Virus record (IMG/VR): IMGVR_UViG_3300048835_001034
Location: 1-38,065 of that record
Source of the DNA: a virus
Taxonomy: Duplodnaviria; Caudoviricetes
Strand: one strand, 5' to 3'
DNA: 38,065 nt
Part shown: piece by piece, positions 1 through 38,065 of the stretch
Layout of the letters: the number at the start of each line of letters is the position of its first letter
How positions within the stretch are numbered: position 1 is the stretch's first letter
The notes under the pieces: generated by a model
What the model was told of the DNA's origin: nothing
Seen by the model: only the letters and a program-made list of their open reading frames with translations
The model's database searches: none
Made by a program: the position numbers and the translations under genes

Positions 1-468
1 GGGGACCGGAAATCGGAGAAAATCAAAAGCCGGAAATTGGCTTTTGATCGCCAAGAGCCTGAAATCACTGCATTCGATGGCGCGATGGCGGAGAAGTTCG
101 ACCTCGGCCGCAGCACGATCAAGGACGCCGTCGCGATATGGGAGGGTCTGTCGGCCCCGTCGCGTGCGGCGCTACGCGGCACGGCGCTGGCAGAGAAGAA
201 GACCGAGCTGAAGGCCCTGTCGAAGGAGAGCCGCGCCCGCCAGGCGAAGATCCTCGCCCTGATCCTCGACCCCGCCCATCCCGACATCCAGAACGTCGCC
301 GAGGCGCTCTTCCACCTCGAAAACGGCATCACGCCGAACATGGTCGAGCGCCGCTATCTCGCCGCGACAAAGACCCTCGGATCGCTCGACGACGTGCTCT
401 TCGACCGGGTGATCATGGCGCAGGAGGAGCGGGTGATCGCGTCCCTGAAGCGGAGGGGGCGCATCTGA
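1..468 (+). CDS. ParB-like/HTH early protein, C-terminal part (5'-truncated by window)
   Basis: Frame 1 is open from base 1 (GDRKSEKIKSRKLAFD...), contains HTH-like AEKFDLGRSTIKDAVAI, and its stop overlaps the next ATG (TGATG). Position is typical of ParB-like genes upstream of A in this phage type. Confidence 0.65.
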   Translation, partial: GDRKSEKIKSRKLAFDRQEPEITAFDGAMAEKFDLGRSTIKDAVAIWEGLSAPSRAALRGTALAEKKTELKALSKESRARQAKILALILDPAHPDIQNVAEALFHLENGITPNMVERRYLAATKTLGSLDDVLFDRVIMAQEERVIASLKRRGRI

Positions 469-932
469 TGGCCCGCCGCCGCGACCTCCTGACCCGCGAC
501 CTCTTCGACTGGCAGCCGCCGCGCGTGGCCGTCGGCTACGGCGTCGAGGTGACGGGGCGCGGGCCGCTGGATGCCCGCATCGCCCGGGCCATCGGCCAGG
601 CGTTCAGGGACGCGCGCGACGACGGCCTGCCGCGGCCGGAGATCGCGCGCCGGATGGCCGAGCGGCTCGGCCGCCCGGTGTCGCCGGCAATGCTCGACAA
701 GTGGTCGTCGGAAAGCTCGGGCGAGCACCGCATCCCGCTCGACGCCTTCGTGGCGCTGGTGCACGCGACCGGCGCGCGCGACCTTCTCGGCTTCGTGCCG
801 GCCGAGTTCGGCCTGACCGTCATCGAGAGCGAATATGCCGAGCTGATCGAGGCTCAGCTTCTGGACGAGCACATCGCCGAGATGCAGGCGCGGGCGCAGG
901 TGCTGGCGGCGCGCCGGAGGGCCCGGCGATGA
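468..932 (+). CDS. Putative DNA-binding early protein (154 aa)
   Basis: ATG 468 overlaps the upstream stop; HTH-like RPEIARRMAERLGRPVSPAMLDKWSSE; ATGA overlap with the transposase. Confidence 0.75.
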   Translation: MARRRDLLTRDLFDWQPPRVAVGYGVEVTGRGPLDARIARAIGQAFRDARDDGLPRPEIARRMAERLGRPVSPAMLDKWSSESSGEHRIPLDAFVALVHATGARDLLGFVPAEFGLTVIESEYAELIEAQLLDEHIAEMQARAQVLAARRRARR

Positions 933-3184
933 CCCCGGCGCGTCAGGAATTCTTCACCGCGCGGGAGCTGGCGGAGATCGCGGCGAAGCGGGGGATCGTG
1001 TCGTTTCCGGTCAGCGAGCGTGGCGTCCGTTTCTACGTCGACCGCGACGGCTGGAACGACCTGTCGCCGTCGCTGGTGCGGTGGCGGAAGGGCGAGGGCC
1101 GGCCGAGCCGGGAATACCACTGGTCGATCCTGCCCGCGCTCATGCAGCTGGCGATCACCGCTGGCGAGACGCGCACGACCCTGATCGACGCGCAGGCGCT
1201 CGACAAGGCGGCCCGGCTGCGGCAGGTCGCGGCGCTCCGTGCCGCGCGGGCATCGAGCCGCGCGCACGAGGTCGAGATGGCGCGGGGCGAGGTCCTGAGC
1301 TCGATCGAGGGCTACGCCATTTCCTGCGGGCAGTCCCGCGCCTGGGGGATCGCCCGCTTCCTCGAGGCACAGAAGGTGGCAGCAGCGCGTCAGGAAGCGA
1401 GAGACAGGATCGGCCGCGGGGAAATCCTGACGCCACCAGAGGCCGCGATCCTGACGCAGCCGGACCTTCTGTCCGACCCCACCGGGTTCGACCTGCGGTT
1501 CGCACGCCTTGCAGTGGCGAACGATCGAAAGGGCGGCATCCTGTCGCGCAGCACGATCTACGGCTGGTTCAAGGCGCGCGACACGGGCGGGATCGCTGCC
1601 CTGTCGCCGGTGCCGCCGAAGGAGGCCGAGCCGATCCCGCCTGCCTTCATGGAGTTCATGAAGTTCTACGCCAAGCCCTCGAAGCCGACGATCGCCGCCG
1701 CCCACGCGGAATACATCCAGGCGGCCAGCGCGCGGGACGGCATCCGGCACATGCCGATCTCCCTCGGCCAGGCGACCCGGATCCTGCGCCGGCGCCTCAA
1801 CAACATCGAGAAGCACGTCGGGCGCGAGGGCATCCTGACGCTGAAGTCCCGGCTGGCCTACGTCCAGCGCAGCACCGACGGAATGTGGCCGACGACGATC
1901 TACACGGCCGACGGCAAGACCTTCGACGCCGAAGTGGCCGATCCCGTCTCGCGCAATCCGATGAAGCCGGAGATCACCTCGATCCTCGACGTGGCGACCC
2001 GCAAATGCGTGGGCTTCGCGGTGTCGCGCAAGGAAAACGTCATCGCGGTGACCGAGGGTCTGCGCCGGGCCTGCATCTCGCACGGCATCCCGGCGATCTT
2101 CTACACCGACAGGGGCCCGGGCTACCGCAACAAGACCGTCGACGGACGGGACGGTGTCGATCTCGGCGGGCTGATGGCGCGGCTCGGCATCACCAAGATG
2201 CACGCGCTGCCCTACAACAGCCAGGGCAAGGGCATCATCGAGCGGTTCAACGCGGTCTGGAACGACCTTGCCCGGACCCTGCCCAGCTATCTCGGCCAGG
2301 AGATGGACAAGGAGGCCAGTTCCAAGGTCCACAAGCTCACCCGGTCCGAGATCGCGCAGTTCGGTTCGTCGCGCATCCTGCCCGCCTGGGACGAGTTCCT
2401 GGCAATGTGCGAGGCGACCGTGGCCGCCTACAACGACCGCCCGCACAGCGGCCTGCCGAGCTTCGAGGATCCGGCGACGGGCCGCCCAAGGCACATGACG
2501 CCCAACGAGGCCTGGGCGGCGCATGTCGCCGACGGGTTCGAGCCGGTGCGGGTGGAGCCGGCCGCCGAGGACGATCTCTTCCGGCCCTACGAGGTCCGCA
2601 CCGTCCGGCGCGCGCTCGTCGAGTGGAACACCAACAGCTACTACCACGACGATCTCGAGAAATATCACGAGACGCGCGTCGCGGTGGGCTACGACCTGCA
2701 CCAGGCCGACCGCGTCTGGGTCCGCGAGATCGACGAGCAGAGCGGCCTGCCGGGAAGCCTGATCTGTGTCGCCGTCTTCGGCGGAAACACCCAGCGCTAT
2801 GTGCCCCTGAGCTTCCAGCAGGCGGCCGAGGAGGGTCGCGTGAAGGCGCAACTGCGCCGGATCGGAAAGAAGGCGGAGGCCATCCAGGATCAGCTCCGCG
2901 CGCCGCTCCTGGAGCATTCGCCCCAGGCCGTGATGCCCCAGCTCAAGGCTGCCCCGGAACCCATCCCGGTCCGGACGGTGCAGGAGGACGCGCCACCGGC
3001 AACGGCCGCGATCACCTCGGATGCGGATCTGGCGAAGCTCTGCCTCGCCGATCCCGGCCAGCTGACAGGGGGCCGTGCGCATGTCCTGCGCGAGGTGATG
3101 GCGCGGCGGAACGGGCGGGAATTGTTGAGGATATCAGGCGTGGACCTGGACGAGTTGGACGCTTTGCTCAGGTCCGCCGCCTGA
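929..3184 (+). CDS. Mu-type DDE transposase A (751 aa)
   Basis: N-terminal Mu DNA-binding motif (FFTARELAE...REYHWSILP); catalytic motifs YTADGKTFD, FYTDRGPGY, KGIIERFN; YNDRPHSGL; Mu C-terminal domain. Start at ATGA overlap 929. Confidence 0.95.
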   Translation: MTPARQEFFTARELAEIAAKRGIVSFPVSERGVRFYVDRDGWNDLSPSLVRWRKGEGRPSREYHWSILPALMQLAITAGETRTTLIDAQALDKAARLRQVAALRAARASSRAHEVEMARGEVLSSIEGYAISCGQSRAWGIARFLEAQKVAAARQEARDRIGRGEILTPPEAAILTQPDLLSDPTGFDLRFARLAVANDRKGGILSRSTIYGWFKARDTGGIAALSPVPPKEAEPIPPAFMEFMKFYAKPSKPTIAAAHAEYIQAASARDGIRHMPISLGQATRILRRRLNNIEKHVGREGILTLKSRLAYVQRSTDGMWPTTIYTADGKTFDAEVADPVSRNPMKPEITSILDVATRKCVGFAVSRKENVIAVTEGLRRACISHGIPAIFYTDRGPGYRNKTVDGRDGVDLGGLMARLGITKMHALPYNSQGKGIIERFNAVWNDLARTLPSYLGQEMDKEASSKVHKLTRSEIAQFGSSRILPAWDEFLAMCEATVAAYNDRPHSGLPSFEDPATGRPRHMTPNEAWAAHVADGFEPVRVEPAAEDDLFRPYEVRTVRRALVEWNTNSYYHDDLEKYHETRVAVGYDLHQADRVWVREIDEQSGLPGSLICVAVFGGNTQRYVPLSFQQAAEEGRVKAQLRRIGKKAEAIQDQLRAPLLEHSPQAVMPQLKAAPEPIPVRTVQEDAPPATAAITSDADLAKLCLADPGQLTGGRAHVLREVMARRNGRELLRISGVDLDELDALLRSAA

Positions 3185-3211
3185 AACCGTCGAGCAGCAA
3201 GGAGAGACTAC

Positions 3212-3979
3212 ATGAGACCGACCTTTGTGGAAACCCGGAACTACCATCGCTTCATGGAAGGCATGGACGCGCTCGATGCGCGCGGGTCGGAAGAGTGCCG
3301 CCTCGTCGTCGTCGACGGCCTGCCGGGCCTCGGAAAGACCACCATTCTCGCGCGCTGGGCAACGCAGGAAAGCTGCCTTTACCTGCGCGCCAAGGTGGAA
3401 TGGACGCCCTACTGGATGATGGCCGAACTGCTGGCCGAGGCCGCGGTCACGCCGCCGCATGGGCATGAGGCACGGTTCCGCGCCTGCATCGCGACGCTCC
3501 GGGCACGGATGGGGCTGGCCCGGGCCACGGGAGCGCAGTTCGCCGTTGTCATCGACGAGGCCGACTATGTCTCGCGCCACTCGAAGCTCGTCGACGCGAT
3601 CCGCGACCTCGCCGACCTGGCCGAGGTGCCGATCATCCTGGTCGGGATGGGACGGATCCGTGACAATCTCACCCGTCATCCCCAGACCGCCTCGCGGATC
3701 AGCCGCTACGTCCGCTTCGAGCCTGCCGATCTGGCGGACGTCGAGGAGTTCCTCGCCGCCAAGTGCGACGTGCCGGTCGCGAAGTGCCTCGCCGCCTTCG
3801 TCCACCGCGCCACCGGTGGGTTCAACCGCGAGCTTCTGGAAGCGATCCGCTCCATCGAGCGCTTCGGCCATCGCAATCCGCCAGCTGCGCCTGAGGGCCT
3901 GACGGCGCGGGAAATGGCCGGACAGCACCTGATCAACGACCGCAAGTCGGGCCAGCCGATCGCCGTGCCGGTGCGCTGA
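3212..3979 (+). CDS. Transposition ATPase (MuB-like AAA+)
   Basis: Walker A GLPGLGKT, Walker B VVIDEAD; SD AAGGAG; directly after transposase. Confidence 0.92.
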   Translation: MRPTFVETRNYHRFMEGMDALDARGSEECRLVVVDGLPGLGKTTILARWATQESCLYLRAKVEWTPYWMMAELLAEAAVTPPHGHEARFRACIATLRARMGLARATGAQFAVVIDEADYVSRHSKLVDAIRDLADLAEVPIILVGMGRIRDNLTRHPQTASRISRYVRFEPADLADVEEFLAAKCDVPVAKCLAAFVHRATGGFNRELLEAIRSIERFGHRNPPAAPEGLTAREMAGQHLINDRKSGQPIAVPVR

Positions 3980-3980
3980 C

Positions 3981-4547
3981 ATGGTCGGAGAACCCACCAT
4001 CCAGACAGGGATCCTGCACGGTCTCGGCGACGGCGGCATGCCGATCGGCGATCTCGCCGACCGGCTCGGCCTTGGCCGCGGACAGGTCAGCCAGGCGGCC
4101 GCGCACCTGATCCTGCGCGGCTTCCTGGAGCGGCTGGAGCGCGGCACGTTCCGGCTGACCGCGGCCGGGCGCGAGGCGCGCGATCGCGGCGTCACCATCG
4201 ACACCGGGGTGACGGGACCTATTCGGGCGCTGCGCGTGCCGAAGCGCACCACGATCCGGCAGCGCGCCTGGGCCGCCATGCGGATCACCCGCACCTTCAC
4301 CGTGGCGGACATCACCACGGCGGTGGCGCGCGACGGCGACGGCGACGTGGCGGAGAACCTCCGGCGCTACTGCAACGAGCTGGCGAAGGACGGCTATCTG
4401 GTCCGCGCGCGCCGGCGCCGGCCGGGGACCGCGCCCGGCTCGACCGGCTTCGCCGTCTTCAGCCTGGTGCGTGACACCGGCCCGCTCGCCCCGGTCTTCA
4501 GCCGCAAGGCCGGCGCGATCCACGACTTCAACCGGAGGGCAGGATGA
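3981..4547 (+). CDS. Tandem winged-helix DNA-binding protein
   Basis: IGDLADRLGLGRGQVSQAAAHLILRGFLER...FRLT plus second wHTH (FTVADI...RRYCNELAKDGYL); coupled to neighbours. Confidence 0.75.
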   Translation: MVGEPTIQTGILHGLGDGGMPIGDLADRLGLGRGQVSQAAAHLILRGFLERLERGTFRLTAAGREARDRGVTIDTGVTGPIRALRVPKRTTIRQRAWAAMRITRTFTVADITTAVARDGDGDVAENLRRYCNELAKDGYLVRARRRRPGTAPGSTGFAVFSLVRDTGPLAPVFSRKAGAIHDFNRRAG

Positions 4548-4924
4548 CGCCGGCCCTGCCGATCGACCTGGCCGATCCCGAATGGCTCGCCCTCCTCCGG
4601 GCCGAGCGGGCCAAGGGGCGGCCGGTGTCGGCGATCGCGCGCGACTGCGGCATGGCGCGGCCGTCCGTGTCGATGCTGCTGGCCGGCACCTATCCGGCCC
4701 GCAGCCTCGACCTGGTCGAGCGCAAGCACGGCGCCGCGATCGTGAAGGCGTTCCGCGACCGGGTGTTCTGCCCGCATCTGCGCCGCGGCATCCCGGCCGA
4801 GGAGTGCCGCGCCCACGCGACGGCGCCGATGTCGATCTCGAACGTCGCGCGGATGCGCCAATGGGAAGCCTGCCGGCGCTGCCCGCTGAACCCCGTCACC
4901 GAACCCGAAGGAGGCAAAGGATGA
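4544..4924 (+). CDS. HTH protein with C-terminal Cys-rich (possible Zn-binding) domain
   Basis: VSAIARDCGMARPSVSMLLAGTYP; CPHL...C...CRRC; ATGA overlaps at both ends. Confidence 0.75.
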   Translation: MTPALPIDLADPEWLALLRAERAKGRPVSAIARDCGMARPSVSMLLAGTYPARSLDLVERKHGAAIVKAFRDRVFCPHLRRGIPAEECRAHATAPMSISNVARMRQWEACRRCPLNPVTEPEGGKG

Positions 4925-5175
4925 GACGTGCGACCCGATGCGAAGGGCCCGCGCCGGAGGACATTTCGACCGCGAGGCGAAAGGCGATCATCCGGGCGCT
5001 GGTGGAACAGGCCCTCGCCGATCAGGACTACCTGGAAGCGGTGATCGTCGCGACTGGCAACATCATCGGCATCCGGTCGGTCCAGGCCGGGGTGCCGGTC
5101 GAGGACGTGCTCGATCTCCTCCACAGCATCGCCGCGGACACTGCCCGGGCGAACCGGGCCGAGGTCCTGCAATGA
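4921..5175 (+). CDS. Hypothetical early protein (84 aa)
   Basis: SD GGAGG, ATG 4921 overlaps upstream stop, ATGA overlap downstream. Confidence 0.6.
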   Translation: MRRATRCEGPAPEDISTARRKAIIRALVEQALADQDYLEAVIVATGNIIGIRSVQAGVPVEDVLDLLHSIAADTARANRAEVLQ

Positions 5176-5384
5176 CCCGCCTGACCTTGCCCGAAATGAC
5201 CGTCCTCGCCGGCCGCGGGCTGGGCCGGATCGACCGCTACGGCGAACGCGGCGCGACGCTCTGCTCGATCGAGGAGGTCGCCGCGATGGCGATGGTCTGC
5301 GCGCTCGCAGGCCTCACGCCGATCTACCCAGATACCTACACCCCGACCAGCAGGATCACCTGGACAGAAGGAGAACGGGCATGA
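5172..5384 (+). CDS. Hypothetical early protein (70 aa)
   Basis: MTRLTLPEMTVLAGRGLGRIDRYGERGATL...; ATGA overlaps at both ends. Confidence 0.7.
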   Translation: MTRLTLPEMTVLAGRGLGRIDRYGERGATLCSIEEVAAMAMVCALAGLTPIYPDTYTPTSRITWTEGERA

Positions 5385-5908
5385 CCCGCAAGATGAAGAG
5401 CTTCGGCACCAACATCCCGGTGCCGCAGGACGACAGCGAGGCGCGCGAGGCGATCCGCGAGATCGGCGAACTCAATCGCGAGGTGCTGCGCCTCGAGGCG
5501 GAGATGAACGACCGGATCGCGGCGCTCCAGCAGGAATACGGCGATCGCGCCCAGCCCATCCGCGAGGCGGCGCTCGCCAAGCACGAAGGCCTGAAGGTCT
5601 TCTGCGAGGCCAACCGCGCGCGCCTGACGACGGGCGGCAAGGTCAAGTTCCACCGCTTCGCCACCGGCCAGGTGAGCTGGCGGCTCCGCCCCGCGAAGGT
5701 CGCGATCCGAGGGCAGGAGGCGGTGATCGAGGCGCTGCAGGCCGCCGGCCTGACCCGGTTCCTGCGCACCAAGGTCGAGGTCAACAAGGAGGCGATGCTC
5801 GAGGACCGCAAGACGGCGATGGGCATCAAGGGCGTCACGATCGGGTCGGACGGAGAGGACTTCATCGTCGAGCCCTTCGAGACCGAGTTGGCCGAGGGCA
5901 CGGCATGA
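5381..5908 (+). CDS. gam: Host-nuclease inhibitor Gam
   Basis: PQDDSEAREAIREIG...EMNDRIA...FCEANR...TGQVSWRLRP...FLRTKVEVNKEAML...EDFIVEPFE matches the Mu Gam pattern. Confidence 0.93.
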   Translation: MTRKMKSFGTNIPVPQDDSEAREAIREIGELNREVLRLEAEMNDRIAALQQEYGDRAQPIREAALAKHEGLKVFCEANRARLTTGGKVKFHRFATGQVSWRLRPAKVAIRGQEAVIEALQAAGLTRFLRTKVEVNKEAMLEDRKTAMGIKGVTIGSDGEDFIVEPFETELAEGTA

Positions 5909-6150
5909 GCCGGATCGAGCGGAAAGATGATGCCTGGGTGCGGTACCAGAACGCCCGGGTCCGGCGCGCGAAGGCCGAGATCGCCGTGATCGAGAGGCGC
6001 GCCGCGGCCGAGGCGGCGGAGGCTGACTTTGACGCGGCGTACAGAGCGGAGACGGAGGCATCGGATGCATGGCGCAAGGCCATCGATGCCGAGCGAAAGA
6101 CGACCGAACCGACGGGCATGGTGCCCGCCGGAAACCCTGAAGGAGACTGA
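5905..6150 (+). CDS. Hypothetical helical protein (81 aa)
   Basis: ATGA overlap with gam; fills the gap to HU; Ala/Glu/Arg-rich. Confidence 0.65.
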   Translation: MSRIERKDDAWVRYQNARVRRAKAEIAVIERRAAAEAAEADFDAAYRAETEASDAWRKAIDAERKTTEPTGMVPAGNPEGD

Positions 6151-6151
6151 A

Positions 6152-6418
6152 ATGGTGACTGTCAACAAGGATGCCGTCGTCCGCGCGGTGGCGGAGAAGA
6201 CCGGGCTGCCGCTGGCCGCGACGAAGTCGGTGATCGACGCCTTCACCGATCACGTCGGCACCGCCGCGGCAGAGGGCGCGACCGTTCGCCTCACGGGCTT
6301 CGGCAGCTTCAGCGTCAAGGCGCGCCCCGCCCGCAACGGCCGCAACCCGGCCACCGGCGAAGCGATGCGCATCCCCGAAACCCGCCGCCTGGTCTTCAAG
6401 GCGTCGAAGGCATCCTGA
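6152..6418 (+). CDS. hup: HU/IHF-family DNA-binding protein (88 aa)
   Basis: NKDAVVRAVAEKTGL...VRLTGFGSF...ARNGRNPATGEAMRIP...FKASK; SD AAGGAG; start 6152. Confidence 0.93.
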   Translation: MVTVNKDAVVRAVAEKTGLPLAATKSVIDAFTDHVGTAAAEGATVRLTGFGSFSVKARPARNGRNPATGEAMRIPETRRLVFKASKAS

Positions 6419-6500
6419 TGCGAAACCCCGTCCGGGCGAGCCCCGGACGGCGGTCGGCCGGGCGTGGCGGCCCGGTCCTGATGAGCAGCCGAGGTAGCCA
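6415..6500 (+). ncRNA. Type II hammerhead ribozyme
   Basis: CGAAAC 6421-6426; 12-bp stem III with one bulge (6425-6436/6442-6454); GUC 6453-6455; 8-bp stem I (GGCCGGGC 6456-6463/GCCCGGUC 6470-6477); CUGAUGAG 6478-6485; open stem II UGC 6419-6421/GCA 6485-6487. Confidence 0.9.
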
Positions 6501-6568
6501 GCCGTGAAAAATTTCGCAGTAAATCCTGACAGTTGCGCGGCCCCGGCGCGGGCCGGTAGGGTGGCGCA

Positions 6569-6579
6569 GCTCTTTGACA
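6569..6579 (+). promoter_or_regulatory. boxA-like antitermination element (GCTCTTTGACA)
   Basis: One mismatch to the boxA core GCTCTTTAACA; preceded by GC-rich pairing (about 6534-6568) and followed by a long hairpin (6599-6635). Confidence 0.6.
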
Positions 6580-6647
6580 TCGTGAACCAAACCTTCGACG
6601 GGGCGGGTCGAGTGCCGCGCGCATTCCCCGCCCCGGCCGAAGCCCAT

Positions 6648-6676
6648 TTGACAAATTTGCGGCGTTGCCCCATGTT
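6648..6676 (+). promoter_or_regulatory. Sigma70-type promoter for the C4/antirepressor unit
   Basis: TTGACA 6648-6653, 17-bp spacer, CATGTT 6671-6676. Confidence 0.7.
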
Positions 6677-6768
6677 CGGTCCGTCAGCCAGCGTCCTAGA
6701 CAGCGCCCTGACCGGTCTACCGAAGGCGGTTACGCCCCGAGACGGCGGTTCCAAAAGAACCGATCCTA

Positions 6769-6853
6769 CTCCGGGTGCCATGCGCGCATGTCCAGGGCTT
6801 CGGCCTAAAGACGCATGGGGTCTGTCCTTCGGCAGATTGTCTAACACCCGGGG
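6769..6853 (+). ncRNA. C4/P4 CI-type antisense RNA
   Basis: Closing stem CCGGGUG 6771-6777/CACCCGG 6845-6851; arm CCAUGCG 6778-6784/CGCAUGG 6812-6818; exposed CCUUCGG 6826-6832 and UGUCUA 6838-6843 complementary to CCGAAGG (6720-6726, 6871-6877) and TAGACA (6697-6702). Confidence 0.8.
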
Positions 6854-6888
6854 GCAATCGTCCCCCGTAACCGAAGGAAGTGAAAACA

Positions 6889-7593
6889 ATGTCCCAGGAC
6901 AACCCCATTCTGATACCCGTGCCCTTCCACGAGGACACGATCACCTGCATCGAGACGCCGGAGGGCGTGTTCGTCGCGGTAGCGCCGATCTGCAACCGGC
7001 TCGGCATCGCCTCAAACACTCAAATCACCCGACTGAAGGCGGACGGAACCCGTTGGGGGGGATACCTTATCGTATCCCCTTCGGCGGGCGGCGCGCAGGA
7101 AACTTACTGCATTCCGCTGAGCCGACTTGCCGCGTGGCTGTTCTCGATCAATGCGAACCGGGTCAAACCAGAGCTGCGCGAAGGTCTGATCCAGTATCAG
7201 CGCGAAGCGGACACGGTTCTGGACCGGCATTTCCGGCAGCGGGCGGCCGAAACATTGGCGCGGATCGAGGAGCAGGAGCGGATGCTGTGGCATTGCCACC
7301 AGCATATCCTGATGTCGGACCCGAAGTGGAACCGCGCCGCGCGCCTGAAGGAACTCGGCTCCTCGCCCTATCTGATCGCCAAGAAATGCGGCTGGAGCCG
7401 GATCGAGGCGGAGCAGGAGATGGCCGAGATGCATTCCTGCGGCATCAGGCCCCTGTGGCGGGACGACATGATGACGGTCTTCGACCGCGAGCGCAGCCTA
7501 CGTTGGGAGAACGAGCACCTGAAGGGCAAGCTCAAGGAAGCGGACGATCAGATGGCCCTGTTCCCGGCACTGTTCGGGCAGGAAGATGCCTGA
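6889..7593 (+). CDS. Phage antirepressor (P22 Ant N-terminal-like domain)
   Basis: IPVPFHEDTI...FVAVAPICNRLGI...GGAQETYCIPLSRLAAWLFSINANRVKPELREGLIQYQRE; SD GAAGGA; downstream of C4 RNA. Confidence 0.88.
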   Translation: MSQDNPILIPVPFHEDTITCIETPEGVFVAVAPICNRLGIASNTQITRLKADGTRWGGYLIVSPSAGGAQETYCIPLSRLAAWLFSINANRVKPELREGLIQYQREADTVLDRHFRQRAAETLARIEEQERMLWHCHQHILMSDPKWNRAARLKELGSSPYLIAKKCGWSRIEAEQEMAEMHSCGIRPLWRDDMMTVFDRERSLRWENEHLKGKLKEADDQMALFPALFGQEDA

Positions 7594-7786
7594 CGACCCC
7601 CGCGACGACCTCTATACCGGGATCGCGGCGCTCGGGGCGCTCGGCGACGTGCTTCTGCACGCGGCGCGCCCCGGGCGCGGCGACCTGCACCTGGTCGATC
7701 CGGAGGGCCTTTACTGTCTTCTGGAATGCATCGGCGCCCGTCTGCGGGCCGCGCAGGAAGGCTTCCGGGACTGGCGGCCGGCCTGA
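7586..7786 (+). CDS. Hypothetical protein (66 aa)
   Basis: Overlaps the antirepressor stop; SD AGGA; GC3-rich codons. Confidence 0.6.
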   Translation: MPDDPRDDLYTGIAALGALGDVLLHAARPGRGDLHLVDPEGLYCLLECIGARLRAAQEGFRDWRPA

Positions 7787-7790
7787 CACC

Positions 7791-7822
7791 CATGCGGGCC
7801 TTCGGATGCGGAGGCCCGCATG
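7791..7822 (+). promoter_or_regulatory. Hairpin covering the gemA RBS and start codon
   Basis: Perfect 11-bp inverted repeat CATGCGGGCCT 7791-7801/AGGCCCGCATG 7812-7822, overlapping GGAGG 7810-7814 and containing ATG 7820. Confidence 0.55.
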
Positions 7823-8248
7823 AACGCCAACGCCATCATCAACATCGCCCGCATCCAGCTGCGGCTGGAGGAGGACGACTACCGCACGATCCTCCTGCGC
7901 GTGACCGGCAGGGCCTCGCTGCGCGACATGTCGGAGCGCCAGAAGATCGACGTCCTGGACGAGCTGAAGCGGATGGGCTTCCGGGTCAAGGCCGGGGGAC
8001 GCAGGCTGCCGGCCTCGCACAAGCCCTATGTCCGGCTGATCCACGCGCTCTGGAAGAGCTGCGCGCGGCTCGGCGTCATCGAGAACGGGTCGCGCGAGGC
8101 GCTTCGGGCCTTCGTGCACCGCTTTGTCGCGCATGGCGACCCGAGTGTCGCGGTCGATCCCGACCTTCTGTCCTACGACCAGGCCGCGCCGATCATCGAG
8201 GCCCTGAAGAAGATGGAAGCCCGCGGCCGCAAGGGGGTCGATGCATGA
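7820..8248 (+). CDS. gemA: GemA / Mu gp16 family (DUF1018)
   Basis: INIARIQLRLEEDDYRTILLRVTGRASLRDMS...VLDELKRMGF...IHALW...ALRAFV...IIEALKKM. Confidence 0.9.
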   Translation: MNANAIINIARIQLRLEEDDYRTILLRVTGRASLRDMSERQKIDVLDELKRMGFRVKAGGRRLPASHKPYVRLIHALWKSCARLGVIENGSREALRAFVHRFVAHGDPSVAVDPDLLSYDQAAPIIEALKKMEARGRKGVDA

Positions 8249-8559
8249 CGCTGCGGATCGACGAGGAGGCCTATGCGAGAGCGCTGCGGCAGAGCGCGTG
8301 CGAGACGTTGCGTCGCTGGCGCGGCGACGGGTTGCACGCATCGGCGCAGAAGGGCGGCCTGACGGAGGGCGTCGTCAACGTGCTTGCCGATGGACCGACC
8401 ACGGCCGTCGCCATCGCCGCGCGCCTCGGCCGCGCCATCACGGACATCCCGTCGATCCTGCGGCGTCTCGAAAGGGACGGGCGCGCCGAACGGGCCGGCG
8501 TGACCAGAAACCACACCAACCAGCCGGTCACTCTCTGGAAGGGGCGGTCCAAGACGTGA
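8245..8559 (+). CDS. Winged-helix protein (104 aa)
   Basis: VLADGPTTAVAIAARLGR...ILRRLERDGRAERAG...TLW; ATGA and GTGA overlaps. Confidence 0.65.
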   Translation: MTLRIDEEAYARALRQSACETLRRWRGDGLHASAQKGGLTEGVVNVLADGPTTAVAIAARLGRAITDIPSILRRLERDGRAERAGVTRNHTNQPVTLWKGRSKT

Positions 8560-8942
8560 CCCGGCTGCCCGCCCGCACCGAAGGATTGCCGGCATCTCTC
8601 ATCGACCTGGCCGAGACGCTCGGCTTTTCGGTGGCGATGAAGCTGATCCAGGCGTTCGGCGGGCAGGAGGTGAAGTTCCCCCGCCATCCCCGACCCGATC
8701 ACCCGATCATCACCGCTCTTGGTGAAAGGGACGGTCATGCGGTATGTGAGTATCTGGGCGGGGCGATGATCTACGTGCCGCACGGAAGGACCGGCGCCAA
8801 CCGCCGCGCCGTCGCCGGGCTCGAGACCAAGGGCCACAGCCGTGGCGAGATCGCGCGGATGCTCGGGATTTCGCAGCGCCACGTCCGGCGGCTCGCGAAC
8901 CGCGAGGACGACGACCGCCAGCCCGGCCTCTTCGACGACTGA
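8556..8942 (+). CDS. Mor/C-family late transcription activator
   Basis: LPASLIDLAETLG...LIQAFGGQEVKFP...LGGAMIYVP...SRGEIARMLGISQRHVRRL; GTG start; directly before lysis genes. Confidence 0.88.
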   Translation: MTRLPARTEGLPASLIDLAETLGFSVAMKLIQAFGGQEVKFPRHPRPDHPIITALGERDGHAVCEYLGGAMIYVPHGRTGANRRAVAGLETKGHSRGEIARMLGISQRHVRRLANREDDDRQPGLFDD

Positions 8943-8943
8943 C

Positions 8944-8989
8944 CGGACCGAGGTCCGCGCGCGCGACCGCCGGCAGGCAGGCTAAGCCT
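8944..8989 (+). promoter_or_regulatory. Putative activator-dependent late promoter (lysis/packaging operon)
   Basis: Palindrome CGGAC-N4-GTCCG 8944-8957 followed by ACCGCCGGC; same arrangement at 17030. Confidence 0.6.
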
Positions 8990-9016
8990 CTGAAAAGCCG
9001 GCTGTCACGAGGCCCC

Positions 9017-9928
9017 ATGCCGATCCTGATCCCAAGCGCGGAGGGCGTCGCCTTCCTGGAACGCCACGAGGGCGTGGTGCTGCGCGCCTATCGCGACGTC
9101 GCCGGGGTCTGGACGATCGGCGCCGGCCTGACCGCGGCCTCGGGCGTGGTGACGCCACGCCCCGGCATGGTGATCACGAAGGAAGAGGCGAGCCGGCTCC
9201 TCGCCCTCGCGCTCACCCGCAACTATGCGCCCGCGATCCGCAATGCCATGCCGGGCGCACGGCAGCACGAATTCGACGGCGCGCTGAGCTTCCATTTCAA
9301 CACCGGGGCGATCCGGCGCGCGAGCTGGGTCGAGGCGTGGCGGGCGCGCGACCGCAAGGGCGTCGCCGACGGCCTCGCGAAATGGGTGAGGGGCGGCGGC
9401 AGGGTGCTGCCCGGGCTCCAGCGCCGGCGGGCCGAGGAGGCGGCGCTGATCATCGACGGCGTCTACGCGCCGACCACCCCGAAGCCGCTCCGCCGGCCGG
9501 GGGCGGCGCGGATCACCCTGCGGCTCTCGGATCGGGAACTGGTGGCCGCCCGCTCCGGCCTCCGCACCCTCGGCTACGATCCCGGTGGTGATCCGCGGTG
9601 CATCGCCATGATGGCGGTGGTCGCCTTCCAGCGCGACCACGGCCTGACCGTCGACGGCGTCCTCGGCCGCGGCACCCTGACCGCGCTCCAGCGCCGGCTC
9701 GACGCAAGGGGCAAGGCCGGTGCCGTCGCCGGCGCGGGCGGCGCCGGTGCGGTGGCGCAGGCGCCCGGCCTCGACGGGATCGTGCCGCAGGCCGACCTTG
9801 TCTCGCTCGTCCTGCTCGCCGGCGTCGCCGCCGCCGCGATCTGGCTCGCCTGGCGCTACCGCGACGTGGTGGCGGCCAAGGTGCAGCGCCTTGCCCCCCG
9901 AACCGCAACCTGGCTGAGGAGCCGCTGA
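9017..9928 (+). CDS. Endolysin: GH24 lysozyme + peptidoglycan-binding domain + C-terminal hydrophobic segment
   Basis: HEGVVLRAYRDVAGVWTIGAG (E-x8-D-x5-T), LPGLQRRRAEE, VVAFQRDHGLTVDGVLGRGTLTAL, LVSLVLLAGVAAAAIWLAW. Confidence 0.92.
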   Translation: MPILIPSAEGVAFLERHEGVVLRAYRDVAGVWTIGAGLTAASGVVTPRPGMVITKEEASRLLALALTRNYAPAIRNAMPGARQHEFDGALSFHFNTGAIRRASWVEAWRARDRKGVADGLAKWVRGGGRVLPGLQRRRAEEAALIIDGVYAPTTPKPLRRPGAARITLRLSDRELVAARSGLRTLGYDPGGDPRCIAMMAVVAFQRDHGLTVDGVLGRGTLTALQRRLDARGKAGAVAGAGGAGAVAQAPGLDGIVPQADLVSLVLLAGVAAAAIWLAWRYRDVVAAKVQRLAPRTATWLRSR

Positions 9929-9929
9929 G

Positions 9930-10208
9930 ATGAAGACGATTGCCGCCCTGGTCCTCTGCCTCGCCGCCGGTCCGGCCGGTGCCGAATGCCTGCCGCTCGC
10001 CGACGCGCTCGCCTCGCTGGCCGGGCGCTGGCACGAGACGCCGGTCTTCACGGGCGCCTTCGACGGCGGGGCCTGGATCGTCACCGCCGCCCCGGACGGC
10101 GGCAGCTTCACCGTCCTGTTCGTCCGCTCCGATGGCTCGGCCTGCCCGGCAGGCGCGGGCGAAGGCTGGGCCGCCGCGCCCTTGGCCCCGGCCGGAAAGG
10201 AGGGCTGA
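9930..10208 (+). CDS. Small exported protein in lysis cassette
   Basis: Signal peptide MKTIAALVLCLAAGPAGA; two Cys in the mature part; SD GAGGAG. Confidence 0.75.
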   Translation: MKTIAALVLCLAAGPAGAECLPLADALASLAGRWHETPVFTGAFDGGAWIVTAAPDGGSFTVLFVRSDGSACPAGAGEGWAAAPLAPAGKEG

Positions 10209-10209
10209 C

Positions 10210-10722
10210 ATGGCGCCCGCACTCATTGCCCTCGCCGCCCGGATCGGCGCGCCGGTCATCCGCGACATCCTCGCCCGCAAGATCGGCCGCGAGAACGCCG
10301 AGCTTGCCGGCGATGTCATCGGCATGATCGCGAAGCGCGCCGGCGTCGCCCCCGAGGCGATCGAGCAGCTCGCCGTCGACCAGCCCGCCCGCGTCACCGC
10401 GGCGATCCAGTCCGTCGAGGTCGAGGTCGCGGAGCTGGCGCCGATCTACGCCGCCGAGCTTGCCGCAAGGCAGGAGACCTACCGGATGGAGCAGGCCGAG
10501 CCGCTCTGGGTCCGCGCCTGGCGGCCGCTCGGCATGTACGGGCTCGGGGTGCTCTGGTTCTGGAACCTCGTGCTGCTGCACATCGCCAATGCCTGGTGGA
10601 AGATCGCCCTGCCGCCCACGGACCTCTCCATCCTCATGCAGGTCAGCGCGCTCTACATGTCTCTCTACATGGGCGGGCACACCGTCAAGGACGTCGCAGG
10701 AAAGTGGATGAACCGGCCGTGA
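10210..10722 (+). CDS. Holin (GTA 3TM-holin-like)
   Basis: WVRAWRPLGMYGLGVLWFWN... and LYMSLYMGGHTVK hydrophobic segments; in lysis cassette; SD AAGGAGGG. Confidence 0.75.
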   Translation: MAPALIALAARIGAPVIRDILARKIGRENAELAGDVIGMIAKRAGVAPEAIEQLAVDQPARVTAAIQSVEVEVAELAPIYAAELAARQETYRMEQAEPLWVRAWRPLGMYGLGVLWFWNLVLLHIANAWWKIALPPTDLSILMQVSALYMSLYMGGHTVKDVAGKWMNRP

Positions 10723-11006
10723 CCGATTTTGCACTGCATATCCAGAAGATCGGCGAGGCCCACAAGCGCCTGGACGTCAACGAGGGCCGCATCGCCGAGG
10801 CCCATCGGCGCCTGTCGGACCATGACGGGCGGATCGGGGCCCTGGAGCGCGACAACGCCGTCTTCGCCGAGCGCATGAACACGGTGATCTCGAGCCTCGC
10901 CGAGATCAAGAGCACCATCACCTGGCTGAACCGCCTGGTGCTGGGCGGCATCCTGATGGCCGCCGTCGGCTTCGTGATTTCGGGGGGCCTGAATGTCGGG
11001 CAGTGA
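10719..11006 (+). CDS. Coiled-coil protein with C-terminal TM (XhlA-like)
   Basis: GTG start overlapping holin stop; heptads RIAEAHRRLSDHDGRIGALE; TM LVLGGILMAAVGFVI. Confidence 0.7.
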   Translation: MTDFALHIQKIGEAHKRLDVNEGRIAEAHRRLSDHDGRIGALERDNAVFAERMNTVISSLAEIKSTITWLNRLVLGGILMAAVGFVISGGLNVGQ

Positions 11007-11493
11007 CGACCTGCGCCGCAAGGCGCGATCCGACTACGTCTATCGCCGGATGACGCTGGCCACCATCGCGGTGGCCTACGGCAAGAGCGAGGCGACGCTG
11101 GGGCGGTGGAAGAAGACGGCCCGCGAGGCCGGCGACGACTGGGACAAGGCGCGCACGGCCCATGTCATCGCCGGCGAAGGCGTCGAGGTCGTGGTGTCGT
11201 CGGTCGTCGAGGACTTCATGATCCAGGCGCAGGCGATCCTCGACGAGATCAAGACCGGCGACCACACCACCCAGGAAAAGGTCGCCATGCTGGTGTCGCT
11301 CTCGGATGCGATGACGAAGATGGCGGCCTCGGCGAAGCGGTTCGCACCGAAGGTCAGCGAGCTGGGCGTCGCCCAGGACGTGATGGCGAAGCTTCTCGAT
11401 TTCGTCCGTGAGGAATTCCCGCATCATGCCGCCGCGATCCTCGAGATCATCGAGCCGTTCGGCGAGCGGCTGGCCGAGATCTACAGCTCATGA
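10993..11493 (+). CDS. DUF1804-type protein, probable terminase small subunit
   Basis: N-terminal HTH and RWKK...GDDWDKAR motif; directly upstream of TerL. Confidence 0.8.
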   Translation: MSGSDDLRRKARSDYVYRRMTLATIAVAYGKSEATLGRWKKTAREAGDDWDKARTAHVIAGEGVEVVVSSVVEDFMIQAQAILDEIKTGDHTTQEKVAMLVSLSDAMTKMAASAKRFAPKVSELGVAQDVMAKLLDFVREEFPHHAAAILEIIEPFGERLAEIYSS

Positions 11494-13145
11494 GCGCGCG
11501 GCCGAAGCTGAAGGCCGCCCTCAGCCGCAAGGACTTCCGCGACAAGATCGCGGAAATGGCCTCGGCATTCGCACGCCATATCGAGCTGAACGTCGAGGCC
11601 TTTCCGGCCGACCAGGCCGCCCGGGCCGCACGCCTGGCGCGCGTCGAGGCCGAGGACGGATTCCGGTTCTTCATGGAGACCTATCTGCCGCACTACGTCC
11701 GCGGCGAGCACAGCCGCTTTCACCGGGCGATCTTCGACCGCGTCCCGGAGATCCTCTCGTCGCCCACGGGCGTGCGCGATCTCTTCATCGCGCCCCGCGG
11801 CTCGTCGAAATCGACCCACCTCTCGCTCGGCTTCGCGCTCTACTGCATCGTCCTGAAGAAGACGCGCTACTGCCTGGAGGTCTGCGACGTCTACGCCCAG
11901 GCCGCCCTCCTGATCGAGGCGATCAAGGCCGAGCTGACCACGAACCCGCGGCTCCAGAACGATTTCCCCGAGGCCTGCGGCCAGGGGCGGGTCTGGCGCG
12001 AGGGCGAGATCGTCACCAGGACCAACATCCGCATCGAGGGGCTCGGGGCGCTGCAGAAGCTCCGCGGCCGCCGCCACGGACCCTACCGGCCCGACCTGAT
12101 GTTCTTCGACGACATCGAGAACGACGAGCAGGTCCGCTCGCCCGAACAGCGCCAGAAGCTCCAGAACTGGGTCTACCGGGCGGCGCTGAAAGTCGGTCCG
12201 CCGGACGGTACGATGCACGTGATCTGGGTCGGCACGGTCCTGCATTTCGACGCGGTGCTGGTGCGGGCGGCGAAGTCGCCGCTGTGGCGGGTGACCGAGT
12301 TCCAGGCGATCGTGAAATGGCCCGACCGCATGGACCTCTGGGACCGGTTCGAGGAGGTCTGGCAGAACGAGGGCGAGGAAGCCGCCCGCACCTTCTACGG
12401 CCGGCACAGGGCGGAGATGGACGCGGGCGCGGTCATCAACTGGCCTTCGGTCCAGCCGCTCCTCTGGCTGATGCTGGAGCGCGCCGCCAGCCACGACGCT
12501 TTCCAGACCGAATACCAGAACAAGCCGATCTCGGAGGGCAATCCCTTCGGCGACCTGACCTTCTGGGTGGGCCGCAACCCCGACTGGATCTTCTTCGGCG
12601 CGATCGACCCCTCGCTCGGCAAGAACGGCAAGGGCCGCGATCCCTCGGCCATCCTGATCGGCGGCTTCGACCGGCTGACCGGCCGGATGGACGTGGTCGA
12701 GGCCTCGATCCGCCGCCGGCTGCCGGACCTCATCATCGCAGACACGATCGCGCTCCAGCGCGAATACCGCTGCCTTTTGTGGTTCATCGAGAGCGTCCAG
12801 TTCCAGGAATTCCTGCGCACCACCATGATGACGGAAGCCGCGAAGGCCGGCGTCGGCCTCTCGGCCGTGCCGGTCATCCCGGTCGCGGACAAGAACCTCA
12901 GGATCGAACGGCTCCAGCCGCCGGTGAAGGCGGGCCTGATCCGCTTCTCGGCCGATCACGGCACGCTGATCGACCAGCTCCAGCAGTGGCCGAACGGCGA
13001 CCACGACGACGGGCCGGACTGTCTCGACATGCTCTGGCAGCAGACACTGGTCTACGCCGGGGGCGGCATGGCCGGGCAGATGATGACCGCGGCCGCCCCG
13101 GCCGACGACCGGCTGGGCGGCTATCGGCTGGGAGGGCGCGGATGA
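11490..13145 (+). CDS. terL: Terminase large subunit
   Basis: Walker A APRGSSKST, LRGRRHGPYRPDL, Walker B FFDDIEND, nuclease motifs GAIDPS and HDDGPDCL. Confidence 0.93.
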   Translation: MSARPKLKAALSRKDFRDKIAEMASAFARHIELNVEAFPADQAARAARLARVEAEDGFRFFMETYLPHYVRGEHSRFHRAIFDRVPEILSSPTGVRDLFIAPRGSSKSTHLSLGFALYCIVLKKTRYCLEVCDVYAQAALLIEAIKAELTTNPRLQNDFPEACGQGRVWREGEIVTRTNIRIEGLGALQKLRGRRHGPYRPDLMFFDDIENDEQVRSPEQRQKLQNWVYRAALKVGPPDGTMHVIWVGTVLHFDAVLVRAAKSPLWRVTEFQAIVKWPDRMDLWDRFEEVWQNEGEEAARTFYGRHRAEMDAGAVINWPSVQPLLWLMLERAASHDAFQTEYQNKPISEGNPFGDLTFWVGRNPDWIFFGAIDPSLGKNGKGRDPSAILIGGFDRLTGRMDVVEASIRRRLPDLIIADTIALQREYRCLLWFIESVQFQEFLRTTMMTEAAKAGVGLSAVPVIPVADKNLRIERLQPPVKAGLIRFSADHGTLIDQLQQWPNGDHDDGPDCLDMLWQQTLVYAGGGMAGQMMTAAAPADDRLGGYRLGGRG

Positions 13146-13167
13146 TGCGCCGCAAGTGGAGAGCGAC

Positions 13168-14577
13168 ATGAGCCGCCGCAGGAAACCGCACCACCGCGCC
13201 GCCCCGACTGCGGAGGCCTTCGCAGAACCGCCCCGCCGGAACCTTCCGGCCGAGGCGCGGTCGCTCATCGCCAACGCGGCGAACGACATCACCATCCCCT
13301 ACTACAGCGGGGTGCTCCAGCACGCCGACGACACGCTGATCCAGCAGGGCGGCGGCAAGGGGCTGGCGATCTACGACGAGATCGAGCGTGACACCCACGC
13401 CTTCTCGATGCTGCAGAAGCGCCGCAAGGCGCTCGTTTCCCGCGCCTGGGAGGTCGAACCCGGGGGGGCCCGCGCGATCGACAAGGAGGCGGCCGATCTC
13501 GTCGAAGGGGTCCTCCGCAGCCTGCCCTTCGACGGGATCACCGAAGACCTGCTCGACGCCACGCTGAAGGGCTTCGCGGTCTCGGAGATCGAATGGGAGC
13601 GCGCGGGGGCAATGATCCGGCCGCGCCGGATCGTCGCCCACAACCAGCGCCGCTTCGTCTTCGACGAGGCGTGGCGGCCGCGGCTCCTGACCTGGACGCA
13701 GATGCGCGAGGGGATCGAGTTGCCGGAGCGGAAGTTCGTCGTCCACCGCGTCGGCGTGAAGGGCAACAACCCCTACGGGCTCGGCCTCGGCACGAGGCTC
13801 TTCTGGCCGGTGCTCTTCAAGCGCGAGGGCATCGCCTTCTGGCTCCATTTCCTGGAGAAATTCGCCGGGCCAACGATCGTCGGCAAGACGCCCTACGGCA
13901 CGCTCTCGGACGCGCAGCGCCAGCTCCTCAACACGCTCGTCTCGGCGCGCACGGCCTCGGCGATCACCGTGCCGATCGGCACCGACGTGGAGTTCCTGGA
14001 AGCCTCGCGGTCGGGCAGCGTCAGCTACGAGCAGTTCCTGGCCTACTGGGACCGGCAGATCTCGATCTGCACCACCGGCGAGACGCTGACCACCCAGGTC
14101 GGCGAGGCCGGCGGCAACCGGGCGCTCGGCGAGGTCCACCAGGAGCAGCTCGACACGCTCGCCGACAGCGACGGCGATCTCCTGACCGACAGCCTGCGCG
14201 AGAGCCTGGTGCGCTGGATCGTCGAATACAACCTGCCGGGGGCGGAGCTGCCGTCTGTCTGGCGGGTCAGGCCGAAGAACGAGCGCGCCGAGGCCGAGAC
14301 GCGGAAAACGAAGGCCGATGCCGCCGCCGCGCTCGACATGGCGATCGCGGCGATCGTGCGCCAGGCCGCGAAGTTCGAGGACGACGCGATTGCCCGCGAA
14401 TACATCGTCAGCTTCGACGTGACCGACCAGCTTTCCGACAAGACGATCGACGCGCTGGTGGCGGCGCGCCAGGCCTTCGTGTCGCCGGGATCCGACGCCG
14501 ACCCGGAGGCCGATCCCTTCGTCGCAGCCGGTCCGGTCCGGTTCTCTGGCCACGGGCTCAAAAAAAAACCTCTCTAG
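13168..14577 (+). CDS. Portal protein (Mu gp29/DUF935)
   Basis: IYDEIERDTHAFSMLQKRR, KGFAVSEIEW, NPYGLGLG, WLHFLEKFAGP, GETLTT, RALGEVH; ends LKKKPL* on an A9 run. Confidence 0.92.
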   Translation: MSRRRKPHHRAAPTAEAFAEPPRRNLPAEARSLIANAANDITIPYYSGVLQHADDTLIQQGGGKGLAIYDEIERDTHAFSMLQKRRKALVSRAWEVEPGGARAIDKEAADLVEGVLRSLPFDGITEDLLDATLKGFAVSEIEWERAGAMIRPRRIVAHNQRRFVFDEAWRPRLLTWTQMREGIELPERKFVVHRVGVKGNNPYGLGLGTRLFWPVLFKREGIAFWLHFLEKFAGPTIVGKTPYGTLSDAQRQLLNTLVSARTASAITVPIGTDVEFLEASRSGSVSYEQFLAYWDRQISICTTGETLTTQVGEAGGNRALGEVHQEQLDTLADSDGDLLTDSLRESLVRWIVEYNLPGAELPSVWRVRPKNERAEAETRKTKADAAAALDMAIAAIVRQAAKFEDDAIAREYIVSFDVTDQLSDKTIDALVAARQAFVSPGSDADPEADPFVAAGPVRFSGHGLKKKPL

Positions 14578-14615
14578 GCCGGCACGTCTGCTTCGCCGAT
14601 CCTGACGGGCCGGTC
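14560..14615 (+). promoter_or_regulatory. Putative -1 frameshift/slippage signal joining portal to MuF
   Basis: A9 at 14560-14568 (A AAA AAA in portal frame), 8-nt spacer, hairpin GGCCGGC-A-CGTC 14577-14588/GACG-G-GCCGGTC 14604-14615; -1 frame is open to 16136. Confidence 0.7.
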
Positions 14616-16136
14616 GAGCGGATCACCGATCAGGCGGTCCGGGCGGCCGAGCGGCACTTCACCCGCCGCATCGCCGCGGTCCGCGAGGCGATCACCGGTG
14701 CGGGAGGCTATGAGGCGGCGGGCCGGGCGCTTCTCGAACTGGCGGCGCGGTGGACGCCGGACGCGCTCGCGCACCTCCTCGGTGACGCGATGGAACTGGC
14801 GGCCTGGGCGGGTCGGGAGGCGGTCTTCGTCGAGAGCGGCATTCCTTCTTTCGCCGAGGCCGATTTCGACAGCCCCGAGTTCCGCGAGCAGATCGATTAC
14901 CTGCGCCAGAAGCGGCCGAAGCCGACGAAGGTCTGGACGGACGCGATGGCGGGCGACCACGACCGTCTCTTCGTCGTGGCCGGGGCGACAGACACGGCGA
15001 TGCTGGAGGAGTTCCACGCCGCCGTCATCGAGGCCGGCCGGACCCGGGACTTCGAGGCCTTCGCCAGGGACTTCGACCGCATCGTCGAGAAATACGGCTG
15101 GTCCTACAACGGCGGGCGGGAGTGGCGCATCCGCACGATCTTCAACACCAACATCCGCACCAGCCACATGGCCGGACGGCTCAGGCAGATGCGCGACCCC
15201 GAGGTGGTGAAGCTCCTGCCCTGGTGGCAGTACATCCATGCCGACACGCGGGTGCCGCTCAACCCCCGGCCCGAACACGTGGCCTGGGATGGGCTGGTGC
15301 TGGCCTGGGACGATCCCTGGTGGGACACGCATTTCCCGCCAAACGACTGGCTCTGTTCATGCGGGGTGCGGACGCTGTCGGACGCGCAGCTGAAGCGGCT
15401 CGGCAAGTCCGGCCCCGACAAGGCGCCGGCCCTGAACCGCAAGCCCTTCACCCACAAGGCGAGCGGCCAGACGGTGATGCTGCCCGAGGGGATCGGCTTC
15501 GGCTGGGATCACATGCCGGGCGATCTCTGGGAGCGCGGGCTCGTGCCCTCGGCGCTCATCGACGACCCGCTGGCGACGCGGATCGGCGACATCAAGGGCC
15601 AGCACCAGGTGTCGATCACGGAGCCGGTGCCGATGGAGGAGATGATCACGAGAGCCAGGCCGTTCACGTCGGCAAGGATGGACCCGGGCCTTCCGATCGA
15701 AGCCTATGTCGAGGCGTTCCTGAAGCCGTTCGGAGCCGGGCTGGACGAAGCGACGCTCTGGGAGGACGCGGCGGGAGCACGGCTTCCGATTTCCGACCTG
15801 TTGTTCCGGCGCCCCGACGGCAGCTGGAAGGGCGACAAGCGCGGTCACGGCGATCACGCGCCGCTCCTGGCCGAAGCCATCATGGACCCGGATGAAATCT
15901 GGCTCGGCGTCCGCGAGGTGCCGGTCGACGAGGAGCGCTACCCTGGCGTCATGCAGCACATGCTCACAAGGCGCTACATCCGCGTCGCCCCGGAGAACGG
16001 GGTCTTCGCTCTTTTCGAGATGGGCAGGCGGAACTGGCTCGGCGTCACCGGCTATGCGCCCCTGTCCCGCCGCAAACCGGACTTCAGCCATCTCGACCGG
16101 CAGCGCGTCGGCAAGCTGATATGGTGGAGAAAATAG
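14568..16136 (+). CDS. MuF (gp30) head morphogenesis protein with C-terminal PBECR2-like nuclease domain; start by frameshift or at ATG 14790
   Basis: MuF motifs HDRLFVVAGA, IFNTNIRTSHMAGR, RPEHVAWDG...DDPWWDTHFPPNDWLCSC; C-terminal LLAEAIMDPDEIW...RRYIR...WLGVTGY...RVGKLIWWR. Confidence 0.88.
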   Translation, partial: TSLGRHVCFADPDGPVERITDQAVRAAERHFTRRIAAVREAITGAGGYEAAGRALLELAARWTPDALAHLLGDAMELAAWAGREAVFVESGIPSFAEADFDSPEFREQIDYLRQKRPKPTKVWTDAMAGDHDRLFVVAGATDTAMLEEFHAAVIEAGRTRDFEAFARDFDRIVEKYGWSYNGGREWRIRTIFNTNIRTSHMAGRLRQMRDPEVVKLLPWWQYIHADTRVPLNPRPEHVAWDGLVLAWDDPWWDTHFPPNDWLCSCGVRTLSDAQLKRLGKSGPDKAPALNRKPFTHKASGQTVMLPEGIGFGWDHMPGDLWERGLVPSALIDDPLATRIGDIKGQHQVSITEPVPMEEMITRARPFTSARMDPGLPIEAYVEAFLKPFGAGLDEATLWEDAAGARLPISDLLFRRPDGSWKGDKRGHGDHAPLLAEAIMDPDEIWLGVREVPVDEERYPGVMQHMLTRRYIRVAPENGVFALFEMGRRNWLGVTGYAPLSRRKPDFSHLDRQRVGKLIWWRK

Positions 16137-16157
16137 CGCCCCCGGGTGCTCGGGCGC
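16128..16157 (-). terminator. Intrinsic terminator (minus strand)
   Basis: GCGCCC/GGGCGC stem (16136-16141/16152-16157) followed by UAUUUUCU on the minus strand. Confidence 0.55.
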
Positions 16158-16205
16158 GCCGCATCGCCAGGGCTATCAGGGCACACACCACCACACCCGG
16201 ACGAC
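16128..16205 (-). ncRNA. Putative ~75-nt small RNA convergent with MuF-nuclease
   Basis: Bounded by a minus-strand promoter and an intrinsic terminator; 5' stem GUCGUCCGGG/CCCUGGCGAU. Confidence 0.6.
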
Positions 16206-16211
16206 AGCAGC

Positions 16212-16240
16212 AATGTAGGCGCTCGAAAGGAGGATTTCAA
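16212..16240 (-). promoter_or_regulatory. Sigma70-type promoter, minus strand
   Basis: TTGAAA (16240-16235), exactly 17 bp, TACATT (16217-16212); unusually close to consensus for this GC-rich DNA. Confidence 0.7.
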
Positions 16241-16242
16241 CG

Positions 16243-16821
16243 ATGACAGGCTTCAGCATCCGGATCGGGATCGACGAGGCCGAGGCGCGGCGGAACCTGG
16301 GCGAGCTGCTCGCCAGGATGGCGAACCCGCGGCCCTTCTACGAGGCGGCCGGCAACCTCCTCGTCGCCTCGGTCGGCCGCAACTTCCAGCGCGAGGGCAC
16401 GCCCGAGGGCACGCCGTGGACACCGCTCAGCCCGGCGACGATCCGCAAGCGCAAGAGCAGGGGGATCGCCGGGCTGGCGATCCTGCGGGAGCGCGGCCGC
16501 CTCGCCGGGTCGATCTTTCACCAGGTGGAGGCGGCGGGCGTGCGCATCGGCGTGCCCTCCGGCATCCGCTACGGCGCGATCCACCAGTTCGGCGGCACGA
16601 TCGAGAAGCCGGCCCGGGCGGGCAGTATCTGGCGGCGCCAGAACCGGGACGGCTCCTTCGGGCGGAGGTTCGCGAAGAAGCGCAACAAGACCAGCGTCGC
16701 CACCGAGGTCGCGATCCCGGCCCACCGGATCACCATCCCGGCCCGGCCGTTCCTCGGCATCGGCCCCGAGGACGAGGCCGACATCATCGAGGCGGCGCGG
16801 CGGTGGCTCGACATCGCCTGA
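16243..16821 (+). CDS. Virion morphogenesis protein (Mu gpG family)
   Basis: NFQREGTPEGTPWTPLSPAT, ILRERGRLAGSI, YGAIHQFGG, IPARPFLGI; SD AGGAGG. Confidence 0.92.
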   Translation: MTGFSIRIGIDEAEARRNLGELLARMANPRPFYEAAGNLLVASVGRNFQREGTPEGTPWTPLSPATIRKRKSRGIAGLAILRERGRLAGSIFHQVEAAGVRIGVPSGIRYGAIHQFGGTIEKPARAGSIWRRQNRDGSFGRRFAKKRNKTSVATEVAIPAHRITIPARPFLGIGPEDEADIIEAARRWLDIA

Positions 16822-17029
16822 CGGCAAACCCCCCGGAGCCGCTCAGCGGCCCGCTGAGGCGCGTTGGGCGCGTCGGGCCACGTCGGGCCGTGCGGAAGCG
16901 AGAAGGCCCGTTAGCCCCCCGTCAGGATCGCTCCCACGGGCATTTGCGTCCGGTATCGCGACAAGAGGATTGATCGGCGGGCCGTCCGGCCGCATGATGG
17001 ACCCATCCCTCGCCTCCTGACCGCCCGGC

Positions 17030-17073
17030 CGGACCCATGTCCGGACGCAACCGCCTGCGGGCTGTCGCATGGT
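17030..17073 (+). promoter_or_regulatory. Putative activator-dependent late promoter (head/tail operon)
   Basis: CGGAC-N4-GTCCG 17030-17043, ACCGCCTGC 17050-17058, -10-like CATGGT 17068-17073. Confidence 0.6.
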
Positions 17074-17101
17074 CGCTCCAGTCAATCACCTGGACGAGCA
17101 C

Positions 17102-18238
17102 ATGCCGGCGACAGAGCCCACCCGCGCCCGTATCGAAGTCTTCCGCCCCGGCACCTTCCGGCCGATGGGCGGCGAGCCGATCACCTATTCCGCGGCCGAC
17201 CTCAGGGCCATCGCCGACGCCTATGACGCGGAAGGGGCACCGGCCCCGGTTGTCGTCGGCCATCCGGAGGTCGATGCCCCGGCCTTCGGCTGGGTGAAGC
17301 GGTTCGACTTCGACGCCGGCGCGGGACGTCTCTTCGCCGAGCTCGACGAGATCGAGCCGCAGTTCGCCGAGATGGTGAAGGCGGGCCGCTTCCGGAAGGT
17401 CTCGATGGCGTTCTTCTCGCCTCAGGCCTCGCACAACCCCGTGCCCGGCACCTGGTATCCCAAGCACGTGGGCTTCCTCGGTGCGGCCGCGCCAGCGGTC
17501 AGCGGCCTGAAGCCGGCGCGCTTCGCGGGCGAGGCCGATGTGATGTTCGAGGCGGCCTTCGGCGACCGTGGGCTCGAGGAGACCGCGTCGATCCTGCGCC
17601 TGATGCGCGACTTCTTCATCGAAAAGTTCGGGCTCGAGGAGGCCGAGAAGGCCCTTCCGTCGTGGCGCATCGAATGGCTGGGCGAGATCGAGCCCGAGAA
17701 AAACCCGTCGGGCGCGGCCTTCGCGGCGCCCGTGAAACCCACTCCCACCCCCGCTGAAGAGGACCCCGCCGTGACCAACAACGATCCGGCCGCCGATCCG
17801 GCCTTCGCCGCGCGCGAGGCCGAAATCGCCGAGCGCGAGGGGCGCATCGCCGCCCGAGAAGCCCAGCTCGCCCATGCCGACAACCTGGCCTTCGCCGAAA
17901 GGCTTGTCACCGAGGGCCGGCTCCTGCCCGCCTCGAAGGACAGGGCCGTGAGCCTTCTCGACGCGCTGCCGGGCGAGGCGACGGTCGGCTTCGCCGAAGG
18001 CGGCGAGAAGGTCAGCCCGGCCCGGGTGCTGCGCGAGATCCTCGAAGCCCAGCCCAAGGTCGTGAGCTTCGGCAGGACCGACCTGCCCGAGGGCGGCGAG
18101 GGCGCGCGCACCGCGACGTTCTCGGCCGATGGCAAGCCGGTCGATCCCGCCGGGCTCGAGATCCACACGAAGGCGCTCGACTACCAGCGCCAGCACCCCG
18201 GCACGGCCTATCTCGACGCCGTCCGCGCCGTCTCCTGA
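17102..18238 (+). CDS. Prohead protease/scaffold (Mu gpI-like)
   Basis: IEVFRPGTF, APVVVGHP...PAFGWV, GRFRKVSMAFF, HVGFLGAAAPAVSGL; helical C-terminus. Confidence 0.9.
   Translation: MPATEPTRARIEVFRPGTFRPMGGEPITYSAADLRAIADAYDAEGAPAPVVVGHPEVDAPAFGWVKRFDFDAGAGRLFAELDEIEPQFAEMVKAGRFRKVSMAFFSPQASHNPVPGTWYPKHVGFLGAAAPAVSGLKPARFAGEADVMFEAAFGDRGLEETASILRLMRDFFIEKFGLEEAEKALPSWRIEWLGEIEPEKNPSGAAFAAPVKPTPTPAEEDPAVTNNDPAADPAFAAREAEIAEREGRIAAREAQLAHADNLAFAERLVTEGRLLPASKDRAVSLLDALPGEATVGFAEGGEKVSPARVLREILEAQPKVVSFGRTDLPEGGEGARTATFSADGKPVDPAGLEIHTKALDYQRQHPGTAYLDAVRAVS
17771..18238 (+). CDS. Nested in-frame scaffold protein (Mu gpZ-like)
   Basis: GAGGA 17759-17763 then in-frame GTG 17771 after a Pro-rich linker; coiled coil AAREAEIAEREGRIAAREAQ. 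Confidence 0.6.
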   Translation: MTNNDPAADPAFAAREAEIAEREGRIAAREAQLAHADNLAFAERLVTEGRLLPASKDRAVSLLDALPGEATVGFAEGGEKVSPARVLREILEAQPKVVSFGRTDLPEGGEGARTATFSADGKPVDPAGLEIHTKALDYQRQHPGTAYLDAVRAVS

Positions 18239-18248
18239 AGGAGGGACC

Positions 18249-18584
18249 ATGCAGTATTTCCAGGATGTCCTGACGCTCAGCGTCGTCTCTACCGGCACCT
18301 TCGAGGCCTATGACCTCGTGGGCTACAACGGCGCCAAGATCGCGGCGGCCGACGCCGTCGTGCTCGGCGTGGCGAAGAGCCCGGTGACGGTCGTCGGCGA
18401 CATGGCCGCGGTGATGGTGCTCGGCACCGCCCGCGTGAAGGCCGTGGGCGCCATTGCCCAGGGCGCCAAGGTGGTCTCGGCCGCCGCGGGGGGCGTGCAG
18501 ACGGCCGGCGCCGGCGTCAACCCCTTCGCCACCGCGCTCCATGCAGCCGCGGACGGCGAGTTCGTCCAAATCCTCATGCGCTGA
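18249..18584 (+). CDS. Capsid cement/decoration protein (DUF2190-like)
   Basis: 111 aa, Gly/Ala/Val-rich (VLGVA...GDMAAVMVLG...GAIAQGAKV...ALHAAADGEFV); between protease and capsid. Confidence 0.8.
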   Translation: MQYFQDVLTLSVVSTGTFEAYDLVGYNGAKIAAADAVVLGVAKSPVTVVGDMAAVMVLGTARVKAVGAIAQGAKVVSAAAGGVQTAGAGVNPFATALHAAADGEFVQILMR

Positions 18585-18596
18585 AGGACCTGATCT

Positions 18597-19544
18597 ATGG
18601 CCCCCGTCAACACCCGTACCGCCGCCGTCATCGACCCGATCCTGTCGACCCATGCCCGCGGCTACCGCAACCAGGAATTCGTCGCCCCGGCGCTCTTCCC
18701 GCGGGTCACCGTGCCGAACCGGTCGATGCGGGTGATCCGCTTCGGCAAGGAGGCGTTCCGGATGATGAACACCCGCCGCGCCCCTGGCGCCAACAAGAAG
18801 CGCGTCCAGTACGGCTATGCCTCCGACCCGATCAGCCTCGTCCAGGACGCGCTCGAAGGCGTCGTGCCAATCGAGCATCAGGAAGAGGCGATGGCGGTTC
18901 CCGGCATCGACCTCGGCCGCGGCGCGATCAACATGGTGCTCGACGTCGTCGATCTCGGTCTCGAATACGACAGCGCGCAGTTGGCGCGGACGGCCGCGAA
19001 CTACGACGCCAACCACAAGCTGACGCTCACCAGCACCGCGCGGTGGACAAACGCCGCCTCGACGCCGCAGGCGGACGTCCGCGCCGGCCAGGAGGCAATC
19101 CGCCGGTCGATCGGGCGCTATGCGAACACGATGGTGCTCGGGCCGACGGTCTACAACGCCCTGCGCGGCCATGCGGCGATCAAGGACCAGTTCAAGTACA
19201 CCTCGAAGGACAGCATCACGGCCGAGATGCTCGCCGCCTACTTCGACCTCAAGCGGGTGATCGTCGGCAAGTCCGTCTACCTGCCCGAGACCGCGGCCGA
19301 CACCGCGCTTGCCACCGACATCTGGGGCGATGACGCGATCCTCGCCTACGTGCCCGAGACCGGTGACAACTTCCAGGTGCCGTCCTACGGCTACACCTAC
19401 GAGCTGATGGGCTACCCGCAGGTCGAGGCGCCTTATTTCGAGCGATCGAACGACAGCTGGATCTACCCGACCAAAACCGAGCGCAAGCCCTACCTGGTGG
19501 GCGCCGAGGGCGGGTTTCTCTTCACCGACGCCGGCAAGCCGTAA
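18597..19544 (+). CDS. Major capsid protein
   Basis: VIDPILSTHARGYRN...LFPRVTV...FGKEAF...NTMVLG...IWGDDAILAYV...PSYGYTY; 315 aa; position. Confidence 0.88.
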   Translation: MAPVNTRTAAVIDPILSTHARGYRNQEFVAPALFPRVTVPNRSMRVIRFGKEAFRMMNTRRAPGANKKRVQYGYASDPISLVQDALEGVVPIEHQEEAMAVPGIDLGRGAINMVLDVVDLGLEYDSAQLARTAANYDANHKLTLTSTARWTNAASTPQADVRAGQEAIRRSIGRYANTMVLGPTVYNALRGHAAIKDQFKYTSKDSITAEMLAAYFDLKRVIVGKSVYLPETAADTALATDIWGDDAILAYVPETGDNFQVPSYGYTYELMGYPQVEAPYFERSNDSWIYPTKTERKPYLVGAEGGFLFTDAGKP

Positions 19545-19554
19545 GGGGGCAGCA

Positions 19555-19899
19555 ATGGACAAAGTCACCGTCAGGATCGCCAGCCCCGTCAAGATCGGCG
19601 AGGCGGTCCACATGCCGGGCGACGAGGTCGACGTCGATCCCGAGACCGAGGCGATGCTGATGGCGGCCGGCGTGCTTGCCGGCGCCGGCGAGGCCGAACC
19701 TGCCGACCGCCAGGCCGAACCTTCGGCGATGGAGGCGCTGGCCGCGGAGCGCGACGCGATCCTCGCCCGTGCCGAGGCGGCCGAGGCGAGGCTCGCGGCG
19801 TTCGAGGCGGATGCGAGGGAGAAGGCGGCAGCGACCCCCACCCCTGCCGCGCCGGCCAAAGGCACTCCGAAGAAGGGCGCCGCGGCCGCCAAGGGCTGA
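19555..19899 (+). CDS. Head-associated hypothetical protein
   Basis: PVKIGEAVHMPGDEVDV...LMAAGV N-domain and coiled tail, typical of the post-capsid gene. Confidence 0.75.
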   Translation: MDKVTVRIASPVKIGEAVHMPGDEVDVDPETEAMLMAAGVLAGAGEAEPADRQAEPSAMEALAAERDAILARAEAAEARLAAFEADAREKAAATPTPAAPAKGTPKKGAAAAKG

Positions 19900-20085
19900 A
19901 AGGCCCCTCGCGCGGGGCGGCGATGACCCGCCCCGCGCAACCCGAACGCCAGGCGAAAGCCCGGTGCCGATCCGATCCGTGAAACCCGCGAGTGGTGGGA
20001 TCGGGGAGCCGGGCGAGTAGGCCGCCGGGGGCGCTGCCCGGACGCGAACGTCGCAAGGGGGCGTGACAGGCCGGAGAGACGGCCA
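19900..20085 (+). ncRNA. Structured RNA candidate
   Basis: 11-bp hairpin 19910-19938; GGC-GAAA-GCCCGG/CCGGGC-GAGUAG-GCC E-loop-like helix; CCGAUCC/GGAUCGG; final hairpin GGCCG-GAGAGA-CGGCC. Confidence 0.6.
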
Positions 20086-20108
20086 CCACCGTGCCAGGAG
20101 CCCCTATC

Positions 20109-20309
20109 ATGACCACCAAGGTAACCGTTTCCGCCAATCATGGCTGGCCCGTCGACGTGACACCGCTTCCGACGACCGCCGATGGCGCGGTCGGCACCAG
20201 GACGCGTGTGCCCGCCGGTGAAACCCGCGATTTCTTGGTCCACTCCGGCCAGGACCTGCTGATCCACGAAGTCCAGCCGGCCACGATCGCCGCGGAAGCC
20301 GCCGAATGA
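20109..20309 (+). CDS. Small hypothetical protein (66 aa)
   Basis: SD AGGAG 20096-20100; MTTKVTVSANHGWPVDV...; ATGA overlap with gp36. Confidence 0.7.
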   Translation: MTTKVTVSANHGWPVDVTPLPTTADGAVGTRTRVPAGETRDFLVHSGQDLLIHEVQPATIAAEAAE

Positions 20310-20728
20310 GCTACGCCACGCTCACGGACCTGATCGAGCGCGCCGGCGATGCCGAGGTGCGCCAGATCGCCGACCGCGACCGCGACATGATGATCGACCA
20401 GGACGTGGTGGACGCGGCGCTCGTCCATGCCGACAACCTGGTCAATGGCTATCTGGCCGTGAAATACGACGTGCCGCTTGCCGCGGTGCCGGACCTGGTG
20501 CGCACCTGGGCGGTGTCGATCGCGCGCTACATCCTGCACAGGAATGGCGCGCCCGAGCATGTCTCCCAGGACTACAAGGATGCCGTCGCGGCGCTGAAGG
20601 ACGTGGCCGCCGGCCGGATCGCCCTGCCGGTCGCGGCGGGCGCCGAGCCCCTGGCGTCGGCCGGCGGCGAGGTCATGGCATCGCATCCCGACGAGGTCTT
20701 CACCGCCGACCGGCTGAGAGGCTGGTGA
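20306..20728 (+). CDS. Head-tail adaptor (Mu gp36/DUF1320)
   Basis: MSYATLTDLIERAG...VNGYLAVKYDVPL...IARYILH...YKDAVAALKDVAAGRIAL. Confidence 0.9.
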   Translation: MSYATLTDLIERAGDAEVRQIADRDRDMMIDQDVVDAALVHADNLVNGYLAVKYDVPLAAVPDLVRTWAVSIARYILHRNGAPEHVSQDYKDAVAALKDVAAGRIALPVAAGAEPLASAGGEVMASHPDEVFTADRLRGW

Positions 20729-21153
20729 TGCTGGAGCTTGTCGTCGCGCGCCTCAATGACGCCGCACCGGGCCTGACCGCTATCGAGATCGCCGAGGACA
20801 TCGACGCGATGGCCGACCGCGCCGGCATGGTGGAGAGCGGGTCGGTCATCGTCATGCCGCTGCGCGAGGCGGCAGAGCCGAACGTGCTCGCCACCGGCGG
20901 CCATCGGCAGCGGGTGCGGGTGCAGTTCCTTATCGGGATCGTCATCCGCCACTACGACGACGCGATGGGGGCGGAGCGCGCCAAGACGTTCGACACCCTG
21001 AAGACGACCGTGGAAGCCGCGCTGACCGGGTGGGAGCCTGACCCCTACGCCGAGCCCTGCTCGCTGGTCGCCGGCGAAAGCAACCCGGTGACCACGGGTG
21101 TCAGCATCTACGTGCAGACCTGGGAAACCGCCCGTTACCTGACAGGAGTGTGA
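20725..21153 (+). CDS. Tail terminator/neck protein (Mu gp37-like)
   Basis: Position after gp36; VEAALTGWEP motif; 142 aa. Confidence 0.75.
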   Translation: MMLELVVARLNDAAPGLTAIEIAEDIDAMADRAGMVESGSVIVMPLREAAEPNVLATGGHRQRVRVQFLIGIVIRHYDDAMGAERAKTFDTLKTTVEAALTGWEPDPYAEPCSLVAGESNPVTTGVSIYVQTWETARYLTGV

Positions 21154-21156
21154 CGC

Positions 21157-21297
21157 ATGTCCGAGACCTCCCAGCCCCTCCCGTCCGAGGGCGGCAGCTA
21201 CATCCGAACCGGGAAGGGCGAGCTGGTGCCCGCCCCGGTCCATGACGCGCCGGAGCCCGCGAAGGCCCCGCGCAAACCGCCGGTGAAGGAGACGTGA
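21157..21297 (+). CDS. Small protein before tail tube (46 aa; not in ORF track)
   Basis: SD AGGAG, ATG 21157, MSETSQPLPSEGGSYIRTGKGELVP...KET*, stop just before the tube start. Confidence 0.7.
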   Translation: MSETSQPLPSEGGSYIRTGKGELVPAPVHDAPEPAKAPRKPPVKET

Positions 21298-21298
21298 C

Positions 21299-22231
21299 AT
21301 GCCGTTGAAATGGAACCGCAAGGTCCTCCTGGCCAAGATCGAGACCACCTACGGCACCGATGCCGCGCCGACCGGCGGGGCGAATGCGGTGCTGGCAACC
21401 AACGTCCAGCTGAGCCCGATGGAAGGCCAGGACGTGAGCCGGGAGCTGGAGCTGGTCACGCTCGGGGCCCAGCCGACGGTGCCGGTCGAGGTCCACGCCA
21501 AGCTCACCTTCGAGGTCGAGCTGGCGGCCTCGGGCACCGCCGGCACCGCACCCGCCTGGGGATCATTGCTCAGGGCCTGCGCCGTGGCCGAGACGATCGC
21601 GGCCGGCGTGTCGGTGACCTACAACCCGGTGAGCCTCGCCCACGAGAGCGCGACGCTCCATTTCTGGGTCGAGAACACCAGATACGCCCTCGTCGGCGCC
21701 CGCGGCACCGCGGCGATCCGCGTCGAGGCGCAGAAAGTGCCGAAGATCGCCTTCACCTTCACCGGGCTATTCACCGCGCCCGCGGAAGCGGCGCAGGCGA
21801 CGCCGACGCTGACGTCGTGGCAGAAGCCGATCGTCGCCACCAAGGCCAACACGCCGGTCTTCACCCTGAACGCCCAGGCGCTGGTGCTGCGCTCGCTGGA
21901 ACTCGACCTCGCCAACGAGGTGGTGACGCGGTTCCTGATCGGATCGGAAGGAGTGCTGATCACCCAGAAGGCCGAGAAGCTGACGGCGACCGTCGAGGCG
22001 GTGCCGCTGACGACGCTCGACCCCTACGCGCTGGCGCTCGCCCAGACGGCGGTGCCGCTCGTCCTGACCCACGGGGTCGGCGCGGGCAAGGTGGTGACGC
22101 TGAACGTGCCGCTCGCGCAGATCCAGCGCCCGTCGGCGATGGGGCAACAGCAGGGCATCGTCGAATGGCCGCTGAGCCTGGTGCCGCAGGTGAACGCCGG
22201 CAACGACCAGTGGACGCTCACGCTGACCTGA
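21299..22231 (+). CDS. Tail tube (major tail) protein
   Basis: LLAKIETTYGTDAAPTG...ELAASGTAGTAPAWGSLLRAC...GARGT; 310 aa; upstream of chaperones and tape measure. Confidence 0.85.
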   Translation: MPLKWNRKVLLAKIETTYGTDAAPTGGANAVLATNVQLSPMEGQDVSRELELVTLGAQPTVPVEVHAKLTFEVELAASGTAGTAPAWGSLLRACAVAETIAAGVSVTYNPVSLAHESATLHFWVENTRYALVGARGTAAIRVEAQKVPKIAFTFTGLFTAPAEAAQATPTLTSWQKPIVATKANTPVFTLNAQALVLRSLELDLANEVVTRFLIGSEGVLITQKAEKLTATVEAVPLTTLDPYALALAQTAVPLVLTHGVGAGKVVTLNVPLAQIQRPSAMGQQQGIVEWPLSLVPQVNAGNDQWTLTLT

Positions 22232-22242
22232 GGAGGCGACGC

Positions 22243-22443
22243 ATGCCGAGATACACCCCTGACAATACCCGCGGTCGCATGGTCCGCATCACTCTCGATG
22301 GCGAAGAAGTGAAGTGGTGCAGCGAGGCGGATGACGAGCTGGGCTTCGTCGTGGCCGAAGAGATCGTTGGGAAGACCATCAAGCCGGTTCTGCGCACAGG
22401 CGTGGTTGTCGTCAGTTTTCCCGAGGCAGAGCAGGAGATTTGA
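22243..22443 (+). CDS. Small inserted hypothetical protein (66 aa)
   Basis: SD AGGAGG 22231-22236, ATG 22243, stop abuts the chaperone start; more A/T-ending codons than its neighbours. Confidence 0.65.
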   Translation: MPRYTPDNTRGRMVRITLDGEEVKWCSEADDELGFVVAEEIVGKTIKPVLRTGVVVVSFPEAEQEI

Positions 22444-22803
22444 ATGTTCAGGGTGATCGAGGAGCCGCAGTTCGTCGAGGACGTGGCGGTGGAGGTTCCG
22501 GACGGGACCGGCTGGCGGCCGGAGGTGCTCAGGACCCGGTTCCGCGCGCTGAAGGTCTCGGACATCGACACGCTGAACGAGGATGGCGGCGCGGTTGCCG
22601 TTCTCGACCGTGCGGTCGTCGATTTCGAGGACCTGGCCGACGAGGCCGGCAAGCCTGTGCCCGGCGACGGCGAGTGGCGGGCGCGGCTCCTGGAATACCC
22701 GTTCATCCGCGTCGCACTGATCCGCGCCTACTATGCCGCCCAGTCGGGGCTCCGCTCGGGAAACTCCGCGCCTTCGGCCGCGCCTGGGCGCGGGGCGAGC
22801 TGA
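22444..22803 (+). CDS. Tail assembly chaperone (lambda G analogue)
   Basis: Between tube and tape measure; slippery G GGA AAC at 22758-22764. Confidence 0.82.
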   Translation: MFRVIEEPQFVEDVAVEVPDGTGWRPEVLRTRFRALKVSDIDTLNEDGGAVAVLDRAVVDFEDLADEAGKPVPGDGEWRARLLEYPFIRVALIRAYYAAQSGLRSGNSAPSAAPGRGAS

Positions 22804-23105
22804 AGGGGGGGACCCGTGACGAGGCCCGCCGCGATGCAGAGAGGTTCGGTCTGGAGCCCCCGCCGGCCCCGGAGCCCTTCGGCCTCTGGGCGGAGCATCT
22901 CGGGCCGGCGCGCGCCTTCCTTGCCGTCGACACCCAGTGGCGCGTCGCCTCTGGAGGCTTCGGCATGGCGGTGATCGGGCTCGACTACACCGCTGTCAGG
23001 ATCGGGCTCAGGGCGCAGGGGATCCCGCTCGATCCTGACGGCTGGGCGGCACTGAGGCTGATCGAGGCCGGTGCGATCGAGGCGATGAACGAGGCCCGGA
23101 CATGA
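22758..23105 (+). CDS. Tail assembly chaperone -1 frameshift extension (DUF1799-like; GT analogue, fusion 22444-23105)
   Basis: -1 frame reads GKLRAFGRAWARG...FLAVDTQWRV...GLDYTAV...LRLIEAGAIEAMNE. Confidence 0.82.
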   Translation, partial: GKLRAFGRAWARGELKGGTRDEARRDAERFGLEPPPAPEPFGLWAEHLGPARAFLAVDTQWRVASGGFGMAVIGLDYTAVRIGLRAQGIPLDPDGWAALRLIEAGAIEAMNEART

Positions 23106-23118
23106 ACTGGAGCCGTCC

Positions 23119-25599
23119 ATGACCGCCTTCAACGTCGCCATGCTGCTCACGGCCGACAGCACCCAGGCGCGGCGCGAGCTGAAGGGTGCCGAGGCGGAAG
23201 TGCAGAAGTTCGGTGCGGCCGCGCGCCAGGCGGGCAACACCGCCGCGGCCGGCTTCGACAAGGCCGGGGCGGAGATCCTCCAGTTCCGCCGCGCCTCGAC
23301 CGGCGCCACCTCGAACCTCGTGGCGCAGTTCAACGACGTGGGCCAGATGCTGGCGGCCGGCCAGTCGCCGCTGCTCCTCGCCGCCCAGCAGGGCACCCAG
23401 ATCAGCCAGGTGCTGGGCCCCCTCGGCGCCGCGGGCGCGGTCCGGGCGCTCGGGTCTGCCTTTCTCGGCATGCTGTCGCCGGTCAACCTCGCGGTCTTCG
23501 GCGCGGTGGCGGCGCTCGGCCTCCTCGGCACCGCGCTGCGCGGCCTGCTCGGCGAGACGCAGTCGGTCGAGGACGCGATCGGCGAGCTTGAGGCGGCGGC
23601 GAGGTCATGGCGCGACGCGGCAAAGGTCGGCAGCGACGACCTTCTCCGCGAGTTCGGGCGGATCACGCCGGAGATCGTGGCGCTGCAGCGCGAGATGACC
23701 AACCTGGCGTTGACCAATCAGCTCCTGAAAGCGGCCGAGGCGGCGGCAGTGCTGGGCGGCGAGTTCGATCGTATCGACGACTGGCGCAGCCGGTCCGGCG
23801 ATATCGCGAAGTTCCTCGACGTCGAGCCGGCGCTGTCCGGCCGGCGCAATGCCGCGAGATCGGTCTACGAGAACCCCCTGATCGGCAACTTCGACCGCCA
23901 GTTCGAGACGCTCGCCACCTCGCCCGACCTCGACGCACAGATCGAGGCGCTGCGCACGATCCGGGGGATCATCACCGAAAATGTCGATCTGAATGCGGCC
24001 GGAAACGAGCGCCAACGCGAGTTCCTCGCCTCGGTACAGGCGCTGGAGCGGGAGCTTCTGGCCGTGAAGGCCGCGCAGGACGGCATCGGCTCGGCCCAGC
24101 AGGTCTCCGAAGAAAAGCTCCGGAGCATGATCGCCGGGCTCGAGGACGAGCGCCGCATCAAGGACCTCATCCGCCAGCACGGCGAGGACAGCCTCCAGGT
24201 CGAGGCCGCCCGCGTCGAGGTCGAGCGGCAGGCGGTCCAGGAGATGCTGGCGGCGAGTGATGCATCCGGTGAGCTGAAGCGCCAGTTCCTCGCTGCCTGG
24301 GAAGCCGCCAATGGTGTTCAGGCCGCCAGCGGCGATTTCCTTTCGACCCTGCTCGACGTCGCCGGGGCGGGCGAGGACACCAGGCGCGCGATCGAGGATG
24401 CCTGGGCGGCGATCACAGGTGCCGCCGGCGAGACCAACGTCTGGGCCGGAGCCATGTCCGGGGTCGCGGCCGAGGTGCGCGGCATCTGGGCGGCGCTGGG
24501 GTCGGTCGTCAAGACCGGCATCGCCAATGCGTCCAGGCAGATCGAGATCGAGGCGCTGCGCTCGGGCCAGTCGGTCGCCGAGGCCCGCCGCACCGTCATG
24601 GAGGCGGAAATCCGGCGCGAGGGCGAGGCCCGGCTCGCCAGCGCCCGCAGCACTGCCGAAGCGACCACCGTCTGGGTCGAGACCGAGACGCGGATCAGAG
24701 GTGTCGAGCTCGACCGCCAGATCGAGGCGGAGCGCCGGGCGGCGGCCGAGCGCGACCGTGCCGCGACGCGGGGTGCCTCGGGCCGGTCGGGGTCGCGCGC
24801 GGCAGAGGTATCCCACGGCCAGCGGCTGATCGCCACGCTCGAGCGCGAGCAGGAGCTCTTGCGCGAGACCGACCCGGTGCAGAAGGAGATCATCCGCAAC
24901 CGCGAGGCGCTCGCCCAGTTGATGGGCGCGGAGCGCGCGCGCGCCGAGGAGCTGATCGGCGTCAATGTCCGGCTGCGCGAACAGCAGGCGGCGGAGAAGC
25001 AGGGCTGGGACGACACGAAGCAGGCCGCCTTCGATGCGCTCGACGGGTTGATCCGGAGGGGAGAGAGCGCGGCCGAGGTGATGGCGAACCTCGCCGACTG
25101 GATCGCCGAAGCATTCCTGCAATCGGCGCTGCTCGGCACCGGGCCGCTCGCCGGCCTCTTCGGCGGCCAGGGCACCGGGCTTCTCGACATGCTCGGCAAG
25201 GGCCTCGGCATTCCCGGCGTGGCGACCGGCGGGCTGATCACCGGGCCTGGCGGGCCGACCTCGGACAGCATCCTCGCCCGGCTCTCGAACGGCGAGTTCG
25301 TGGTCAACGCCGCAGCCACCGCGCGCCACCGCCCGCTTCTGGAGGCGATCAACACGGCGCCGCGCTTTGCCACCGGGGGCATAGTGGGCGGCGGGGCCAA
25401 TTCCCCCTTCGCGCCCGGCGGCGGGGCGCCGGCGGCCGTCGTCGAGCTGAGGCTGTCGGACGATCTCGACGCCCGCATCGCCGAGACCTCGCAGGCGGTT
25501 TCGGTCCGCGTCACCCGCGCCGGCATCCAGGAATACGACCGCAAGGCCATGCCGAAGAAGATGCGCGCGGTCCAGGCCGACCCGAGGAGGGTGGGATGA
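23119..25599 (+). CDS. Tape measure protein (826 aa)
   Basis: NLVAQFNDVGQMLAAGQSPLLLAAQQGTQISQV (lambda-type TMP); long helical body; ATGGLITGPGGPTSDSILARLSNGEFVVNA. Confidence 0.93.
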   Translation: MTAFNVAMLLTADSTQARRELKGAEAEVQKFGAAARQAGNTAAAGFDKAGAEILQFRRASTGATSNLVAQFNDVGQMLAAGQSPLLLAAQQGTQISQVLGPLGAAGAVRALGSAFLGMLSPVNLAVFGAVAALGLLGTALRGLLGETQSVEDAIGELEAAARSWRDAAKVGSDDLLREFGRITPEIVALQREMTNLALTNQLLKAAEAAAVLGGEFDRIDDWRSRSGDIAKFLDVEPALSGRRNAARSVYENPLIGNFDRQFETLATSPDLDAQIEALRTIRGIITENVDLNAAGNERQREFLASVQALERELLAVKAAQDGIGSAQQVSEEKLRSMIAGLEDERRIKDLIRQHGEDSLQVEAARVEVERQAVQEMLAASDASGELKRQFLAAWEAANGVQAASGDFLSTLLDVAGAGEDTRRAIEDAWAAITGAAGETNVWAGAMSGVAAEVRGIWAALGSVVKTGIANASRQIEIEALRSGQSVAEARRTVMEAEIRREGEARLASARSTAEATTVWVETETRIRGVELDRQIEAERRAAAERDRAATRGASGRSGSRAAEVSHGQRLIATLEREQELLRETDPVQKEIIRNREALAQLMGAERARAEELIGVNVRLREQQAAEKQGWDDTKQAAFDALDGLIRRGESAAEVMANLADWIAEAFLQSALLGTGPLAGLFGGQGTGLLDMLGKGLGIPGVATGGLITGPGGPTSDSILARLSNGEFVVNAAATARHRPLLEAINTAPRFATGGIVGGGANSPFAPGGGAPAAVVELRLSDDLDARIAETSQAVSVRVTRAGIQEYDRKAMPKKMRAVQADPRRVG

Positions 25600-26249
25600 C
25601 GCTGTCCTTCCCGCTGTCGCTGGCCAATTTCTGGGACCAGCTCCTCATCTCGACGGTGGCGATGGACTGTGCGCCGCAGCTGGAAAGCTCTGGCACCGGC
25701 GCCGGCCAGCGGCTGACCCGCGAAGTGGCGCCGGCGCTCTGGCACGGGTCCGTGACGCTTGGCAACCTCACCCCCGCCGAGGCGGCGGATCAGATGGCGC
25801 TCGTCGATCTCGCGCGCCAGTCGGGCGCCACGTTCCTCGTCTGCGACCGCACGCGGCCATACCCGTCTCTCGACCCTGACGGCGCGGTCGTCGGCATCGC
25901 CACGGTGACGGTGCAGGCGATCGGGGCGACCCGGCGCGATCTGAGGCTCACCGGCCTGCCGCCGAACTACCAGATCCGCCGCGGCGACCTGGTGGGTGTC
26001 ACCTGGGGCGCCTCGCCGCTGCGCTACGGGCTCCACCGCATCGTCGTGGCCGCGAGCGCGGATGCGACCGGCCTCACCGGTTGGTGCGAGGTCGCCCCGG
26101 CGCTGCCATCCGCCCTGGCCGCCGGCGCCGCCGCGAGCCTCGCGAGGCCGGTCTTCATGGCAATGATGGACGGCCCGGTCCGGCGCGGCACGCTCCGCCG
26201 CGGGATCGTCGAGGGCATCTCCTTCGATTTCATCCAGACGTTGAGGTGA
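25596..26249 (+). CDS. Distal tail protein (putative)
   Basis: First gene after TMP, 217 aa, ATGA overlap. Confidence 0.7.
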   Translation: MTLSFPLSLANFWDQLLISTVAMDCAPQLESSGTGAGQRLTREVAPALWHGSVTLGNLTPAEAADQMALVDLARQSGATFLVCDRTRPYPSLDPDGAVVGIATVTVQAIGATRRDLRLTGLPPNYQIRRGDLVGVTWGASPLRYGLHRIVVAASADATGLTGWCEVAPALPSALAAGAAASLARPVFMAMMDGPVRRGTLRRGIVEGISFDFIQTLR

Positions 26250-26252
26250 GAG

Positions 26253-26849
26253 ATGCGCAATCTTCCCGCCGCCGTCGCCTCCCACCTCTCCACCCGGCCC
26301 GACGCCGTCCGCGTCCACACGCTGGTGTGGATCACCGGGAAGAGCCGGACCACCGGCCTGCCGGAGAGCCTCGGGCTCTGGAACGGGTTCGACCACCAGC
26401 AGTTCGACATCGGGGGCCTGCGCGACTACTACGGCGCCGGCACCATCCTCGGGCTCGACCGCATCACCTATGGCTCCGGGCTCGACGTGCGGATGCACAC
26501 GATCACGCTCGCCGCAATCTCGCCCGAGGTCGAACAGGCGGTGCGCGGCTACGACGCGCGGCTCGCCCCGGTCGAGGTCCACGGGCTCCTGATCGACCCG
26601 GTTTTGAACACCATCGTCGGCGCCCCCTGGCTCGCGCTTCGCGGCTGGGTCGACGAGGTCGATATCCGCACCCCGGCGGTGGACGGCGAGGGCGGCATCG
26701 ACCTCCGCATCGCTTCGGCCGCGCGCGCGCTGACCCGGACGCTGAGCCTGAAGCGCGGTGACGCGAGCCAGCAGCGCCGCGGCGGCGACCGGTTTCGCCG
26801 CTTCTCCGAGATTTCCGGCACCGCCACCGTCGCCTGGGGGGAAGGATGA
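26253..26849 (+). CDS. Tail tip/hub protein (putative)
   Basis: GLWNG...YYGAGTILG...GWVD...SQQRRGGDRFRRF...VAWG, typical of siphovirus tip genes. Confidence 0.7.
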   Translation: MRNLPAAVASHLSTRPDAVRVHTLVWITGKSRTTGLPESLGLWNGFDHQQFDIGGLRDYYGAGTILGLDRITYGSGLDVRMHTITLAAISPEVEQAVRGYDARLAPVEVHGLLIDPVLNTIVGAPWLALRGWVDEVDIRTPAVDGEGGIDLRIASAARALTRTLSLKRGDASQQRRGGDRFRRFSEISGTATVAWGEG

Positions 26850-27274
26850 TCGTCCGGCGGCACGACTGGTATTCCCGGCTGTCGGACGCAATCGAAGGCG
26901 CCCTTCAACGGCCCTTTGAATGGGGCGTGCACGACTGCGCGCTCTTCGCCGCAGACGCGGTCCTGGCGATGACCGGCGTGGACCTGGCCGACGGTTTCCG
27001 CGGGCACTACCGCAGCGCCGGCGGCGCGATGCGCATCCTCGGCCGCGGCGGCTGTGACGATGTGACCGAGTATGCCGCGACGCTCCTGCCGGAGATCGCG
27101 CCGGCGCTTGCCGCTGCGGGCGACATCGCGGCCGTCCTGACAAAGGCCGGCCCCGCGCTCGGCGTCCTCACCGGCCCGCTGGTGGCGGTCCCCGGGGCCG
27201 GCGGCCTCGGCTTCGTTTCCCGCGGTGAGGCGATCCGCGCCTTCCACGTGCCCTTTGCCGGGGAGGGTGCCTGA
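26846..27274 (+). CDS. NlpC/P60-like tail assembly protein (DUF6950-like)
   Basis: PFEWGVHDCALFAADAVLAMTGVD...RGHYRS...GDIA. Confidence 0.8.
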   Translation: MIVRRHDWYSRLSDAIEGALQRPFEWGVHDCALFAADAVLAMTGVDLADGFRGHYRSAGGAMRILGRGGCDDVTEYAATLLPEIAPALAAAGDIAAVLTKAGPALGVLTGPLVAVPGAGGLGFVSRGEAIRAFHVPFAGEGA

Positions 27275-30200
27275 TGGCCGCCCTTGGCAATGCCATCTAC
27301 CTCTTCTTCGTCAACATGGGCGTCGGCACGGCGGCGGCGAGCTGGCTGACCGCCTTCGCGGGCCGGATCGCCCTGTCGCTCGGCCTCTCGACGCTGTCGC
27401 GGGCGCTTGCGAAGACGCCGGAGGGGCGCCAGCCCGGCATCACCAACGAGGTGACCCAGACCGGCGGCACCGATCCCGAGGCCTTCATCCTCGGCCTCTA
27501 TGCCACCGGCGGCCAGCTGGTGGCGCCGCCGATGACCCACGGGCAGGCCGGCAAGACGCCGAACGCCTATCTGACCTATGTCGTGGCGCTGAGCGACCTG
27601 CCCGGCGTCGCACTGTCGCGGCTCTTCATCGACGGCGACATCGCCACCGTGGGCGGGACCGCGCATCCCGACTACGGCACCCCGGTCACGCTGAAGGGAA
27701 AGGCCGACCGGGCCTGGATACGCGTCTACGACGGCACCCAGACGGTGGCCGACCCGATGCTGATCGCCAAATACGGCAGCCATCCCCAGCGGCCGTGGCA
27801 GGCGGACATGGTCGGCACCGGCACCGCCTATGCGATCCTGACCTTCCGCATCGACCGCGAGATCTTCAAGGGCTTTCCCACCGTCCGTTTCGAGCTCGAC
27901 GGCATCCGGCTCTATGACCCCCGCAAGGACCCGGCGATGGGAGGCACCGGCAGCCAGTCGTGGTCGGACCCGGCGACCTGGACGCGGAGCTTCAACCCGG
28001 CGGTGATGATCTACAACATCCTGCGCGGCATCGCCGTGCCGGGCGGCGACACCTGGGGCGGAGGGTGGACGGCCGCCGACCTGCCGACGGCCGAGTGGTT
28101 CGCCGCAATGAACGCCTGCGACGCGCCGGTGACGCTGGCCGCCGGCGGCACCGAGCCGCGCTACCGCGCCGGCTTCGAGGTCGCCGTGGACCGCGAGCCG
28201 GCCGAGGTGATCGAGGAGCTTCTGAAGACCTGCGCCGGCCGGATGGCGGACGTCGGCGGCACGATGAAGATCGCCGTCGGCGCGCCGGGCGTTGCCGTGA
28301 AGGCGATCACCGACGACGACATCATCGTCACCGACGAGCAGAGCGCCTCCCTCTTCCCCTCGCTCGCGCAGACCCACAACGGGGTGCATGCGACCTTCCC
28401 GGACCCGGCGAGCCTGTGGGAAAGCCGCGACGCGCCGGCCCGTTACGACGCCGCGGCCGAAGCCGAGGACGGCCGGCGGCTCGTCGCCACCGTGTCGCTG
28501 CCGGCCTGCCCCTGGCAGCGCCAGGTGCAGCGTCTGATGGTGGCCTGGATCAAGGAGGAGCGCCGCTTCCGCCGCCACCAGATGGTGCTGCCGCCCGACG
28601 CCGCGATCCTCGAGCCGCACGACGTGATCAGCTGGACGAGCGTCAGGAACGGCTATTCCGCCAAGTTCTTCGAGGTGGCCGAGATCGCCCACGATCCGGT
28701 GAGCCTCCTGCAGTTCGTGAGCCTGCGCGAGGTCGATCCCGCGGACTACGACTGGAATTCGACGCTCGAAATCCCCTGGGTGGCGCCGGTGCCGGGAACG
28801 GACCTGCCGCCCGCCCAGACCGTGCCCGGCTTTGCCGTGGTCGGCACCGCGCTCGACGATGCGGCGGCGGTCGCCCGGCGCCCGGCCTTGCAGCTGACGT
28901 GGGACGGCACCGGGCTCGATGGCGTGACCGCGATCCTCTACGAAATCCGACGGCTGGGCGGCGCCCAGGTCGTCCGCGGCACCACCATGAATGTCACCTC
29001 CGGGAGCCAGATCGTCGCCGCCGGCATCCTGCCCTCCACCATCTACGAGGTCCGCGCGATCCCGGTTGCGCCGCGCCCGGTGCTGTGGACGGCCTGGCTG
29101 CCCGCCACCACGCCCGCGGCCTACATCACGCTGAACGATTTCTCGGACTTCACCGGGCTCTTCACCGCCGCCGGCCTCACCGTGCCGAAGCTCGTCTCGT
29201 CGCTGCCCGCATCGGGCGCCTTTGTCGGCGAGCTGGTCTACCTGACCACCGACAACAAGCTCTACCGCTGGACCGGCACGGCGTGGACGGCGGCGGTCCC
29301 GACCACGGACCTGACCGGGCTTGTGGCGCAGGGCCAGCTCACCATCGCCGACACCTCGAACCTGATCGAAGACCCCGGGCTGGAACTGAACGGCCTCGGC
29401 TGGGGCGCTTCCGGCGGCTGGGGCAGTTTCGTCGTCACCGCCACCGATGCCTATACAGGAAACAAGGGCCTTGCCCGCGCCTATAGCGGAGCGACGGTCA
29501 CCGAGGGTCTTCGCAACAACACGGTGTTCGACGCACGGGCCGGTGACAGCTTCCGGGTGTCGGTATGGGTCAAGCGGTCCGCCACCGGTGTCTGCACGAA
29601 CATGGGCATCCGCATCAGGTGGCTCGACAAGGACGGGGCGCAAATCACGGTTTCCGCCGCCACGATGGTGCAGGCGAGCCTGACCACCAGCTATCAGCGC
29701 GTCACCGGGGTTCTGGTCGCCCCCGCCGGGTCAGTCACCGCGCATGTCGTTGCCCTCGTCAACGGGCATTCGGCGGGGACGCTCTATTGGGACGATTTCT
29801 ACTGCTACCGGATGAACGCCGGCGAGCTTGTCGTCGACGGCACGATCTCCGGCAACCACATCGCCGCGAACACGATCACCGGCGGGTTGATCGCGGCGAC
29901 AGGGATCATCACCCAGGTCGCACAGATCGGCGATGCGATCATCACCGGGGCCAAGATCGCCAATGCCACGATCCAGGGCGCGAAGATCGCCAACCTCTCG
30001 GTCGATACGATCAACGTCGCCAACTCGGCCATTTCAGCCGTCGACAGCGCCTACACGGCCGGCAGCGTGGATGTAAGCGCCGGTGGCGCGCCGAACATCC
30101 TGACGGTCCAGTCCCTGGTGGTGAACAAGGGCCGATCGGCCGCGATGGTGTTTCACGGCATCGTGTCGCTGTGGGTTCCGAGCGGCGAAAGCGACCTGAC

Positions 30201-30414
30201 CGCATCTGTCCATTTGCAGGTGGGCGGCGCCACCGTCGCGACGCTAGGCGTGGGCCTTCTCGCAGGCGGGACGGTCGACGTGTCGCTTTCCGGCGTCGAC
30301 AACACCGGCACGACGGGCAACCGCACCTTGACACTCGTCGTCATCTCGCAGGGGACAACGCCATATCTGGTCGCCTCCAATCGTGGCCTCTTTGCCCTCA
30401 ACCTCCTGAAATGA
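27274..30414 (+). CDS. Central tail tip/host-specificity protein (1046 aa)
   Basis: GIRLYDPRKD, NPAVMIYNILRG, AAMNACD; NLIEDPGLE carbohydrate-binding-like module; IAANTIT/GAKIAN repeats. Confidence 0.88.
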   Translation: MAALGNAIYLFFVNMGVGTAAASWLTAFAGRIALSLGLSTLSRALAKTPEGRQPGITNEVTQTGGTDPEAFILGLYATGGQLVAPPMTHGQAGKTPNAYLTYVVALSDLPGVALSRLFIDGDIATVGGTAHPDYGTPVTLKGKADRAWIRVYDGTQTVADPMLIAKYGSHPQRPWQADMVGTGTAYAILTFRIDREIFKGFPTVRFELDGIRLYDPRKDPAMGGTGSQSWSDPATWTRSFNPAVMIYNILRGIAVPGGDTWGGGWTAADLPTAEWFAAMNACDAPVTLAAGGTEPRYRAGFEVAVDREPAEVIEELLKTCAGRMADVGGTMKIAVGAPGVAVKAITDDDIIVTDEQSASLFPSLAQTHNGVHATFPDPASLWESRDAPARYDAAAEAEDGRRLVATVSLPACPWQRQVQRLMVAWIKEERRFRRHQMVLPPDAAILEPHDVISWTSVRNGYSAKFFEVAEIAHDPVSLLQFVSLREVDPADYDWNSTLEIPWVAPVPGTDLPPAQTVPGFAVVGTALDDAAAVARRPALQLTWDGTGLDGVTAILYEIRRLGGAQVVRGTTMNVTSGSQIVAAGILPSTIYEVRAIPVAPRPVLWTAWLPATTPAAYITLNDFSDFTGLFTAAGLTVPKLVSSLPASGAFVGELVYLTTDNKLYRWTGTAWTAAVPTTDLTGLVAQGQLTIADTSNLIEDPGLELNGLGWGASGGWGSFVVTATDAYTGNKGLARAYSGATVTEGLRNNTVFDARAGDSFRVSVWVKRSATGVCTNMGIRIRWLDKDGAQITVSAATMVQASLTTSYQRVTGVLVAPAGSVTAHVVALVNGHSAGTLYWDDFYCYRMNAGELVVDGTISGNHIAANTITGGLIAATGIITQVAQIGDAIITGAKIANATIQGAKIANLSVDTINVANSAISAVDSAYTAGSVDVSAGGAPNILTVQSLVVNKGRSAAMVFHGIVSLWVPSGESDLTASVHLQVGGATVATLGVGLLAGGTVDVSLSGVDNTGTTGNRTLTLVVISQGTTPYLVASNRGLFALNLLK

Positions 30415-30415
30415 C

Positions 30416-30829
30416 ATGAGCAGCGATCCGCAGACCTACTTCGCAGTCTACATGGCCGCCACGGGCAAGATCGTCCGATCCGGCTCCTGCCGGCAAAGCA
30501 TGGTCGCCGCACAGGCCATCCACGCTGGCGAGGCAGCCGTGGCCGTTGGCCAGATGGTGGCAGACACGACCGATTGGGTGAATGCCGGCTTCGTCGAGCA
30601 GCGCCCCGGTCTCGCCGACGTGCCGGCGGCGAAGGCGCTCGCCATCGACGAGGACTGGGTGATTGCCGGGGTTACCGACGGCACCGAGGTCTGGATTGAC
30701 GGCGCGCTCGCCGGCACCACGGATGCGACCGGGCTGACGCTCTCGTTCCCGCTTGCCGCGGTCTGGCAGGTCCGTCTCCTGCCGTCCTTCCCGTGGAAAC
30801 CCGCCGACTGCGAGGTGGCCGTGACATGA
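30416..30829 (+). CDS. Tail-associated hypothetical protein
   Basis: FAVYMAATGKIVRSGSC; follows tip gene; coupled to next gene. Confidence 0.7.
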   Translation: MSSDPQTYFAVYMAATGKIVRSGSCRQSMVAAQAIHAGEAAVAVGQMVADTTDWVNAGFVEQRPGLADVPAAKALAIDEDWVIAGVTDGTEVWIDGALAGTTDATGLTLSFPLAAVWQVRLLPSFPWKPADCEVAVT

Positions 30830-31251
30830 GGATCGTCGCCGACGCCCCCGCGAAGCAGGCAGCGCTCGATGCGGCCCTCGCCGCCGCCCGCCGCGCCGCG
30901 ATCGGCCGCGTCAATGGGGCTGCCGGGGAGCTGCGCTGCACCTTCATCACCTCGATCCCGGGACAGGAGATGATCTACCTCGCCAAGGAAAACGAAGCGC
31001 GCCTCTACATCGCCGACCCGGCGCCAGACATGGCCGACTACCCCCTTCTCTCGGCCGAGATCGGCCCCGGGCTCACCGCCCCGGACGCCGGCCAGCTCGC
31101 CCAGCTCTGGCTCAACATGGGCCACCAGTGGCGGCAGGTCGCCGCCCAGATCGAGACCGCCCGCCTCGGCGCCGTCTACGCCGTCGAGATGGCGCCGGAC
31201 GAGGCCACCATCGCCGCCATCGAGGCGGCCTATCAGGGAGCCCTGCCATGA
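30826..31251 (+). CDS. Tail fibre assembly-like protein
   Basis: VNGAAGELRCTFITSIPGQEMIYLAKENEAR...YPLLSAE...IETARL; ATGA overlaps. Confidence 0.7.
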   Translation: MRIVADAPAKQAALDAALAAARRAAIGRVNGAAGELRCTFITSIPGQEMIYLAKENEARLYIADPAPDMADYPLLSAEIGPGLTAPDAGQLAQLWLNMGHQWRQVAAQIETARLGAVYAVEMAPDEATIAAIEAAYQGALP

Positions 31252-31613
31252 CGCGCTTCATTCGCTGGCTCGGCCGGCTCTGGCGCACGCCGTCGGATTT
31301 CGAGGGCTCTCCGCTCGAATACGCGCTCAACCAGATCGGCCACGGCTACCTGATCGGGGGAGTGCCGGCGCTGATCTGGGGCCCGGCGGCGCTCCTGCCG
31401 CTGGTCCTCGTCTACCTGGCCGTTGTGGAGCTGCCCCAGCTCGTCTTCTGGCGCGGCCGCGTCGCCGACGGGCTCGAGGATGCGGCCCATGTCGCCACCG
31501 TTGCGGTCGCCGTCGCCTATGGGGCGTGGCCGGCGCTGGCCGCCCACGCCCTTTTCGTCGCGGCCGGAACGGTCGCCCGCATGAATGTCGGAGAAACAGA
31601 TGGTAACGCTTGA
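31248..31613 (+). CDS. Small membrane protein (121 aa)
   Basis: Several hydrophobic segments; NQIGH...ELPQ...DGLED motif; ATGA overlap. Confidence 0.7.
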   Translation: MTRFIRWLGRLWRTPSDFEGSPLEYALNQIGHGYLIGGVPALIWGPAALLPLVLVYLAVVELPQLVFWRGRVADGLEDAAHVATVAVAVAYGAWPALAAHALFVAAGTVARMNVGETDGNA

Positions 31614-31926
31614 GTTCAAGGCCGGGGACCTCGTCAGCTACGACCTGCAGTGGACGGAGGTCGTGAATGGAAGTCAGGCCCCCAAGGACCTGACCGGCAA
31701 CACGCTGACGGCTCAGGCGAAGCTCGGCTCCTTCACCGGCCCGATCACCGTGACGCCGATTGACCTTTCTGTCGGCAAGTTCCGGCTTTCGGTGCTGCCT
31801 GCAGCGTCGGCGCTGTGGCCAGCCGGGGCCACTGTGCCGTTCGACATCAAGAGAACCTGGGGTGCCAACACCGCGAAGCGATCGGTGACCGGTTACTTCA
31901 GGGTTATTCAGGGGATTACCCCATGA
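31585..31926 (+). CDS. Beta-rich tail/baseplate anchor-like protein (start may be 31600)
   Basis: FKAGD...PKDLTGNTLTAQAK...GKFRLS...FDIK...GYFRVIQGIT, resembling BppU N-terminal-type domains. Confidence 0.65.
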   Translation: MSEKQMVTLEFKAGDLVSYDLQWTEVVNGSQAPKDLTGNTLTAQAKLGSFTGPITVTPIDLSVGKFRLSVLPAASALWPAGATVPFDIKRTWGANTAKRSVTGYFRVIQGITP

Positions 31927-32105
31927 TTGCGGTCTGGGACGCTGTCACGGTCGGCCCCGTCGCCCTGCCCGTCGATGACGGCGGCGAGATCGTCATCACG
32001 GCCACCGGCAGCGTTGCCGCGCCGCCCCTCGCTTGGCTGCTTTCGGGCGGCCTCTGGAACGACGCGGCTGCATGGGAAGACGCGGCCCTTTGGGAGGATA
32101 GCTGA
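31923..32105 (+). CDS. Small protein with Trp-Asp repeats (60 aa)
   Basis: ATGA overlap; C-terminus WLLSGGLWNDAAAWEDAALWED; TGATG coupling to the fibre gene. Confidence 0.65.
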   Translation: MIAVWDAVTVGPVALPVDDGGEIVITATGSVAAPPLAWLLSGGLWNDAAAWEDAALWEDS

Positions 32106-33088
32106 TGACGACGATCACCAACGGCGAGAGCGGCGCAAGCGTCCGGAGCAAGCTGAACGCGGCTCTGGCGAAGACGGACCTCTTGTCGGGCACGGTGGCG
32201 CGCAACCTCGACACGCTCGCCGACCAGGCGCATGTGGCGGCCGCAATCGCCGCCCTTGTCGCTTCCTCTCCCGCCGCGCTCGATACGCTGAACGAACTGG
32301 CGGCGGCGCTGGGAAGCGATCCGAACTTCGCGGCGACGATGACGGCCGCCCTCGCGGGCAAGGCCCCGCTCGCATCGCCGGCGCTCACCGGCAACCCCAC
32401 CGCGCCGACGCAGGCGCCGGGGAACAACACCACCCGCCTTGCCACCACCGCATTTGTCGCGGCCGCTGTCGCTGCCGGCTCCAAGCCGGCCACGGTCGGC
32501 TCCGGTGCTCCCGCCACGGCCCCGGCCGTCGTCGGTCTTCTCTACGTCGATGACAGCAACTACAACCTCTACTACTCGAAGGGCGTCGCCACGGTCTCGG
32601 ACTGGGTGCTGGTGATCGACAACGACGCGGGTGCGACGTTGTCGCCCAAGGCGACGCCGGTCCTCGCCGACGAGGTCATGATCTTCGACAGCGCGAATGG
32701 CGCGGCGGCCGTCGTCGCGACCTGGACCCAGATCGTCGCGGCGCTGAAGCTCGTGGTGCTGGATGCGAACGGGCGACTGGTCAACCCGAAGTCGACCTAT
32801 ACCTCCTTCGACGGCGGCACCGTCTCGACCGGCACCTACACGCCGACCTCGGTCGACGGCAACGTCCAGCACTACGCCAACAACGGCGCGCACACGCTGG
32901 CGCCGCCCGCGAACCCCGGTACCTTCCTGATCGAAATCGTCAACGGCGCCTCGGCGGGCGCGATCACGACCTCGGGCTTCACCAAGGTCTCCGGCGACGC
33001 TTTCACGACGACAAACGGGCACAAGTTCCAGTGCTCGATCACCCGGACCAACTCGACCTCGCACCTCAACATCAAGGCGATGCAGTAA
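32105..33088 (+). CDS. Tail fibre protein (327 aa)
   Basis: LVASSPAALDTLNELAAALGSDPNFAATM...KAPLASPALTGNPTAPT...LATTAFV, a conserved fibre shaft motif. Confidence 0.88.
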   Translation: MTTITNGESGASVRSKLNAALAKTDLLSGTVARNLDTLADQAHVAAAIAALVASSPAALDTLNELAAALGSDPNFAATMTAALAGKAPLASPALTGNPTAPTQAPGNNTTRLATTAFVAAAVAAGSKPATVGSGAPATAPAVVGLLYVDDSNYNLYYSKGVATVSDWVLVIDNDAGATLSPKATPVLADEVMIFDSANGAAAVVATWTQIVAALKLVVLDANGRLVNPKSTYTSFDGGTVSTGTYTPTSVDGNVQHYANNGAHTLAPPANPGTFLIEIVNGASAGAITTSGFTKVSGDAFTTTNGHKFQCSITRTNSTSHLNIKAMQ

Positions 33089-33813
33089 TGCTGCTTTTCC
33101 CCACGCCATATGTCCTGACCGGTGCGCCGCCGCCTGCGCTGGCGGGATACGACACCCGGACCGTCTTCAAGGACACGGCCAGCCAGCAGGCCTACGGCGG
33201 CGCCGGCGTCTGGGACTATGCGGTGGTGGCCGGCGAGTTGATCGCCATCTCGATGCACGCCGAGGGCAACGCGACGATCATCAACCCCACCACCTTCACG
33301 CTCTCGCTCGGCGGCAGCGCCATGACGCGAAAGAACGCATCGGCGACGACAAGCTCGGGTGTGTTTCCGGGATCGGCCGGGTTCTGGATCATCGCGCCTT
33401 CCACCGGCACGCTTGCGCTCGCGGCGGACGTGGGCGTCGCGGCACGGGCCTGCGCGCTGGTGGCGCGGCGGATCACCGGATTTGACGCGACAACGCCCCT
33501 CGGCGGATCGGATGCGCCATCGAAGCTCAACGCCGACGCCGCGACCCTGCCCGGTTCCGCCATGACGACGGGGCGTGCCGGCAACGTGATCCTGGCAGAT
33601 GCCTGCACCAAGGCCGGCACGATCACCTCGGCCACCTCCACCACACTTGACGGAATGGGCCACGACACGACCGGCGCCGACACGATCTCGAACCTCGGGC
33701 TGGGCTTCGGCCAGAAGCTGATGCCGTCGATCGGCAGCATCACCCCGGACTGGACCTTCGATGTAGCCGGCCGCATGTCGGCCTCCGTGATGGAAATCAA
33801 CGTGGCGCCATGA
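33088..33813 (+). CDS. Putative fibre-tip adhesin (241 aa)
   Basis: TAATG coupling to the fibre gene; beta-rich, Gly/Ala/Thr-rich. Confidence 0.6.
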   Translation: MLLFPTPYVLTGAPPPALAGYDTRTVFKDTASQQAYGGAGVWDYAVVAGELIAISMHAEGNATIINPTTFTLSLGGSAMTRKNASATTSSGVFPGSAGFWIIAPSTGTLALAADVGVAARACALVARRITGFDATTPLGGSDAPSKLNADAATLPGSAMTTGRAGNVILADACTKAGTITSATSTTLDGMGHDTTGADTISNLGLGFGQKLMPSIGSITPDWTFDVAGRMSASVMEINVAP

Positions 33814-36800
33814 CCATAGTTTATCAGCACCCGACCGCCGGCCAGATCATCATCGGGGCGAACAAGGGCGCCTCCCGGCGCGTGCCGAAGCCAGCCGGGA
33901 TTGCGCCGGGCGCCGCCGGGTCGATCCCCGACCAGGTCATCACCCAGGGCGCGGGCTCCGTGCAGATCGCCGTGGCGGGATATTTCACCGGCACCGCGCT
34001 CACCTTCGCGCTCCAGGCTGCGGTGACGGGCGTCTCGCTCGCGGGCTCGACGCTGACGATCTCGGACGCCTCGGTCCTCGCCGCGGCCACGGTCACCGTC
34101 GTCGCCTCCAGCGCCTTCGGGCCAAGCGCGACCCAGACCTTCAGCCGCACGGTCAATGCGCCCGCCGCCGGCGGCACGATCACGATCAATCCCTTCGTGC
34201 GTGACGAGGTGGTCTTCGATCTCGGCACCTCTGTCGGCGATCCGGAAGCGCAGGTGCCGCTCTCGGGCACCGCCGGTCCGGGCGAGGTGATCCAGGCGCG
34301 CGCCGTCTCGCTCGACGACTTCGGCCTCACCTCGACCGCGTGGCGGGACGTGGCCACCGCGAACGGCGTCGGGAACTGGTCGGGGGCACTGGCCTTCACC
34401 TCGATCTCGAACTCGCGGTTCAGCGCCGAGGTCCGGCTGAAGGCAGCGCCCGCCACGACGGCGACGGGGACAAGGACCTTCTGCGTCGGCCATGTGGCGA
34501 TCGACATCGGCCAGTCCGAGCGCTACCGGGTGCGCGAGGTCTACTTCTCGCAGACCACCAGCCCGGAGGCCATCATCGGCATCGCCGAGGCGGTCCAGCA
34601 GCTTGCCGCGCCCTATCGGGTGGGCAGGGTCACGCCGACGGCACAGCAGCCCTTCACGGTGGGCGTGGACACGCTCCCGACCGGTCTCACACGGTCTGGC
34701 AACCAGGTCACTGTCAACAAGAGCACCTACGACGGTGCGCCTCTGCAGCACTGGTATTTCCCTGATCACCGCCTGGAAATGGGCGACAGCCGCTTCGTCA
34801 TGCGGCGCTGCAAGATGGAGGTCGTCAGCGACCTGACGCTGCCCTACTTCCTCAACAACCTCAACGGCGGCGGCTTCAAGCTGATCGCCCACAACGACTT
34901 CGTCGCCAAGCCGGGCGGGCTCTCCTTCAGCGCCTTCATGAAGGAGGAGTATAGCGGCACGGGCCTGAACCTCGTGGTGCCGGACATGAACTGGATGATC
35001 CGGAACTTCTTCTCCGGATCGACCGGCGACCTGATCAAGGCAGGTCGCGGCTACTACATGGAGAACACGTTCGAGTGGACCTGGAACATTCCCGGCAACC
35101 CGGCCGCATGGGCTGCCGGCACGACCTACGCCGCGGGCGATTTCGTCAAATACAACAACAATTACTTCCGGTCGGAGTTGTCGGGGAACCTCGGCAACAC
35201 CCCGCCGTCGGGCCAGACAGACAGCACCTACTGGAAGTCGTGGAACCCGCATTCGGACGGCTTCAACCCCCAGCACGGCGTCTCCGGCCCGCTGGTGATC
35301 GCCCGCAACCTGATCAAGGCCGACTTCGCCCGCACCGCCGGCAATCTGCTCGATGGTGCGAACAACGTCCTCTATCGCGGCAACCGCGATCCTGCCCATC
35401 TGGCGAACAACAACCGCATGGACCTGGTCCTTGTCGAGGAGAACGTCGTGGTCCGGGCGCCGACCTCGACCTCCTATGCGATCCAGACCGAGGGAGGCGC
35501 CAACGTCGTGCCGCCGGTGATCCGGGGCAACCGCATCACCCCCGGCGCCTCCGGCAACCAAGGGTTCATCCATGCGGGCACGATCCAGCCGGGCACCGAA
35601 TGGACCGACAATCGCAGGCTCACCGACGAAAGCCTGATCGCCCTGCCGACCAACTGTGTCGCGGGCACCTACACGCCCTCGACCGAGAAGGCGGTGCAGT
35701 TCGCGAGCCACGACGACGCGACGATCAATGCCGTCGCCTATGTCAACACCGCCCATCGGCCGACCGCCGGTGTTGCCGCGATGGCGAACGGCTTCATTTC
35801 CGAATTCCCCGGCCGCCGCTTCGCGGTGGGCTCCGCCACCAAGTCGGGAACGACGCTCTCCTGGCTCTGCGATGACAACGCGACCGCGCGACAGATGGCC
35901 CATTACATCGCCTTCGTCGATCACCTCTGCCCGCACGGCACCCAGCCGGGCACGATCACCCACTACTGGCAGGCCGGCGATCAGGCTCTCGGCAACAATT
36001 ACGCCGACAACATCCTGCCGATGCTGACCGGCAAGTATCTCGACGGCTCGCCGGTCACGCTGCCGGCGAACCTCGGCCAGCGCACGATCAACCGGACCCT
36101 CGCCGAGCGCCACGCGCCCTGGACGCGCACCCGCATTCTCCTCTGCGGCCCAGGCACCCGCTGCCCGGAGAGCACAAGCGGCGTGGCCAACAACATGGCA
36201 AATGCCGACAAGAAGACCGACAACAGCCAGCTCGCGTCGATGGTCAACTACCAGCGCATCCGTGCCGAATACCGGATCATGGTCGCGGCCGTTGGTGGGC
36301 AGGCCGTCCACCCCTTCGTCGGCGTGCAGCCCCTGGCGCACTACATGGCCTATGCCGATGGCGTCCACCCCTCCGACCACGTGGACGGCCTGCCCACGAT
36401 GGGCCGCTACATCGCGCTGGAAAGCCTGCAAGGGCTCGGGCTCATCCCCGATCTCAAGGTGACGTTCGACCAGAGCGCCTTCGCGGCGAACGGCTCCTAT
36501 GCCGAGTTCTGGTCCTCGGCCGGTCCGGTCACGACAGCACGGCGCAAGCGCGGTCTCGCCGCGATCCCGGCGACCTGGCCGCACCGGACCGAGGTCTTCT
36601 CCTGGGAGATCGGCGACACCCAGGCAGCGGCCGTCCCCGCCCAGAGCGCCACGATCCAGGCCGGCCGCGTCCGGGTGCTGCCGATCTCCGGCGCCTTCGC
36701 CAACGGCCAGAAGTTCGCCTTCGGCCGGGGCGGCGCCAGCGGCGTCATGCGTCCGGTCGAGGACAGCGCCGACCGCTACGACCTCAACTACCCCGGTGTC

Positions 36801-36884
36801 GATCTCGGCTTCTACAAGCTCGACATCGTGCCGATCGACCCCATGCCCACCGCGCCGATCCTGACCGCGGCCGGCATCACCTGA
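33810..36884 (+). CDS. Large tailspike-like protein: Ig-like + SGNH esterase + beta-helix + CBM5/12-like module (1024 aa)
   Basis: IGQSE, ATKSGT, HYWQAGD and DGVHP SGNH-type blocks; WAAGTTYAAGDFVKYNNNYF...YWK; Asn-ladder strands. Confidence 0.75.
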   Translation: MTIVYQHPTAGQIIIGANKGASRRVPKPAGIAPGAAGSIPDQVITQGAGSVQIAVAGYFTGTALTFALQAAVTGVSLAGSTLTISDASVLAAATVTVVASSAFGPSATQTFSRTVNAPAAGGTITINPFVRDEVVFDLGTSVGDPEAQVPLSGTAGPGEVIQARAVSLDDFGLTSTAWRDVATANGVGNWSGALAFTSISNSRFSAEVRLKAAPATTATGTRTFCVGHVAIDIGQSERYRVREVYFSQTTSPEAIIGIAEAVQQLAAPYRVGRVTPTAQQPFTVGVDTLPTGLTRSGNQVTVNKSTYDGAPLQHWYFPDHRLEMGDSRFVMRRCKMEVVSDLTLPYFLNNLNGGGFKLIAHNDFVAKPGGLSFSAFMKEEYSGTGLNLVVPDMNWMIRNFFSGSTGDLIKAGRGYYMENTFEWTWNIPGNPAAWAAGTTYAAGDFVKYNNNYFRSELSGNLGNTPPSGQTDSTYWKSWNPHSDGFNPQHGVSGPLVIARNLIKADFARTAGNLLDGANNVLYRGNRDPAHLANNNRMDLVLVEENVVVRAPTSTSYAIQTEGGANVVPPVIRGNRITPGASGNQGFIHAGTIQPGTEWTDNRRLTDESLIALPTNCVAGTYTPSTEKAVQFASHDDATINAVAYVNTAHRPTAGVAAMANGFISEFPGRRFAVGSATKSGTTLSWLCDDNATARQMAHYIAFVDHLCPHGTQPGTITHYWQAGDQALGNNYADNILPMLTGKYLDGSPVTLPANLGQRTINRTLAERHAPWTRTRILLCGPGTRCPESTSGVANNMANADKKTDNSQLASMVNYQRIRAEYRIMVAAVGGQAVHPFVGVQPLAHYMAYADGVHPSDHVDGLPTMGRYIALESLQGLGLIPDLKVTFDQSAFAANGSYAEFWSSAGPVTTARRKRGLAAIPATWPHRTEVFSWEIGDTQAAAVPAQSATIQAGRVRVLPISGAFANGQKFAFGRGGASGVMRPVEDSADRYDLNYPGVDLGFYKLDIVPIDPMPTAPILTAAGIT

Positions 36885-36895
36885 CGGAGAACTCC

Positions 36896-38065
36896 ATGAA
36901 CGACCAGGACTTCCTGTTTTTCGCGAAATCGCGCCGCGCCGCGCTCATGAACCAGATCGACGACATCATCGACGAGATCAAGGCCTGTGACGCGACGATC
37001 GCTGAACTGATGATCGAGACGCCCTCGCCCGAGCCGACGCCCGAACCTCAGCCGGAACCCACCCCGGAACCGACCCCAGAGCCGCAGCCGGAACCCACCC
37101 CTGTTCCGGCACCGACCCCGACCCCGGTCCCGGCGCAGCCGAAGCCCCCCGCCACCGCCTATGACGCGGTGGCGGCGCTGAAGGACAAGGTGACGGAGGT
37201 CAAGCACTCGTCCGGCCACATGGTCACGCGGACGCTCGTCGACGTCGACGCGCTGCCGGCGATCGACAGGGGCGCCGCGATCCCGGCCAATGTCACGGTG
37301 ACCGCGACCGAATGCATCCTGACCGGAAAGTTCGTCGGCGATTTCCGGATGCACATCGGCGACCGCCAGCTCACTCTGGCCCCCGGCGCCGACGTGGGCC
37401 TGGTGCATGTCTACGGCCGCGCGCCGAAGGGCAGGACGGCCGGGGTCGCGATCAAGACCGGCGCCCGGCTGCGGTCGCTGAACGGAACCATCCTCGACGG
37501 GTCGCTCGGCATCTCGAAGGCGATCCACCAGGATCATTCCGGCACCGGGCCGGGTGCGCGCATCGGCTCGCTCGACGAGGTGGTGGACTGCCAGTTCATC
37601 AACCAGCAGGGCGACGGCCCGAAGCTCGCCGGCAGCGAATACGGCCCCTGCCGGATCGAGAGGACCCTCTTCGGCGAGCAGGAACTCGGCTACGCCGCCG
37701 CCCACTATGACCAGATGACGATCATGGCGGCGCTGAACGGCCTCGCGGTCCGGGAATGCTACTTTGACAACGACACCGACACCGACACGGTGGGCGTGAA
37801 CAACTGGATGCAGTTCGCCCCCTACTGGCCCGGCGCGCTCTACGGCGACATCGATGTGACGGGCTGCATCTTCGTGCACCGCAACGACCGGTCCTTCGGT
37901 TTCGCCAAGGGCTCGAAGTACCCGGGCACCTGGAGCGGCAGGATCAGGATCAACCACAGCTGGTTCGACAAGGCCGGCGGGGCGAAGAAGATCTTCTACC
38001 AGGGGCGCAACTTCACGGATGAGTGGATCGGCAACGTCGACCTCGCCACCGGCGCGATCCTCTGA
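36896..38065 (+). CDS. Protein with coiled N-terminus, Pro-rich linker and beta-helix-like domain (389 aa)
   Basis: SD GGAG; (PEPT/PEPQ)n linker; VVDCQF, IERTLF, VRECYF, VTGCIF, INHSWF repeats. Confidence 0.75.
   Translation: MNDQDFLFFAKSRRAALMNQIDDIIDEIKACDATIAELMIETPSPEPTPEPQPEPTPEPTPEPQPEPTPVPAPTPTPVPAQPKPPATAYDAVAALKDKVTEVKHSSGHMVTRTLVDVDALPAIDRGAAIPANVTVTATECILTGKFVGDFRMHIGDRQLTLAPGADVGLVHVYGRAPKGRTAGVAIKTGARLRSLNGTILDGSLGISKAIHQDHSGTGPGARIGSLDEVVDCQFINQQGDGPKLAGSEYGPCRIERTLFGEQELGYAAAHYDQMTIMAALNGLAVRECYFDNDTDTDTVGVNNWMQFAPYWPGALYGDIDVTGCIFVHRNDRSFGFAKGSKYPGTWSGRIRINHSWFDKAGGAKKIFYQGRNFTDEWIGNVDLATGAIL
37019..37150 (+). repeat. Degenerate coding tandem repeat (12-nt units, PEPT/PEPQ)
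   Basis: TPSPEPTPEPQPEPTPEPTPEPQPEPTPVPAPTPTPVPAQPKPP; CAGCCGGAACCCACCCC occurs twice. Confidence 0.8.

Follow-up and report, generated by a model that had tools for sequence, protein, structure and literature searches.

The window analysed here, the whole stretch of 38,065 nt (69% GC), belongs to a Mu-like siphophage and carries the gene set of a transposable phage: transposase, MuB-like, Gam, terminase, protease and capsid. Between the terminase and MuF lies a gene whose Portal_Mu domain places it among the Mu-like portals (PF06074), and its portal matches in the PDB are those of Mu and JBD30. The features that concern us, all on the plus strand, are as follows.

13168..14577, +, short portal ORF, 469 aa, Mu gp29-like (Pfam Portal_Mu, E 1.1e-99, residues 67-387)
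14556..14559, +, GCTC, 5' flank, retained before runs of every codon phase
14560..14568, +, A9, candidate slip site
14568..16136, +, -1 frame of 522 codons: helical portal tail, linker, MuF, PBECR2
14575..14577, +, TAG, stop of the short portal, 6 nt past the run
14577..14615, +, 11-bp hairpin named earlier, not supported as a conserved stimulator
14603..14605, +, TGA, third-frame stop, 34 nt past the run
14610..14822, +, helical portal-tail domain in the -1 frame (phrog_113; three helices at 15-85 in the model)
14780..14792, +, GGTGA and ATG 14790; the ATG encodes a Met within the tail helix and is not a conserved start
15126..15368, +, MuF (Phage_Mu_F) core (Pfam PF04233, residues 187-267, E 4.9e-9)
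15714..16127, +, PBECR2 domain, predicted to be RNase-like (Pfam PF18810, residues 383-520, E 5.6e-26)
17069..18238, +, prohead protease/scaffold gene (phrog_976 head maturation protease, E 1e-109; Mu-like_Pro)

The portal ORF ends in ...LKKKPL* and lacks the usual helical C-terminal tail, with which ordinary relatives of about 500-530 aa end. A tail of that kind is encoded just downstream, in the -1 frame, where it aligns with phrog_113, a portal profile, over C-terminal positions 455-515 (E 2.3e-5); the same element terminates ordinary portals. An earlier note on this DNA had taken the codons ahead of ATG 14790 for real protein resembling the Mu gp29 tail, and both the profile match and the pattern of variation bear it out: across 68 split loci, chosen as open in the -1 frame, the segment evolves as coding in that frame (third-position variability 0.58 versus 0.37 and 0.30), and its other two frames hold stops in all 68.

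The frame does stay open, as the note had it, for 522 codons through MuF and a C-terminal domain. MuF membership follows from a position directly 3' of the portal and a score of 37.4 bits against a cut-off of 29.6, with a match to phrog_220 as well, and the C-terminal domain scores 91.5 bits against a cut-off of 27.1 for PBECR2, a family described in the available text of PMC5512222. To call this domain a nuclease, as the note did, is right as to family, the activity being a family prediction. Its candidate motifs are KRGH and GVTG, with His in 7-8 of 21 aligned rows and Arg in most others, judged by eye. No solved relative of the -1 product was found by sequence or by fold (the searched model had pLDDT 65 and pTM 0.40), and a fold search with the model of the whole fusion returned matches to portals only. 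No immunity gene follows the toxin domain, the test for a MuF polymorphic toxin in PMC5576092; the interval of 106 nt from the MuF stop (16136) to gpG (16243) holds no separate ORF of at least 60 aa, and a promoter and terminator scan gave nothing at the portal-MuF junction. Entered by one added A or by a -1 shift, the frame would complete a portal-tail-MuF-PBECR2 fusion of 989 aa, and in-frame homologs of this predicted protein run from 915 to 1011 aa.

At the junction stands the A9 run, which the earlier note had rightly called unique: it is the sole A or T run of six or more in the window. Across 751,873 bp from the 91 run-bearing loci of our first set, only one other run of A8+ or T8+ was found, so the junction run exceeds chance. 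The GCTC before it appears in 56 of 74 phase-0 loci, 5 of 8 phase-1 loci and 6 of 18 phase-2 loci; the base preceding the run is C or T in every one of 100 loci, and C stands at -3 in 95. In 96 of the 100, each non-fusion frame meets a stop no more than 50 nt past the run. The bases that create these closed-frame stops seem favored: within 50 nt of the run, 54 of 121 such four-fold wobble positions are T, compared with 310 of 3408 farther on. The +1 stop in fused loci is only weakly early (median p 0.26). In the fusion model (P0001), the run site would fall within a disordered linker, residues 441-475.

The 100 related loci, window included, were drawn from two sets and are related by descent, and their counts are not independent. 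From the first set, of 238 rows, we dropped 57 with identical junctions, 20 with partial portal matches, 12 without MuF nearby, 3 running off, 2 with early-broken portals and 1 with no match; from the second, of 77, we dropped 8 incomplete and 8 identical. The check that the note had proposed, an alignment of homologous junctions, finds both the run and its -1 phase conserved. The run is A9 in 94 loci, A10 in 3, A8 in 2 and A11 in 1, and 77 loci are split in the -1 phase, 21 are in-frame fusions and 2 are split in the +1 phase. Its start falls in all three codon phases (74, 8 and 18 loci). All 21 fused loci keep the run, with a -1 stop no more than 30 nt away, and the split and fused layouts are thus mirror images, each predicted from sequence to yield a short portal together with a fusion of about 990 aa. 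The imprint extends to 71 proteins of fused architecture in the databases, with KKK at the junction in 55 and KK in 11 (KKK occurs in 1 of 426 control windows); locus L242 and 5 of the 71 annotated fusions are fused without it.

On a tree of the portal core, the fused label changes at least six times, and the close pairs L040/L054, L032/L030 and L205/L058 share an unchanged A9 and are set apart by small indels elsewhere. Read from these comparisons, indels outside the run have switched the layout again and again, although recombination among phages could raise the apparent number of flips. A second clade (L176, L245, L250, L251, L252, L255) has the same CTC-A9 placed after the tail, immediately before MuF, whose N-terminal motif is not preceded by any start codon. 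Seven relatives (L037, L042, L052, L053, L203, L300, L304) have no run, and their tail-MuF gene is started by an ATGA or GTGA overlap; to judge from such run-less and imprint-less loci, the system is dispensable in some lineages. Ordinary loci have no run of eight or more at the junction (0 of 45).

We are highly confident, reasoning from this conservation, that the A9 is a conserved recoding site and that two products are made by programmed recoding. The note's central claim, a programmed frame change that places a predicted fusion of about 990 aa beside the short portal, is borne out by the conserved run and phase and by the 71 fused proteins; the note was right about the site and right only in part about the mechanism.

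How, then, is the frame changed? A canonical bacterial -1 shift, of the E. coli dnaX type, combines an X_XXY_YYZ heptamer, an upstream SD-like stimulator and a 3' structure at fixed spacing. The heptamer is here: A_AAA_AAA stands in frame in 99 of the 100 loci (A_AAA_AAC in the remaining one), so ribosomal -1 shifting also fits every locus. An SD-like word within 25 nt upstream of the run was found in none of 91 loci. As for the 3' structure, the 11-bp fold that the note described does exist at 14577-14615, but it is no better than chance (-20.1 kcal/mol, z = -1.05; 32 of 200 shuffles equally good). An alignment of 49 rows (the window plus 48 of the 54 phase-0 split loci, with L030, L031, L086, L095, L099 and L184 omitted) has a consensus fold of -2.5 kcal/mol and 1 two-sided change versus 2.1 in shuffles, 488 of 500 of which reach as high, and the covariation that the note had hoped for is not seen. 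The four inner pairs can form, by wobble, in 47-49 of the 49 rows; insertions of 3-12 nt separate run and stem in L018, L022, L038, L089 and L090, and phase-2 and fused loci have no common 3' fold. Lacking covariation and a constant spacer, the hairpin is a poor candidate for driving the shift.

We consider RNA-polymerase slippage on the run somewhat likelier than not to be the main route to the fusion. The polymerase would slip on the A9 and add A's to the mRNA; in this genome, mRNA with one extra A would yield the fusion, whereas unslipped mRNA, the source of the 469-aa portal, and mRNA with two extra A's would both yield short portals. What favors slippage over a ribosomal shift is the length of nine rather than that of a 7-nt heptamer, the fact that runs begin in all codon phases, the closed-frame stops, the T's at wobble positions and the lack of both an upstream SD and a covarying structure. 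These loci share with slippage of the Thermus dnaX type a homopolymer of about nine A or T, near stops in both frames and independence of phase, a point that relatedness weakens. Because lineages flip between mirror layouts, slippage probably occurs at a rate of tens of percent. Against slippage, poly(T) proved more slippery than poly(A) for host RNA polymerase in E. coli reporters (PMC6260861), poly-A sites may shift at either the transcription or the translation step, according to the available text of PMC3711429, and a fused ancestor may have passed down the third-frame stop.

The chief rival, to which we give appreciably less weight but by no means dismiss, is that ribosomes shift or slide by -1 on A_AAA_AAA, whether or not a weak 3' hairpin assists, to make the same two products. 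A net -1 move suffices for both layouts; AAA is the rarer Lys codon in these loci (1181 versus 2788 AAG); split loci fold a little better 3' of the run (mean z -0.66) than controls do (-0.26 and -0.32); nine-A reporters gave 40% shifting, with the step left unresolved, in the available text of PMC3711429; and the tail chaperone gene of the same phage has an ordinary G_GGA_AAC heptamer. Yet no locus relies on A6, A7 or another heptamer at the junction, and early third-frame stops would be unnecessary if ribosomes did the shifting. The remaining accounts do away with recoding. Tail, MuF and PBECR2 might be made separately, by an internal start or by re-initiation, with the A9 doing something else, and the note had suggested that free MuF is also made from ATG 14790. 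The GGTGA and the ATG are indeed in the sequence, the run-less relatives do start tail-MuF separately, and GenBank records annotate an ORF of its own. Yet an ATG with an SD-like word precedes MuF in 2 of the 60 split loci scored (of 71), a Met stands at the position of ATG 14790 in 32 of 68, and neither L001, which is 90% identical to the window, nor L030 has any ATG, GTG or TTG ahead of the MuF motif. Coding constraint acts on the codons that precede any start, separate production would leave the run of the 21 fused loci unexplained, and the annotator of the related phage RcapMu remarked on the poor ribosome-binding site of its MuF ORF. We reject an internal start as a general route, and separate production altogether is very improbable.

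Replication slippage could instead toggle whole genomes between the fusion and the short portal, a form of phase variation that a few variants would suit (L004 with A8 and L100 with A11, both in the +1 phase; L085 with A8; and P0005, which reads like the product of one extra A). It is very unlikely: the run is A9 in 94 of 100 loci across both layouts (consensus assemblies hide variation within populations), the flips are due to indels outside it, and an all-or-none state would leave split genomes without MuF. Least likely by far is an error of sequencing or assembly in a constitutive fusion, that is, a true A10, the outcome that the note had named as refuting it. Homopolymers are prone to error, the length of the window's run rests on assembled sequence, and the contigs of X1-X5 contain no piece identical to the window across the A9. 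However, the -1 split is shared by 77 loci from isolates, MAGs and metagenomes, true fusions in the first set are themselves A9 in 17 of 18 cases and not A10, and relatives' contigs in two runs span the site with no change in run length listed. An A10 is effectively excluded.

If RNA-polymerase slippage does make the fusion, what would the phage do with it? By joining short subunits in the 12-mer portal ring, fusion subunits would bring MuF-PBECR2 along into the procapsid. The prohead protease, for which the product of 17069..18238 is the candidate enzyme, would then probably cut the two disordered linkers, as proposed for the Mu gp29 tail, so that MuF-PBECR2 would remain inside the head as a protein to be injected. 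In the virion structure of Mu, the last 124 residues of gp29 are absent, which its authors credit to protease I (PMC11915804); the available text of PMC3447690 and PMC11445458 adds nothing on portal cleavage. Our analysis leaves later cleavage of the fusion evenly balanced, and the Mu finding casts doubt on the note's picture of an effector that stays fixed on the portal ring. Its "sub-stoichiometric" is also doubtful: in the 21 loci with the mirror layout the proportions of the two products would be inverted, which probably points to a middling rate or to a ratio that is only loosely set. More speculatively, packaging might resemble that of Gag and Gag-Pol: a stutter at the A9 gives a near-even mix of short and long subunits, a mixed ring imports several MuF-PBECR2, the protease frees them at F-[A/S]-[E/D] linkers, the default frame flips as the slip rate is about half, and the site can sit at two junction points. 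We offer this scheme only as a possibility, and not the likelier one.

Should the main reading be true, the portal would become one of the few virion proteins known to arise by recoding, and productive RNA-polymerase slippage would have a likely example in a phage. The "short" portals of these Mu-like prophages, and the lack of a good start in their MuF genes, would also be explained, and it would follow that split and fused records are both mis-annotated, each missing one product. The natural variants (split, fused with the run, fused without it, separately started) are ready controls, and RcapMu in Rhodobacter capsulatus SB1003 offers a cultured, harmless system for the MuF-cargo question: head entry, copy number and mixed rings.

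RcapMu (JN190960, RcapMu36/37), a Rhodobacter phage, has an orthologous locus with 69% portal identity, and its record already notes that the portal is short compared with other Mu-like phages and that readthrough might occur by a possible +1 frameshift. That one-line guess gives the direction as +1 and names no site, mechanism or conservation; the junction there is TAC-A8, as against TC-A9 in the near-identical L046. No portal-MuF A9 site is described in the available text of PMC5009743, PMC3711429, PMC5576092, PMC5512222, PMC7302621, PMC10783043 or bioRxiv 2021.08.04.455094, or in the wider literature searched, a scope that excludes the RcapMu 2011 paper, a 2011 disrupted-ORF survey and one PMC3711429 supplement, any of which may mention it.

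Portal-MuF-PBECR fusions of the same architecture appear in Iyer et al. 2017 (PMC5512222, available text), where packaging and injection of PBECR were proposed, and portal-MuF fusions of Microbacterium phages in PMC7302621 (available text), where they are treated as plain fusions. Those of PMC5512222, whose main text as available lacks the word "frameshift", are likewise taken as plain, whereas most fusions here retain a slip site and a nearby -1 stop. Mu gp29/gp30 and SPP1 gp6/gp7 also place MuF after the portal, and each SPP1 capsid has 1-2 copies of gp7 bound to its portal (PMC5576092); they differ in having separate genes, a tail on every portal subunit and no slip site. In lambda G/GT, the T7 and T3 capsid extensions and the Listeria phage capsid and tail (PMC5009743, in the part available, the first 300,000 characters of which lack the word "portal"), recoding likewise sets the ratio of short to extended forms, but through ribosomal heptamers in capsid, tail or chaperone genes. 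The closest likeness is to Thermus thermophilus dnaX, which, as far as the available text of PMC5009743 and PMC3711429 goes, also has a nine-base run, near stops in both non-zero frames, a long and a short product from a single gene and, among dnaX genes at large, both one-ORF and two-ORF layouts; its slippage yields about 50% full length (PMC5009743). There the gene is a cellular clamp loader and slippage was shown by experiment; here it would be a phage portal, read from sequence, whose layout has flipped repeatedly within one clade.

The junction between portal and MuF in this phage is very probably a site of programmed recoding, and the elements that would serve it lie in the window much as an earlier note had described them.

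13168-14577, + strand: portal ORF, 469 aa, terminating 6 bases past the A9 run
14560-14568, + strand: A9 run, the sole A/T run of at least 6 in the window
-1 frame, + strand: open for 522 codons, to 16136, through a tail-like segment, MuF and PBECR2
14542-14550, 14592-14600 and 14850-14858: F-[A/S]-[E/D/A/G] motif in the linkers that flank the portal tail

With one extra A, or a -1 shift, the predicted product is a fusion of 989 aa (467 + 522), in which the helical segment from the -1 frame resembles, by a match to the phrog_113 profile, the end of ordinary portals. The roughly 70 codons before the first ATG of that frame had been read as real protein, and that match bears the reading out, as do the third codon positions of the segment, which vary most; both other frames are closed across it in 68 of 68 loci. 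The earlier observation is thus partly confirmed: the site and the frames stand, and the hairpin and the Shine-Dalgarno (SD) word turn out to be without meaning.

Its gene content makes the window a complete Mu-like transposable siphophage, with genes for transposase, a transposition protein, Gam, a late activator, endolysin, terminase, portal, MuF, gpG, protease/scaffold, capsid and tail. The portals closest to its own come from Rhodobacterales genomes (91% in an Albidovulum MAG) and from phages RcapMu, RcWaterboi and RR1-B. The same phage has what looks to be an ordinary tail-chaperone -1 site of the G/GT type: G_GGA_AAC at 22758-22764, in frame near the end of a 119-aa ORF (22444-22803) and followed by an open DUF1799 frame, ahead of the tape-measure gene. 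Farther right are a 1024-aa ORF (33810-36884), with a weak carbohydrate-binding match only, and, at the right end, a Pro/Glu-repeat ORF (36896-38065), with no family assigned.

Using the portal and the -1 product as queries, plus phage records, we gathered 238 entries and kept 143. Those dropped had an identical junction (57), a partial portal (20), no MuF nearby (12), a locus that ran off (3), a portal broken early (2) or no hit (1). Split loci, in which a short portal ends after a run of at least 8 A and MuF lies in the -1 frame, make up 71 of these; 18 are in-frame fusions with the run, 2 are split with MuF in +1 (A8, A11), 45 are ordinary long portals without a run, and 7 are short portals without one. 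Searches with more distant fusion proteins added 9 run-bearing loci among 77 examined. Aligning homologous junctions for run and phase, the check that had been proposed, gives 100 run-bearing loci with the window counted (77 split -1, 21 fused, 2 split +1), exactly A9 in 94, although these loci share descent, only exact duplicates having been taken out, and the counts are non-independent trials. In the first 91 of them, just one other A8+ or T8+ run occurs in 751,873 bp. The RcapMu record (L142, JN190960) and locus L046 are 99.97% identical across 9,314 nt, and their portals end in TAC-A8 and TC-A9, respectively, with phase unchanged, a difference that may be a sequencing error on the GenBank side. 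Three junctions (L004, L085, L100) have A8, A8 and A11, with MuF in +1 and neighbouring genes intact; the protease match of L004 is split over two frames. These are either assembly errors or real length variants.

What would such a site do in a gene that is already fused? The fused loci keep the A9 run, and in 21 of 21 the -1 frame meets a stop 1-29 nt after it. At the protein level, KKK stands at the junction in 55 of 71 long portal-MuF-PBECR2 proteins (1 of 426 control windows), KK in 11, in contexts expected of the other two phases, and neither in 5. So the same net event would yield the fusion where a locus is split and the short portal where it is fused. A quick IQ-TREE tree built from the portal core, with the junction left out, requires at least six changes of the fused label, a number that recombination may inflate; what separates close pairs is small indels ahead of or behind an unchanged A9. 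This mirror arrangement and its repeated changes remove the reading of the run as a sequencing error in a constitutive fusion, and they argue that both products are under selection. They also argue against the sub-stoichiometric fusion proposed earlier: with a shift of 5%, the fusion would make up 5% in one layout and 95% in the other, so presumably either slipping occurs at a middling rate or the head can cope with a wide range of ratios.

MuF itself appears to have no start of its own. The GGTGA-ATG at 14790, from which free MuF had been envisaged, is present but not special: an ATG with an SD-like word precedes the MuF motif in just 2 of 60 split loci scored, the column of that Met holds M in 32 and L in 27 of 68, and neither L001 (portal 90% identical) nor L030 has an ATG, GTG or TTG before the motif. 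A distant clade (L176, L245, L250, L251, L252, L255) has a full-length portal, CTC-A9 after the tail and an adjoining MuF in -1 phase, with no start ahead of the MuF motif; this second placement may have arisen independently or by relocation of the site. Some short-portal loci have no A run (L037, L042, L052, L053, L203, L300, L304), and in these tail-MuF-PBECR2 begins at an overlap, ATGA or GTGA; translational coupling appears to have replaced a lost slip site at least twice. Together with L242, fused and run-less, they count against the necessity of the site.

What, then, is the fusion for? The model of P0001, a natural database fusion (pLDDT 79, pTM 0.41), places KKK within a predicted disordered linker (441-475); the helical tail (478-561) comes next, then another linker (559-573), then MuF. 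In Mu virions the portal is described as missing the final 124 residues, a loss ascribed to protease I (PMC11915804). The F-[A/S]-[E/D/A/G] motif, picked by eye, flanks the tail in the window and stands ahead of it in most ordinary portals. The 389-aa protease/scaffold (17069-18238) contains this motif 8 times, and the window's capsid and gpG lack it; the motif is a candidate prohead-protease site. In SPP1, MuF is reported to be portal-bound at 1-2 copies per capsid (PMC5576092). Together, these points make it likely that MuF-PBECR2 would be loaded into the procapsid as part of the fusion and afterwards released, rather than fixed on the portal ring as the earlier note had it. PBECR2 is described as a predicted RNase family, of which the MuF of Mu itself carries an inactive copy (PMC5512222); in the window, the space behind PBECR2 is too small for an immunity gene, and fold searches were uninformative.

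A GenBank note on RcapMu guesses a frameshift at the orthologous junction, and portal-MuF-PBECR fusions are recorded in the literature as plain fusions. In the literature covered, mostly open-access and without one supplement of PMC3711429, we met no description of the A9 site, of how it is conserved or of the mirror layout.

As to the route of the frame change, we lean toward slippage by RNA polymerase, to which we give a little better than an even chance. A shift by the ribosome seems to us less likely, although 99 of 100 loci have A_AAA_AAA in frame, poly-A sites are described as able to shift at either step (PMC3711429), and E. coli polymerase, in one study, reportedly slipped less on poly(A) than on poly(T) (PMC6260861). 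Against it, the 25 nt upstream of the run are free of SD-like words in 91 of 91 loci, and the 3' hairpin once taken as stimulator shows no covariation (1 two-sided change versus 2.1 expected over 49 aligned rows; 488 of 500 shuffles as high). In the window that hairpin is no better than shuffles (z -1.05); its consensus energy is -2.5 kcal/mol, and five of the 49 rows have insertions of 3-12 nt between run and stem. In its favour, wobble would still allow the inner four pairs in 47-49 of 49 rows, and downstream folding is slightly better in split loci than in controls (mean z -0.66 vs -0.26 and -0.32). Both processes may be at work.

The run begins in all three codon phases (74, 8 and 18 of 100 loci in phases 0, 1 and 2), preceded in every locus by C or T, and GCTC recurs in each phase. 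Stops close both other frames within 50 nt in 96 of 100 loci; in phase-0 split loci, a stop-creating wobble T is found in 54 of 121 cases in the first 50 nt versus 310 of 3408 later, and may be inherited from a fused ancestor. In the slippage described for Thermus dnaX, a nine-base run with stops in both non-zero frames yields about 50% full-length product (PMC5009743), and the portal A9 shares with it both the nine-base run and the stops in both closed frames.
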